A DNA stretch of 64,000 bases from Alphaproteobacteria bacterium (GCA_964291265.2 OZ219747.1:2784001-2848000), one strand, 5' to 3'; shown: positions 1-64,000, numbered from the stretch's first letter. A program made the numbers and translations. The notes: a model not told the origin generated them from the sequence alone.

Positions 1-155
1 GTGCTGGCGAAGAACCGCCCCGGATCAAGATAGCCGGCCGGTGCCTTGCCGGTGATGACCTGGGCGAGATCGGCGGCGAAATCGGCCTCGGTCAGCGTTC
101 CATCCAGGATGTCCTGTCTCAGGCGACAGGTGTCGAAGACCGTCGGAACCGTCAT
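1..155 (-). CDS. DUF499-family AAA+ ATPase, N-terminus (runs off the window edge)
   Basis: Manual translation MTVPTVFDTCRLRQDILDGTLTEADFAADLAQVITGKAPAGYLDPGRFFAS; 'DFAADL..V..G.A...Y.DP..FF' resembles DUF499 N-termini; GGAGAGG-like RBS upstream. Confidence 0.75.
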   Translation of the reverse strand, partial: MTVPTVFDTCRLRQDILDGTLTEADFAADLAQVITGKAPAGYLDPGRFFAS

Positions 156-659
156 CGCCCGGCCCCTCTCCATCTGATCATCCCGTCACGTGTTGTCGGT
201 CGCATCACTCTTTCGGCACACCACAATTGCAGGTCGAGCATGTTGTCTGCTGCGCGTGTTCCATCGCATGGTCTCATGGTCAACACTGGATGCTCCCTGG
301 AAACCGGACTGAAGACTGAACCACATGGGCCAACCTGTCCAACAGCTTGTCTTCGGGCATCCCGACTCTCTACCAATGCAGGGAGAGACGATTGGGGGGA
401 CGCCGGGCTCACGGGTGGAGTGTTTTCGGGCGAAAGTCCCGCCAGGAAGAAAGGGCCACCGCCACGCCTTCCGCGAGCCATGCGTCGATCGCCGCAGGGG
501 CCGGGCACGGAGCCACGAGATGCTTGTGAAACCGGAGTGCCGAGGTCGTCCGCCAGGCCGCAAGCAATACCCCGCGCACTGCGTTGGTGAGGCAGACAGG
601 GGCTCCGCGGAGTCTGAGAACCATGGCACGTCCACCGGGACCCGGGAGGTCTTTGAAAC

Positions 660-1062
660 TCAGACATCTTGACCTCGTCCGACGTCAAGTGAGGCGATTG
701 TGGAGTGTTGCGCCGTCGATGTCGTAAGGCGGAGGCTTGTTCCCGGATGGACGGTCCTGGTCTGGTCGAGTTCTTCGATCAGCGCCAGCAGTGCCTTTGT
801 CGTTGCGTTGTTGGCCAGGCCGAGGATGCCGCTTTCGTGGTTCGGCTCAATGCTGGCATCGGCGGTCATCGGGGCGGTGATGAGGGTGCGGAGAGTGTTG
901 GGTCGCGCCTTTCCCCGGATTGTTGACGGGTGTCATGGGCGGCATGGCAGTGGAAGGGCTCGAGAGTGGAGAAGCACCACGCCTGATCGCCGATGACGGG
1001 CCCACGAGAAGGACGAGACGATGGGTATGGCATGGGCTCCCTGGAGGTGACCGTTCGGTCAC
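660..1062 (-). pseudogene. Remnant of an unassigned IS (transposase fragments ending in a terminal repeat)
   Basis: Reading frame ends ...GQDV* inside GGTCAAGATGTCTGA; this motif recurs inverted at 4111, 5539 and 8100; peptide THRLVLL is shared with the 5340-5370 remnant. Confidence 0.4.
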
Positions 1063-1157
1063 CGGGTGTCAGGCACCGGACACGCGCGCGAAACCGTGAC
1101 CGTTGCGCCACGGGGCACGCTCACCATTCGACACTCGAGCGTCGTTCCGGCGTCGCT

Positions 1158-1340
1158 TCAGCCGGCGAGCGCCACGTCAGCCGGGTCGACATGGAGGCCC
1201 GGACGATCTCCGGGGCGCACAGCCGTGCGCGCCGGCAGTGCACCCGGAACTCCCGGTCGCCGTCGCGCCCCGCCATGAGGCGGCAGCGGACATGCGTACC
1301 GCTGACGTGGCGCTCCCTGACCACGCCTTCGCCGAGTGCC
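1158..1340 (-). pseudogene. C-terminal TOBE-like fragment of an ABC ATPase
   Basis: Frameshifted LGEGVVRERHVSGTHVRCRL...AVRPGDRPGLHVDPADVALAG resembles PotA/MalK-type C-termini. Confidence 0.4.
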
Positions 1341-1351
1341 GCGGACACGTG

Positions 1352-1514
1352 TCGCCAGAATGCCGCGCTCGCGCTCGAGATCGTTCGAATCAGGCGCCCT
1401 GTCGGCAAGCCCCTTGTTGTCATGGAAGGCGCCGGACTGGCGGAACAGCACGTTCCCCGGTGCCGTCCTTCCGTGATCGACACGGGCGATGATCGCGCTG
1501 TTGCGCAGGTTCAA
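1352..1514 (-). pseudogene. typA: Degenerate 5' fragment of translational GTPase TypA/BipA
   Basis: LNLRNSAIIARVDHGRT...RQSGAF...DSNDLERERGI vs consensus MNLRNIAIIAHVDHGKTT...QSG.F...DSNDLERERGITI; P-loop Lys lost. Confidence 0.8.
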
Positions 1515-1679
1515 CAATGGGCACGTGAGGCTGCAAGGGAAACTCGCAGGGTGCGGCGCCAACATGCCGGAGCGCACCTGCCTCGAGGCGGTCAGGCGCG
1601 GTCTCCTGAGCGGCATGGAGCAGGCGGTGCCAAGGTGTTGATCCTGCCGGCAGAACAATCGATTGCTTCCTCGATGGCC

Positions 1680-1911
1680 GGATGGTCCCGATGAGATCGT
1701 GCCATTGGTCGGTCACTTCATCCCGCCGCCAGCGGTCATCGAGCCGCTGCCTGGCGGCCCGCGACCCGAGCGGAGCGTTGAACAGGCGCCTGGCATTGAA
1801 CGGTGGATCGGTGGCGATGCAGTCCACGCTCTCCGAGTTCATGTCGCCCAGGACGTGGATGTTGTCGGCGACAAGGAGCGCCCGGTGGTCCCAGTTGGGT
1901 CCGTCACCCAT
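1680..1911 (-). pseudogene. N6/N4 DNA methyltransferase, N-terminal fragment
   Basis: DNIHVLGDMNSESVDCIATDPPFN (catalytic DPPF motif); similarity is lost after about 75 aa. Confidence 0.8.
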
Positions 1912-1989
1912 CGTTCATCACCGGCGCTTTCATGGAAGCGTTCGAGCGTTGTCGGCAATGGCGGCGGCCAGCCATATACCGGCTTCGCT

Positions 1990-2234
1990 CCTCCTGGCGT
2001 GCTGCACAGGGCGCGGGCCAGACCGATGGCGATTCCCGCCCGGGCGGCCATCGCGGCGAGGAGCGCGGTGGCCCGAACCATGAGGGTGCGGCAGAGCGTT
2101 GCCGTGACACGCGATTCCAGGGCGCTCGGGTCCGCCTTGGCGGCAGGATCGCCCTCGCCGGCGCGGACCGCTCCGGTCATGGCCGCGCTGATCTGCTCGC
2201 GGGCGGCGTCCAGGGGGTCGAAGGCGGCTGTCAT
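1990..2234 (-). pseudogene. DUF1640/CCDC90-like small coiled-coil membrane protein, degenerate
   Basis: MTAAFDPLDAAREQ...PAAKADPSALESRV plus a hydrophobic tail, similar to 53041-53283 (LATKADLEVRL); ATGA overlap with the upstream gene; 3' limit approximate. Confidence 0.55.
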
Positions 2235-2932
2235 GGATCGCGTTCGATTCCGGCGGCGGTCTCGGCGAGCGCGCGGCGGCGGATCAGGCCCTGGGCCAGG
2301 AGTTCCTCGCGCGCTTCGGCGGCGTCGTGGCAGGCCCTCTCCCACAGCTCTCGGCTCTGCTGCTCTTCGGACTCCCAATGGGGTCGGTCGGGATGACCGG
2401 CGGGAAGAGTGGCGAGCGTGCTTCGGGCCCTCTTGAGGGTCCGCTGAATCGATCTGTGGCAAACGTGGCCTCGGTCGCCGAGTCTCCGTTGCGCATGAAC
2501 TGCCTCCCGGTCGGGGCGGTAGATCTTCTCGTATCTCTCCCGCAGGCGGTGTTCTTCCGCTTCGAGGCGGTGGACCTCGTCGAGACGGCCCGTCGTCAGG
2601 GATGCGTGGCGGGCGTCCTCAAGAGCATTCTGAACCTTGATGATCGCAACGCTGATGTCCATCCTGGCTCCGTGGTCGTACTCGACGATCTCTTCTCCGG
2701 GCCGCAGCCAGAGATGCGCCTCCTCGTCCTGGAGAGCGCGGAGCGCCCCGAGGAGGCGCGCGGCCTCCGGACCGTCGCCGAGGGCCTCGATCTCCTCGGC
2801 GTAGACGGCGATGAGCGCCTGGACCTTCCGCATCCTGGCGGCGCGGCGGATGATGTGGTTCTCCAGGGTTTCGCCGGGAAGTCTCGGCGGTGGCGAGTGC
2901 CGCCACGAGGCGAAATCCAGGACCTTGTCCAT
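2231..2932 (-). CDS. Hypothetical alpha-helical protein, paralog of 53567-54121
   Basis: 233-aa ORF with GGGAGG RBS; shares RLPGETLE..IIRRAARMRKVQA.IAVYAEEIEALGDGPEA and ELWERAC.DAAEAR.ELL.QGLIR with the paralog. Confidence 0.8.
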   Translation of the reverse strand: MDKVLDFASWRHSPPPRLPGETLENHIIRRAARMRKVQALIAVYAEEIEALGDGPEAARLLGALRALQDEEAHLWLRPGEEIVEYDHGARMDISVAIIKVQNALEDARHASLTTGRLDEVHRLEAEEHRLRERYEKIYRPDREAVHAQRRLGDRGHVCHRSIQRTLKRARSTLATLPAGHPDRPHWESEEQQSRELWERACHDAAEAREELLAQGLIRRRALAETAAGIERDP

Positions 2933-3020
2933 GTTGTCCTCCCTTCCCCGGTTGCCGGGAACCTGCTGCTTGAGCGTTTGTGATCGTATCACGGGCTCCA
3001 AGCGGTGGTGGAGAGGCAGG

Positions 3021-3458
3021 TCAGCGGTGGCCGGCGTCGCGGCGGCATTCGGGGAGGAGCGCCAGGAGGCACTGTCAGGTGGACAGGTCGAACTCCACGG
3101 GACCCGGCTGGCGTTTCCGAAGAGCAGGATCGTACTGGCGGTAGAGGCGTGACGCCATGCCGAGGTAGAGCGTCACCTGGTAGCGCTCGCAGAGCGTGAT
3201 CGTCCTCCTGTCATGCCGGCTCTTCGCCTCGCCGACGATCAGGCGGCGGGGCGCGCTCGCGGAAGATGACGTCCGGATTGCCGACCAGGCCATCGGTGAT
3301 GAGCGACCAGCTCGCGCGGCGCCGGCCGAGGCCGCTGGCGATCACCTTCACGCGGGCCGGGTCGATGCCCCAGCGTCGGTCGATGCGTGCGCCGCGGCGA
3401 CGGCGAGAACCGCCGCGGCTGCCGTGAGGGCGACGGGGTCGCTGGCCAGCGGCGTCAT
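3021..3458 (-). pseudogene. Cas4-like PD-(D/E)xK nuclease with hydrophobic N-terminus, frameshifted
   Basis: Joined across frames: MTPLASDPVALTAAAAVLAVAAA...GLVGNPDVIF / LIVGEAKSR...ERYQVTLY (PD, ExK and QxxxY motifs). Confidence 0.6.
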
Positions 3459-3626
3459 GCCATCCGGGCGATCGCCAGGATCACGGTCGCGGCGGCGATG
3501 AGGGCCGCCGTGACGACCCAGCCCCAGCGGGTGCGGGGCAGCGCGCCGGCGGCTGGTGTTGAGACCTTCGCGCCAGCGGATGCCGCGTCGCGCTGCACGG
3601 GCGGCGGAAGGCCGCACGGTCTGCGG

Positions 3627-3657
3627 AACGTCCCGCCGTTCCAAATCGCCGCCGACA
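3627..3657 (-). repeat. Solo copy of the IS21-element terminal repeat
   Basis: TGTCGGCGGCGATTTGGAACGGCGGGACGTT matches 23945-23975 at 28/31 positions. Confidence 0.85.
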
Positions 3658-3962
3658 GAGGGTGCTGACCGGGTGTCGGCGCGGCGAACGCCGGTGATCC
3701 ATGGCGCATGGCGTGGCGGAGAGCGGTGGTGCGAAGGTGATCGCCAGCGGCGGAAGCCGGTCGCACGGCTCGCGGGAGTGTCAGGTGCCGCGGGTCATTC
3801 AACCGGACACATTCACTCGCCGCGAAAAGAAACGGAACCGCTGCCATCCGCACAACGGGCACGACAAGCCGAAAGAGAACATCTGGCCTGAGACCACTGC
3901 GCAAGAACCGGAAACGCGTCCTCAACCGGTGGCAATCACCGCGTGACCGAATGCCTACCCCT

Positions 3963-4129
3963 GGCGCGGTAGGGAGGGTGTCATGGCGAGCCAAAAGCGG
4001 AACATGTTATAGTGGACACGCTTATCAAGCGGAACCCGCGCTGAAACAGGCAGAAACACAGGAAAACAGTCGATTTCCTGAGCGGTGCGATAGGCCCCAT
4101 CAGAAGAGCTGGTCAGGATGTCCGAGACT
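3963..4129 (+). repeat. Diverged IS-end-like direct repeat, copy 1
   Basis: Aligns with 5381-5557 (gggagggtgtca...ggaacatg...tcaagcggaa...cacaggaaaaca...ggtcaggatgtc). Confidence 0.75.
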
Positions 4130-4339
4130 CACGTGCCTGCCAAGTCAAGCAGCGCAGGATCAACAAACCAACGATATCAAAACCGCACCCACCGCGACCA
4201 ACGTCAACACAGACTCAAACCTGACGAGGGACCTGGGCAGTTATGACGAATGTCGGAAGTGGAATGAAACCCTCGTCCCTCGCTTGCTGATGAAACCAGT
4301 ATGGTCTATATATCCGGTTATATGAATCGGAGGTCGACT

Positions 4340-4642
4340 GTGACCAATGCCGCACAGCAAAGGGCGACCAGGAACTACCGTGCCCGTCTGCAACAGCGTG
4401 GCTTCAAACGATTCGAGGTGATGGCTCTCGAAACGGACCGGGAAATGCTGCGCACACTCGCACGTCGCTTGGCCGAAGACGGGCCTGAAGCGGACCATGC
4501 CCGGGCTACGGTCAAAGCGCTGGTTGCGGACGGACCACCAAAGGCTGGCAGGATTCTCGCGGCGCTCCGTCGCTCGCCGCTGGTCGGGGCCGATCTCGAC
4601 CTGTCGCGACCGCGTATCGAAGGGCGCAGGATCGACCTTTGA
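4340..4642 (+). CDS. Antitoxin of a VapBC-type TA pair
   Basis: GGAGG RBS then GTG; RLQQRGFKRFEV...ILAALRRSPLVGADLDL; overlaps the PIN toxin start. Confidence 0.8.
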   Translation: MTNAAQQRATRNYRARLQQRGFKRFEVMALETDREMLRTLARRLAEDGPEADHARATVKALVADGPPKAGRILAALRRSPLVGADLDLSRPRIEGRRIDL

Positions 4643-5061
4643 CGCGCTGTCTGCTTGACACCAATATCATCAGCAACGCCGTCAAGCCGCAGCCATCTAC
4701 ACGCTTGATTGACTGGATGGCCAGTCAGCGGGACGAAGACCTGTTTGTCGCCTCGCTGACCATCGCAGAGATCCGGCGCGGCATTCTCGAACTGTCCAGC
4801 GGTCGGAAGAGGGATGCTCTCGAGGCCTGGTTCGCAGGCGAGGAAGGGCCGCAGGCATTGTTCGCTGGGCGAATACTGCCGTTTGACGATAGAGCCGGTC
4901 TGATCTGGGCGCGCCTGATGGCACAGGGCAAGGCCGAGGGCCGCCCGCGCAGCGCTCTCGACATGATCCTCGCCGCCGTGGCGGAGGTGAACGACTGCGT
5001 GGTTGTGACGGATAACGAACGGGATTTCAGAGGGCTTCAGATCGTCAACCCCTTGCGGTAG
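4639..5061 (+). CDS. vapC: VapC-family PIN-domain toxin
   Basis: LLDTNIIS...TIAEIRRG...DMILAA...VVTDNERDF PIN motifs. Confidence 0.92.
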   Translation: MTRCLLDTNIISNAVKPQPSTRLIDWMASQRDEDLFVASLTIAEIRRGILELSSGRKRDALEAWFAGEEGPQALFAGRILPFDDRAGLIWARLMAQGKAEGRPRSALDMILAAVAEVNDCVVVTDNERDFRGLQIVNPLR

Positions 5062-5380
5062 AAAGCTGCGGACTTCATCGTGGCCGGACGCGAACTGCCG
5101 CTCATGGTGCCGCTCATGGCGAAAGCCGATGATCTGGCACAGGCGCGTCCGCTCAGAACCAGCATCGTCCCGGTGCGCCGCGGCAAGCGCCGGGGAGACC
5201 ACCGTGCGGCCGCGGGGGTGCGCCGAAGGCCGCTTTGCCCCTGGTCTCCAGGAGCTTCACCGTACGGAAGACGGTAGACCGCGAGACATTGAAGGCCTGT
5301 GGCCTGTGGAATTTCACGATGGCAGCCACCTGATCTCATCATGGAGAAGGACAAGGCGATGGGTGTTGCTTCGGCGGGCT

Positions 5381-5557
5381 GGAGCGGCAGGGAGGGTGTC
5401 ACGGTCAGCCAACAATGGAACATGCGATATTGGACGCACTTGTCGCCGCATGTCAAGCGGAATCCGCGCCAAAACGACCGGAAGCACAGGAAAACAACGG
5501 ACTTCCTGGCAGGGACGATATGCCTCCTCGGGAGACCAGGTCAGGATGTCTGAAACT
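5381..5557 (+). repeat. Diverged IS-end-like direct repeat, copy 2
   Basis: Aligns with 3963-4129. Confidence 0.75.
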
Positions 5558-5599
5558 ATCCTTCGCTCGTGCGAATCCCGGACATCGAGGACATGTCTA

Positions 5600-6440
5600 T
5601 TCGATACACCCGCGATCTTGCGGAACTCGGAGCGCCGGGTCAGCCGGGTGCTGGGGCAGCACCGCTTGACCCAGCGCCGCATCCCGCGTGGTCGTGACGA
5701 CGGGGAACCCTTGGTCGCCGACATGATTGAGCTTAGGCCCGTCAGCATGGCCGTGAGGGCAATCGGCGGATCGCGGTCCTGCTTCGCGGGTGAGGTCAAC
5801 GGCAAACGGGTCGAGCGCCTGTGGCGGCGCGAGCCCGGCAAACAACCGGAACAGGTCCGTCTCGGGCTCGACGGCGGCTCCTGTATCAGGCCGCGCGCCG
5901 AGCTGAGAGAACTCGCATGGCCCTGCGTTCTGTCCTTCACCGGACATGCGGCGGGCGGACCTTCCGCATGCTCAACGCCCCCGACGAGTTCATCCGTGAG
6001 GGACTCGCGATCCGGGTTCGGCGCGAGCTCTCCTCGATCGGCGTCATCGATGTGCTGGCCGACCTTGCTCATCTTGAGCGACGTTCCCGGCCTGAATCCG
6101 CTTCGACAATGGACCGGAGCTCGTCGGCACGGCTGGGCCCGGAATGACTTCATCCAGCCGGGTTCACCCTGGAAAAGCGGCTGCATCGAGAGTTTCAATG
6201 CCAGGTTCCGCGACGGGGAGACTTTCGGCAGTCTCAAGGAAGCCGGCATCTTCGTTGAAGCATGGCGCCGCTGCGACAACGCCATACGACCATATGAAAA
6301 CTGAGGGATGTCAGCCGCCAGCACCCGAGAAGGTCGTCACGCGAGGTTGGCCGCCCGGCTCTGCCAGGCTCCGTCGAACGGCCAGGGTGATCGTCAAGGC
6401 GCTGACGTTCACCTTGGGACCAGTCGACGGGGGCAGGTCA
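5600..6440 (+). mobile_element. IS3-family remnant (degenerate orfB plus right end)
   Basis: RVLGQHRLTQR, VNGKRVERLWRRE, FIQPGSPWKSGCIESFNARFRD; ends ...GGGGGCAGGTCA like IS3-family right ends. Confidence 0.85.
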
Positions 6441-6821
6441 ATGAAGACAACGGGTTTCATCTGTCCTGGACGCACGGGATGTTCCATGGTCTCGAATCTC
6501 CTGCGCGAGGCCTTCGATCTCGTGGTTCACGATATCGCTGCTGAACGTGTCGACACCCTGGCGCGCCCGGGCGCTGTTCCCGCCTTGTCACCGGCACACG
6601 CGGCGGCCCAAGCGGAGATGGTGATCACCATGCTACCCGGCCCGGCCAGTGTCCGCGACCTCATCACGGGGCAGGAAGGCGTCCTCGCCACGGCGCGGCT
6701 GGGAACCATCGTCATGGACATGAGCGCCATCGACCCTGGAACCACGGACGCCATGACGGAACTCTGCAAGGCCAGCATCCGCCACCCGTGGCCAGACCAG
6801 CGCCTCGTCGTCAGGACCTGA
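6441..6821 (+). pseudogene. Truncated duplicate of the 5' part of the 8400-9335 reductase
   Basis: MKTTGFICPGRTG... aligns with MGTTGFIGLGRMG...; Rossmann motif degraded; similarity ends near 6768. Confidence 0.9.
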
Positions 6822-7030
6822 GGGAGGGCCGGATGCGGACAGCGCAGGTCCGGATCTATGCGGGGGATCGGGGAAACCCGGCTCCCTGCTGCGGTCCACG
6901 CTCAACCGCGAGTCATGGCTCGCCGGGCGCGAGAACGAGTTCGACGAGCTTGTGACCGAAGAACCGGCGTCGAGCGAATTGCCAGTCGAGGCCGCCTGTA
7001 GCAGGATGAACCCGACATTCGGAGGGTGCC

Positions 7031-7222
7031 ATGACCGGTTCGAAACAGCGTGATGAGGCAACGGATACCGACCCCGAAGCCCCGATGACACGGTCAATCG
7101 GGGTGGGCTTGTCGCCTGCCGTGGAGACAATGTTCGGCGCACTGGTGGACGAACAGGCCGCCGGAGCGAAGTCCACCGAAGAGCCCGAAGCCCGCCGCGC
7201 CGCGCGGCCCGGTGCCGCCTGA
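7031..7222 (+). CDS. Small putative antitoxin upstream of a PIN pseudogene
   Basis: 63-aa ORF with GGAGGG RBS, overlapping the PIN gene start. Confidence 0.4.
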   Translation: MTGSKQRDEATDTDPEAPMTRSIGVGLSPAVETMFGALVDEQAAGAKSTEEPEARRAARPGAA

Positions 7223-7640
7223 CCTCGAAGCCCTTCTTCGGGAGGGCGAATCCCCGACGGTGCTGCTCGATGCTAACGTTCTTCTCGACGTGTTCCTGCA
7301 AAGAGAGAATGCGGTTCCGGCGGCACGCGTGCTTTCCTTCGCTGAAGCAGGCGTCGTCAGAGGCCATGCCTGCGCCTCCGCCTTCAGGGGTGATTTGTCA
7401 CCACGGGGCCGGGAAGGGGTCGGCGCGAACACCTCCTCGTTGCCCAGCTCATGCGGTTTCTGAATGTCCTGCCGCTGACGGAAGAGGTGCTCGACACGGC
7501 GCTCGGCCATGAGCGCCTCTCTCGTTCGAAGACGCCCAGGTCGCGGCGGCGGGCGACCTTGCGGGCGTTGACGCGATCCTGACCAGCGACGGCGGGTTCC
7601 TCCGTGGACACGATCTGGCCTCCACACCGCGGGATCTGGT
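7212..7640 (+). pseudogene. PIN-domain toxin, frameshifted
   Basis: VLLDANVLLDVFLQR, then in other frames NVLPLTEEVL and FEDAQVAAAG..AGVDAILTSD. Confidence 0.75.
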
Positions 7641-8207
7641 GGCGCTCCTGGAAGCCCATCTGGGCCAGCGTCCTGTCTGTCGCGTCGTCAAGGTCACGCC
7701 GGCAGGCACGTTCCGCGTCGAAATCGCCGACCCGGCGGGCGGCTGGCGTCAGACCCTGCCATTGTCGGGTTTCCCGACCGAGGAGGAGGCCGAGCGCGCC
7801 GCTGGGCTGCGGCAAGAGGAGTAACGGCGCCTCAGAGGCTCCCGCCGGCCGCGTACAGCCCCAGTACCGACATCACGGCCGAGCCCACGCTCTGCGGATC
7901 GAGATCGTCCCGCCAGGGATTCAGCGCTGCGATCCGCTCGGTTTCCCGCTTCGCGATGCGCCTGGCGGTCTCCTCGCTCATGTTCACTTCGACGGTTAGG
8001 CGGGACTCGTCGGGACTTCCCAGATGGACGATTTACCGTTCCTCTCCCACGTTCTTGACTGTCGCCATGACGAACCGGTCCCGTTGCAACCTCTCCAAAG
8101 GTTAGGATGTCTGCACCCGGAGCGTCAATCGAAGTGCAGCTCCGCGGTGCATCGCCCGACCTCGGTGACGGCCCCTCGTCACTTGGATGAAGGAGACGAT
8201 GGGCCAT

Positions 8208-8399
8208 GAAGCATGGCGGCGCCGCGACGACGCCATACGACCGCATGGCAGCTCAGGGATGCCGGCCGCCGGCACCCGGGACGATCGTCACGCCAGGCTG
8301 GCCGTTCGGCGAAGCGTAGCGGAGCCGAGCGGCCAGCCTGGCGGAGAAATCGTCGATGCGCTAACGTTCACCTTGGGATCAGTCGACGGGGGCAGGTCA
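8208..8399 (+). mobile_element. Second IS3 right-end remnant
   Basis: Aligns with 6257-6440; ends GGCAGGTCA directly before an ATG. Confidence 0.8.
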
Positions 8400-9335
8400 A
8401 TGGGGACAACGGGTTTCATCGGTCTTGGGCGCATGGGATGCTCCATGGCCTCGAATCTCGTGCGCAAGGGGTTCGACCTGGTGGTTCACGACATCGTGGC
8501 GGATCGTGTCGACACCCTGGCGCGCCTGGGCGCCGTTCCCGCCTCATCACCGGCACAGCAGGTGGCGGCCCGGGCGGAGGTGGTGATGACCATGCTCCCG
8601 GGCCCGGCCAGTGTCCGTGACGTCATCACGGGGCGGCACGGCGTCCTCGCCACGGCGCGGCAGGGAACCATCGTCGTGGACATGAGCACCGTCGACCCTG
8701 GAACCACGGACGCCATGGCGGAACTCTGCAGGGACAGGGGGCTGGAATTCATCGACGCGCCGGTCGGACGCCTTGCCTCCCATGCCGATGCCGGAGAGTC
8801 CCTCTTCATGGTGGGAGGTACATCGGACAGTCTCGAGCGCGTCCGGCCGCTTCTCGAGGCCATGGGGACGGCGCTCTTCCACTGTGGCCCCTGCGGTACG
8901 GGAACACGCACGAAACTCGTCAACAACTTCATGTCCACGGCATCCTGCCAGATCAATGCCGAGGCGCTCGTTCTCGCGGCATCCTTCGGACTCGATCTCG
9001 ACAGGACACTCGATGTGATCTGTGGCACGTCGGCCGTCAACGGGCAGATCAGTTCGGCATGGCCCGTCAAGGTGCTTGCCGATGACACCTCCCCCGGGTT
9101 CACCATCGACCTGGCGCACAAGGATCTCTCGCTCGTGGTCGAGGCCGCGAACGCTGCGGGTGTGCCGATGCCCATGGCCGCCACGGCCCGCGAGACCTAC
9201 AGCGTGGCGAAGGTACGCGGATATGGTGGCAAGGACTTTTCGGCCATGCTCGATGCGCACTGCGACGTGACCGGCACCCCGAGGCCCCGCCTTGTCGCCA
9301 ACTCGACATACCGCACCGCAAAGGCCATCCCGTGA
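8400..9335 (+). CDS. Beta-hydroxyacid dehydrogenase family, sulfolactaldehyde 3-reductase (YihU)-like
   Basis: GFIGLGRMG, DAPVGR, KLVNNFMS, WPVKVL, FTIDLAHKDL resemble YihU. Confidence 0.85.
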   Translation: MGTTGFIGLGRMGCSMASNLVRKGFDLVVHDIVADRVDTLARLGAVPASSPAQQVAARAEVVMTMLPGPASVRDVITGRHGVLATARQGTIVVDMSTVDPGTTDAMAELCRDRGLEFIDAPVGRLASHADAGESLFMVGGTSDSLERVRPLLEAMGTALFHCGPCGTGTRTKLVNNFMSTASCQINAEALVLAASFGLDLDRTLDVICGTSAVNGQISSAWPVKVLADDTSPGFTIDLAHKDLSLVVEAANAAGVPMPMAATARETYSVAKVRGYGGKDFSAMLDAHCDVTGTPRPRLVANSTYRTAKAIP

Positions 9336-9416
9336 GGTGTATGGAGAAGCCGGACCTTGTTGAGTTCGCCTGTTTGATTTAAGTGACCGTGGGGCCACAG
9401 TCTTGCGGGCGAACGG

Positions 9417-10829
9417 GTGATGTCCGAGATCAGGTACGTTTCGACCCGCGGAGGGACGGCAGAAGCAGGCTTCGAGGAAATCCTGCTGGGTGGATTGGCC
9501 CCCGATGGAGGTCTGTGGATTCCGCAGTCGTGGCCCTGGTTCGAGGCCCGGGACTTTCGGGCCATGCAGGGCATGACATACGCCGAGATCGTCGCGCGTG
9601 TCATGCAGCCCTTCGTCACCGGCTGGATCGGGCCGGACGAGCTGCTCTCGACGACGCGCCGGGCCTATGCGCGATTCGACCATCCGGCCGTCATACCCAT
9701 GGTGCAGACGGCGGACAACGGCTGGCTCCTCGAGCTGTTCCATGGTCCGACATTCGCCTTCAAGGACCTGGCCCTGCAGCTTCTCGCCCGGCTCATGGAC
9801 CGGGCGCTCGAGAAGAGGGGTGAGCGGGCCACCATTCTCGGGGCAACGTCGGGAGATACCGGCTCGGCGGCCATCGCCGGGTGCGCCGGGCGGCGCAACA
9901 TGGACATCTTCATACTGTTTCCCAAGGGCAGGGTAAGCGAGACCCAGCGGCGCCAGATGACCACGGTGGTCGCCGGCAATGTCCACTGTATCGCCGTTGA
10001 AGGGACGTTCGACGACTGCCAGTCCCTGGTGAAGACCATGTTCAGGGACGCCGTCTTCGCGACATCCCGCAGGCTGACGGCGGTCAACTCCATCAACTGG
10101 ACGCGGATCGTGGCGCAGGCGGCCTATTGCGTGGCCGCAGCCGTCCGCCTCGGCGCACCGGACCGCAAGGTGGCCTTCTCCATCCCTTCCGCCAATTTCG
10201 GCGCCTGTCTTGCGGCCTGGTGTGCTGTCAGAATGGGGCTTGGCGTTGACCGTCTGGTGGTGGCGACCAATGCCAACGATCTCCTGCACCGCTTCTTCCA
10301 GACCGGGCACTACACGCCCCGTGATGTCGTGGCGACTCTGTCGCCGAGCATGGACATCCAGATCTCGAGCAACTTCGAACGTCTTCTCTGCGAACTCTAC
10401 GATCGTGACGGCAGTTCCATCCAGCGCCTGATGGAACGCCTGCCACGTCTGGGATCGTTCGACGTGACGGCACGGGTTCTGATGCGGGCGCGTTCCATCA
10501 TCTCCAGCCATCGCCTTGATGACGACGGAATCATCGACGAGATGCGGCGCATGCGGCGCGAGCATGGCGTCATGGTGGATCCCCACACTGCCTGCGGTAC
10601 GGCGGCTGCACGCGAGGTCGGGATCGGTCCTGACGTGCCGATGATCACGCACGCCCAGGCCCATCCGGCAAAGTTCCCGGAAGCCGTTGCCGCTGCGCTG
10701 GGCGAACCGCCGGAAACACCTGCGAAACTCTCGGGAATTCGCGGACTGACGGAAAACATGACGATCTTGCCAAACGACCTCGATATCGTGCAGGGTTACG
10801 TCCGCGACAACACGGAGACGGACGGTTGA
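9417..10829 (+). CDS. thrC: Threonine synthase
   Basis: YVSTRG, LELFHGPTFAFKDLALQ, ATSGDTGSAA, AHPAKF. Confidence 0.97.
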   Translation: MMSEIRYVSTRGGTAEAGFEEILLGGLAPDGGLWIPQSWPWFEARDFRAMQGMTYAEIVARVMQPFVTGWIGPDELLSTTRRAYARFDHPAVIPMVQTADNGWLLELFHGPTFAFKDLALQLLARLMDRALEKRGERATILGATSGDTGSAAIAGCAGRRNMDIFILFPKGRVSETQRRQMTTVVAGNVHCIAVEGTFDDCQSLVKTMFRDAVFATSRRLTAVNSINWTRIVAQAAYCVAAAVRLGAPDRKVAFSIPSANFGACLAAWCAVRMGLGVDRLVVATNANDLLHRFFQTGHYTPRDVVATLSPSMDIQISSNFERLLCELYDRDGSSIQRLMERLPRLGSFDVTARVLMRARSIISSHRLDDDGIIDEMRRMRREHGVMVDPHTACGTAAAREVGIGPDVPMITHAQAHPAKFPEAVAAALGEPPETPAKLSGIRGLTENMTILPNDLDIVQGYVRDNTETDG

Positions 10830-10857
10830 TCGAGCGGTCGATGCCTGCCGGGCACTC

Positions 10858-12144
10858 TTGAGTCTGGATGTCACTCGCCTCGCTAACGGTCTGAGGATCG
10901 TCACCGACAGGGTCGAGGGCGTCGACTCTGCCGCGGTGGGTATCTGGGTCAATGTCGGCGCGCGCGACGAACCTGATCATCTCCAGGGTATCTCCCACCT
11001 TCTCGAACACATGGCCTTCAAGGGCACAAAACGACGCAATGCGCGCATGATTGCCCAGGAGATCGAGGATGTCGGCGGATACGTGAACGCCTACACCACC
11101 CGCGAGAACACGGCGTACCACGCCAGGGTTCTCGGGGACGACGTGCCGCTGGCCATCGACGTTCTCGCAGACATCCTGCAGAACTCCGTCTTCGACGAGT
11201 GCGAACTCACGAAGGAGCGGTGGGTGGTCGAACAGGAGATCGCCCAGGTTTTCGACACGCCGGATGATCTCGTCTTCGATCTCTTCCAGGAGTGCGCCTT
11301 TCCCGACCAGCCCATGGGGCGCTCCATCCTCGGCACGCCGGAGAGCCTTGCCGACATGACCAGGCAGACCCTGCTCGACCACATGACCGGCCACTACACC
11401 GCCGAGAGCATGGTGCTGTCGGCTGCCGGAGCCGTCGATCACGGAAAGATCGTCCGTCTGGCGGAGGACCGGTTCTGCGACCTGCCGCATTCCAACGGTC
11501 ATATGCCGCGTCCCGCCACCTATGCCGGAGGGGCCATCGACCACAGTGATGACGTCGAGCAGGTCCATCTCGTCATGGGATGCCCGGGGTTCGCAGTTCG
11601 TGATGACAACTACTACCCGGTCCAGTTCCTGAGCAATGCTCTCGGCGGCGGCATGTCGTCGCGTCTCTTCCAGGAGATTCGCGAGGACCGCGGACTCGCC
11701 TACGCCATCTACTCGTTTCACTCGGCCTTCGAAGACAGCGGTCTCTTTGGCATCTATGCCGGGTGTGCCGAAGCGGATGCCCGGGAGGTGACGAACCTGA
11801 TCGTCGATGCGATCGCGCGAACGGCGGACGGCCTTGCCGAAGACGAGATCGAACGGGCCCGCACGCAGATGAAGGCGGGACTTCTGATGGCGCGTGAGAG
11901 CACGACCGCGCGGTGCGAGGCACTGGCGCGCCAGATGCTCGTCTTCGGGCGCACCGTTTCGGAGGAAGAGATCATCGGCAAGATCGAGTCCGTGCGCGCG
12001 GCGGACATCCGCGAGTGTGCCGACGTCCTGTTCCAGGGCGTCCGTCCTGCAGTGGCCTGCATCGGACCCGAGGAGGGCATTGTTCCCTGCGGGCGAATCC
12101 TGTCGGGCCTGGGCAAGGGAGAGGGCGTGTGTTCGCCTTCATGA
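10858..12144 (+). CDS. M16-family zinc peptidase
   Basis: HLLEHMAFKGT (HxxEH), NAYTTRE, LGGGMSSRLFQEIRE. Confidence 0.95.
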   Translation: MSLDVTRLANGLRIVTDRVEGVDSAAVGIWVNVGARDEPDHLQGISHLLEHMAFKGTKRRNARMIAQEIEDVGGYVNAYTTRENTAYHARVLGDDVPLAIDVLADILQNSVFDECELTKERWVVEQEIAQVFDTPDDLVFDLFQECAFPDQPMGRSILGTPESLADMTRQTLLDHMTGHYTAESMVLSAAGAVDHGKIVRLAEDRFCDLPHSNGHMPRPATYAGGAIDHSDDVEQVHLVMGCPGFAVRDDNYYPVQFLSNALGGGMSSRLFQEIREDRGLAYAIYSFHSAFEDSGLFGIYAGCAEADAREVTNLIVDAIARTADGLAEDEIERARTQMKAGLLMARESTTARCEALARQMLVFGRTVSEEEIIGKIESVRAADIRECADVLFQGVRPAVACIGPEEGIVPCGRILSGLGKGEGVCSPS

Positions 12145-12746
12145 GGAAACAGGCGTCGCGGCAGCAGCCGGCCCTTCTCGAGAGCGCGAGGCTCGTCCTT
12201 CGCCCTCCTGCCATCGATGACTGGCCGCAATGGGCCAGGTTGCGCCATGAAAGCCGGGAGTTCCTGCAGCCTTGGGAACCGACATGGCCACGCAACGCCC
12301 TGACCAGAGGCGCCTTCACCCGAAACATCAAGCTGCAGGCGCGCGATCGTGAGGCCGGAACGGCTTTCAGCTGGTTTCTGATCCGGCGAGATGACGATGC
12401 GCTGATGGGTGGCGTGGCGGTGAGCGACATTCGTCGCGGCGTGGCAAGTTCGGGAACACTCGGATACTGGATTGGCCGTTCCTACGCCCGCCAGGGATAC
12501 ATGAGCGAGGCCGTGGAGGCGGTGATCGACCATGCCTTCGAAGGGTTCGGCCTGCATCGCCTCGAGGCAGCCTGCCTGCCAGCCAACGAGGCAAGCCGCC
12601 GGCTTCTTGCCTCCCGGGGGTTCAGCCTCGAGGGGATTGGCCGCAGCTACCTCAAGATCGACGGCGACTGGCGCGATCACCTGTTGTTTTCCCTGGTCGA
12701 TTTCGAATGGCGTTCCCCCGACCCGCTTCTCGGGCCGAAGCCCTGA
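12141..12746 (+). CDS. RimJ/RimL-family GNAT N-acetyltransferase
   Basis: FLQPWEPTW, LGYWIG...GYMSEAV, LHRLEAACLP.N.AS, W.DH; ATGA coupling with the peptidase gene. Confidence 0.92.
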   Translation: MRKQASRQQPALLESARLVLRPPAIDDWPQWARLRHESREFLQPWEPTWPRNALTRGAFTRNIKLQARDREAGTAFSWFLIRRDDDALMGGVAVSDIRRGVASSGTLGYWIGRSYARQGYMSEAVEAVIDHAFEGFGLHRLEAACLPANEASRRLLASRGFSLEGIGRSYLKIDGDWRDHLLFSLVDFEWRSPDPLLGPKP

Positions 12747-13064
12747 GAGCGTGAATCGCGGGTCCTTCCCGTCGTGGGTGGCATGCACCTGTCTCTCGCA
12801 TCGCAAGCGGGTGCGAGGACGGCAGGACTTTCCTACGCTACGGCTGATTTTTCGGGAAGCCGATGAATCGCGCCCGAATCGGCCATCTGATCTTTCGCGA
12901 GGCCGACGAATCGAGGCCGAATCGGGATGTCCTGGACGGATTCCGTGGCTTCAGTGCCGTCCGCATGGCGACACCGGCAGCGTTTTCGGCCCGGATGCTT
13001 GGTTCTTGATGTTCTAGCAGCGTTCCGGGGTCCCCGGACGCTCAAGGCGTCTCAGGGCCGGGTC

Positions 13065-15647
13065 CTGCCCATTAGTCACAAAAGGTGTCATTACAAGTGA
13101 ACTGAGAGGGGGTCTTCGCCACTGCCGCCGCCTGCCAGAAGCACGCCCGGCGATCGTGCGGACCGAATGCTTGACAAGACCAGCGCACCCTGTCAGGCTG
13201 CCCAACGTCATGGACTACACTCCCCTGCCGATCCGGTCAACATTGGACCAACCCGAGGCCCTGGCCCGGCTGCAGCCGATCCTGGATGGCTCGTCGAGCC
13301 GCTGGGCCGCAACCCGCGCCACCTGTGCCGCCTTTGCGCTGCGCGACGGGCGCGGACATCTGCGCCTGCAGAGCTGCCTGTCGGCGCTTGAAGCCCTGGA
13401 CCGGGCCGGGCGCATCCGGCTGCCGCCGGCGCGTCCGGGGCCGGCGCACCGGGCGCCGCGCACGGATCCCCGGACGCGGCCGGCGCCGCCGTTGCCGGAG
13501 GTCCCGGACCAGGCGGGGCAGATCCCCGACCTTGCGGTGTCGCCGGTGACCGACCGCGCCGGCAAGCACACGTGGGCGGCGATGATGGCCCGGGAGCATC
13601 CTCTCGGTCCGGTGCGGGCGGCGGGATCGCAGATCCGCTACGTCCTGACCTCGGGCGAGGGGGTTCTCGGCGGCTTCCTGTGTGCGGCGCCGACCCGTGT
13701 GCAGGCGGCGCGGGATCGCTGGATCGGCTGGACCCCGGCGCAGTGTGCGGCGGGGCGGCACCGCATCGTCGGCCTGGCGCGCTTCCTGATCCGGCCGGCT
13801 CTTGGGCGCTGCCGCAACCTCGCGTCGCGGGCGCTCGGCCTGTGCCTGCGCCGGGTGGTTGGGGACTACGAGGCCCTCTACGGTCTGCGTCCGGTACTCA
13901 TCGAAACGTATGTCGGTCCCGAGCACGACGGCACCAGCTGCCGGGCGAGTGGATGGATCCGGGTCGGGCAGACGGCCGGTCGCGACCGTCATCGCCGGCC
14001 GGTGGCGGTCAAGCAGGTCTGGCTACGCCCGCTCAGCACCGACTGGCGTTGGCAGCTGGGGGTCCGGGTGGAGCCGTTGACGCCGTGGGCGGGTCTGGAC
14101 AGCACCCGGTGGGCGGAGCAGGAACTGGCCGGAGCGGACTTCGGCGATGTCCGGCTGAGCCGGCGTCTTGTACAATCGGCTGCTCTGCTGGCGCAGACGC
14201 CTTCGAAGACCTTCGTGACCGCAGCCCGGGGAGATGCAGCGATGGTGACCGGCTATTATCGTCTGATTGAGCACCCCGATAGCGCCGCCGTCTCGGCACA
14301 GGCGATCCTCGCTCCGCATCGCAAGCGGACCCGTCAGCGGATCCAGGGACAGGACACGGTGCTGCTGATCCAGGACGGCTCCGACATCAACCTGGCGACG
14401 CACCAGGCCTGCGAGGGTCTCGGCGTGATCTCCCGCAACCGGGGATCCAAGGGCACTCTCGGTCTGCATCTGCACACGACCCTCGCCGTGGCGGCGGACG
14501 GCATCCCGTTGGGCGTGCCACGGATCGAGTTCGATGCGCCGCCGCTCGAGGGCGCCGCCGACGACGACCGTGACACCAAGACCCAGCGCTGGGTCCGGGG
14601 ACTGGAAGACAGCGGGGCCCTGATCGACGGATTGCACGAGGTTCGGGCCGTGGCCGTCATGGATCGCGAAGGCGATGCCTTCGAGGTCCTGGAGGCCTGG
14701 CGGCGCCTGGAAGGGCGGATCCACATCCTCGTGCGGGCCCGTCATGACCGCAGTCTCGGCAAGGGACGATTGAAGCTGTTCGAACGCATGCGCCGACAGC
14801 CGGTCCGGGAGGCCTGGACGGTATCGGTGCCGCGGTTGTCGGTACGGCGGGCGACGGGGTCGCAGTCGGCCTTCATCGGACGGGCCGCGCGCACCGCTCC
14901 CTGCGCCCTGCGCTGGAAGAGCCTCGAGATACCGGTTCCCGAAGGACGCGCCGAACCGGGCGCGCGGGCGATCCGCCTGTCACTGGTCCATGTCCAGGAA
15001 ACCGCCGATCCCGAGGACGGAGCGAAGCCGCTGGAATGGCTGCTCCTGACCTCGCTGCCGGTGAGCGATGCCTGCCAGGCCCGGGAAGTGGTCGGCTTCT
15101 ACGAGCGGCGCTGGCGCATCGAGGAGTTCTTCCGCATCCTCAAGTCCGGCTGCGACGTGGAGACGGGAGCCCATCGCACGCGGGAACGCGTCGAACGGGC
15201 CGTCGCCCTGCGCGCCGTCATCGCCTGGAGACTGTCGGTCCTGGCCCTGCTCGGGCGCGAGACGCCGGGGCTCGAGCCCGGGGTGCTGTTCTCCGAAGCC
15301 GAGCTGGCGGTGATCGCGGACTTTGCCCGGCAGCGCCGCCTGGAGGCGCCCGACAACCTCGGCGCCGCCATCACCCTCCTGGCCCGCATGGGCGGGTACC
15401 TCCAGCGCCGGCACGACGCACCGCCCGGCGCCCACGTGGTCTGGGAAGGATACAGCCACCTCGCGCTCGGCGCCGACATCGTCGAGCGGGCCCGGCAGGT
15501 CGGCCACCAGAGCGAGGTGAAGCGCTGGATCTCGGGCTGAGGGCTGAGGCAAGGGCGCCTCGACCCACACCTTTCGCTTACCTCACGGCACCCTCAATGT
15601 GTGGCAAAAGTGCACTTGTAATGACAGGGTTTGTGACTAATGGGCAG
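13065..15647 (+). mobile_element. IS4-family (IS50/Tn5-like) element
   Basis: 35-bp TIRs CTGCCCATTAGTCACAAA..., 32/35 identical; 8-bp TSD GCCGGGTC at 13057-13064 and 15648-15655. Confidence 0.93.
13210..15540 (+). CDS. DUF4338-fused IS4-family DDE transposase
   Basis: N-part ARDRWIGW, RFLI, NLASRALG, IETYV; C-part DFGDVRLSRRL, IQDGS, VMDREGD, YERRWRIEEFFRILK (YREK signature). Confidence 0.92.
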   Translation: MDYTPLPIRSTLDQPEALARLQPILDGSSSRWAATRATCAAFALRDGRGHLRLQSCLSALEALDRAGRIRLPPARPGPAHRAPRTDPRTRPAPPLPEVPDQAGQIPDLAVSPVTDRAGKHTWAAMMAREHPLGPVRAAGSQIRYVLTSGEGVLGGFLCAAPTRVQAARDRWIGWTPAQCAAGRHRIVGLARFLIRPALGRCRNLASRALGLCLRRVVGDYEALYGLRPVLIETYVGPEHDGTSCRASGWIRVGQTAGRDRHRRPVAVKQVWLRPLSTDWRWQLGVRVEPLTPWAGLDSTRWAEQELAGADFGDVRLSRRLVQSAALLAQTPSKTFVTAARGDAAMVTGYYRLIEHPDSAAVSAQAILAPHRKRTRQRIQGQDTVLLIQDGSDINLATHQACEGLGVISRNRGSKGTLGLHLHTTLAVAADGIPLGVPRIEFDAPPLEGAADDDRDTKTQRWVRGLEDSGALIDGLHEVRAVAVMDREGDAFEVLEAWRRLEGRIHILVRARHDRSLGKGRLKLFERMRRQPVREAWTVSVPRLSVRRATGSQSAFIGRAARTAPCALRWKSLEIPVPEGRAEPGARAIRLSLVHVQETADPEDGAKPLEWLLLTSLPVSDACQAREVVGFYERRWRIEEFFRILKSGCDVETGAHRTRERVERAVALRAVIAWRLSVLALLGRETPGLEPGVLFSEAELAVIADFARQRRLEAPDNLGAAITLLARMGGYLQRRHDAPPGAHVVWEGYSHLALGADIVERARQVGHQSEVKRWISG

Positions 15648-17590
15648 GCCGGGTCAGGGCGTTGATGGCCTCGCGACGGTCCAGTTGTAGGCGGCGCCGG
15701 GTTTCGGCGAGGCTTTCGGCCTCGCGGCGGTTGGCGAAGATCACCGCGAGCGCGATGTTGTTGAGGCTGGCCCGGTTCGCCGGGCCGTTGTCAGTGCGGG
15801 TCAGGCAGGCGTCTTCGCCGAAGACGCAATCCCTTTGTCGATGGTTCAGATTTTCCACGGCCCAGTGGCGGCGGTTCAGTCGCAGCAACTCTTCCGGCGA
15901 CGTGGCCCCCGTATCGAGAGAGGTGATGATGTAATCGGTTTCCGTGTAATCCTTCTCTTCTTCCTTCCCGGCATCGCCGGAGCCTTTCTTCCCGGCATCG
16001 CCGGGGCCTTTCTTCCCGGCATCGCCGGAGCCTTCCTTCCCGGCATCGCCGGGGCCTTCCTTCCCGGCATCGCCGGAGCCTTCCTTCCCGGCATCGCCGG
16101 AGCCTTTCTTCCACGGCTCCCGATAGCGGGTGATGCGGGCGACCTGACGGACGCCCGGATAGTTGATCAGACCGTCCAACGGGACGAGGACGCTGATCGA
16201 ACGCTGCTCCAGTCGACCGTGCGCCTTGTCGAACGGCTCCGTGAAGTGGCCGGTAGCGTCTTTTTGCCAATTGATGCTGTCGAGGATGGCGAAGGTCTCC
16301 GGGGCGTTGCCCTTGACGACGAAGACGTAATCCGCGCGTTGTGTGATCAGCTTCGCGGTATGGCGTGTCGTGTGCAGCGCGTCGAGGGTGATCACCTTGC
16401 CGCCGATGTCGCTGCGCTCCAGGAGATCGTGCATGGCCGCCAGTTCGCCGCCTTCGTCGTTGAAGTTCAGGAGGGAAAAGGGCGCGCCGGTCTCATGGTC
16501 GACAAGGGCCACGGTCTCTCAGACGGCCATCGCCGTTGCGGTTGGCGCCGCGGATGCGCTTGCCGTCGGCGGCGAGTGCACGGGCGAGGTGAAGCCGAGG
16601 CCGGGACCAGCGGGTGAGCACATCCTCCAGAGCCTCGGGGTCGATCGACTGGATAACCCGGTGGATGGTGGACTTGGAGACGGGCTCGCGAAGCCCCGTC
16701 TTCGGGTTAAGCCACGCGCCGATGGCCTCCAACTCCTCCTGGGACAGGGACCGCGCGAACTGCGCGGCGGCGACACAGCCCTTCATGTTGGCGAACTCGG
16801 CGAGCACGTGCACGGTGAGCACCGATGCCGCGGTATGCTTCCTTCCCTGCGCCCGGCGGAAGTCGGGAATGGCCGCGAGCTCGGCGTAGAGCGAGCGCAG
16901 CACCTTGGGGTCCCGGGGCGCCAGTTCGGGGCATGAGGGCGGCGCCACGTCGGGGGGAAGCGGCAGCGGGCTCGACAGCAGCGCCCGGGCATCGCGCCTC
17001 AGTGCCGTAACGTAGATATCCTTGGGCTTGCCGTGAGGATCGGTGTAACGCCCGTTGGAGCGGGCAAACCCCTTGGTCTCACCCAGACACGTCCAGCCCG
17101 CAGCCTTCAACATCGTGCCGGCAAAGATCTCCGGATCGCAGAACGTCTCCGCCAGCAGCACCCCGTGGCCGTGCACCTGCAGCCAATCGTCACAGAGCCG
17201 GCGCGTCATGCACGCAAGGAAACAGGAAGCAAGGTTCGCAAACACCCCGGGCTTGGAGAGGATCAAGAACCGCGTGTTGTTGGCTACCATCGAGAGCCGC
17301 TGGAACTGCTGCTCCGGCTTCCAGCCGGTCCACTGGTCGCGGGGAGCGCACTTGAAGGCGCCGTTCTGCCACGCCGCCAGCCCCAGCCAATGGCCCCTGA
17401 AGGTCGCAAGGTAGCGCAGACCGCGACCCGCCAGGCGACGGAAGCCGAGATAGTGGTGCTTGTTCATCAGCGCGTCCCACAGCGGACGCTCCTCCGGCCT
17501 CGCCAGGCGAACATCGACCTCAGACAGGGAAAAACCCTCAGGTGCTTCCTGATGGATCGGGACAGCTTCCATGAGCTTGCGAATCGACAT
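15637..17590 (-). pseudogene. DUF4338-fused ISAs1-family transposase, frameshifted near 16518 and interrupted in its last codons
   Basis: HHYLG, NNTRFLI, NLASCFL, ETFCD; then PDFRRAQGRKH, AADGKRIRG, ITLDALHT, VKGN, HWAVEN, D..FGED. Confidence 0.9.
15961..16112. repeat. 24-bp tandem repeat, 6 copies plus a partial, inside the ISAs1 transposase
   Basis: Unit TT(C/T)CTTCCCGGCATCGCCGG(A/G)GCC, encoding G(S/P)GDAGK(E/K) on the minus strand. Confidence 0.97.
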
Positions 17591-17850
17591 GACCGGACCG
17601 TCGCACATCCCAAGCGGGATGGCCAGCGGAAAATGTCCGCGCGCGTGCAACATACGAACGCCTGACGTCAAGTGAAATCAAGCGAATTCCAGCGTGGGAA
17701 GGCCTTGGCGAGGACGGCAGCAATGGGTGCATGCATGGCAGAAATCGGCAAGGATGGTCCTGTATCGGCCACGATCAGGTGGAATCGGCCCCTGCCGCAG
17801 TCTTCGAGATCCGGTCGTCCGACGGTGCGGATGGTACCGCCGGCGTCAGG

Positions 17851-18438
17851 TCAGTTCGGCTTGCCGGTGGCGCCCACGTCGGTGGCCAGCATGGCCGGGT
17901 CGATGCCGAGTTTCGTCAGCGCCCCCGTCCACTTGCTGGCGAGGTCACTGTGGAAGAGGAGCCCGGGATCGGCGTCGCAGACGAGCCAGCCGTTGTTCTG
18001 GATCTCGGCATCGAGCTGGCCAGGCGCCCACCCGGCATAGCCGAGGGCCAACAGACTGTTGCGGGGTCCGTCCCCCCGGATCATGGCCTTGAGGACATCG
18101 ACAGTGGCTGTGAGGGCGATGCCGCCGGAAATCTGCAACGTTCCGTCACGCATGTAGTCGTCGGAATGCAGCACAAACCCCCGCCCTGTCTCCACGGGAC
18201 CGCCGAAGTGCACGCGGATTGCATCGCCGCTGTCGCCTGGATCGAGACCGAGGCGTTCGACGACATCGCCGACGGTGATGCGCTCCAGTGACTTGTTGAC
18301 GACAAGGCCCATCGCCCCCTTGTCGCTGTGGGAGCACATGTAGATCACGGTCCGTTCAAATCGCGGATCACCGATCGTCGGCATGGCGATCAGACAACGT
18401 CCTTCGAGCTGACTGTCATCGTCGATTGGTTCGTTCAT
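17851..18438 (-). CDS. YqgE/AlgH family protein
   Basis: LIAMP..DPRFERTVIY, GAMGLVVN, GGPVE..RGFVLHS, LGYAGW. Confidence 0.95.
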   Translation of the reverse strand: MNEPIDDDSQLEGRCLIAMPTIGDPRFERTVIYMCSHSDKGAMGLVVNKSLERITVGDVVERLGLDPGDSGDAIRVHFGGPVETGRGFVLHSDDYMRDGTLQISGGIALTATVDVLKAMIRGDGPRNSLLALGYAGWAPGQLDAEIQNNGWLVCDADPGLLFHSDLASKWTGALTKLGIDPAMLATDVGATGKPN

Positions 18439-18581
18439 GAATCCATGTCCATGGCCGGGGGTCAGCATAGCCGTTGCGGCTGACCTTTGCATCTCCGGAG
18501 CCTGAGGGGGTTGAGGAAGGATGTCGGTCGGTCCATATACCATGACACAGGTCACCCAACCCGGACGAGAGGAACGAGACC

Positions 18582-19064
18582 ATGATGATCAGCGTCGGCG
18601 ACAACATGCCATCGGGAACACTTCACACCATGACGGCGGACGGTCCGGCACCGATCTCGACCGACGAGATCTTCGCCGGGAAGAAAGTCGTCCTCTTCTC
18701 CGTTCCCGGCGCCTTTACCCCCACCTGTTCGAACGAGCACCTGCCCGGGTTTGTCACCCATGCCGACGCGATCAGGGCCAGGGGCGTGGACACCATTGCC
18801 TGCATGGCGGTCAACGACGCCTTCGTCATGGGGGCCTGGGGTGAACTCCAGAAGGTCGGCGACAGTGTGGTCATGCTGGCCGACGGCAATGCCGACTACT
18901 CGAGGGCGCTGGGGCTGGAGCTCGATCTCTCCGGAGTCGCCTTCGGCGTGCGCGGCAAGCGGTTCTCGCTCCTCGTCGAGGATGGCGTCGTCAAGCAGGT
19001 CAATGTCGACGAAGACGGCTTTTCCGCGACCAGTGCAGAGACCATGCTTGAACAACTGGGCTGA
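18582..19064 (+). CDS. Peroxiredoxin (Prx5 type)
   Basis: VPGAFTPTCS..HLPG, VNDAFVM.AW. Confidence 0.95.
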   Translation: MMISVGDNMPSGTLHTMTADGPAPISTDEIFAGKKVVLFSVPGAFTPTCSNEHLPGFVTHADAIRARGVDTIACMAVNDAFVMGAWGELQKVGDSVVMLADGNADYSRALGLELDLSGVAFGVRGKRFSLLVEDGVVKQVNVDEDGFSATSAETMLEQLG

Positions 19065-19227
19065 CAGGTCCGGTTCGCCTGATCGGACCTGCGACCGGAT
19101 CCCGGCTGCCGAGAACCGGCCACCATGCTCCTCCGTTCTCCGGCACACAGGTGACGTGACGGGCGCCGCACGTGGCGTGCAGTGACTTGATCCTTTAGTA
19201 TCCCCGGCATTTCCGGGTGATCGGACA

Positions 19228-21144
19228 GTGACGGAAACTCCTCTTCTCGACACGATCTGGGTTCCAGGCGATCTCAGAAAACTGCCGGTTGATGCGCTCG
19301 GGCAGGTCGCCGACGAATTGCGGGCCGAAACCATTGATGCGGTGTCGATCACCGGAGGCCATCTTGGAGCCGGTCTCGGGGTGGTCGAGTTGACCGTGGC
19401 GCTCCACTATCTCTTCGACACGCCTGACGACCGAATCATCTGGGATGTCGGCCATCAGGTCTACCCCCACAAGATACTGACCGGGCGACGGGACCGAATC
19501 CGCACCCTGCGCAAGGGAGGCGGCCTGTCGGGATTCACCAAGCGATCGGAGAGCGAGTACGATCCGTTCGGTGCAGCGCACGCGTCGACGTCGATATCGG
19601 CGGCTCTCGGGTTCTCCGTGGCACGCGACCTCCAGGAGAAGTCGAACAGGGTGGTCGCCGTCATCGGCGACGGCGCCATGACCGGGGGCATGGCTTTCGA
19701 GGGCCTCAACAATGCCGGTGCGAGCGCCAGCAAGCTGATCGTCATCCTCAATGACAACGACATGTCGATCGCCCCGCCCGTCGGCGCGCTGTCGGCCTAC
19801 CTGTCGCGGCTCATCTCGTCGAAGTCCTACCGATCCCTGCGCGAAATCGGCCTGCAGGTTTCGGAGCGGTTTCCCGATACCGTCAGGAAGACCGCGCACA
19901 GGGCGGAAAGCTATGTGCGAGGCATGCTGACCGGAGGCACGCTGTTTGAGGAGCTCGGTTTCTTCTATGTCGGGCCCATAGACGGTCACAACCTGGACCA
20001 CCTGATCCCCGTGCTGCGCAATGTTCGCGACGACACGAGCGAGGGACCGGTTCTCATCCACGCCGTCACCCGGAAGGGAAAGGGCTACGCTCCGGCGGAA
20101 GGGTCGAGCGACAGGTATCACGGGGTCGGCAAGTTCGATGTGGCGACAGGCGAGATCGTCAAGAGCACCAGCAACAAGCCGAGCTGGACAAGGGTGTTCG
20201 CTGACAGTCTGATAGACGAGGCGAGGCGCGACGAATCGATCGTGGCCATCACGGCGGCAATGCCGTCAGGGACCGGCGTTGACCGATTCGGCGACGTGTT
20301 TCCAAAGCGCATGTTCGATGTGGGGCTGGCCGAACAGCACGCGGTCACCTTTGCAGCGGGGCTGGCGGCCGAAGGGATGAAGCCCTTTGCAGCCATCTAC
20401 TCGACCTTTCTGCAGCGGGCCTTCGATCAGATTGTCCACGACGTCGCCATCCAGGGCCTGCCGGTACGCTTTGCCATGGACCGTGCCGGATTCGTGGGCG
20501 CGGACGGTCAGACCCACTGCGGCGCCTTCGACATTGCCTACATGGGCTGTCTGCCAGGCATGGTTGTCATGGCGCCCGCCGATGAGGCGGAGCTCGTGCA
20601 CATGGTGGCAACGGCCGTGGCCATCGATGATCGTCCGAGCGCCTTTCGCTATCCACGCGGCTCCGGGACCGGAGCGGCCTTGCCGGAACAGGGTGAACCT
20701 CTCGAAGTCGGGCGCGGCCGGATCATGCGCGAAGGCTCCCGTGTCGCGCTGCTCTCCTATGGCGCCCGGTTGCAGGACGCGCTGGAAGCGGCACTGGTGC
20801 TGGACGCCAGGGGGCTTTCGACGACCGTCGCCGATGCCCGTTTCGCCAAGCCTGTCGATGGCGATCTGATCATGCGTCTGGCATCCAGCCACGAGGTTCT
20901 CGTGACGGTGGAGGAGGGTTCGATCGGCGGCTTTTCCACCCAGGTCATGCACGTCCTTGCCGGTGCCGGCCATTTTGATGCCGGTCTGATTTTCAGACCG
21001 GTGATCATGCCCGATACCTTCCTCGACCAGGATACGCCGGAGAGACAGGTGCGCCAGGCGGGGCTCGATGCGTCGGGGATTGTCTCCACGGTCCTCGCCG
21101 CGCTGGGTGTGGACGAACACCGGCAGGCGAGGGGCAGTTCATGA
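19228..21144 (+). CDS. dxs: 1-deoxy-D-xylulose-5-phosphate synthase
   Basis: [42 protein letters not shown]. Confidence 0.98.
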
Positions 21145-21172
21145 GTCGCGTGTCCTGAACATCGAGACTGTC

Positions 21173-22012
21173 GTGACCGACGATCCCTGGGAACATGTCA
21201 ACGGCATCATCGCGCGATCCGGCACGTCATTCCTGTGGAGCATGAAGGTGATCGCGCCGGAGCGCCGGCGGGCCATGCACGCAATCTATGCCTTCTGTCG
21301 GGAAGTCGATGACATCGCGGACACTCCGGGCGACGTGGCATCCAGGAAGGCTGCTCTCGATGCATGGCGCGAGGAGATCGGCCGACTCTATGGCGGTTCT
21401 CCCACCACGCCGACCGCTCATGCGCTTGATCAGGCGGTCAGGCGCTTTGAACTCCCCAGGGAAGAGTTCCTGGCCATCATCGACGGCGTGGAAACAGATG
21501 TTTCTCCGGGAGTGGAAATGCCCGCAACGGACGATCTCTTCGCCTACTGCCGTCGTGTCGCGGGCGCGGTCGGCGTGCTGATCATCCATGTCTTCGGCAT
21601 CACTGGACACCCGGGACCGGTCATGGCCCGGACCATGGGAAACGCGTTCCAGATCACGAATATCCTGCGTGACCTCGAGGACGACGCCAAGGAAGGCAGA
21701 CTGTACGTGCCCAGGGACATCCTGACGAAGCACGGAATCGGGGTTGTCTCTCCCGGCGAGGTCCTGAAACACCCGGCCTTTGCTGACGTCTGCGCCGAAT
21801 TGGCGTCGATGGCCCGGCGCCACTACGTGGAGGCGGACCGGCTCCTGAGCGAGATCGGTCGACGGCGCATCAGGCCGATCGTGGCCATGATGAAGGTATA
21901 CAGCGAGACCCTCGATCTTCTGGAGCAGCGGGGCTGGACTCGACTCGACGTTCCGGTGAAGCCACCCAAGGTGCGTCTGGTATGGCTTGCGCTCAGATAC
22001 GGGCTCTTCTGA
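21173..22012 (+). CDS. hpnD: Presqualene diphosphate synthase (start codon uncertain)
   Basis: SGTSF..., YAFCREVDDIAD, YCRRVAGAVG, TNILRDL.ED; adjacent to hpnE. Confidence 0.85.
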   Translation: MTDDPWEHVNGIIARSGTSFLWSMKVIAPERRRAMHAIYAFCREVDDIADTPGDVASRKAALDAWREEIGRLYGGSPTTPTAHALDQAVRRFELPREEFLAIIDGVETDVSPGVEMPATDDLFAYCRRVAGAVGVLIIHVFGITGHPGPVMARTMGNAFQITNILRDLEDDAKEGRLYVPRDILTKHGIGVVSPGEVLKHPAFADVCAELASMARRHYVEADRLLSEIGRRRIRPIVAMMKVYSETLDLLEQRGWTRLDVPVKPPKVRLVWLALRYGLF

Positions 22013-22024
22013 AGGCCAGGCCCT

Positions 22025-23278
22025 GTGCCTGTTGTCCACATTGTCGGCGCCGGTCTCGCGGGTCTGTCGGCCGCCGTCTGCCTGGCGGGCAGCGGGCAGC
22101 GGGTGGTGCTTCACGAGGCAGCGGCGCAGGCCGGGGGACGATGTCGCTCGCTTCTTGATTCCCGGCTCAAGTGCCGGATTGACAACGGCAATCATCTGTT
22201 GATGACCGGCAACCGTCACACGCTCCTGTACCTCGATGCCATCGGTGCGGCAGACCAGGTCACGGGACCTGTACCGGCAGCGTATCCCTTTGTCGACGTG
22301 CGCGACGCGCGGCAGTGGACCGTGCGTCCTGGAAGGGGACGGATACCATGGTGGATCCTCGATTCAGGACGCCGTGTTCCGCTCACCACGCCGGCACAGT
22401 ACTTGTCGGTGCTTTCTGTCATCACCGCCGGTGAAGGCCGGACGGTGGGAGAGTGCGTGAGGCGATCGGGAAGACTCCAGACGTGTTTCTGGGAACCTCT
22501 GACCGTGGCCGTTCTCAACACGCCGCTTGCGGAAGCTTCGGCGGGTCTGTTGCGCCAGGCGCTGAGAAGAACGCTCATGAAGGGAGAGTCCTGGTGTCGT
22601 CCTCTCGTTGCCCGACACTCGCTCTCGGCCACCTTCATCGATCCGGCTCTGGGATACCTCGCGTCGAAGGGAGTCGACATCAGGATGTCCAGCCGGCTCA
22701 GCGCCTTGCAGACGTCAGCCGGCAGGGTGGAAAGGCTGGACTTTGCCTCCACCAACATCACCCTTCTTGAAGGGGACAACGTGATCCTTGCCTTGCCGGC
22801 GTCGGTCGCCGGTGGTCTTGTGGCGGGCCTCGAGGTCCCGCGCAGGCATCAGGTGATCGTCAATGTCCACTTTCGCCTGCCCGGGCCGTCCGTGCTTCCC
22901 GGAGGACAGCCCTTTGTCGGACTGATCGGTGGCATGGCCCAATGGATCTTTGTACGGGACCAGGTTGTTTCCGTCACGGTCAGCGCGGCAAACGACATGA
23001 TTCACCGGACACTGCGCGATATCGCGATGGCGGCATGGCGTGATGTGGCTGCGGTCCTCGATTCCGATCCGAATTCACTGCCGCCCTGGCGGGTCATCAG
23101 GGAGCGCCGGGCGACGATTTCGCAGGACCCAGACACCATCGCCATGCGTCCCGCAACCCGCACCCCGCTGGCCAACATGCACCTGGCCGGTGACTGGACG
23201 GATACCGGGCTTCCGGCGACAATCGAGGGAGCCGTTCTTTCCGGCAAGCGCGCCGCCCGGGCCTGTGAGGCGGCATGA
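22025..23278 (+). CDS. hpnE: Hydroxysqualene dehydroxylase
   Basis: GAGLAGL, GGRCRS, IDNGNHLL, LAGDWTDTGLPATIEGAV. Confidence 0.92.
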   Translation: MPVVHIVGAGLAGLSAAVCLAGSGQRVVLHEAAAQAGGRCRSLLDSRLKCRIDNGNHLLMTGNRHTLLYLDAIGAADQVTGPVPAAYPFVDVRDARQWTVRPGRGRIPWWILDSGRRVPLTTPAQYLSVLSVITAGEGRTVGECVRRSGRLQTCFWEPLTVAVLNTPLAEASAGLLRQALRRTLMKGESWCRPLVARHSLSATFIDPALGYLASKGVDIRMSSRLSALQTSAGRVERLDFASTNITLLEGDNVILALPASVAGGLVAGLEVPRRHQVIVNVHFRLPGPSVLPGGQPFVGLIGGMAQWIFVRDQVVSVTVSAANDMIHRTLRDIAMAAWRDVAAVLDSDPNSLPPWRVIRERRATISQDPDTIAMRPATRTPLANMHLAGDWTDTGLPATIEGAVLSGKRAARACEAA

Positions 23279-23944
23279 CGTCAGGAGGCAAGCGCGGTTC
23301 TCCATTTGAGGTCTTCCGCGTCTTTCTCGTCCTGGGTCTCACCTCGTTCGGAGGGCCCGTGGCCCACCTCGGCTACTTTCGCGAGGCCTTTGTCGTGCGG
23401 CTTCAATGGATGAGCGACAGGGCATATGGCGATGTCGTCGCCCTGGGTCAGATCCTTCCCGGTCCCGCCTCGAGTCAGGTCGGCATGGCGATCGGGCTCA
23501 TGCGCGCCGGTTACGGCGGACTGTTGGCGGCATGGCTTGGATTCACGCTCCCTTCGGCGTTTCTTCTCACCGCCTTCGCCTTCGGGGCCGGCGAGCTCGA
23601 GGCGGCCCTGGGTTCCGGCTGGACAAACGGGTTGAAGGCCGCGGCGGTCGCTGTCGTCGCCCACGCTCTCGTCGGCATGGCGCGCAGTCTGGCGGCCGAC
23701 CGCAAGAGGGCCACGATCGCAGTCGCCGGCATGATTGGCGCCATGTTGATTCCCTTCGCCAGCGGGCAATTGATGGTCATCCTCGGAGGAGGGCTTGCCG
23801 GTCTTGTCTGGTTGCGCGATGAGGCGCCGCCGCACGGGGAAGAACTGATGGCGATTCCCGTCGGCCGCCCGGCTGCCATTCTGGCCCTGCTCGTCTTCTT
23901 CCTTCTCCTGGCCATTCTTCCGGTGGTGTCCGGTCTTGTCGTGG
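23275..23944 (+). pseudogene. chrA: Chromate efflux transporter, 5' part (interrupted by the IS21 element)
   Basis: GLTSFGGPVAHLGYF, LPGPASSQVG; joins in frame to the 3' part when the element is removed. Confidence 0.93.
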
Positions 23945-24099
23945 TGTCGGCGGCGATTTAGAACGGCGGGATATTGGCGGAGAACCGCTCTTTTGGGCGC
24001 TGATCGTGTGAGTGGGTGACCACGACAGGAGAACGTGCGGCATTGGACGAAGGTCCGCCCGGTCTTTGTTTTCTGCCTATTGTTGGATCCCATTGGTCT

Positions 24100-24440
24100 T
24101 GCATTGACGTTGACGATGTCGTTCCGGTCGGCGTTTTCTGGCGTTCGGCGTTTGTGGAACGTGATGTGGGAGGGGAGCTTCAGGCTTTTGCGCGTGGTTT
24201 CGTTCTGGCGTTCTCCGGCCTCGTCGTGGTTCGTCGGGCGGGACGATCTCGAGGCTGGAGAGCTGACGGTTTCTGTTGCGCTGGGCGAAGAGGCTGCGTG
24301 CGTTGCGGTTGCGGCGGCGCAGGGTGCGGCAGGCGTCGAGTGTTTTCGGGCGGATGCTGCGACCTGTGAGCCAGTCCGGCGGCGGATCGGGCGTTGCTGC
24401 GGCTCAGCGGCTGCGGCAGTCTCGTGATGTGGTGTCGTTT
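24100..24440 (-). pseudogene. Internally deleted second copy of the Toprim gene
   Basis: Segments align with about 25235-25370 and 25620-25815. Confidence 0.8.
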
Positions 24441-25040
24441 GGACGGCCCGGGGGTTTCCCGGGGAGGCTGAGAGGCGCGTCGGGGTGAGACGTTCTCATT
24501 CCTGGATGGTAACGCGTGACCGCGTTCAAGGGTCTTGCGAGATTACGTGTCCCTTCCGTAGCCGCGTGGCGGTTCGATGTCCTCGAGAGCCTCGATGTCG
24601 GCATCGGCGACGCTCTGCAGGCGTTCTCCGTAAGGCGTGTCACGGAGGGTTTCGGGGATGCTGTCGAGGCGGTCACGCCATTCGTCCTGCAGGGTGCGGC
24701 AGGCGTCGAGTGTTTTCGGGCGGATGCTGCGACCTGTAAGCCAGTCCGGCCAGCGGCTGCGGCAGTCTCGTGATGCGGTGTCGTTTGGACGGCCCGGGAG
24801 TTTCCCGGGGAGGCTGAGCGGCGCGTCGGGGTGAGACGTTCTCATTCCTGGATGGTAACGCGTGACCGCGTTCAAGGGTCTTGCGGGATCACGTATCCCT
24901 TCCGTAGCCGCGTGGCGGTTCGATGTCCTCGAGGGCCTCGATGTCGGCATCGGCGACGCTCTGCAGGCGTTCTCCGTAAGGCGTGTCACGGAGGCTTTCG
25001 GGGATGCTGTCGAGGTGGTCACGCCATTCGTCCTGCAGGG
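24319..25040. repeat. Tandem duplication of about 350-370 bp
   Basis: 24319-24694 vs 24689-25040, near identical, GCAGGG at the junctions, 24-bp indel. Confidence 0.92.
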
Positions 25041-25179
25041 CGCGCAGTTCGGCCACGGCGTCGTTCCAGCGTTGCGGTCGCGAGCGCCGGTCACGGTGCT
25101 TTGGGGTGTGGACGGGAGGGATGCCGGCCTTGCGCCGTTCCCGGTATCGCCGCTGCTTTTCGGCGGGCGTGAGGGGCAT
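24889..25179 (-). CDS. Small hypothetical protein (basic N-terminus, acidic helical C-terminus)
   Basis: AAGGAG RBS; MPLTPAEKQRRYRERRK...RSRPQRWNDAVAEL...IEPPRGYGRD. Confidence 0.8.
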   Translation of the reverse strand: MPLTPAEKQRRYRERRKAGIPPVHTPKHRDRRSRPQRWNDAVAELRALQDEWRDHLDSIPESLRDTPYGERLQSVADADIEALEDIEPPRGYGRDT

Positions 25180-25205
25180 GAGTGGTCTCCTTGTGACGGA
25201 CGTGG

Positions 25206-26099
25206 TCATGATCTCGCTTGTGGTTCTTTGGTCCTGGCGTTGACGACGTCGTTCCAGTCGGCGTTTTCCGGCGGTCTGCGTCTGTGGAACGAGACGTGGG
25301 AGGGGAGCTTCATCTTTTTGCGCAGGGTTTCGGCCTGTCGCTCTCCGGCCTCGTCGTGGTCCTGGGCGAGGACGATGGTCCTGACGTTGGGCAGGCTGCT
25401 TGCGGCGAGGCTGATCTGTTCGTGCTGTCTTCGCGAGGGTGCCCCGGCGGTGGAGAGGAAGGCGTGGCTGGGGGGACATTGGTCGATCTGGGCCAGGCTG
25501 AGGGCGTCGACGGCGCTTTCGGTGATGACGAGGGCCTCGAGGTCCGCGGCGGTTCCGGCGCGGACGGCGAACAGGCTTCGGGTTCCACCGGTGGCGAAGC
25601 GTTTCGGTCCGTCGGGGGGACCGATCTCGAAGCCGGTGAGCTTTCGCTTCCTGTTGCGATGGGCGAAGAGGACGCGTCCGTTGTGGTCGCGGCGGACCAG
25701 GGGGCGGCAGGTGTCGAGGGTCTCCGGGAGGATGCCGCGCCCGGTGAGCCAGTCCGGGGCCGCATCGGGCGTTGCCGCGGCCCAGAGGCTGCGGAAGTCG
25801 CGTGGCGCGGTGTCGGGTGCTGTGAAGCGGGTGCAGATGTCGGCGAAGGCCAGTCCGCGGTTGAGCATGAAGTCGATGACGGTTCCGTTGTCTTCATCGT
25901 TCTGGGTGTTGAAGTAGACCCAGTGTCCGTTGTTGAGGCACTTCGTGACGAGCTTCGGCAGGCCGGGTGCGCACAGGACGGGGTTGGCGCGTGTCGAGGC
26001 CTGTTCGTCGCGGACGTATCCCCAGTCGGCGGCGATGCGTTCGAACGGCATGCGCTTGACGGCGTCGAAGTCGACGCGGCGGGGTTTATCGGGTTTCAC
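25206..26099 (-). CDS. DUF3991/Toprim-domain primase-like protein
   Basis: HWVYFN...DNGTVIDF, WL..RGI, VLFAH, LVITESAVDALS, VLAQDHDEAG, DWND. Confidence 0.85.
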   Translation of the reverse strand: MKPDKPRRVDFDAVKRMPFERIAADWGYVRDEQASTRANPVLCAPGLPKLVTKCLNNGHWVYFNTQNDEDNGTVIDFMLNRGLAFADICTRFTAPDTAPRDFRSLWAAATPDAAPDWLTGRGILPETLDTCRPLVRRDHNGRVLFAHRNRKRKLTGFEIGPPDGPKRFATGGTRSLFAVRAGTAADLEALVITESAVDALSLAQIDQCPPSHAFLSTAGAPSRRQHEQISLAASSLPNVRTIVLAQDHDEAGERQAETLRKKMKLPSHVSFHRRRPPENADWNDVVNARTKEPQARS

Positions 26100-26787
26100 G
26101 CCTGAGCCGCCAGGAGTCGCTGTCGATGGAGATGAGGGTTGCGTCGTGCATGAGCCGGTCGACGGTGCCGGCGATGCCGGAGGCGCTGGGGAAGACGCGG
26201 TCCCACTGGGCGAAGGCGAGGCTTGTCGTGACCATGGTCGAGCGGCGCTGATAGCGCCGCGAGACGATGGCGTAGAGGATGTCGGCATGGTGGCTTTCGA
26301 GGGTCACGTAGCCGATTTCGTCGAGGATGAGCAGGCGGGGCCTGGCGAGGATCGCGAGGCGGCGGCGCAGCTCGCTGCGCGAGACGGTCTCGGCGAGTGC
26401 CTCGAGCAGTTCCGGCGCCTTCTCGAAGCGGACGGTGTGGCCGTGCAGCAGGGCCTGGTGCGCCACGTTGGCGGCGATCATGGTCTTTCCGGTGCCCTGC
26501 CCGCCGACGAGCACGGCGTTGTCCGCACGGTCGACGAAGCCGAGGCCGAGGAGCGCTTCGACATGAGCCCGGCTGATGTCGCGCGGCCATGTCCAGTCGA
26601 AGTCCGCCAGGGGCTTGAAGGCGGGCAGCCGCGCCGCGGCGCGGCGGCGCTCGTGGCTGCGGGCCCTGCGGGCCTGTTCCTCGCCGCTGACCACCTCCTC
26701 GATCCATGCGGTCCCGGCGACCTCGTCCCAGCGTTCGACGAGCCCGTGGAGGCCGAGCGCCCGGGCACGCTCCCTGAGCTCGCTCAT
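26086..26787 (-). CDS. istB: IS21 helper AAA+ ATPase
   Basis: ADFDWTWP, GGQGTGKT, LLILDEIGY, VDRLMH; ATGA coupling to istA. Confidence 0.95.
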   Translation of the reverse strand: MSELRERARALGLHGLVERWDEVAGTAWIEEVVSGEEQARRARSHERRRAAARLPAFKPLADFDWTWPRDISRAHVEALLGLGFVDRADNAVLVGGQGTGKTMIAANVAHQALLHGHTVRFEKAPELLEALAETVSRSELRRRLAILARPRLLILDEIGYVTLESHHADILYAIVSRRYQRRSTMVTTSLAFAQWDRVFPSASGIAGTVDRLMHDATLISIDSDSWRLRRETR

Positions 26788-28277
26788 GTCTTGTTCCTGG
26801 CGCTGGCTTCGGGCCTGTCGTAGGCGTCGAGAGCGGTCCCCCGCGGCGTCGTGCCACGGCCGCCGCGGCCGTCGTCGGCGATGCTGAGGGGCGGCAGGCC
26901 CTGCTCCCGGCGGCGCTCCTCGATGATGACGCGCACGGTTTCGGGGTGGCACGAGCCGCGCTCCAGCGCCGTGGCGACAGCCCGGTCGAGAGCGTCGGCG
27001 CCGTGCGCGTTGAGAAGCGTCTCCAGCATCCGGGCGCAGGAGGCCACGTTGCGCCCGTTGGTCCCGGCGCGCGCCAGCATCTCCTCGGCCCGCGGCACGG
27101 TGCGCAGGACCCGGTCGCGGACGCTCATGGAGCGGGCCCGCCGCTTGCCCGCGGCGATCGCCCTGGCATGCTCCGGATCGGTGACGGCCTGCTTCCTGTT
27201 GTAGGAGCGTCGGTGGCGCGCGACCTCGTCGGCGCCGTCGAGGATGCGAACCTCGTCGCGGTCGGCGACCAGCGTCAGCAGGGCCTTGGAGAAGCTACCC
27301 GGAACGCTGTAGTCGTTGGTGTCGAAGCGGGCGTGGCAGGTCTTGTCGATGCGCACCGGGCGGACCTCGTGATGCGGGAAGGGATCGGCGGGAAGGACGA
27401 TCAGGTGCTCCCTCTCCCGGGCGAAGGCGTCCCGCACCAGGAGACTGTCGTCGTCCGGCCAGGGCCGCTCCGCGGCGGCGCCGAAGCACCACTCCCGAAC
27501 TGCGGCGTTGAGCTCGCCGAGCGGGACCGTGATGTCGCGCCCGGCGAAGAACCCGGTGCGCGCGAAGCGCACACGGCGTTCCACGCGGCCCTTCTCCTGC
27601 GGGCTCCTGGGCCAGGCGGCGCTCGGTTCGAAGGCATAGTGGGCCGCGAGGCCGAGCAGCATCGGATGATAGGTGACCGCCTTGCCGCGGCGCGTCACCA
27701 CGGCACTCTTCAGGTTGTCGTACAGAAGCCTCCGCGGCACACCCCCGAATGCCGCGAAAGCCTCGACATGGCCTTGCAGGAAGCTGGCCATCCGCGCGTC
27801 GTGGAACAGGCTCAGGACAGTCTGGCGCGAGTAGCTGAGGGTGACGAGAAGCCCCATGAGCCTGCGCTCCGCCCGGCCGATGCGGACCTTCCCGAACTCG
27901 GCCCAGTCAACCTGCGCCTGCTCGCCCGGAAGGAAGCTCAGCCGCAGCGACGGCTCGGGCCTCTTCACCGGCCTCAGCCCAAGGCGGCGCAGGTCGTGAC
28001 GGAAGTGATCCTCGCCGCCGCGGTAGCCCAGAGCCACGACCTGTCGCCAGAGCGTGCTGGCCGGAAGGTCCGGCGACGCCTCAAGACGCTCCCCGAGGAA
28101 GGCAACGAAGGGGTCGATGAGCTTGGCCCGCGGCCGCCGCTCCTGCCCCGACGCCTTGAGCGCCCGCGTCACCGTGCCGTGGTGCACGCCGAGATGCCGG
28201 GCAATCGTCCCCACAGCCCAGCCCTCGGCCCGCGACAGCCGCACGATCGTCGCCCGCGTGTCCTCGTCGATCGCCAT
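26784..28277 (-). CDS. istA: IS21 transposase
   Basis: N-terminal HTH, PGEQAQVDW, LSYSR, YDNLKSAV, PQEKGRVER, FDTNDYSVP. Confidence 0.96.
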   Translation of the reverse strand: MAIDEDTRATIVRLSRAEGWAVGTIARHLGVHHGTVTRALKASGQERRPRAKLIDPFVAFLGERLEASPDLPASTLWRQVVALGYRGGEDHFRHDLRRLGLRPVKRPEPSLRLSFLPGEQAQVDWAEFGKVRIGRAERRLMGLLVTLSYSRQTVLSLFHDARMASFLQGHVEAFAAFGGVPRRLLYDNLKSAVVTRRGKAVTYHPMLLGLAAHYAFEPSAAWPRSPQEKGRVERRVRFARTGFFAGRDITVPLGELNAAVREWCFGAAAERPWPDDDSLLVRDAFAREREHLIVLPADPFPHHEVRPVRIDKTCHARFDTNDYSVPGSFSKALLTLVADRDEVRILDGADEVARHRRSYNRKQAVTDPEHARAIAAGKRRARSMSVRDRVLRTVPRAEEMLARAGTNGRNVASCARMLETLLNAHGADALDRAVATALERGSCHPETVRVIIEERRREQGLPPLSIADDGRGGRGTTPRGTALDAYDRPEASARNKT

Positions 28278-28309
28278 GAACTCCCTCCCTTTGGTTCCTC
28301 AACGCCGCA

Positions 28310-28840
28310 TCACGGGTCCCTCAGCACCACATGCGTCACGACCCGTCCGCATCTGGCGCACCGAAGCGGCGATTCGCGCCGCTCTTGCGCCTTCACAACC
28401 GCAGGTAGGGAGGTCGGCAGCAGTCGGGAAGGGTGGTCCGTAACGATTTCTTCAGAACCGGCGTCTCCAGACACCGCCGGAACGTCGCCAAGCAGCACCA
28501 CAGCAGACGTCTGCGTGCCCATGATCTCGGCAACCATCGCCGCCCTGGCCTTCAACGCACGCGCCTCCTCCGCCTTGCGGAGCCGGTAACGCCGCTGGCG
28601 GTGACGGCCCGTCTCACGGCCCTTCAGCGTGCTCTGGTAGCGACGACGCGACGCGCGGCGCCGCTCGATCCGGGACCGCTCCCTGCACTCCTTGGAGCAA
28701 TACACATGTCCCCGGTCACACGACCGGCAGAGAACAACCTGCCGCTGACACCGCCTGCAGTTGAACAGTCGTCCTGTCGTGCACACCGTCCGTCTCGAGA
28801 GCGGGGGTGGACCCGGACGCAAAATGGCTCGACAATACAC
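28310..28840 (-). CDS. Cys-rich putative Zn-binding, Arg-rich hypothetical protein (alternative start 28786)
   Basis: CRRC-x6-CRSCDRGHVYCSKEC, an Arg-rich helix, C-terminal CARC; co-oriented 32 bp upstream of istA. Confidence 0.8.
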   Translation of the reverse strand: MYCRAILRPGPPPLSRRTVCTTGRLFNCRRCQRQVVLCRSCDRGHVYCSKECRERSRIERRRASRRRYQSTLKGRETGRHRQRRYRLRKAEEARALKARAAMVAEIMGTQTSAVVLLGDVPAVSGDAGSEEIVTDHPSRLLPTSLPAVVKAQERRESPLRCARCGRVVTHVVLRDP

Positions 28841-29103
28841 GGGAGTTCGGTCCCCCGTGACCGGCTCGTCCGGGTGCTGCGCCGGGGGGCGTCACAACTC
28901 CGCCCGGCATCGCATCGCTCTTTCTCTTGATGCCGATCTAGCATCCACCCGGGGCGGCGGCAAAGACGCCGCCCCGGGACCGGACAACGCGACCCGCCCA
29001 CAGGGAAGACAAACAATCCCGCGAGTGCCTCGGAACCGGAACCCTCCCGGCAACCGTCACCAAGACCGAAGCAGAGGTCGACGGAACCCGAACCGGACCA
29101 AAA

Positions 29104-29220
29104 CGACAATAGGAAAAGACGGCGGCGCTCGGGGAGACAACCAGCCGAACACTCAAACCACGACAACAGGACGTGACAATAGGACCTGACAACAGGGAAG
29201 AAACACGACCCTGACAAAGC
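29104..29220. repeat. Subterminal YGACAAYAGG repeats (three at 13-bp spacing plus two more)
   Basis: Copies at 29104, 29161, 29174, 29187 and a partial at 29212. Confidence 0.8.
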
Positions 29221-29264
29221 GCGGCAAATCGCCGAAATCCCGCCGTTCTATGCAGCCATCAACA

Positions 29265-29793
29265 CGTGGAAGGTCCATGGCCTCTCCTCGATGCATTCTA
29301 TCGCGCGGGTTCGATGGTCTTCGGTGGCGGCCATGTTGTCTTGCCCCTTCTCGAGGCCGAGGTCGTGGACACCGGCATGGTCGACCGCGAGGTCTTTCTT
29401 GCCGGATACGGCGCGGCGCAGGCGGTTCCCGGGCCGTTGTTCACATTCGCTGCCTACCTGGGCGCCGTGATGGAGACGCCACCGTCTGCATGGGCGGCCT
29501 TGCTGGCGTTGTTGGCGATCTTCTTCCCTTCGGCCCTTCTCATTGTCGGCGGCCTGCACTTCCAGGGACACTTGCGCCTCGCGCCCACGTCCCGGCGCGC
29601 CCTTGCCGGCGCCAACGCCGCGGTCGTGGGACTGCTTGCCGCAGTGTTCCATGACCCCGTCCTCCCTGCCGGCCTCATCTCGCCCCTCGCGACCGCCATC
29701 GCCGCAGCCTCCTTCGTGGTGCTCGCGGCCTGGAACGCGCCCCCCTGGGCGGTCGTGCTGCTCGCTGGCATCGCCGGTTTCCTCGTCCTGTGA
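29265..29793 (+). pseudogene. chrA: Chromate efflux transporter, 3' part
   Basis: FYRAGSMVFGGGHVVLPLL, GYGAAQAVPGPLFTF, NAAVVGLL. Confidence 0.93.
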
Positions 29794-29829
29794 CAAGGGA
29801 GCCCCAGCGCTCCCGAAGAGCCGATTAAC

Positions 29830-31512
29830 TCAGTACCAGGCATCCTCCATTGATGCCTTGCGCCGAGCCACGAAATCGTCGAGGGCCTCTGCGACCGCGT
29901 CATCGATCGATGGCGCCTCGAAGGACTCGATCATGGTCTTCCACACGGTGTTGGCCCGTTCCTCCATCCGCGGCGATCCGTCACCGGTCCAGGCTTCCCA
30001 GGGGCCGGGTTCCGGTATCGCGGGCATGAAGTTCGCAGTCTTATAACGGCGCAGTGTGTGGGCCGTCGCGAGGTGGTTCTGGCCGGGGGCCGCCTCGACA
30101 TAGGCGTCGGCTGCGAGATCCTCGGCTTCGGTGCGGAATCCCTTGAGCATGCGGAGCATCATGCCGCAGTGGTCGACATCCATGACGAACTTCTCGTAGG
30201 ACATGGTGAGTCCGGCCTCGAGCCATCCAGCGGCATGCCAGATCTGGTGGGCACCGGAGATCATCGTGGCCCACATGGCGCTGGCGGCGTCCTGCATCGC
30301 CTGTCCGTCAGGCGTGTTGGAAGCCGTGATCTGGCCACCGCCGGAACGCACGGGAACGCGAAGCCTGCGGCCGAGTTGTGCCAGGGCGAGCGTCACGAGG
30401 TTGGCCTCGGGCGTGCCGAAGGTCAGCGCTCCTGACTTGAGGTTCATGGTGGCGTGGAAACTGCCGAGAACGCAGGGGCAGCCGGGGCGGACAAGCTGGG
30501 CGAGGGCGATGCCCGCCATGCCTTCCGCCAGCGTCTGGGCGCAGATCGCCGCCGGGGTGAGCGGACCCATGGCGCCGCCGATGACCGACGGAGAGACCGC
30601 GACACACTGGTTGGCCTCCGCATAGACCCTGAGGGCTCCCGACATGGTGGCGTCGTAGACCAGCGGTGAATTGACATTGATGTTGGCCTGGATGACCGCG
30701 TTGTCCTCAAGCACCTGCGGGGAGAACGCGATCCGGGCCATGTCGATCGAATCACGCGCACGCTGCGGCGTCGTCACCGCTCCCATGAAGGGCTTGTCGG
30801 AGAGCGTGAGGTGAGCCAGCACCATGTCGAGATGGCGCTTGTTGACAGGGATGTCGACAGGTTCGCACACAGTGCCGCCCGAATGACCGAGCCACGGGGT
30901 CATGAACGTGAGACGGACGAAGTTCCTGAAGTCCTCGAGCGAGGCATAGCGCCGCCCGCGGTCAAGATCGGTCACGAAGGGTGAACCGTAGCCCGGCATC
31001 AGCACCACGTGATCGCCGCCCAGCGTGACGCTTCGTTGACCGAGCCACGGGGTCATGAACGTGAGACGGACGAAGTTCCTGAAGTCCTCGAGCGAGGCAT
31101 AGCGCCGCCCGCGGTCAAGATCGGTCACGAAGGGTGAACCGTAGCCCGGCATCAGCACCACGTGATCGCCGCCCAGCGTGACGCTTCGTTCGCGATTGCG
31201 AGCGTGAAGCACGAAGGTCTCCGGTGCCGACGCGCACAAGGCGCGCGCCTGGCCCGGCTCCATCCGGACACGCTGGTTCTCGACACGCGCTCCGGCCGAG
31301 CGGAAGAGCGCCAGGGCAACGTCATCCCCGCGAAAGTCAATGCCGACGGTGTCGAGGATCCAGTCCGCCTGCTTCTCGATGGCCTCGAGCATGTCCTCGC
31401 CAAGAGGTTCAAAGGCAGGCAGGCGCCGCCTCGTCAATGTCGTCGGTGCCGTGCCGGGGGAAGATCTTCCTCGGCGCCGCGGGGAACGCTGCCTGCCGCC
31501 TGCCGTCGTCAT
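29830..31512 (-). CDS. Trimethylamine methyltransferase (MttB) superfamily, non-pyrrolysine type, with an internal duplication
   Basis: PGYGSPFV.D, SGGTVCEPVD.PVNKRHLD, NVNSPL.YD, FGTPE, HAAGWLEAGL..SYEKF. Confidence 0.93.
   Translation of the reverse strand: MTTAGGRQRSPRRRGRSSPGTAPTTLTRRRLPAFEPLGEDMLEAIEKQADWILDTVGIDFRGDDVALALFRSAGARVENQRVRMEPGQARALCASAPETFVLHARNRERSVTLGGDHVVLMPGYGSPFVTDLDRGRRYASLEDFRNFVRLTFMTPWLGQRSVTLGGDHVVLMPGYGSPFVTDLDRGRRYASLEDFRNFVRLTFMTPWLGHSGGTVCEPVDIPVNKRHLDMVLAHLTLSDKPFMGAVTTPQRARDSIDMARIAFSPQVLEDNAVIQANINVNSPLVYDATMSGALRVYAEANQCVAVSPSVIGGAMGPLTPAAICAQTLAEGMAGIALAQLVRPGCPCVLGSFHATMNLKSGALTFGTPEANLVTLALAQLGRRLRVPVRSGGGQITASNTPDGQAMQDAASAMWATMISGAHQIWHAAGWLEAGLTMSYEKFVMDVDHCGMMLRMLKGFRTEAEDLAADAYVEAAPGQNHLATAHTLRRYKTANFMPAIPEPGPWEAWTGDGSPRMEERANTVWKTMIESFEAPSIDDAVAEALDDFVARRKASMEDAWY
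30884..31189. repeat. Apparently perfect 153-bp in-frame tandem duplication
   Basis: 30884-31036 reads identical to 31037-31189. Confidence 0.95.
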
Positions 31513-31822
31513 GCCGTGCTTCCGGTTCCCGCCTGCCCATGTGTCCCTGCCGCATGATCGAACCCGATGCCATCGGCCCGGAATCCAGCACCAGCAAGCG
31601 TTCGGTCAGCGGGTGACGATGACGAGGATGATAGCACCAACGGTGCGTTGCCCCGGAACTCGCCTGCTGTTGACGACAACAACCATTGTCGCGTTGCGGA
31701 GAACATGGATTCGACGCCGAGCATCGTGCGGGATACTCGGCGGGGGAGGGCATGACGTTGAAGGTCTGTTATCATAGAGTGACGAGGAGTGGGCAGGGCG
31801 TCTGTCGGCAAGAGGGAAACAG

Positions 31823-32893
31823 GTGATGGTCAAGCCGGTATCGGGAATGCCGCGCCGATTGGCACTGGCTGCGGGGGCCGGTGGCGTCGTGGCGGCGCTG
31901 GTGCCGTCAGCACTTCTGGCCGATACCGAACTGACGTTCTTCCGCATCGCCACCGGCGGCACGGCCGGGACCTTCTATCCGGTGGGCGCATTGGTGGCCA
32001 CGATCATTTCCGGTCCGCCGGGCGTGCCGGACTGCGAAGAGAATGGCGGCAGCTGCGTGCCCGGACTGCTGGCGACGGCCCTGTCGTCGCAAGGTGCTGT
32101 CGAGAACATCGGATCGGTCGCCTCGGGCGACGTGGAATCGGGCTTTTCCCAGTCGGATGTCGTCTATTGGGCCTATACGGGGACCGGCATCTTTGCCGGC
32201 AGCACCCCGCAGCGGCAACTGCGGTTGATCGGCAGCCTCTATCCCGAGGTCATCCACATCGTCGTCAGGCGTGATGCCGGCATCACGGCGGTTCCGGATC
32301 TGGCCGGCAAGCGGATATCTCTGGATGTCGAAGGGTCGGGAACGTTGGTCGCCGCACGGATCATCCTCGATTCCTATGGACTCGGCGACGCCGATCTCGA
32401 CGTCCGCTACATCAAGCACGGTCCGGCTGTCTCCATGATGCGGGCGGGAGCGCTCGACGGCCTCTTCGTCATGGCCGGATACCCCGCCAATTCCGTGTTC
32501 GACCTTGTCGCGGAAGGGATCGCCGAACTCTTGCCGATACCTGCGGAACATGCGCTCGGGCTGCTCGTCGACCACCCCTTCTTTTCCCTGTCGGTGGTTC
32601 CGGAAGGGTCCTATCCCGGCCTCTCCCATGTCACCACCCTGGCGATCGGAGTGCAGTGGATCGTGACACAGGGTGCGCCGGGGGATCTGGTCTATCGGAT
32701 CACGCGGGCGCTGTGGCACTCCGGCAACAGCGAGAAGCTTGCCTCAGGGCATCCCGCGGCGCGGCAGATGAAGCTCTCCAATGCCCTGCTCGGCGCCGTC
32801 GTGCCTCTGCACCCCGGCGCGGCCGCCTACTACATCGAAGCCGGACTCGATCTTTCGGATGTCCCGACTGCGGATCCTTCTTTCGCTCAGTAG
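31823..32893 (+). CDS. TAXI-family TRAP transporter solute-binding protein
   Basis: IATGGTAGTFYPVG, S.GAVEN, LYPE, PLHPGA..YY. Confidence 0.93.
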   Translation: MMVKPVSGMPRRLALAAGAGGVVAALVPSALLADTELTFFRIATGGTAGTFYPVGALVATIISGPPGVPDCEENGGSCVPGLLATALSSQGAVENIGSVASGDVESGFSQSDVVYWAYTGTGIFAGSTPQRQLRLIGSLYPEVIHIVVRRDAGITAVPDLAGKRISLDVEGSGTLVAARIILDSYGLGDADLDVRYIKHGPAVSMMRAGALDGLFVMAGYPANSVFDLVAEGIAELLPIPAEHALGLLVDHPFFSLSVVPEGSYPGLSHVTTLAIGVQWIVTQGAPGDLVYRITRALWHSGNSEKLASGHPAARQMKLSNALLGAVVPLHPGAAAYYIEAGLDLSDVPTADPSFAQ

Positions 32894-33800
32894 CCGCGTT
32901 CGAGGTCCACGACATTGATGAAGGGCTCGCCGGTGCGCAGCCGCCGACAGTTCTCGGCAATCTGGGGAGCGCTGGTCTCCGGCACGGTCAGGGCGGCGAC
33001 GTGCGGAAAGGTCATGATCTTCGGGTGATACCAGAAGGGATGGTCGTCAGGCATGGGTTCCTGGCGCTGGACATCGAGCGCGGCGCCGACGAGACGGCCA
33101 TCGTCGATCGCCCGAACGAGTTCTTCCTCCACGACATGGCCGCCCCGTGCGGCATTGACGAGAAAGGCGCCCCGCTTCATCCAGGACATGGTGCAGGCAT
33201 TCAGGATGCCTTCGGTTTCTCCGGTGAGCGGCAGCAGGCATATCACGACGTCACAGGGCGCAAGAAAATCCTCGAGTTCCTGCATTCCCGAACGGCAGGT
33301 CACGCCCTCGATGTGGCGCGGTGACCTGCTCCATCCCCTGACCCGGTAGCCCATTGCCGTGATGACACGGGCACAGTCTCCGCCGAGCACGCCGAGTCCC
33401 AGGATGCCCACCGTGACATCACGCGGCAGCGGCACCTCGAGCATCTCGTAGCGGCGCTCCCGGTGAAGACGGCGGTAGTCTTCCATGCGGCGCAGGTGGT
33501 CGAGCATCACCATGACGCACCAACCGGTCATCTGCGCGGTCATGGCGGGGTCGACAATGCGTGTCAGGGCGACGCCATCGGGAACAAGGTGGCGAGACGC
33601 CATGATATGGTCGACGCCGGCGCCAAGGGACATGACGAGCCTGAGCCGGGGAAATCGCGCCAGGTCGTCAAGGGGATGGTTCCAGACCAGGGCGGCATCG
33701 ATGTCTTCGGGTGGGCCGCTGTCAGGGTGGATGCGGAGATCGAGCCCGGGAGAGTGGGGAGCAAGACATGCCTCCCACACCGAACCGTCGCTGTGTCCGC

Positions 33801-33819
<19 letters not shown>
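32887..33819 (-). CDS. ghrA: Glyoxylate/hydroxypyruvate reductase A-like 2-hydroxyacid dehydrogenase
   Basis: SLGAGVDH, GILGLGVLG, LLPLT..T, NAARG, PHVAA. Confidence 0.88.
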
Positions 33820-35455
<1,636 letters not shown>

Positions 35456-35459
<4 letters not shown>

Positions 35460-36499
35460 GACGGCAGCTTCCGGGGATCGAAGGCATCGCGCACGGCTTC
35501 TCCGGTGAAGGTGAGGAGTGAGAGCATCAGAGCGACGACAGCAAATCCCGTCAATCCGAGCCACGGCGCCTGAAGGTTGTTGCGCCCCTGATTGAGCAGT
35601 TCTCCAAGGGAGGGCGAACCCGGCGGCAGGCCGAATCCGAGAAAGTCGAGAGCCGTGAGCGTGGTGATCGAACCATTGAGGATGAAGGGCAGGAAGGTCA
35701 GGGTCGACACCATGGCATTGGGCAGCACGTGGCGCACCATGATGACCCTGTCGGTCACCCCCAGCGCCCGCGCTGCCTTGACGTAGTCAAAGTTCCTGGT
35801 GCGCAGGAATTCCGCCCGGACCAGGCCCACGAGAGCCGTCCACGAGAACAGGACGAGGAGTCCAAGCAGGGTCCAGAATCCGGGAACGACGACGCTTGCC
35901 AGAATGATGAGGATATAGAGCACCGGTATGCCGCCCCACACTTCGAGGGCGCGTTGCGCCAGAAGGTCGATCCAGCCCCCGTAGTAGCCCTGGACGGCGC
36001 CGGCAGCGATTCCGATGGCGGACGAAACGAGTGTCAGGACGAGACCGAAGAGTACCGAGAGGCGGAAGGCGTAGATCACCCGTGCCGCGACGTCACGTCC
36101 CTGATCATCCGTTCCCAGCCAGTTTTCGGCTGTCGGTGGGGAAGGTGCCGGGCTCGGAAGGTCGTAGTTGATGGTACGGTAGTCGTAGGCAATGAGCGGC
36201 CAGACGATCCACCCGCCTCCAGCATGGATGAGATCCTTGACGAAGGGGTCGCGGTAGTCCGCCTCGGTTTCGAAATCGCCACCGAATGCCGTTTCGGGAT
36301 AGGCCGTCAGCACCGGTACGTGGAGAGCGCCGTCGAACCACACGGCGAGGGGCCGGTCATTGGCGATCAGTTCGGCCGGCAAGGTGAAGGCGAAGAGGGC
36401 GAGGAAGATTCGGAAAGACCAGTAGCCGCGTCCGTTGGCCTGGAAGTTGGTCAGGCGCCGTCGCGTGACGGGATCCAGGCTGTGGCTGTCGAGCCTCAT
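35456..36499 (-). CDS. yejE: Peptide ABC transporter permease
   Basis: LIANDRPL, LGTDDQGRDV.AR, LDFLGFGLPPGSPSLGELL. Confidence 0.92.
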
Positions 36500-37578
36500 C
36501 CGACGTCCCGGCTTTCGAAGTCTATGCGCGGGTCGACGATGACGTACATCAGGTCACCGACGAGATTGAGGACGAGACCGAGAAGGGTGAACATGTAGAG
36601 AGTTGCAAACATGACCGGATAGTCCCGGTCGATGGCCGCCTCGTACCCGAGCAGCCCGAGGCCGTCGAGCGAGAAGATGATCTCGATGAGCAGTGCGCCC
36701 GTGAAGAGGATGCCGATGATGGCCCCGGGAAAGCCGGCAATGATGATGAGCATGGCGTTGCGGAACACGTGGCCGTAGAGGATCCGCCTTTCGCTCAGGC
36801 CCTTGGCGCGTGCTGTCGTGACGTACTGGCTGCGGATCTGGTCGATGAAGGAATTCTTGGTGAGCATGGTCAGCGTGGCGAAGCTGCCGACGATGAGGGC
36901 GGCAAGGGGCAGGGCCAGGTGCCAGAAGTAGTCTGCAATCTGGCCCAGGGTGCTCATGTCCTCGAAACCCGGAGAAACGAGACCGCGCAGCGGGAAGAGC
37001 TTCCAGTAGGATCCGCCGGCGAACAGCACCACGAGGAGGATGGCGAACAGGAAACCCGGGATGGCATATCCCAGGACAATGGCGCCGCTTGTCCATACGT
37101 CGAAGGCGCTGCCGTCACGCCTTGCCTTGGCGATGCCCAGGGGAATGGACACGATGTAGACGACGAACGTCGTCCAGAGTCCAAGGGATATGGAGACAGG
37201 CATCTTCTCGACAATCAGATCGATGACGCTCCGGCTGCGAAAGGCGCTCTCCCCGAAGTCGAAGGTCAGGTAGTTCTCCATCATCAGCAGGAACCGCTCG
37301 ACCGGCGGCTTGTCGAGGCCGTACATCTTCTCGAGCTTCTCGACGAAACCGTCCGGCAGTCCCTGGGCCCCACGGTAGAGCGATTCACCTGCGGCCTGCA
37401 CGTCACCGCCGGAACCCGCAACCCTCGCCGTGGCGCCGACAGCCGTGCCCTCGAGTTCGGCAAGGATACGTTCGACGGGCCCGCCGGGCACGAACTGAAC
37501 GATGACGAAATTGACCACCATGATGGCGAACAGCGTCGGGGCGATGAACAGCAGGCGCCGCACAACGTAGGCGAGCAT
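36496..37578 (-). CDS. yejB: Peptide ABC transporter permease
   Basis: QFVPGGPVE, MPVSISLGLW, LTKNSF, HVFRNAML. Confidence 0.92.
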   Translation of the reverse strand: MLAYVVRRLLFIAPTLFAIMVVNFVIVQFVPGGPVERILAELEGTAVGATARVAGSGGDVQAAGESLYRGAQGLPDGFVEKLEKMYGLDKPPVERFLLMMENYLTFDFGESAFRSRSVIDLIVEKMPVSISLGLWTTFVVYIVSIPLGIAKARRDGSAFDVWTSGAIVLGYAIPGFLFAILLVVLFAGGSYWKLFPLRGLVSPGFEDMSTLGQIADYFWHLALPLAALIVGSFATLTMLTKNSFIDQIRSQYVTTARAKGLSERRILYGHVFRNAMLIIIAGFPGAIIGILFTGALLIEIIFSLDGLGLLGYEAAIDRDYPVMFATLYMFTLLGLVLNLVGDLMYVIVDPRIDFESRDVG

Positions 37579-37592
37579 GACGCTGCCTCCGG

Positions 37593-39416
37593 TCAGTCGC
37601 TGTCCGCTCCGATTCGCTCCCTCAGTGCCGCATCCCTTCCGGCATCAATCCACCAGGCGTCGAGAACGATGCCGTCGTCCGAAACGATGTCGGGCTGCCC
37701 GAACCTGTCCCACCAGGCAAACCGGTCGTAGGTGATGTGCCAGTTGGGAACGACATAGTGGCCGTGGCGCAGCACCCGGTCGAGAACCCGCGACGCCGTC
37801 ACGAGTTCCGCGCGGGAGCCGGCATGGACGATCTCTTCGACGAGGGCATCGATCACCGGACTCCTGATGCCGGCAAGGTTGCCGCTTCCGGGAATGTCGG
37901 CGGCTGCCGAGCCCCAGTAGTTCCTCTGTTCGTTGCCTGGTGAACGCGACTGGCCGAAGCTTGTCACCACCATGTCGAAATCGAAGTTGTCGAGACGTTC
38001 CTTGTACTGCGCGGCATCGATGGAGCGGATCTCCAGACGGACTCCGAGGCGCTCGAGCTGGGCACGGAAAGGCTGGAGAATGCGCTCGAACGCGGGCTGT
38101 ACCATGAGGAACTCGATTTCCATGGGTATGCCCGAGGGACCGGTCAACACACCGTCCTCGACCGTCCAGCCTGCCTCTGCAAGCAGGGTTCGCGCCTGGC
38201 GCAGGCTGGTCCTGATGTTGCCGGACCCGTCGGTGATCGGCGGTACGGGAGCCTCGCCGAAGACCGCATCCGGAAGGTCGTCGGCATAGTGTGCCAGAAG
38301 GGCGCGTTCGGCATCGTCCGGGGCGCCGCTGGCGGCAAGTTCCGAATTGGAGAAGTAGCTCACCGACCGCCGGTACTGGCCGTAGAAGAGCTTCTGGTTG
38401 GCCCACTCGAAATCGAAGGCCAGGGCAAGTGCCTGGCGGACCCTCGGATCGGAGAATTTCTCACGGCGCAGGTTGAACACGAATCCCTGCATGCCCTGGG
38501 GGCGGCTGTGCGCGATCTTCTCGATGACGACCAGGCCGTCATCGAAGATGCTGCCGCTGTAGGCCGTTGCCCAGCGCTTGGAATTGTTCTCCGAACGGAC
38601 ATCGTACTCGTTCGCCTTGAAGGCCTCCACCGCGATGTCGAGATCGAGATACTCGTCGTAGCGAATGCGGTCGAAGTTGTAGAAGCCGGCGTTGACGGGA
38701 AGATGGGCGCCCCAGTAGTCCTCATGGCGCTCATAGGTGATGGAACGGCCCGGGTCGACCTCCATGACCCTGTAGGGCCCGCTTCCCATGGGAAAATCGA
38801 GACTGGCCTCCTGGAAGTCCCGATCCTCGTACCAATGGCGCGGCAGCACTGGAAGATCACCCAGAATCAGCGGCAGTTCGACATTCCCCGGACCATCGAA
38901 CGTGAAGCGCACCCAGCCGCCCTCCTCGGCGACCGCTTCTCTGACATCGGCATAGTAGGCGGCATAGAAAGGCAGACCGCTCTCGCGCAGGGTTTCGAGA
39001 CTCCAGACCACGTCGTCTGCCGTGACCGGTGTGCCGTCGTGCCATCGTGCTTCGGGGCGCAGGTGGAAGGCGACCCAGGAGTGGTCGTGCGGTACCCGCA
39101 CGCGATCGGCCAGCAGTCCGTATGCCGCGGTCGGTTCATCATTCGACTCTTTCAGCAGGGTGTCATAGAGCCTCGAGAGACCGGCCGCCTTGCGTCCCCT
39201 GAGGCTGTAGGCGTTGAGGGTGTCGAAGCCGCCAAAGCCGAAGAAACGGGCCTCGCCGCCCTTGGGCGCGTCGGGATTGACATAGTCGAAGTGACGGAAG
39301 GTCTCGTCGTACTTGAGCTCGCCGTACCGCGAGATTCCGTGGGATTCCCGCACCGTTTCGGCCAGCGCGGCCCCCGCTGCCAGCACCAGGACAACAAGAA
39401 CGCATACCAGACGCAT
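37593..39416 (-). CDS. yejA: Peptide ABC transporter substrate-binding protein
   Basis: Signal peptide, HFDYVNPDAPKGG, FDFEW.N, SPGNEQR.YWGS. Confidence 0.92.
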   Translation of the reverse strand: MRLVCVLVVLVLAAGAALAETVRESHGISRYGELKYDETFRHFDYVNPDAPKGGEARFFGFGGFDTLNAYSLRGRKAAGLSRLYDTLLKESNDEPTAAYGLLADRVRVPHDHSWVAFHLRPEARWHDGTPVTADDVVWSLETLRESGLPFYAAYYADVREAVAEEGGWVRFTFDGPGNVELPLILGDLPVLPRHWYEDRDFQEASLDFPMGSGPYRVMEVDPGRSITYERHEDYWGAHLPVNAGFYNFDRIRYDEYLDLDIAVEAFKANEYDVRSENNSKRWATAYSGSIFDDGLVVIEKIAHSRPQGMQGFVFNLRREKFSDPRVRQALALAFDFEWANQKLFYGQYRRSVSYFSNSELAASGAPDDAERALLAHYADDLPDAVFGEAPVPPITDGSGNIRTSLRQARTLLAEAGWTVEDGVLTGPSGIPMEIEFLMVQPAFERILQPFRAQLERLGVRLEIRSIDAAQYKERLDNFDFDMVVTSFGQSRSPGNEQRNYWGSAAADIPGSGNLAGIRSPVIDALVEEIVHAGSRAELVTASRVLDRVLRHGHYVVPNWHITYDRFAWWDRFGQPDIVSDDGIVLDAWWIDAGRDAALRERIGADSD

Positions 39417-39839
39417 GGCCGACACTCCGCGGGATCCAGGGAGCGGGGAGTATGGCACGCCGCCGCGGCTTGATGAAGGCAGGCCGACAAGCGAATGGTC
39501 TCCTGCGGTCCGCGCGGCAATCGAGTTTCCAGGAGCTCCTCGAAACCGCGCCCGGTCACATCGCGGCCCTTTGCCACTCGGGATCGGTGTTCCGCCTTCC
39601 GGCCAAGGAGTCGTGCCGGCTGGGCTTCAAGCCTCTTCGTACCCCAGGGACAGCGGATCAACGCATCGCTCGCGGACCGCATGGCGATCCGTGATCCGGA
39701 GGCCTTCCTGCGGGTCCTCGTCAGGGTACGTGATCGGCCACGGAAGAACACCGGAAAGCGCCCTGCTTGCCCGGACACGCTCGGGCCTTGCAGATGGGCG
39801 AGGCCTGGCGCCTCGGCGAGCACCTGCCGGTGATCTTCC

Positions 39840-40010
39840 CGGGCGGGGAGGACGCCCAGGGACAAGAAGGCGGGGATGAACACCTGCTGGATGACCGGCG
39901 TCAACGCGTTCGGCACCTCCGGTCGCTGGGCCTTCACCGAGTTCACTGATGTTCACGTCATCGAGTCGCGTTTCGACGAGCTTGTTCGCGGCTTTCTCCT
40001 CGACTACGCT
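39840..40010 (+). pseudogene. C-terminal fragment of a type III restriction endonuclease (Res)
   Basis: GEDA/DKKAGMNTCWMTGVNAFGTSGRWAFTEFTDV resembles the 'W..GVN..G..GRWAF.E' Res C-terminus. Confidence 0.65.
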
Positions 40011-40018
40011 GCCGAACC

Positions 40019-40267
40019 AAGACGACCCGCTGTTTCGAGGAGCAGGTAGGCCGCAAGCGACCCTGTATCGACCCGGAATGGTGCGCGGACGTCATCGCAG
40101 TTCCGCTGCGTCGTGAGGTTCAGCCCGACGGTCGGATTCGCCATTGGGGCGAGGTGCTTCCCGCTGGCAAGGTGCCGGGGCGTATCCTGCGCGTGGTGAC
40201 GTTGGCCGACGGAGAGACAGTCCACAACGCCTTCTTCGACCGAGGATTCAGAAGGAAACGGAAATGA
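40019..40267 (+). pseudogene. Toxin partner of DUF2283 (start lost, frameshifted)
   Basis: KTTRCFEEQV.RKRP...EVQPDGRIRHWG / ILRVVTLADGETVHNAFFDRGF. Confidence 0.7.
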
Positions 40268-40479
40268 AGCTGCATTATTATCCGGAGACGGACAGCCTCT
40301 ATGTCGAGTTCAAGGCCGGGCCGGGCACCGAGACGCGGGAGGTGGCGGACGGCCTGAATGTCGATCTCGACGGCGATGGCAACGTCGTGGGCTTCGACAT
40401 CGACCGGGCCTCGCGGCGCGTCGATCTCTCGACGCTGGAGGCCGAAGCGCTGCCGCTGCGCACCACAAGGGTGGCTTGA
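40264..40479 (+). CDS. DUF2283-family putative antitoxin
   Basis: MKLHYYPETDSLYVEF...VDLDGDGNVVGFDI. Confidence 0.9.
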   Translation: MKLHYYPETDSLYVEFKAGPGTETREVADGLNVDLDGDGNVVGFDIDRASRRVDLSTLEAEALPLRTTRVA

Positions 40480-40482
40480 CCC

Positions 40483-40911
40483 GTGGCGCGCGGTGCGAAC
40501 AGGATCGAGTTTCGTCGAGACGTCCAGTGGGGGCCGGTGGTGATGGTGAGCGCCGGAGGAACCCTGGTGGAACCGCTCGACGACCGGGCCTCGTCGCTCG
40601 CGCCCCTTCGCGTCGGTGAGGCCCGCCGTTTCATCGACGGGTTCAGGATCCGGCGCCTGATTGAAGGCGTGCGTTCCCGGCCGCCCTGCGACAGTGCCTT
40701 GCTCTCGGTCGTGCTCAGCTGGTTTTCCGCCGTCTGTGACGCGCTCGGGGACGTCTTCGCCGAGATGGATGTCAACCCGCTCATCGTCGGCGAGGACTTC
40801 GTCAGGGCTGTCGATGCCGTGCTGGTCCCCCGGAGGTCAGGCGAGCATTCCGGCGGATCTGTCCCGCCCCGGAAGGTTGCCGGACGCCCGGCACAAGCCT
40901 TCCCGGCATAG
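40483..40911 (+). pseudogene. C-terminal ATP-grasp fragment of an acetate/acyl-CoA ligase
   Basis: D.QWGPVVMV.AGG..VE...D, EMDVNPLIV...AVDA; N-terminal domains absent. Confidence 0.8.
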
Positions 40912-40920
40912 GGAGCGAGC

Positions 40921-41415
40921 ATGCGTCTGTGGAGCCTTCACCCTTGCCATCTCGATGCGAGCGGTCTGGTGGCCCTGTGGCGCGAAGGTCTTCTCGCCCA
41001 GGCCGTTCTCGCTGGCAGGACCAGGGGGTACCGCCGTCATCCCCAGCTGATCCGGTTCCGCAACGAGGCCGAGCCGGTGGCGCTGATCGGAACCTACCTG
41101 TGGGCCGTCCACGCCGAAGCCGTGCGACGGGGATATCGCTTCGACGGCGCCAGGATCGAAAGCGGCGCAGCGACGATCGTGGTGGATGTGCCCCGGGGCC
41201 AGGTCGACTTCGAGTGGCGTCATCTCATGGCGAAGCTGGCCCGCCGCTCCCCTGCCTGGCGGGAATGGAACGAGACGATCGAGCGGCGGCTCCATCCGCT
41301 GTTCCGCCTCGTCGATGGCGGAACGGCCCACTGGGAGGCCGGGGAGTCCAGTACGCGGAACACGGCAACCCGGCAAGCCGGCGACGGGGAACGTCACGGC
41401 CTTCGGCAGCGCTGA
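40921..41415 (+). CDS. Pyrimidine-dimer DNA glycosylase/endonuclease V family protein
   Basis: MRLWSLHP..LD..GLVALWREGLLAQAVL.G.T.GY..HPQL.RF. Confidence 0.9.
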   Translation: MRLWSLHPCHLDASGLVALWREGLLAQAVLAGRTRGYRRHPQLIRFRNEAEPVALIGTYLWAVHAEAVRRGYRFDGARIESGAATIVVDVPRGQVDFEWRHLMAKLARRSPAWREWNETIERRLHPLFRLVDGGTAHWEAGESSTRNTATRQAGDGERHGLRQR

Positions 41416-41529
41416 TCGTCGCGAACGTCAAGGCGGGCGAGAATCCTGCGGCTGAACTGCAGGGTGACGCTTTCACCGTGAGTGGTGCCGACCCGAACCG
41501 GCGCGCCACATCGGCTGCCGGGGAACGCT

Positions 41530-42126
41530 TCAGCACACATTGACGTCGTTGATCCCCGACACGATGTGGCTGACAATGCCGTAGTCGCGGGCTTCTTCCG
41601 GACTGAGCCAGTGGTTGCGGTCCGTGTCACGCGCCACCTGCTCGAGCGACTGCCCCGTCTCGCTGGCAATGACGCGGTTGAGGCGGTCGCGCATCTTCAG
41701 GATCTCGCGGGCCTCGATCTCCATGTCGACGGCACTGCCACCGACTCCGCCCATGGGCTGGTGAAGCAGGAATCGGGTGTTGGGTGTGCAGTAGCGCCTG
41801 TCGCGTGCCGCGGCGAGGTAGATATGGACCCCCGCACTGGCCACCCAACCGGTTCCGATGACCGTCACGGGAGCGTCGATGAAGCGGATCATGTCGTGAA
41901 TGGCATCGCCTGACTCGACATGGCCTCCCGGTGAACTGATCACGAGGCGGACGGGTTCGTGCGAGGTCTCGCTCAACGCCAGGAGCTGCGCGGTCGTCTC
42001 GCGTGCCGCCTTTACGTTGATCTCGCCGAAGAGCAGGACCAGGCGGGAGTCGAAGAGGATCTTCGCCGCTGCGGCAGTCTTGTCACGGGAGTCCCGCTCG
42101 TCTTCAGACAGCACCGGTGTTGTCAT
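41530..42126 (-). CDS. clpP: ATP-dependent Clp protease proteolytic subunit
   Basis: ISSPGGHVESG, VASAG, RFLLHQP, DTDRNHWL. Confidence 0.93.
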   Translation of the reverse strand: MTTPVLSEDERDSRDKTAAAAKILFDSRLVLLFGEINVKAARETTAQLLALSETSHEPVRLVISSPGGHVESGDAIHDMIRFIDAPVTVIGTGWVASAGVHIYLAAARDRRYCTPNTRFLLHQPMGGVGGSAVDMEIEAREILKMRDRLNRVIASETGQSLEQVARDTDRNHWLSPEEARDYGIVSHIVSGINDVNVC

Positions 42127-42177
42127 GCGCACCGTATCCGGTTGAATGGAGTCTGACGAATAGCAGTCCCGGGGTGG

Positions 42178-43101
42178 TCAGGAAAGCCCCATGAGGGAGC
42201 GGGCGTACTCCCGCGCCTCGAAGGGCCTGAGATCATCGGCTCCCTCGCCGACGCCGACGGCGTGCAGGGGGAGCTGGAATCGTTCACCGAGGCCGACGAC
42301 GACACCGCCCCGCGCCGAACCATCGAGTTTGGTGACGATCAGTCCGGTAATGTCGCACGCATCACGGAAGGTCTCGACCTGAGCGTGGGCGTTCTGGCCG
42401 GTGGTGGCATCGACGACGAGAACCCGGTCATGTGGCGCTCGGGAATCAAGCTTGCCCAGAACCCGCCGGATCTTGACCAGTTCGTCCATCAGGTGACGCT
42501 TGTTGTGGAGACGGCCGGCCGTGTCGACGAGCAGGAGGTCCGCGTTGTGCGATTGCGCCGACTGGTAGGCCGTGTAGGCAAGGGCTGCAGGATCGCCTCC
42601 CTCCTTGCCGCTGACCACGGTGGCGCCGGTGCGCCGGCCCCAGATCCCGAGCTGTTCCATGGCGGCCGCCCGAAAGGTATCGCCGGCGGCCAGCACCACC
42701 GCGAGACCGTTGTCTCGGTGATGCTGCGCGAGTTTGCCGATCGTCGTGGTCTTGCCTGTCCCGTTGACTCCCATCACGAGGACGACATGGGGGCGATGGG
42801 CGGGATCGGGACACAGGGGCACGGCAAGCGGTTCGAGAATGCGGACGATGTGTTCGGCAAGATCGCTGCGCACCTCCTCGTCGGTCACCTGGCGGTTGAA
42901 CCGCTGGCGCGAGAGTTCCGCCACCAGGGCCGCTGCCGTGGTCACACCGATATCGCTTTCGATCAGCGCATCCTCGAGTTCGCCCAGGACGGTGCTGTCG
43001 AGCTTCCTCGAGTTGACGATCGCGCCGATCGAGTCCTTCAGTCTGTCGGAAGATCGCGTGAGCCCGGCACGCAGCCGGGAAAACCAGCCGTCGGGGCTCA
43101 C
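42178..43101 (-). CDS. ftsY: SRP receptor
   Basis: GVNGTGKTTTIGK, DTFRAAA, DTAGRL, TKLDGSARGG. Confidence 0.97.
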   Translation of the reverse strand: MSPDGWFSRLRAGLTRSSDRLKDSIGAIVNSRKLDSTVLGELEDALIESDIGVTTAAALVAELSRQRFNRQVTDEEVRSDLAEHIVRILEPLAVPLCPDPAHRPHVVLVMGVNGTGKTTTIGKLAQHHRDNGLAVVLAAGDTFRAAAMEQLGIWGRRTGATVVSGKEGGDPAALAYTAYQSAQSHNADLLLVDTAGRLHNKRHLMDELVKIRRVLGKLDSRAPHDRVLVVDATTGQNAHAQVETFRDACDITGLIVTKLDGSARGGVVVGLGERFQLPLHAVGVGEGADDLRPFEAREYARSLMGLS

Positions 43102-44294
43102 GAGCCGGGTTCCGAGAGCAGCCGGTCACCGTCGCGGCCGGTGAGGACGAGGGCATGGATGGTGCCCGCTGCGAGGTCCGCGCGCGTTGCCACCGGGGCG
43201 TAGTGTTCCGTGCGGCCTTTCCCCGGGGCTTCGACGAGAACGGCAGAGGTGGAGCCGACAAGGGAATCAAGACAGGAGGAAGCGGCAGCCGCACCGGCCT
43301 GGCGCAGCCTCGCCGCACGTTCCCTTCTCACGTGGCGCGGAAGCGACGGCATCCTTGCCGCAGGTGTTCCGGGCCGCTCGGAATAGGGAAAGACGTGAAG
43401 CCATGTCAGGCCGCAGTCGTTCACATGGGTCAGGGTGTTGGCAAACATGTCCTCCGATTCGGTAGGGAACCCGGCGATCAGGTCGGCCCCGAACACCATG
43501 TCGGGTCGCAGCCGCCGCACGGTCCGGCAGAAGCGGACAGCGTCCTGCGGTGCATGACGGCGCCTCATGCGCTTGAGAATCATGGAGTCTCCCGCCTGGA
43601 GTGACAGGTGGAGATGGGGCATCAGACGCTCCTCGGTCGCGATGGCGTCGAGGAGTGTTCCGTCGATCTCCGCGACATCCAGGCTGGTCAGCCTGAGCCG
43701 GGGCAGTTCGGGCACGCCGGCAAGGATGGCGCGGACGAGGTCACCGAGGCGGGGCCGGCCCGGGAGGTCCTGACCCCATGCCGTGATGTCGACGCCGGTC
43801 AGCACCACCTCGTTGCACCCGGACGAAACGATGTCGCGGACATCGTTGATGACATCCTCCTTCGGGCGGCTTCTCGAAGGGCCGCGGCCGCGGGGGATGA
43901 TGCAGAACGTGCAGTGATGATCACAACCGTTCTGCACCTCGACGGGGGTGCGGATCCTCGCTGCCGGGGATATGGTTCCCTGCGTGGCCGGCGCCTCGGT
44001 CCAGGTCTCGCGTCGGGTCTTGACGCCGTTGGCCACGACACGGTCGATTTCCGGCATGGCGGCCCATGTCTGGCGGTCGATTTCGCTGGCGCAGCCGGTG
44101 GCGACGATGGTGGCCGCCGGATTCTCGCGGCGCAGCCGGCGCACCATCTGGCGAGCCTGGCGCTCGGCCTCGGCCGTCACGGCGCAGGTGTTGACGACGA
44201 TCGTGTTCTCCACGCCGCCCGATTCCAGGTGCCGGGACACGAGTCCCGCCTCCCGGGCGTTGAGGCGGCAGCCGAAGTTCACCACACGGCTCAT
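43098..44294 (-). CDS. mtaB: tRNA t6A37 methylthiotransferase
   Basis: FGCRLN, NTCAVT, QNGCDHHCTFCIIP radical-SAM motif; dapF-mtaB-ftsY synteny. Confidence 0.93.
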   Translation of the reverse strand: MSRVVNFGCRLNAREAGLVSRHLESGGVENTIVVNTCAVTAEAERQARQMVRRLRRENPAATIVATGCASEIDRQTWAAMPEIDRVVANGVKTRRETWTEAPATQGTISPAARIRTPVEVQNGCDHHCTFCIIPRGRGPSRSRPKEDVINDVRDIVSSGCNEVVLTGVDITAWGQDLPGRPRLGDLVRAILAGVPELPRLRLTSLDVAEIDGTLLDAIATEERLMPHLHLSLQAGDSMILKRMRRRHAPQDAVRFCRTVRRLRPDMVFGADLIAGFPTESEDMFANTLTHVNDCGLTWLHVFPYSERPGTPAARMPSLPRHVRRERAARLRQAGAAAASSCLDSLVGSTSAVLVEAPGKGRTEHYAPVATRADLAAGTIHALVLTGRDGDRLLSEPGS

Positions 44295-45118
44295 GCCGTG
44301 ATCTCCGACATGAGGGTGCCCCTGCACACCAGGCGGGCGGGTCCGGCCAGGTGAACGTGTCCGTTCTCGCGCCAGTCGAGATCGAGGTCACCGCCGGGCA
44401 GGACCACGGTCACATGGCGCTGGGTGAGGCCACGCCGGTGGCCGGCGACGGCGATGGCGCAGGCCGCAGACCCGCAGGCGAGCGTGGCGCCGGCGCCCCG
44501 CTCCCAGACCCGCGCCCGCACCCTCGAGTTCGTCTCGACCGTGGCAAAGCTGATGTTGGCTCGGTGCGGGAAGAGAGAGTGTCGCTCGAGGAGCGGTCCG
44601 GTCGCCGCAAGGTCAACCGCATTGCAATCCTCGACGAAGAGGACGGCATGTGGATTGCCGATGCTGACGCAGGTGGCAGGCGACGCCGCGGCATCGCCGA
44701 GGTCGACCTGAAGCGTGTCGGAGGGGCTCGCCAGGGGGACGTCCCGCCAGCCGAATCGCGGGCGGCCCATGTCGACGTCGAACATCTCCAGTCCACGCCG
44801 GCGTGCCTTCAGCAGGCCGGACCGTGTTTCGATGTCGGCGTCATCCCTTCCGCTCTCTTCCATGAGCAGCCGGGCGACGCAGCGGGTTCCGTTGCCGCAG
44901 GCTTCGGCCTCGCTGCCGTCCGGGTTCCAGATGCGCATGAAGGCATCGCCCGTGATCGAAGGCTCGAGGCGGATGAGTTGATCGCATCCCACTCCGACCC
45001 GGCGGTCGGCAATCCTGCGGACCAGGCAGGTGGGAAGCGGTGCCGCACGCTCCCGGGCGTCGATGATCACGAAATCATTGCCCAGGCCGTGCATCTTGAC
45101 GAAGCTGACAGGATCCAT
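44291..45118 (-). CDS. dapF: Diaminopimelate epimerase
   Basis: KMHGLGNDF, ACGNGTRC, GNPH, WERGAG.TLACGS. Confidence 0.97.
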   Translation of the reverse strand: MDPVSFVKMHGLGNDFVIIDARERAAPLPTCLVRRIADRRVGVGCDQLIRLEPSITGDAFMRIWNPDGSEAEACGNGTRCVARLLMEESGRDDADIETRSGLLKARRRGLEMFDVDMGRPRFGWRDVPLASPSDTLQVDLGDAAASPATCVSIGNPHAVLFVEDCNAVDLAATGPLLERHSLFPHRANISFATVETNSRVRARVWERGAGATLACGSAACAIAVAGHRRGLTQRHVTVVLPGGDLDLDWRENGHVHLAGPARLVCRGTLMSEITA

Positions 45119-45186
45119 GGCCGTTGCTATATAGGGGCGGACGCCATCGGCGTCCATGCCCACCCCCCGGCAGACGAGGTGACCCG

Positions 45187-45669
45187 ATGACGACGCTCAA
45201 TCGCCTGCCGGTTCTCGAGAGGCGGCGCATTCAGGCAGAGGTTGTCAGACCGCTCTGGCTGGCCATGAAGGCCGAGGTCGGCGAAGCGGGGGCGCGCCGG
45301 ATCCTTTCATCGGCGATTGTCGAGGCGGCCATCGCCGAGGGACGCGAGTTCGCCGAGAAGAACGGAGGGCCTGGAGGCCTCCGCGGATTCCTGTCCTTCC
45401 AGCATCTCTGGGATGCCGATGGCGCCCTCGAGACCGACGTCACGCGCAGCACTGAAGACGAGTACGTCTACCGTGTCACGCGGTGCCGCTATGCGGAGAT
45501 GTACAGGGAGATGGGACTGGCCGAAATCGGTTTCGAACTCTCCTGCAATCGCGATGCGACCTTCGCGACGGGCTATGATCCGCGCATCCGCCTCAGGCGC
45601 ACGCAGACGATCATGCAGGGCGCCGACCACTGCGACTTCCATTATCTTATGGTCCGTGAAAGGACCTGA
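45187..45669 (+). CDS. L-2-amino-thiazoline-4-carboxylic acid hydrolase family protein
   Basis: VTRCRYAEMY, LSCNRD, RTQTIMQGA.HCDF. Confidence 0.85.
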   Translation: MTTLNRLPVLERRRIQAEVVRPLWLAMKAEVGEAGARRILSSAIVEAAIAEGREFAEKNGGPGGLRGFLSFQHLWDADGALETDVTRSTEDEYVYRVTRCRYAEMYREMGLAEIGFELSCNRDATFATGYDPRIRLRRTQTIMQGADHCDFHYLMVRERT

Positions 45670-45688
45670 GCCCTTGAGAGGAGTGTCC

Positions 45689-47089
45689 ATGTTCGACAGG
45701 CTCACCGGCAACTTCGAGGGAATCTTCACCCGGCTACGGCGCAAGGGCTCCCTGCGCGAGGGCGACATCGATGCCGCACTGCGCGAAGTGCGTGCCGCCT
45801 TGCTCGAAGCCGATGTCGCGCTCTCCGTCGCCAGGCAGTTCGTCGACACGGTCCGCGAGCGGTCACGTGGTGTGGAGAGGCTGCCGGGCGTCAGTCCGGC
45901 TCAGCAGGTCATCAAGCTCGTGCACGACCACCTGGTGGAAACGCTCGGATCAGAAATCACCGAACTCGATCTGGCTGGCAATCCCCCCGTCGCCATGATG
46001 CTGGTCGGTCTCCAGGGTTCCGGCAAGACCACGACCACGGCGAAGATCGGGCGCTGGCTCCAGGAGGGGAAGGGGAAGAGGAAGGTCCTGATGGCCTCCC
46101 TGGATGTCCGACGTCCGGCGGCCCAGGAGCAGTTGGCGGTGCTTGGGAAACAGGCTGGAGTCGAGACCCTGCCGATCGTTGCCGGAGACGGTCCCCTTGC
46201 CATTGCCCGGCGTGCCCTCAGGGCAGCACGGCGCAGCGCCACCGATGTCGTTCTCCTCGATACTGCAGGCCGGCTCCACATCGACGACGAACTGATGGAA
46301 GAACTGGCAAGCGTCAGGGAGCTGGCCTCGCCCCGCGAAGTGCTGTTCGTGGCGGACGCCATGACCGGGCAGGACGCGGTCAACAGCGCCAGGTCGTTTC
46401 ACGAAAGCGCCGGCGTCAGCGGTATCGTGCTGACCCGTGTCGACGGTGATGCTCGCGGAGGAGCGGCCCTGTCGATGCGGCAGGTGACCGGGTGTCCCAT
46501 CAAGCTGATGGGAACCGGCGAACAACTCGACCAGCTCGAACCCTTCCACCCCGACCGTCTGGCCGGACAGATTCTCGGCATGGGCGACATCGTGAGCCTG
46601 GTGGAAAGGGCGGCCCGGGTCGTGGAAGATGAGGATGCGCGCAAGCTGTTGGGGAAGATCGAGGCCGGACAGGGTCTCGACTTCGATGACCTGCGCCTGC
46701 AGATCTCGCACCTGCGCCGGATGGGCGGCATGCAAGGCCTTCTCGGACTGCTGCCCGGCGCGGCCCGGGCGCGCCGGAGTATGGAATCATCGCAGCTCGA
46801 CGAGTCCGCGCTCAGCCTCGTGGAGGCGATCCTCTCATCGATGACGTCGGCCGAGCGCCGTAATCCGCGCATCATTCACGCAAGCCGCAAGAAGCGCATT
46901 GCCGCCGGTTCGGGCACCCGCATCCAGGACGTCAACAGGGTCATGAAAATGCATGCCCAGATGAACGGCGGCATGAAGAAGGTCCGCAGGATGGCGAGGA
47001 AGGGCCAGCTTCCGCCCGACCTCGAGGCGCTCAGTTCCGTGAACCCGCTGTCCGGCATCGACATGCCGAGCGGGCCCAAGCTTCGCTGA
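45689..47089 (+). CDS. ffh: Signal recognition particle protein
   Basis: ALLEADV, GLQGSGKTT, DTAGRL, DGDARGGAALS, ILGMGD. Confidence 0.97.
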   Translation: MFDRLTGNFEGIFTRLRRKGSLREGDIDAALREVRAALLEADVALSVARQFVDTVRERSRGVERLPGVSPAQQVIKLVHDHLVETLGSEITELDLAGNPPVAMMLVGLQGSGKTTTTAKIGRWLQEGKGKRKVLMASLDVRRPAAQEQLAVLGKQAGVETLPIVAGDGPLAIARRALRAARRSATDVVLLDTAGRLHIDDELMEELASVRELASPREVLFVADAMTGQDAVNSARSFHESAGVSGIVLTRVDGDARGGAALSMRQVTGCPIKLMGTGEQLDQLEPFHPDRLAGQILGMGDIVSLVERAARVVEDEDARKLLGKIEAGQGLDFDDLRLQISHLRRMGGMQGLLGLLPGAARARRSMESSQLDESALSLVEAILSSMTSAERRNPRIIHASRKKRIAAGSGTRIQDVNRVMKMHAQMNGGMKKVRRMARKGQLPPDLEALSSVNPLSGIDMPSGPKLR

Positions 47090-47166
47090 ACGGGATCAGG
47101 ACCACAACCCGTTCGGCTGGATCACGTGCCGGGACCGCGCCGCGACACTGTCCGGTCATGAGCAGG

Positions 47167-48087
47167 TCAGGAACCTTTCATGGCCGCGTCGACCATGGGT
47201 TGCCAGACGTCCACGTTGTCGTCGAGCCACCGGTTCGTCACCTCGATGAGATCCTGTTGCTGGTTGTCGATCAGGTCCATCATGATTTCCTGGGGTCCGT
47301 TCGCGAGGGAGAAGTTCTCCAGGAATCGGGCGGCAACGGGCCACTCATCGTAGATGCCGGGCCACGCGACCTTGAGGATACGCGGCTTGTGGAGGCTGTA
47401 CCGGTTCACCAGCTCCTCGGGCATGTCGATCCAGCCGGTTTCCTGGACCGACAGCACCCAGTGGGGAGCCCAGAACATCATGACGAGCGGCGCCCTGCGA
47501 TCCACTGCGGAATTCAGTTCAGCGATCATCGTTCCTTCACTGCCGGCCGGCACGACGTCGAAAGGCAGGTCCTGCTCACGAATGAGATCGCCGCCGCGGC
47601 TGCGCCATTCCGACGGATAGTCGAGGAAGCGGCCATTGGGAAAGGTCTCGGAGGTGGAGAAGAGCTCGTGGCAGTCGAGGAAGGCCTCCCATGCGGGCAG
47701 GCCGGGGCATTCCTCCTCCACATAGAGCGGATAGAGCCATCCTTCCCGGGCATCGAGTCCCAGATCACCGATGTCGAGAATGTCGCCGCTCTCGATCATG
47801 ACCGGATAGACGTCACCCAGATTGTTGCTCCACAACTCTGGAGAATACGTGAGTTCACCGTCGGCCAGCCCCTGGGGGGCGGCGAGGGCCGAAATCGCCA
47901 CATACTCGACATCGTAGCCCATGCGCCGGAGAATCTCCCCGGACACGGTGGACGAGATCTGGGCGCCGGTCCAGTTGTGCAGGGGCACGATGATCGGCCT
48001 CTCCGACTCGGGTACGTCCGCGCTGGCCGGACCCGCGAGCATGAGGGCCGCGCCGGTGGCGAACAGCATCTTCCTTGCAGTTCCCAT
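47167..48087 (-). CDS. Glycine betaine/TMAO-type ABC substrate-binding protein (OpuAC/ProX family)
   Basis: Signal peptide, LHNWTG, ELW, REGWLYP.Y, FWAPHW. Confidence 0.85.
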   Translation of the reverse strand: MGTARKMLFATGAALMLAGPASADVPESERPIIVPLHNWTGAQISSTVSGEILRRMGYDVEYVAISALAAPQGLADGELTYSPELWSNNLGDVYPVMIESGDILDIGDLGLDAREGWLYPLYVEEECPGLPAWEAFLDCHELFSTSETFPNGRFLDYPSEWRSRGGDLIREQDLPFDVVPAGSEGTMIAELNSAVDRRAPLVMMFWAPHWVLSVQETGWIDMPEELVNRYSLHKPRILKVAWPGIYDEWPVAARFLENFSLANGPQEIMMDLIDNQQQDLIEVTNRWLDDNVDVWQPMVDAAMKGS

Positions 48088-48217
48088 GACTTCAAACTCC
48101 TCGTTGTCACTCAACATGTGAGGGCGAGTATGCCCTGTCATGTCAGGCACAGCGAGTCGCACCTTCTTCCCGGAGGGTGTATTCATGCCGCGGATGACAC
48201 GACGGAGTTGCGGGGAC

Positions 48218-48607
48218 ATGGGTCGGGCAACCATCAATGCGATGTGCGCCGTCTTTCCGGGCGCAGTGGATACGGACCCCTGGGGAGACGGCCATGACGC
48301 CTGGAAGATCGGCGGCAGGATGTTTGCCTGCATGGGCGTATCCGATGAAGGTGTTTCCGTCAAGACAGACAGCATCGAGACGGCGGCGATGCTGATCGAT
48401 GCGGGCATCGGCAGGAAGGCGCGGTACTTCCACCGCTCGTGGATCAACCTGCCCTTCGACTGTGCGGAAGACCAGCTCTGGCAGCGTCTTGTCGTGTCCT
48501 ACCGCATCGTGCGTTCCGCACTCCCGTCCCGGGTGCGAGCCGAACTTCCCCCCGAAGAGGACCCGGTGCTCCTCCATTCGAGATACCGGGCAGCGAGGAC
48601 CGCGTAG
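48218..48607 (+). CDS. MmcQ/YjbR family protein
   Basis: PW..GHDAWKIGGRMFA, A.YFHRSW, SY.IV...L. Confidence 0.88.
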   Translation: MGRATINAMCAVFPGAVDTDPWGDGHDAWKIGGRMFACMGVSDEGVSVKTDSIETAAMLIDAGIGRKARYFHRSWINLPFDCAEDQLWQRLVVSYRIVRSALPSRVRAELPPEEDPVLLHSRYRAARTA

Positions 48608-48640
48608 AACCGGGACAACCCTTCCCGGAACGCCGGAGAA

Positions 48641-49864
48641 TCAGGACGCGATGCGGTCGAGGTACCAGTCGGTGAAGGCGGCCGAATAGTCCTCCAGGTC
48701 CGCATAGGGCCCGGGAGAGTAGCGTGTGGAGTTCACGCCTTTCTGGTTGTCGATGATGATCTTCGTGTCCTCGACGGTGGTCACATCCCACATCCAGATC
48801 AGGCGCTCGAGATCGACGTTCCGGTCGAGGTCTGCATCGGCGCGAACGTGCCAGGTCACGAGGACCTCGCTGAATTCCGGCGTGACCGGCGTGAAGCGGA
48901 ACATCGTGAGATGATCGGCACAGAGATAGGCATAGGAGAGCGGTCCAAGGGTGAAGGCCGTCTCGCCGCCATCCCAGTGTTCCAGGGCGCCAAGCAGGGG
49001 AGCAACGGGCTGTCCGTCCTGCGAAAGCGTGAGATAGCCTTCGCGAATGGGCTGGCGCCACACGCTGTGGGGCTGACGCGGGTCACCGGCGTCGCCATCC
49101 GACCAGCCCACCGGATGACCGAGCTTCCTCGCCCGCTCGGCCCAGGCCTCGATCACCGGCCGGTAGGTCTCCGGACCGCGTTCGTGCGCCTTCACGTAGG
49201 CATTGACCATCGTGTACTCGGGATGGGCCGGCGAGCAGTGATAGCACTCGCGGAAGTTGTCGACGACGAGTTTCCAGTTGGCGTAGGTCGGATAGACCTC
49301 GCGGTGCACGATCTTCGTGTCCCTGAGGTGATGCTGCCCGGCGTAGGTATCAAGCAGGTCGGCCACGCCGCCGAAATCCGCGACGTGCGGATCATCGGCG
49401 CCGGCCAGGCAGATGAAGACGAGACCGTGGGCGACCCGGACCGAGCATTCATGGAGCGGGTAGTCGGCCTTGTTGAATCCGTCGGGCATGGAACGTGCAG
49501 CGATGAGGCGGCCGTCGAGATCGTAGGCCCAGGCATGATAGGGGCACACGAGCTTGGCGGCGTGGCCGCGTTCCTCGAGGCAGATGTGGCTGCCGCGGTG
49601 TCGGCAGACATTGAAGAAGGCGCGCACCACCTGATCGCGGCCACGCACGAGGATGATGGACTCCTCGCCGATCCGGTACACGAGGTAGTCGCCTCTCGAG
49701 GGAATCTCGCTCTCGTGGGCGACATAGAGCCAGGATCTGGAAACGACCTTCTCCATGTCTCGTCTGAAGATCCCGGGATCCCGGTAGAACGGCTGTTCCA
49801 GAGTGAAACCGGATCGCTGCCGGGCGATCAGGTCGTCCACCGCAGGGATGTCGTGTGCCTGCAT
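48641..49864 (-). CDS. Rieske oxygenase alpha subunit (betaine demethylase GbcA-like)
   Basis: NVCRHRG...CPYHAWAY, NWK...NFRECYHC...HPE. Confidence 0.9.
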   Translation of the reverse strand: MQAHDIPAVDDLIARQRSGFTLEQPFYRDPGIFRRDMEKVVSRSWLYVAHESEIPSRGDYLVYRIGEESIILVRGRDQVVRAFFNVCRHRGSHICLEERGHAAKLVCPYHAWAYDLDGRLIAARSMPDGFNKADYPLHECSVRVAHGLVFICLAGADDPHVADFGGVADLLDTYAGQHHLRDTKIVHREVYPTYANWKLVVDNFRECYHCSPAHPEYTMVNAYVKAHERGPETYRPVIEAWAERARKLGHPVGWSDGDAGDPRQPHSVWRQPIREGYLTLSQDGQPVAPLLGALEHWDGGETAFTLGPLSYAYLCADHLTMFRFTPVTPEFSEVLVTWHVRADADLDRNVDLERLIWMWDVTTVEDTKIIIDNQKGVNSTRYSPGPYADLEDYSAAFTDWYLDRIAS

Positions 49865-50016
49865 TGCGAGCTCCCGTCGATGCGGCAATCTACCCCATCA
49901 CGCGCCGCGACGGGAAGTCCCGCGGCACGGCATGACGACGCCATCGGGGATCGCGGCGCGGTCTTTCGGGAACCGGCGCAGGGAGCCTCGTTCCTGCCAG
50001 TCCGAAACGGGGTTTC

Positions 50017-51318
50017 TCACTCGATGGATCGAGGCGACCATGCAGGCGGTCCGGTCACGAGATCCATGGATCGTTCCCTCGCCAGCGCAAGACCGGCGTC
50101 GTCGAGCATGGAGGCGAGATCGGCAAGAAGCTGCCGGGAATAGAGATAGTCGGCGCCAGGGCCCGTGTTCTTCAGGGCGACCATGGCCCAGGCGCAGGCC
50201 TCGACCGCGTCGGCGGCCACGCCGTCGCCCGCGGCGTAGCGCCTGGCCATGTCGTGCTGGGCGGCCAGCAGTCCCCATCGGGCCGCATCGAGAACCTGAT
50301 CACTGGCCGAAACGCCCGGCGGACGCACGTAGTTCACTCCCGGGGTGGTGTTCCCGAGGACAAGAAGGGCATCTGCCGAGCCGGCGGCTTCGGCCCGCAC
50401 GAGGATCTGACCCTTCAGGTTGCTGACGAAGAACGTTCCCCAGCCTTCGGTCAGCATCGCCGCCAGGGACCAGATGGCCCGGGGGTGACGGTGGCGTGCG
50501 GCGACAAGGTACCAGTCGGTTGCATGTTCGATGTGGGGGATGCCGATCCTGCCGAACCTCACCATGTCGCCCATGAGCAGGGCGGCCTGGGGGTCGCCGT
50601 CTTCGGCCAGGGGCTCCAGGAGAACGCGGGCCGCCTCATATTCGCCCCGGCGAATGAGCAGCCGGGCTTCCGTCACGCCCGGGGCGTCGGACCCGGCCCA
50701 CTCTCCGGGCCACGTCGTGTCGGGAAAACCGCGGTCGACGGCGAGTGTCATGATCCATGTTTCGGGGGGGGTGCCTTCCATGATGATGGCGACGCCATCG
50801 CGGACCCGCACCAGCCGCTTCCCGGAGCCGGGCCAGCCGAGCCAGGACTCGTAGAACAGGCTGTAGAGCCACGACGCCATCGGCGTCAGGCTCACCGGGC
50901 CGGCTTCCATCGGCGGCACGGGCGGACGTGATGATGGCAGGGTCACGACCAGGCTGGCGATCCTCGCAGCAAGCTCAAGGCGAGCGTCGAGCCCTTCCCA
51001 GGGGGCAGACATGATGAACTGTATCTGCGTCGGTTCCGCCCCGTCTTCGAACAGGATGATGCTGAAGGTTCGCGCCGGGTCATCCGGCGTCCTGGTCCGG
51101 CCGACAAGGAGCGGGCCGACGTGGGGGTCGTCGACGGCATCGAAATCCGCTGCGTCGATCAGCCCGCTGGCGGCGGCGGCAAGGATCACTGCAGCGCTCG
51201 TCGTCGGAAGCGCCGGGCCGTCATGTCCTGCGGAACACAGGGTTGGCCCGAGGACAAGCCCGAGGAGGACGGCAAGCCCCCGGGCCGCGGATACGGGTGG
51301 CGGAAAGGGACGGGTCAT
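50017..51318 (-). CDS. Exported Sel1-like repeat protein
   Basis: Signal-like N-terminus; PLAEDGDPQA..LMG, A..WY..AA, AQHDMA..YA.GDGV..D...A.AW. Confidence 0.75.
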   Translation of the reverse strand: MTRPFPPPVSAARGLAVLLGLVLGPTLCSAGHDGPALPTTSAAVILAAAASGLIDAADFDAVDDPHVGPLLVGRTRTPDDPARTFSIILFEDGAEPTQIQFIMSAPWEGLDARLELAARIASLVVTLPSSRPPVPPMEAGPVSLTPMASWLYSLFYESWLGWPGSGKRLVRVRDGVAIIMEGTPPETWIMTLAVDRGFPDTTWPGEWAGSDAPGVTEARLLIRRGEYEAARVLLEPLAEDGDPQAALLMGDMVRFGRIGIPHIEHATDWYLVAARHRHPRAIWSLAAMLTEGWGTFFVSNLKGQILVRAEAAGSADALLVLGNTTPGVNYVRPPGVSASDQVLDAARWGLLAAQHDMARRYAAGDGVAADAVEACAWAMVALKNTGPGADYLYSRQLLADLASMLDDAGLALARERSMDLVTGPPAWSPRSIE

Positions 51319-51480
51319 GGTTCTCCGGCAGGTTGACAGTCACGCATCTGGGCCACCGATGTCGTCTTCCGTTCGCAAGAGGTGATTTGACAGGTGATGA
51401 TATCGTTGTCTGAAAGGCGATGTTGCGGGTTGATCAAGCGTGTGGTTCGCGGTCGCCTTCCCCGCCCCACCAGGCGGCCC

Positions 51481-52682
51481 ATGGAGGGACGACCGCGCCT
51501 GGCGGACGATACCGGACACCGACAGATTGTCCATCGGCTGCTTCCCGGATCCCGGAAGAACGCACGCAGGCTGGCTGCTCTCGCTCACCGCCTGCCGCTT
51601 CGTCCGGAACGTCGTGCTCAACCGCCTTGGAGCAGCGGCGAGACTGGCGGGTGCGGAACGGCTTACCCGAGCGTTTCGTTCTTCACGGCTCGGCCAGGCC
51701 TTCACCCGGCTTCGCCGGTTCACGCCGCGCTTGCAGGAGATGCCGTGTGCGCTTGAGCGCTCTGCCCTCAAGCAGCGTGGCAACGATGTTTCAGGGGGCT
51801 GAGGCGGCCGCCTGAAATGCAAGCGGCGCGGGCATGATGAGCGTGTGCGCTCCCGGACGCCATCCGCATCCGTGGTGGCAGGCTCCACGTTCAGGAAGAT
51901 CGGGCCGACGACGCTGCGCCGCTGGGCAGGGAACCCTTGCCCCGAGAGAGAGCCGGTCCGTCATCAGGCGGATCGACGGCACGTGGCATGTGATCCGTCT
52001 GCTGCCAGGGTTGGCGGCTGTCGAGCGCCGACGACGACGGCACGGTGACCGGCATCGACATGAACGCAGGCCAGGTGGCCACCAGCGACGGCGGGATCCT
52101 CCATGCGCCGGTGACCGACCGCCTCGAAGCGCGGTGCAAGCGGTCGCAGCGGTCGCAGCGCAGGATGTCGCGCGGGCAGCAAGCGACGTGAACGCACCCG
52201 CCGCCGCCATGCCCGGACGGTGCGCAAGGATGGTCATGAAGCGGCGCACCTGGCGGCACCACGTCTTGCGGAAGCTGGCCGGCGGAACGGTCGTCGTGGA
52301 AGGTCTGAAGACCGCCGACATGACCAGGAGTGCAAAGGGCACGGACGAGCATCCCGGGACGAACGTGAAGGCGAGGTCCGGGCTGAACCGTGAAATCCTC
52401 GCCACGGGCTGGGGTGAGTTGCGGGCGATGCTCGCCGACAAGGCTCCGCGCCTCGTCTGAGGTGAACGCGGCGTATACCAGCCAGACGTGTGCGCAGTGC
52501 GGAACGGCTCAACGCCGCCTCGCGTCCGTCGCAGGCGACATTCACATGCGTGGCCTCATGGCCATGCGGACCTGAATGCGGCCCGCAACATCAGGCGTCG
52601 GAGACTGGCGCATCTGCACGAGGATGGAGCGTGGCCGCCAGGCACGATGATCCGTGAAACGGATCGCAGACTGACGGCATGA
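51481..52682 (+). pseudogene. tnpB: TnpB-family RNA-guided nuclease, multiply frameshifted
   Basis: ACRFV.N, TGIDMN, VVVEGL...MTRSAKGT...NV.A.SGLNR.IL..GWG, YTSQTC..CG, HADLNAARNI. Confidence 0.9.
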
Positions 52683-52708
52683 GCCTTTCAGTCAACGATA
52701 CAAGTCCC
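52551..52708 (+). repeat. tnpB 3' end/right end (expected omegaRNA scaffold region), copy 1
   Basis: Near identical to 54456-54612; hairpins GATCCGT-GAA-ACGGATC and GACTGA...TCAGTC. Confidence 0.85.
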
Positions 52709-52746
52709 CCAAGACAGGCCGGCCGGGATCGGATTATACTTGGGGC

Positions 52747-53001
52747 ATGACGAACGGAGACCACGCCGATCTCGCGGCGAAGATGGCGGCATTGGAGGAA
52801 CGCATGAACACCCGGCAGGCCGAGTACAAGACCGACATCGCACTCCTGGCCAAGGAAGCTGCCGAGCGGGACAGGGAAGCTGCCAAGCGCGAGGCGCGCC
52901 TCGAGCGCGAGATCCGCAACGGCCTGCGATGGCAGATCGGCTTCACGCTCGGCGGCATCGCAATTGCTGTCGCTCTCATTGGCATCCTCATCCGCATGTA
53001 G
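52747..53001 (+). CDS. Small coiled-coil protein with C-terminal TM helix
   Basis: ALEERM...EYKTDIALLA...RWQIGFTLGGIAIAVALIGILIR. Confidence 0.8.
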   Translation: MTNGDHADLAAKMAALEERMNTRQAEYKTDIALLAKEAAERDREAAKREARLEREIRNGLRWQIGFTLGGIAIAVALIGILIRM

Positions 53002-53040
53002 TCTGAACCACCGCACCAGCATCAATGGGAGAGGCACACA

Positions 53041-53283
53041 ATGGCGGCTGACACTCTGGCGATTGTTCACCTCCTGGAGGCGGCAGGCGTCGAGCGTAGC
53101 GTGGCGGAGGCTCACGCGGCCGCGATCCAGACCGCGGTTGATCATCACCAGGATCACTTGGCCACAAAGGCCGACCTGGAGGTCCGCCTCGCCGCCATGG
53201 AGGCACGCCTGACCTGGCGCATGGTTGGTCTCCAGGTCGGTGTCGGTGGACTGATCATCGCGGTCCTGAAGTTCGTCCCCTGA
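53041..53283 (+). CDS. DUF1640/CCDC90-like small membrane protein
   Basis: DTL...LEAAGV....AEA...LATKADL...MEARLTWRM plus TM tail; GGGAGAGG RBS. Confidence 0.8.
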   Translation: MAADTLAIVHLLEAAGVERSVAEAHAAAIQTAVDHHQDHLATKADLEVRLAAMEARLTWRMVGLQVGVGGLIIAVLKFVP

Positions 53284-53299
53284 TCCGCTCGTCGCGAAG

Positions 53300-53497
53300 G
53301 TGGCGGCATTGGAGAAGCGCATGAGCACCAGGCAAGTCGAGTACAAGACCGACATCGCACTCCTGGCCAAGGATGCTGCCGAGCGCGATGCGCGCCTCGA
53401 ACGCGAAATCCGCAACGGCCTGCGGTGGCAGATCGGCTTCACGCTCGGCGGCATCGCAATCGCTGTGGCTATCATCGGCATTCTCATCCGCCTCTGA
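53300..53497 (+). CDS. 5'-shortened paralog of 52747-53001
   Basis: Nearly identical C-terminus, 7 residues shorter in the coiled coil. Confidence 0.65.
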   Translation: MAALEKRMSTRQVEYKTDIALLAKDAAERDARLEREIRNGLRWQIGFTLGGIAIAVAIIGILIRL

Positions 53498-53566
53498 AGA
53501 GCCCGGTGCGGCTGCCCTGCCGCTTGGGCCTCAACAGTTCCCGACGACCGGGAAAGGGAGCGTCCC

Positions 53567-54121
53567 ATGACTGATCACCAAGGAGACACCCCGTGGAGGC
53601 ACGCACCGCCGGAGAGACTCCCCGGCGAGACGCTGGAGGAATGTATCATCCGCCGCGCCGCCAGGATGAGGAAGGTCCAGGCGTTCATCGCCGTCTACGC
53701 AGAAGAGATCGAGGCACTCGGCGACGGTCCGGAGGCCGATTGCCTTCTCAAGGCGATCCGCACCCTGCAGGACGAGGAAGATCATCTCTGGCTGCGGGGT
53801 GATGAGGAGAGATTCCGGCCCTTGATCCTCTGCTTCACGATCGGCGAGGAATTGGAGAAGCTGGAGGCGCTACGACCTTTCCCCTCCCTGGAGGTGGAGG
53901 AGGCGCAAAGGGACCTTGAGGATCGGAGCAACGTCTGCCACTACACGATCAAGGGCGACTTGATCAGGCTCCGTGGCGAGATGGACGAGGCGCGGTGCCA
54001 AGAGCTTTGGGAGAGGGCCTGCAGAGACGCCGCCGAAGCGCGCGACGAGCTCCTGGTTCAGGGCCTGATCCGCCCTCGCGCGGTCGGCCAGCAGCTACCG
54101 CCCTCGAAGGACTCCAGCTAG
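53567..54121 (+). CDS. Hypothetical alpha-helical protein, paralog of 2231-2932
   Basis: Shared conserved blocks; AGGGAG RBS. Confidence 0.8.
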   Translation: MTDHQGDTPWRHAPPERLPGETLEECIIRRAARMRKVQAFIAVYAEEIEALGDGPEADCLLKAIRTLQDEEDHLWLRGDEERFRPLILCFTIGEELEKLEALRPFPSLEVEEAQRDLEDRSNVCHYTIKGDLIRLRGEMDEARCQELWERACRDAAEARDELLVQGLIRPRAVGQQLPPSKDSS

Positions 54122-54216
54122 CCAGAATCCTGCCGCCGCAGGCGCGGCCCCGGCGACATCTTCCGGCCGGGCGGCCAGGACCATTCTCTTGTCGGGTCCG
54201 TGGATTGCTGATGTGA

Positions 54217-54462
54217 CAGGGACTTGGCATGGTGGAGGCGCCCACGGGTTCACTTTGGGCCGGTTTCAGTGGCCCCTGCGGTGCATCAGGACTCACCGGG
54301 CTCGCTTTTTTGGGTGTTCGAGCAGAGCTGTCTTGTTGCGCCGTTCGGCGGCGCGTTCCCGGCTTTTGGCGCGGGGTCAGGAGCGAAGGTTCATCCGCCG
54401 GGCGGGATGAGGATAGCGTCGAGTTCGTCCTGGGCGCGGGCGGCGTAGTGCCGGTTGGCCTC
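54217..54462 (-). mobile_element. ISAs1-like right-end remnant
   Basis: EANRHYAARAQDELDAILIPPGG* then an end reading ...CATGCCAAGTCCCTG, typical of ISAs1 ends. Confidence 0.6.
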
Positions 54463-54612
54463 ATGCCATGCGGACCTGAATGCGGCCCGCAACATCAGGC
54501 GTCGGGGACTGGCGCATCTGCACGAGGATGGAGCGTTGCCGCCAGGCACGATGATCCGTGAAACGGATCGCAGACTGACGGCATGCGCCTTTCAGTCAAC
54601 GATACAGGTCCC
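54456..54612 (+). repeat. tnpB 3' end/right end, copy 2 (stand-alone)
   Basis: Near identical to 52551-52708, with a different downstream flank. Confidence 0.85.
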
Positions 54613-54802
54613 ATTTGATATTGCGCGTGATTGCTTTATTCTGGTGTCCGCGACAACCCCTCACCTAGGGCGGCGGTTGTCATCGTGCAGGCCCGGCAAC
54701 GGGCCTGAGGACAGGTTGAACCTGTGTTGCGTGGCGCCCCCGGGGGGCGGAAACGATCGGAATGGAGTTCAGGATGCCGGCGAAGTTCTCGAGGCGAGGT
54801 GA

Positions 54803-55924
54803 ATGACGGGCAGCACGCGCAGACCGGATCGCGGGAGCAACGAGCCCCAGGTTCGTTTCGAGAACGTCCAGAAGACCTATGACGGTGAGGTTCTCGTGGT
54901 CAAGGGCCTCAATCTGGCGATCGAGAAAGGCGAGTTCCTCACACTTCTCGGACCGTCCGGATCGGGCAAGACAACGACCCTCATGATGCTCGCCGGGTTC
55001 GAATCGACGACTCATGGCGACATCGTGCTCAACGGGCGTTCGCTGCGCCTTGTGCCGCCTCACAAGCGGGACATCGGCATGGTCTTCCAGAACTACGCCC
55101 TGTTTCCGCACATGACGGTCTACGAGAACCTCGAGTTTCCCCTGCAGTGCCACAAGGTGGAAAAGTCCCTCCGGGAGAAGAAGATCGCCGATGCCCTCGC
55201 CATGGTCGAACTCACCGGATTCGAGAGGCGCCGCCCGGCACAGCTTTCCGGTGGTCAGCAGCAGCGCGTCGCCTTGGCGCGTGCCCTCGTGTTCGAGCCC
55301 CAGATCGTCCTCATGGACGAGCCGCTGGGCGCTCTCGACAAGAAGCTGCGCGAGCAGATGCAGATCGAGATGAAGCACATTCACCAGAACGTGGGCCTGA
55401 CGTTCGTCTACGTCACGCATGACCAGAGTGAGGCGCTGACCATGTCGGACCGCATCGCGGTCTTCGATGACGGGGTCATCCAGCAGCTTGACGCCCCCGA
55501 GGAACTCTATGAACGGCCGAAGAACGCCTTCGTTGCCCAGTTCATCGGCGAGAACAACCGGCTCAAGGGCAGGATTGTCGAGTTCGCGGAGGATCTCTGT
55601 CTTGTCGAACTCCCCAGCGGCCACACGATCAGGGCCCTGCCGGTCAATGTTTCCGGGGTGGGACAGCAGACCACCCTGTCACTTCGTCCCGAGGTCGTGG
55701 TGGTCGGCGCCGCGGAAAGCGATGGTTGCGACGACGTCTTCACGGCAGTGGTGCAGGAACAGATCTACATGGGTGACCACACGAGGGTACGCATGGAGGT
55801 TTTCGGGCACGACGATTTCGTCGTCAAGGTGCCGCGTGGTTCGGGACTTGGCGGTCTCGAACCGGGGCAGGAAGTCGGAATCGGCTGGCGGTCGGTGGAC
55901 TGCCGGGCGCTGGACGCCACCTGA
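54803..55924 (+). CDS. Polyamine ABC transporter ATP-binding protein (PotA-like)
   Basis: GPSGSGKTT, FQNYALFPHM, LSGGQQQR, DEPLGALD, TOBE domain. Confidence 0.93.
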   Translation: MTGSTRRPDRGSNEPQVRFENVQKTYDGEVLVVKGLNLAIEKGEFLTLLGPSGSGKTTTLMMLAGFESTTHGDIVLNGRSLRLVPPHKRDIGMVFQNYALFPHMTVYENLEFPLQCHKVEKSLREKKIADALAMVELTGFERRRPAQLSGGQQQRVALARALVFEPQIVLMDEPLGALDKKLREQMQIEMKHIHQNVGLTFVYVTHDQSEALTMSDRIAVFDDGVIQQLDAPEELYERPKNAFVAQFIGENNRLKGRIVEFAEDLCLVELPSGHTIRALPVNVSGVGQQTTLSLRPEVVVVGAAESDGCDDVFTAVVQEQIYMGDHTRVRMEVFGHDDFVVKVPRGSGLGGLEPGQEVGIGWRSVDCRALDAT

Positions 55925-56027
55925 CATGACAGGGGGCATCCTTGAGGCCGCGTGACGCGGCGCGTGACGCAGGGTCTTCGTGACCGTGCAAGACATGAAC
56001 AACGTCCTTTGAAGGGAGACGACAATC

Positions 56028-57101
56028 ATGAAGGAAGTACTGAAAGTTTCTGCCGCGGCCCTTGTCGGTGTCGCGTTGGCGGGTCTGCAGGCGCCGTCGG
56101 CCGTTCAGGCCGAGGACACGATTACCGTGGCGTCCTGGGGTGGCGCCTACTCCGCCAGCCAGCGCGAGGCCTACTACAAACCTGCGGCCAAGGAAATCGA
56201 CATCACCGTCCTCGAGGACGAGTGGGGCGGCACCCTGTCGGAGATCCGCGTTCAAGTCGAGAGTGGCGAGTACAAGTGGCACGTCATCGACACGGAGTCG
56301 GGAACGGCCATGGCCGGTTGTGACGAGGGCCTTCTCGCCGAACTCGACTGGGAGATGCTGGGCGGCATGGACCGCTTCTTCCCCGGTGCGGCACTCGATT
56401 GTTCGGTGGGCACGATTTCGTGGGCAACCATCTATTCCTATGATGGTGACGTCTTCTCCGGTGACAATGTTCCAACGACGGTCGCCGATTTCTTCGACCT
56501 CAAGACCTTCCCGGGCAAGCGTGGTCTCTATGCCAACAGCCCGGCGGCTTCCCTGGAGATGGCGCTGATTGCTGACGGTGTTCCCGCTGACGAGGTCTAT
56601 GCCTACCTCACCGACAATGAGGAAGAGGCCATTGATCGCGCCTTCGCCAAGCTGGCGACGATCAAGGACGAGGTCGTCTGGTGGGACAGCGGCGCCATGG
56701 CGCCGCAGCTTCTTGCTGACGGCGAAGTCGCCATGACCACCGCCTGGAACGGGCGCATCTACAATGCGATCGTCACGGAGGGCAAGAACTTCGTCATCGT
56801 CTGGGACGGCCAGATCATCGACTATGACCACTGGGTCATTCCGGCCGAACATCCGGAATATGATCTCGGCATGAAGTTCATCGAGTATGCCAGCCGCCCC
56901 GAAATCATGGCGCGCCAGTCTCAGTACATCTCGTACGGTCCGACGACCGCCGAGGCCGGTGAACTCATCAACCCGGACATTCTCCAGCACCTGCCGACTG
57001 CTGCGGCCAATCTCACGAATGCCCTGTGGGTGGATACCGTCTGGTGGGCGGATCGTGAAGAGGAACTGACCGAGCGCTTCCAGGTCTGGCGTTCTCAGTA
57101 A
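56028..57101 (+). CDS. Polyamine ABC transporter substrate-binding protein
   Basis: Signal peptide, SWGGAY, DFFD...FPGKR, LE.AL.ADGV, AWNGR. Confidence 0.92.
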   Translation: MKEVLKVSAAALVGVALAGLQAPSAVQAEDTITVASWGGAYSASQREAYYKPAAKEIDITVLEDEWGGTLSEIRVQVESGEYKWHVIDTESGTAMAGCDEGLLAELDWEMLGGMDRFFPGAALDCSVGTISWATIYSYDGDVFSGDNVPTTVADFFDLKTFPGKRGLYANSPAASLEMALIADGVPADEVYAYLTDNEEEAIDRAFAKLATIKDEVVWWDSGAMAPQLLADGEVAMTTAWNGRIYNAIVTEGKNFVIVWDGQIIDYDHWVIPAEHPEYDLGMKFIEYASRPEIMARQSQYISYGPTTAEAGELINPDILQHLPTAAANLTNALWVDTVWWADREEELTERFQVWRSQ

Positions 57102-57114
57102 CGTTCGTGTTGCG

Positions 57115-57151
57115 GGGACGACCGGGACCTCATGATCCCGGTCGTCCCTTT
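57115..57151 (+). terminator. Intergenic stem-loop after the SBP gene (attenuating or stabilising)
   Basis: GGGACGACCGGGA-loop-TCCCGGTCGTCCC followed by TTT. Confidence 0.7.
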
Positions 57152-57183
57152 CGTCCTTCCAGGCGGTCCGGAGACTGCAAGAC

Positions 57184-58446
57184 ATGGTGGCAACCACAGG
57201 CAGCCATGACGTGATGCGCACTGCCGACGGCGTGCCGCTGAGGATCAAGCTCCAGCGCGCCGAGCGCATGCGCAAGGTGTGGGCGCTCGCCCTTGTGGCG
57301 CCGCTCTTCCTGTTTCTCGTGGTGGGGTTCATCCTCCCCATCATCTCGCTTCTCTCGCTTTCCGTCGAGGACCCGGACCTGACGATGGGCTTCCCGCGCA
57401 CGACGGAGCTGTTTCAGGAGTGGGATGGTCAGGGATTTCCTTCAGAGGAGGCCATGGCCACCTTTGCCGAGGAGCTCTCCGTCGCCGGGCGCGGCGAGTT
57501 CGGCCGTGCCGCCAAGCGGCTCAACTACGACATCAGCGGTTTCAAGTCGATGGTCAAGAAGACCGCCCGCAAGTCCGAAGAGCTTGCGCGGCTTCCTCGC
57601 GACCAGATCCACGATGGTTTCATCAAGATCGACAAGGACTGGGGTGACCCTGCCTACTGGTTTGCCATCAAGAACGCCTCCAGCTACTACACCGACTACT
57701 ACCTCCTGTGGTCACTCGACCTGAAGCGCGACACGGAACGCGAGATCGTCGGGGTTTCGCCTGACCGGGCCATTTACGTCGACGTTCTCCTGCGGACCAT
57801 CGAGATCAGCTTTGCCGTCACCCTGCTGTGCTTCCTGCTCGGTCTGCCGATTGCCTACCTCCTGGCGACATTGCCGACGCGCATCAGCAACCTGCTGCTG
57901 ATACTCGTTCTTCTGCCATTCTGGACATCGCTGCTGGTGCGAACGACCTCGTGGCTCGTGCTGTTGCAGAACGAAGGGTTGATCAACGACATGGCCTTGT
58001 GGCTGGGCCTGTGGAACGAGCCCCAGGAACTGATCCGCAACCGGTTCGGTGTCTACGTGGCGATGGTGCACATTCTCCTGCCGTTCATGGTGCTGCCCAT
58101 GTACAGCGTCATGAAGACCATCAACCCATGGCACATGCGGGCCGCGGCATCCCTCGGCGCACCGGGCTGGAAGGCCTTCCTGAAGGTCTACTTTCCCCAG
58201 TGCATGCCCGGAGTGGCGGCGGGAACCCTGCTCGTCTTCATTCTTTCACTGGGATACTACATCACCCCGGCGCTGGTCGGCGGACCCGGCGATCAGATGA
58301 TCAGCTACTGGATCGTCCAGAACATGGGGCGCACGGCCAACTGGGGGCTTGGCGCGGCCTTGTCCGTCGTGCTGCTTCTGCTCACTCTTGTCATGTTCTT
58401 CATCTACAACCGCTTTGTCGGTGTTGACCGGCTCAAGGTGAACTGA
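57184..58446 (+). CDS. Polyamine ABC permease (PotB-like)
   Basis: LLPFWTSLLVRT, HILLPFMVLP, AA.SLGA, GYYITPALVGG. Confidence 0.92.
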   Translation: MVATTGSHDVMRTADGVPLRIKLQRAERMRKVWALALVAPLFLFLVVGFILPIISLLSLSVEDPDLTMGFPRTTELFQEWDGQGFPSEEAMATFAEELSVAGRGEFGRAAKRLNYDISGFKSMVKKTARKSEELARLPRDQIHDGFIKIDKDWGDPAYWFAIKNASSYYTDYYLLWSLDLKRDTEREIVGVSPDRAIYVDVLLRTIEISFAVTLLCFLLGLPIAYLLATLPTRISNLLLILVLLPFWTSLLVRTTSWLVLLQNEGLINDMALWLGLWNEPQELIRNRFGVYVAMVHILLPFMVLPMYSVMKTINPWHMRAAASLGAPGWKAFLKVYFPQCMPGVAAGTLLVFILSLGYYITPALVGGPGDQMISYWIVQNMGRTANWGLGAALSVVLLLLTLVMFFIYNRFVGVDRLKVN

Positions 58447-58448
58447 CC

Positions 58449-59276
58449 ATGGCCATGCCGTCCTATGCCACGACACTCGACAGGATCTGGTATGTCACGT
58501 TCCGGGTGATCTGCTGTCTGGTCTTCGCCTTCCTGATCATACCGATCATCGTCATCATCCCGCTCAGCTTCAATGCCGAACCCTACTTCACCTATCCCAT
58601 GCCCGGTTTCTCGTTGCGCTGGTACGAAGAGTTCTTCACGAGTCCGCAATGGTTGCTGGGCCTCCGGAACAGCATCATCGTCGGCATCTTCGCGACCCTG
58701 GTGGCGACAGTGCTGGGAACCCTGGCGGCACTGGGTCTCAATCGCGCCGAGTATCCCGGGAAATCCACGATCCTCGCGGTCCTCATCTCACCCATCATCG
58801 TGCCGATCGTCATCACGGCAGCCGGCATGTTCTATTTCTATGCCAAGGTTGGACTGGCCGGGACCCTTGCCGGCCTCGTGTTCGCCCATGCCACCATCGG
58901 TGTGCCGTTCGTCGTCATCACCGTTTCGGCCACCCTGGCGGGCTTCGATCACAATCTCATTCGGGCCGGTGCAAGTCTCGGGGGAGACCCCTTGCGCGTC
59001 TTCTTCCGCATCACCCTGCCCATCATCTTCCCCGGGGTGGTGGCTGGTGCACTCTTCGCCTTCATCACATCCTGGGATGAGCTGGTCATCGCGATCTTCC
59101 TTGCCGGTACCGAAGAGCACACGCTCCCAAGGCGCATGTGGTCGGGCATCCGCGAGCTCATTTCTCCGACCATCATGGCGGTCGCCACCATGCTGATCAT
59201 GACCTCGATTGGATTGATGATCGTGATGGAACTCCTGCGCCGCCGCAGTGAACGGCTGCGCGGCATCACGCCCTGA
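58449..59276 (+). CDS. Polyamine ABC permease (PotC-like)
   Basis: FSLRWY, PFVVITV.A.L, ALFAF.TSWDE. Confidence 0.92.
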   Translation: MAMPSYATTLDRIWYVTFRVICCLVFAFLIIPIIVIIPLSFNAEPYFTYPMPGFSLRWYEEFFTSPQWLLGLRNSIIVGIFATLVATVLGTLAALGLNRAEYPGKSTILAVLISPIIVPIVITAAGMFYFYAKVGLAGTLAGLVFAHATIGVPFVVITVSATLAGFDHNLIRAGASLGGDPLRVFFRITLPIIFPGVVAGALFAFITSWDELVIAIFLAGTEEHTLPRRMWSGIRELISPTIMAVATMLIMTSIGLMIVMELLRRRSERLRGITP

Positions 59277-59429
59277 CGGCCACTTTCCCGATTTTCGACG
59301 GACAGGACACCTGTTTGTCGTCCTTCCCGATCATGGCCGTCCGCGGAGTGGCCGCGTGACTGCTCGTGAGCGTTCCGTTCGCGGGATGCAGCGCGTTGAC
59401 GGGTCTGCCGGCGACACTGTGAGAGGGGG

Positions 59430-60983
59430 ATGAACCTTGCAAGGGCCTTCCTGACAGTCAGTGGACTGACAGCCGCGAGCAGGGTTCTCGGATTCGTGCG
59501 GGACGTGCTGTTTGCCGCAGTTCTCGGGACGGGCTGGGTGGCGGACGCCTTCCTCGTCGCCTTCAAGCTCCCCAACTTCTTCCGCCGCCTTCTGGCGGAG
59601 GGCGCCTTCAACACCGTGTTCATTCCTCTCTTTGCCCGCCGTCTGGAGGGCGAAGGTGAGGCGGCAGCAAGGCGACTGGCCGATGAGGTCCTGGCGGTTC
59701 TCGCCGTGATCCTCTCCGTGCTGGTTGCCGTCTTCGAGGTGTCGATGCCGTGGGTGGTCGCGGTTCTGGCGCCAGGCTTCGTCGACGAGCCACGAAAGTT
59801 CGATCTGGCCGTCGACCTCACCCGGATCACCTTTCCCTACCTCCTTCTCATCTCTCTGGTGGCGCTTTTCGGCGGCATGCTCAACTCCACGGGGCGGTTC
59901 GCCGCCTATGCCGCGACTCCCATCCTGCTCAATTTCAGCCTCATTGGCGCAGCTCTCCTGATTCATGTGCTCGACGACGTGCACGCAGGGAGGGCCGTCT
60001 CCTGGGGTGTGACGTGCGGCGGTCTTCTGCAACTGGCGCTTGTTCTCCATGCAGTCAGGCGTGCCGGCATGGCGCCGCGCCTTCTCCTGCCGCGCCTGAC
60101 GTCGGGCGTGAGGGAGCTGCTCCGGCGTTTCGTGCCGGCGGCCCTTGGCGCCGGCGTGGTACAGATCAACCTTCTCATCGATCTGTGGGTTGCCTCGTTC
60201 CTCACCACCGGCGCCATCTCGTGGCTCTACTACGCCGACCGGGTCAATCAGCTGCCGCTGGGCATCGTCGGCATTGCCGTCGGCAGTGCGCTTCTTCCCT
60301 TGCTTTCCCGGCAGATCGAGGCCCGTGACGAGGCCGGGGCCAACGAGAGCCAGAGTCGCGCCATCGAACTTGTCATGGTCCTGTGTCTGCCGGCGGCGGC
60401 CGCCCTGGTGGTGATCGCGCATCCGGTGATGGTCGCGCTCTTCGAGCGCGGCGCCTTCAATGCCGCCGACAGCGAGGCGAGTGCCGCCGCTCTCAGGGCC
60501 TTCGCGGCCGGGTTGCCCGCCTATGTGCTCATCAAGGTGTTGGCGCCTGCGTTCTTTGCGCGCAAGGACCCCGGGATCGTGCTGAGGATCGCCTTGGTCG
60601 GCTTGCTGAGCAACCTTGCCGTCATGTTGGCCCTCGTCTGGTCCCTGGGTCACGTCGGCATTGCCCTTGCGACCGCGACGGCGGCATGGATCAACGCGAT
60701 CATCCTCTATGTGGTTCTGGTGCGCCGCGGCCATTTCACCGCGGACAGGCGCCTCAGGCGGCGCCTGCCCCGCATGGTCGTGGCCACGGCGGTGATGTCG
60801 ACGGCCCTCGCAGCCGCACACGCCGCTCGCGGCGAGTGGTGGTTCACGGACAGCGACCATCTCACCGCCTATCTGGCGATTCTCGTGACGCTCGGCCTCG
60901 TCACCTACGCGGTCACCGCCCGCCACCTGGGCGCGTGGGACCTCGGCGACCTTCGTGCCATGATCAGGCGAGATCGGGCCTGA
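59430..60983 (+). CDS. murJ: Lipid II flippase
   Basis: SRVLGFVRD, PNFFRRL.AEGAF, LYYADR..QLPLG. Confidence 0.96.
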   Translation: MNLARAFLTVSGLTAASRVLGFVRDVLFAAVLGTGWVADAFLVAFKLPNFFRRLLAEGAFNTVFIPLFARRLEGEGEAAARRLADEVLAVLAVILSVLVAVFEVSMPWVVAVLAPGFVDEPRKFDLAVDLTRITFPYLLLISLVALFGGMLNSTGRFAAYAATPILLNFSLIGAALLIHVLDDVHAGRAVSWGVTCGGLLQLALVLHAVRRAGMAPRLLLPRLTSGVRELLRRFVPAALGAGVVQINLLIDLWVASFLTTGAISWLYYADRVNQLPLGIVGIAVGSALLPLLSRQIEARDEAGANESQSRAIELVMVLCLPAAAALVVIAHPVMVALFERGAFNAADSEASAAALRAFAAGLPAYVLIKVLAPAFFARKDPGIVLRIALVGLLSNLAVMLALVWSLGHVGIALATATAAWINAIILYVVLVRRGHFTADRRLRRRLPRMVVATAVMSTALAAAHAARGEWWFTDSDHLTAYLAILVTLGLVTYAVTARHLGAWDLGDLRAMIRRDRA

Positions 60984-61107
60984 GACGCAGCGGTGCGGGA
61001 CGAGGCCGTGCGTCGGCAGGGCATGACGCGCTTGGTCCCTGTCGCGAAGCCGGTGCAGAGAGAGATGGTCAAACCGTGATGATGCGCCGGGTCCCGCCGC
61101 TGCGGCT

Positions 61108-61653
61108 TCAAGTTCGGTTTCCTCCCGGCAGGCGCCGCCGCAGGGACAACGCGATGATGGCGAGACCGAAGATCGCGATGGCGCCGGACAACCACATGTC
61201 CCGTGCGCGGACCTCGATCAGCGTTCGGATGGTGTCATCGACCGAGACGAGGGTCGTTCCTCCGCTGTCGAGCTGCCAGACAAGCATGGCATCGTCGGGG
61301 TCGGAAGCATCGATCCACAGGTGAAAGACATGGGTTCCCGACTTCAGCACTTCCTTGAACTCCCGGTAGTGCGGAAGGTCATTGCGATAGCGCACACGTC
61401 TCCCGTCTCCTTCGAGAACCGCCTGCACTTCGATGGGATCGGGAACGAGGAACCGGATGACGGCGCCGCGCCGCTTGCGGATCTCGACCGCCTCCACGAC
61501 ACCCGCCTCGAGTGCGACGAGGTCTCCTGCCTCGGGGTAGTCGTGACGCAACGGCTGGCAGAAGAACCAGGCACCCACAAGGGTGAGGATCGTCCCGGCC
61601 ACCATCTGCCCCGGGAGGCGATGTCCCAGTCTTGCGGCAAGGCGTCCGATCAT
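61108..61653 (-). CDS. Hypothetical membrane protein
   Basis: Two terminal hydrophobic helices; immediately downstream of the aminotransferase with an RBS. Confidence 0.75.
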   Translation of the reverse strand: MIGRLAARLGHRLPGQMVAGTILTLVGAWFFCQPLRHDYPEAGDLVALEAGVVEAVEIRKRRGAVIRFLVPDPIEVQAVLEGDGRRVRYRNDLPHYREFKEVLKSGTHVFHLWIDASDPDDAMLVWQLDSGGTTLVSVDDTIRTLIEVRARDMWLSGAIAIFGLAIIALSLRRRLPGGNRT

Positions 61654-61664
61654 GGATCAGCCCC

Positions 61665-62999
61665 TCATGCTGCAGGCTGCGACTCGATGGCCGTGAGTGT
61701 CGCATGGAGCGTGTCTGTCAGCATGTCGACCTCGTCAGCCGTGATGACGAGGGGTGGTGACAGGATGAGGGATTCTCCTGTGGCGCGGACGAGAAGGCCG
61801 CGTTTCCATGCCTCTTCGCGAACCCTGGCAGCGGTGCCCTTCCTGCCCGAGAGCTCCACCGCTGCCATCAGGCCCACTCCGCGCACCTCGCCGACGAGAG
61901 GATGATCGGCGAGACCCCGAAGGCGTTGCTGCATGTGGGGAGCGGTCACGGTGCGGCATGTCTCGATGATGGACTCGCGCTGCAGGATGTCGATGTTCTC
62001 CAGAGCCACGGCGGCGGCAACGGGATGACCGGACCATGTGAATCCATGCTGAAACTCCCCTCCTTCCTCGACCATCACGTCGGCAATCCGGTCGTGCACG
62101 AGGATGCCGCTGATGGGCTGATAGCCTGACGAGAGTCCCTTGGCGACGGTCATGATGTCGGGTTCGATGCCGAAGGTGTCGCTGCCGAACCATTCACCGG
62201 TTCGGCCGAACCCGCAGATCACTTCATCGGCTATGACGAGGATGCCGTGTTCCCGACAGATTCTCATGATCTCCGGCCAATAGCTCGCCGGAGGCACGAT
62301 GACTCCGCCCGCCCCCATGACCGGCTCGCCGATGAATGCGCCAATGGTCTGCGGACCGTTCTCGATGATCAGCCTTTCGACGGAGCGCGCTGTGGCGATT
62401 CCGAATTCCTCGGGGTCCATCCCGCGCCCGTAGCGAAACCAGTATGGACAGTCCGCGTGGATGAATCCGGGAAGAGGCAGGTCGAACTGGGGGTGCATCT
62501 CCTCGAGCCCGCACATGCTCGCCGCGGCCATGGTGACACCATGGTAGGCATGGCGGCGGGAAATGATGGTCTTGCGGGATGGCTGCCCCCTGGTGTTCCA
62601 GTACCAGCGCACCATCTTGGCCGCCGTGTCGTTGGCTTCCGATCCGGAATTGGCGAAGAAGACGTGGTTGAAGCCCTCCGGCGCCACGTCCGCGAGGCGT
62701 CCGGCAAGGCGGGTGGTGGGCACGGTCGATGTCTGGAAGAAGGTGTTGTAGTAGGGCAGCGCGAGGAGCTGATCATGGGCCGCCCGGGCAAGTTCGCGGC
62801 GCCCGTAGCCGATGTTGACGCACCAGAGGCCAGCCATGCCGTCGAGAACGCGGTGACCGTGCGAGGTCGTCAGGTAGACCCCCTCGGCTCCCGTGATGAC
62901 GCGCACACCGGCGTCCTTGAAGACACGAGCGTCGGCAAAGGGATGCAGATGGTGATTCCGGTCGAGGTCCCGAAGCGACTGCGTGAAACGGTCGTCCAT
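61665..62999 (-). CDS. Class III (omega-amine/putrescine:pyruvate-type) aminotransferase
   Basis: HHLHPF, DGMAGLWC, SGSEAND, DEVICGFGRTG, AKGLSSGY, HGFT.SGHP. Confidence 0.93.
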   Translation of the reverse strand: MDDRFTQSLRDLDRNHHLHPFADARVFKDAGVRVITGAEGVYLTTSHGHRVLDGMAGLWCVNIGYGRRELARAAHDQLLALPYYNTFFQTSTVPTTRLAGRLADVAPEGFNHVFFANSGSEANDTAAKMVRWYWNTRGQPSRKTIISRRHAYHGVTMAAASMCGLEEMHPQFDLPLPGFIHADCPYWFRYGRGMDPEEFGIATARSVERLIIENGPQTIGAFIGEPVMGAGGVIVPPASYWPEIMRICREHGILVIADEVICGFGRTGEWFGSDTFGIEPDIMTVAKGLSSGYQPISGILVHDRIADVMVEEGGEFQHGFTWSGHPVAAAVALENIDILQRESIIETCRTVTAPHMQQRLRGLADHPLVGEVRGVGLMAAVELSGRKGTAARVREEAWKRGLLVRATGESLILSPPLVITADEVDMLTDTLHATLTAIESQPAA

Positions 63000-63193
63000 G
63001 GTCTCCTTCCCCTCCCGGGAACCCGTTGTGTCACGGGATCATTCTACCATACCCGGGATCGGGGGAACCACGGTGCCGGTGACCTTGTTCACCCGGCAAC
63101 GGGTCCCTCCGCGCCGCCCGGGGCGCGGTCGTCCGCGCGGTACGCTCGAGTGTCCTGTGCGCCGTTTTCTCATGGCGTGCTGGACCGCCGCAC

Positions 63194-63448
63194 TTGCGTC
63201 GTGCCCGGTATGATGCGACAGGCGTGGCGGGAGCGGCGATGATCGCCGCCATGCAGCAGGGAGTCTGCACCACCATGGAAGACTGCATGGCCGACTGGGT
63301 GACACCGTTGATGTCAGTGGCCGAGGAGTCTGCCCTCGAGCTGGTCGAAATCCGCCGGGGACCCTATCCGCTCCATGTCCGAACCAGAGAGGCGCCGGCA
63401 CCGGTGCGGGGTGTGCACGACACGGTGAAACACGGAGCGGACCGATGA
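63194..63448 (+). pseudogene. C-terminal fragment of an FGGY-family sugar kinase
   Basis: G.AGAAMIAA.QQG....M..C..DWVTPL resembles erythritol-kinase-like C-termini; ATGA-coupled to the next gene. Confidence 0.6.
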
Positions 63449-64000
63449 TCCGGAACATCTCGATTATCGGTGACCGCTTCATGCTCCCGAGGGTGTTCGA
63501 TGACGCCCTGCGCGAAGCCTGTGGGAGGCGTGTCGCAACGAGGCTGCATGAACTGGCGTGGCCCGACGAGCCCATGGAACACGGCTACCGGGTTCCGGGA
63601 ATGGAAGGTCTCAAGGAGTACATGGGCACTCCTCGAGAGACTGTTGCACAGGTCGGCGCCGCCGAGGTCCTCGTCACTCAGCTTGCCCCTCTTTCGGCTT
63701 CCATGATGGAGCGGTTGCCTCGGCTGAAGTGCGTTGCCGTCGCGCGCGGCGGCCCGGTCAACATCGACCTTGCGGCGGCGCGGGCGCACGGCATCCGAGT
63801 TGTCAACACGCCGGGGCGCAACGCATCTGCGGTGGCGGAATTCACCATCGGCGCGATTCTCGCCCTGACCCGCAATATCGCCCGGGGACACGATGCACTG
63901 CGCCAGGGCGTGTGGAGGGGCGATCTCTACCGTGCTGACGTGGCAGGCATGGAACTCGGCGACATGACCGTCGGCGTCATCGGCTACGGGAACATCGGTG
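63445..64000 (+). CDS. D-isomer-specific 2-hydroxyacid dehydrogenase (runs off the window edge)
   Basis: Manual translation: IIGDRFM...VARGGPVNID...VVNTPGRNASAVAEF...TVGVIGYGNIG. Confidence 0.9.
   Translation, partial: MIRNISIIGDRFMLPRVFDDALREACGRRVATRLHELAWPDEPMEHGYRVPGMEGLKEYMGTPRETVAQVGAAEVLVTQLAPLSASMMERLPRLKCVAVARGGPVNIDLAAARAHGIRVVNTPGRNASAVAEFTIGAILALTRNIARGHDALRQGVWRGDLYRADVAGMELGDMTVGVIGYGNIG

Follow-up and report, generated by a model that had tools for sequence, protein, structure and literature searches.

Introduction

Insertion sequences (IS) of the ISAs1 family carry short inverted repeats and produce a target duplication of about 10 bp, and transposases of the IS4 family bear the signature Y-(2)-R-(3)-E-(6)-K. 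Mom of phage Mu is a GNAT in which an HTH-like insertion follows the core and is required for activity. In Druantia, druA lies within a dru operon together with the DruE helicase. Mom-like proteins have reportedly been connected with diverse families of bacterial transposases before, in a computational prediction by Iyer, Tahiliani, Rao and Aravind (Cell Cycle, 2009) that is said to concern the modification of DNA by transposons. No publication on the fusion of the domain described below to transposases, and no experimental follow-up, was found in the literature searched; Iyer 2009, Iyer 2013 or their supplements may list these families. What is new here is the census of the domain, a natural deletion series and negative tests of nesting and of domain swapping.

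According to PMC13219725, Mom transfers glycine from Gly-tRNA to the adenine N6 of double-stranded DNA, and its residue R141 (R151) is essential. An active-site arginine and serine are also given as essential in both that paper and PMC7261163, and the latter describes the conserved arginine as specific to Mom homologs rather than general among GNATs, and Mom expression as toxic. The Mom residue numbers employed here are ten less than those of PMC13219725, R101, S114 and R141 being R111, S124 and R151 in the 241-aa numbering. Finally, DUF4338 (now PF14236) is called a GNAT in PMC10853773.

Results

The window, that is, the whole 64,000-nucleotide stretch of an Alphaproteobacteria bacterium genome that was analysed (GCA_964291265.2 OZ219747.1:2784001-2848000), contains two IS elements, one inside the other, flanked by housekeeping genes. 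The outer element (12823..17707, minus strand) is an interrupted, non-autonomous member of the ISAs1 family, whose ends are common to 15-16 genomic copies. The inner element (13065..15647, plus strand), of the IS50/Tn5 type of the IS4 family, occurs in four genomic copies, three of which are identical, and lies in the opposite orientation to the outer one. The nesting is base-exact: the inner element sits within the last codons of the ISAs1 transposase, as an earlier note on this DNA had recognised, and its removal restores the original stop codon (TGA, 13052..13054, minus strand). Indeed, an uninterrupted copy elsewhere in the genome (L001, 699 aa) ends in ...EAINALTRP. The insertion merely turns this C-terminus into ...LTRPAH, and hence does not truncate the outer protein.

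Both flanking genes, identified by Pfam/profile scan, lie outside the two elements and encode a RimJ-type GNAT acetyltransferase on the left (11913..12746, plus strand) and an AlgH/DUF179 protein on the right (17851..18555, minus strand). In contigs from two of three public runs (all from one study), position 12812 is joined directly to 17708, which shows that an empty site exists. This empty site, together with the identity of three of the four inner copies, indicates that both elements are recent.

The outer element shares with the ISAs1 family its DDE_Tnp_1_assoc and DDE_Tnp_1 domains, imperfect 17-bp terminal inverted repeats (left, 17691..17707, minus strand; right, 12823..12839, plus strand) and a 10-bp target duplication, the two copies of which proved identical by sequence comparison (12813..12822 and 17708..17717). 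With an intact copy scoring 145 bits against the NCBIfam ISAs1 model NF033564 (cut-off 70), these features place it in that family. It departs from the family by an additional N-terminal Mom-like domain of about 210 aa, by an in-frame 24-bp array of variable length and, in the window copy, by a frameshift. ORF 1 (16493..17671, minus strand; likely start ATG 17590) encodes the Mom-like GNAT/PF14236 domain (about 16970-17530, minus strand) and DDE_Tnp_1_assoc, and ends past the frameshift. ORF 2 (15637..16512, minus strand) encodes the DDE catalytic part and ends LTRPAH within the end of the inserted element; the tandem array of an 8-aa unit within this DDE gene (15960..16103, minus strand) numbers 2 to 17 units among the copies.

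The frameshift that splits the outer transposase (16519..16523, near 16520, minus strand) is of one base and had been overlooked in the earlier note. It is common to nine of the 13 genomic copies having this junction, and therefore marks a real sub-lineage, which was most likely mobilised in trans. A single intact transposase frame, lacking in the window copy, is found in a copy elsewhere.

The inner element resembles the IS50/Tn5 group (PDB 1MUS, 1MUH) in its Tnp_DNA_bind, DDE_Tnp_1 and Dimer_Tnp_Tn5 domains, its inverted repeats and its direct repeat. It differs by about 300 extra N-terminal residues, and by the size of its 39-nt terminal inverted repeats (left, 13065..13103, plus strand; right, 15609..15647, minus strand; 90% complementarity) and 8-bp target duplication (GCCGGGTC; 13057..13064 and 15648..15655), the corresponding values for IS50 being 19 and 9. 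Each of the three other genomic copies possesses its own 8-bp duplication. An intact fusion ORF (13210..15540, plus strand) encodes a protein of 776 aa, in which a helical module (about aa 1-100) is followed by the Mom-like GNAT (about aa 105-285) and then by the Tn5-type DNA-binding, DDE and dimerisation regions. This protein scores 274 bits against NCBIfam NF033590 (cut-off 160) and contains the IS4 signature as YERRWRIEEFFRILK at aa 631; together with the inverted repeats, the duplication and the presence of several copies, this assigns the element to the IS50/Tn5 type of the IS4 family. Of the two window transposases, only the IS4 protein has the helical module (~100 aa) ahead of the domain. 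When IS4 residues 1-288 were modelled, the module and the GNAT lay packed together as a single rigid body (pTM 0.88), and a search of the ESM Atlas with the module returned unnamed clusters only.

The N-terminal domains of the two transposases are homologous (36% identity over 140 aa, E 6e-19), and both exceed the cut-off of 27 for Pfam PF14236, at 53.8 and 72.3 bits; the assignment of both to DUF4338 was therefore correct. This Pfam family is also that of DruA, although the window domains match only about 125-190 of the 297 profile positions and fall on a separate branch. No Druantia operon was found at the locus, where the flanking genes are of the housekeeping kind and PADLOC reports DruA at E 0.03. 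As judged from sequence, the domain is not a Druantia system. Because the family is labelled DruA, these IS elements are nevertheless easily mis-scored as anti-phage defence.

The shared Pfam family, along with the occurrence of DUF4338 in DndF (PMC10853773), would fit a DruA-related cargo that benefits the host as anti-phage defence or acts as an addiction module, toxic on loss. We consider this very unlikely: the PADLOC match concerns one of the two proteins, the other giving none, and the flanking ORFs hold no further Druantia gene. Furthermore, a full-length DruA-like protein (L015) is set apart on a long branch of its own and is without the Mom His, Arg and Ser, albeit in a possibly unreliable alignment, and the majority of IS66 copies, described below, have lost the domain.

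The earlier note had also proposed, from a series of motifs, that the domain resembles Mom and GNAT enzymes, and structure prediction supports this. The AF2 model of the ISAs1 domain adopts a GNAT fold (pLDDT 91). In a VIA structural ranking against 997 chains, Mu Mom (8BV8) came first with a Z of 14.8, the second chain reaching 12.8, and the superposition on Mom gave an rmsd of 3.8 with 172 aligned. Foldseek against the PDB placed Mom seventh by E-value, below aminoglycoside acetyltransferases, while by query TM-score Mom was highest among the matches listed (0.55); in a viral structure library, the match at rank 5 is a protein named Mom. An hhalign comparison of the domain with a 13-sequence Mom profile yielded a probability of 96% (E 1e-9 to 4e-9), falling to only 1.8% against a single Mom sequence. 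The control GNAT profile run beside it was underpowered, holding only three sequences, and the VIA ranking is hence the better control.

Sequence searches were less telling. When the ISAs1 domain was compared with PDB sequences by phmmer, the matches were of chance level only, and profile A1 found nothing but Tn5. Neither window protein matches the Pfam Mom family (PF25680) at E 0.1, and one of 63 relatives passes it (P0344, at 27.6 against a cut-off of 27.1). By VIA and hhalign, then, Mom is the nearest structural and profile relative of the domain.

Compared with phage Mu Mom (PDB 8BV8, PF25680), the domain shares the GNAT fold, for which Mom is the best structural match, and aligned residues H48, R101, N111, S114 and G146. 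It is only 13% identical to Mom, however, has its own RD..W.GW insertion, lacks a counterpart of R141 and varies at Y49, D139 and Y149; moreover, Mom is a late phage gene, whereas the domain is fused to, or adjoins, transposases. At the place of the HTH-like insertion of Mom, the ISAs1 domain model has a short hairpin. In the models, the helical N-terminal module may substitute for that insertion in the IS4 and IS66 versions, but not in the ISAs1 version.

Among 141 diverse relatives, H48 and R101 are kept in all 141 and S114 in 137, while Y149 is kept in 113 and an acid at D139 in 125; Mom R141 (R151) has no conserved counterpart. The window IS4 domain reads P for Y49, G for D139 and C for Y149, with P at position 49 in 118 of 118 close IS4 relatives, and the window ISAs1 domain has Y at 49, D at 139 and L at 149. 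The near-invariant H48, R101 and S114 are thus those of the Mom family, and the set of R141, Y49, D139 and Y149 is not. Given this combination of a Mom-like fold with altered or lacking residues, we describe the modelled domain as a GNAT built like Mom, short of assigning it to the Mom family, membership of which is putative.

The altered residues of the window IS4 domain (Y49P, D139G and Y149C), the lack of R141 and the modelled packing of module and GNAT as a single unit (pTM 0.88) could suggest that the domain, at least in the IS50-type clade, has turned into a non-catalytic nucleic-acid-binding module serving in end protection, autoregulation or target choice. This appears quite unlikely to us, as nearly all of the 141 relatives have kept the Mom His, Arg and Ser, the IS66 and ISAs1 versions possess a fuller motif, and no target preference for kin elements is seen (see below).

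The 4.8-Mb genome is crowded with repeats, which make up 22.5% of it; this coverage was calculated from an automatic repeat library, which was used for coverage only owing to its poor element ends. An iterated profile detected 93 domain loci, 88 of which lie inside ten IS families: six of IS50 type, one other IS4, two ISAs1 and one IS66, the last with the domain as a stand-alone gene. About 50 full-length domains are present per genome, and 11 of 22 genus members give a PF14236 match.

The two queries retrieved 342 and 496 proteins from public relatives, with the same architecture in nearly all of the matches listed, and the domain family comprises 10,084 clusters at 50% identity. Transposase partners among 63 scanned relatives include IS50-type, other IS4, ISAs1, IS66 (C-terminal), IS630, ISAzo13 and IS5 proteins. 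A genuine C-terminal IS66 fusion is represented by P0299, with 25 members, and in Ca. Thiodictyon a stand-alone domain gene is followed by an integrase and an IS91 transposase. The IS66 version has spread across taxa at 78-90% identity, its closest relatives being mostly from Alphaproteobacteria MAGs. Apparent IS66-domain fusions of 1100-1300 aa at some genomic loci were set aside, the one checked (L085) being an alternative reading frame. In collections rich in cultured hosts, two of 72,556 plasmids carry the domain, and a search with a single IS50-type query found it on none of 50,697 phages.

This range of partners bears on whether acylation by the domain is directed instead at a protein or an RNA, for instance its own transposase or a host factor such as a clamp, a nucleoid protein or a tRNA, and so tunes transposition. 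Proteins or small molecules are the substrates of most GNATs, the Z values of Mom and the N-terminal acetyltransferases differ by only 2, fusion to a transposase would favour self-modification, and in PMC10853773 the DUF4338 GNAT that is fused to DndF is interpreted as an effector acting on proteins. Still, we find such an activity unlikely. The arginine described in PMC7261163 as specific to Mom homologs is invariant in the relatives examined here, and the partners are structurally diverse transposases, attached to one or the other terminus of the domain or encoded separately, such that what they have in common is DNA and not a protein surface.

In 81 of 111 IS4 and 76 of 86 ISAs1 relatives, conservation is higher in the domain than in the transposase part, although these relatives were found via the domain, which biases the comparison in its favour. 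The same holds for the 36 distinct IS66 versions, at loci picked by the domain, with a median dN/dS of 0.18 for the domain versus 0.39 for tnpC. In four ISAs1 and IS4 pairs, the values were similar (0.25-0.48 for the domain, 0.27-0.49 for the transposase). Outside the deleted copies, these sequence comparisons indicate that the domain is under purifying selection and has been conserved over long times.

The deleted copies are those of the IS66 family. Thirty of its 35 right ends in the genome carry one of three deletions (19, 9 and 2 copies) that remove most or all of the domain, and the copies lie at different flanks; of the remaining ends, two have the full domain and three are unclassified. 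An open upstream frame of 555-619 aa is present in 14 domain-deleted copies, and the one tested contains the Pfam IS66 transposase domain, while in the two full-domain copies the transposase frames are broken. Since domain-deleted ends occur at varied sites, the domain is not needed in cis for each hop. Within IS66, therefore, it is dispensable in cis for spread in a genome with numerous further copies; gene conversion could account for part of the dispersed deletion copies. The IS4 and ISAs1 families in this genome have retained the domain.

Nesting had been put forward in the earlier note as a route for swapping domains between IS families, with a comparison of domain and DDE phylogenies as the means of checking it. 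The genome contains six cases in which a domain-bearing element has inserted into one of a different domain-bearing family. In a count based on hand-picked terminus types, with internal breakpoints excluded and the two ends of one element not being independent, 14 of 112 domain-bearing ends abutted domain-bearing elements, versus 36 of 367 other ends (Fisher p 0.48). Both rates exceed the target size of 3.7%, as would be expected if IS elements are tolerated landing sites. The nesting at this locus is thus most likely due to chance in an IS-crowded genome.

A domain tree, built by a quick method from 109 of the 151 rows prepared (of the 56 stand-alone ones, 14 were retained), required seven changes of transposase family for seven families, the minimum being six, and placed the two window domains in separate family-specific clades. 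Patristic distances of domain and transposase correlate (r 0.79 for 37 IS50-type and r 0.90 for 17 ISAs1 sequences), and no strongly supported conflict between the two trees was found within either set. This congruence argues against swapping as a current process and implies that it is old and rare: the trees indicate that transfers of the domain between IS families did occur, long ago and rarely. At the locus itself, the opposite orientation, the 36% identity, the separate clades and the lack of any nesting excess all speak against the proposed route.

Two chimaeric relatives hint at rare exchange: P0254 switches at the ETFV motif from IS66-type (77-87% identity) to ISAs1-type (43-55%), and P0222 combines a domain of ISAs1 type with an IS5 transposase. 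These are single records, each on one contig, and may be assembly or gene-calling artefacts. The chimaeras and the six cross-family insertions are what could be adduced for a shared domain that directs nesting and so provides an active route of exchange between IS families. We regard this as extremely improbable, given that domain-free families land in domain-bearing elements as often, that the trees show so few family changes and no strong conflict, and that none of the IS-into-IS junctions in the genome was found to contain a productive hybrid.

Discussion

The reading that we put forward, at about even odds and by analogy with Mom, is that the domain is a putative DNA-base-acylating accessory that helps IS elements to enter new hosts. 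Each of the two elements, which belong to different IS families, bears a Mom-like GNAT domain that is ancient and has been inherited together with its transposase. Either the fused transposase or the helical module at the N-terminus would bring this domain to DNA, where it would transfer an acyl or aminoacyl group, possibly from a charged tRNA, to a base, which the analogy with Mom suggests to be adenine, at N6. The modified base may lie within or close to the element, or be spread at a low level over the genome. Such a mark could protect the element, or the DNA that carries it, from restriction on reaching a new host. The elements would profit when they enter a host, or else all of the many copies would benefit in trans, in which case single hops within a genome would need no domain in cis.

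The rarity of the domain on plasmids and phages and the toxicity of Mom weigh against a simple anti-restriction version of this proposal. Furthermore, that toxicity sits badly with about 50 domains per genome, unless these are silent or act locally. A bolder form, which we advance tentatively and consider rather doubtful, is that many unrelated IS families encode an active DNA hypermodifier of the Mom type, so that IS-laden genomes such as this one would contain a modified base installed by transposons. The mark would be a shared good, supplied by the domain-bearing copies, on which the domain-deleted IS66 copies free-ride, with selection for the domain acting at the change of host.

The nesting that first drew attention to this locus is in itself ordinary. 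This genome, which offers 93 loci, ten families and natural IS66 variants that have lost the domain and can serve as internal controls, renders the function of the domain testable. If the domain does modify DNA, the simplest of transposons would carry a base-modifying enzyme of their own, and the family would be a source of new DNA-labelling enzymes.

Nested elements and variation among their copies

The same insertion of an IS50-type element into an ISAs1 element, at an identical position of the latter, is found at two loci in the source genome (G000:C2:3656007-3658375 and 4249530-4251901), which suggests that the nested composite may have travelled, or been duplicated, as one unit. Position 1863640 on the same contig is a head-to-head junction between two distinct IS50-type families, joined at matching points inside the elements (1225 and 1222), and it is possibly a recombination scar. 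ISAs1-type ends also bound a 184-bp, MITE-like miniature element near 575715-575900 of this contig and at about 17 other sites.

Within the window, the DDE gene of the ISAs1 element carries an in-frame 24-bp tandem array (15960-16103), which comprises 2-17 units across 12 copies. The array looks lineage-specific, since the closest database relatives are shorter, at about 606 aa. Upstream of the IS4 gene, a TTGACA hexamer, identified by eye, lies 39 nt ahead of the ATG (13171-13210), with scant room for a leader, and a leaderless transcript is possible.

The GNAT domain in other contexts

In the IS66 family of this genome, a stand-alone gene encodes the helical module and GNAT (e.g., loci L142 and L012:3518-4438). 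Across the genome, three independent deletions have removed this GNAT from copies of the family; after the commonest one, the helical module reads on in frame into the last six codons. In P0254, a single-record protein, the domain is IS66-type up to the conserved ETFV motif, where it changes to ISAs1-type.

The IS domains keep the His, Arg, and Ser of Mom, whereas a full-length DruA-like protein of another genome (L015:1315-2796, G037) apparently lacks them, the alignment being uncertain. In Microbacterium phage Antuna (L029:145-878), a Mom-like gene directly adjoins a tRNA-Gly gene, in line with Gly-tRNA as Mom's donor (PMC13219725). Finally, a stand-alone DUF4338 gene in NZ_CP020372.1 (L140:3138-6340) is followed by an integrase and an IS91 transposase, the latter being a further transposase class.
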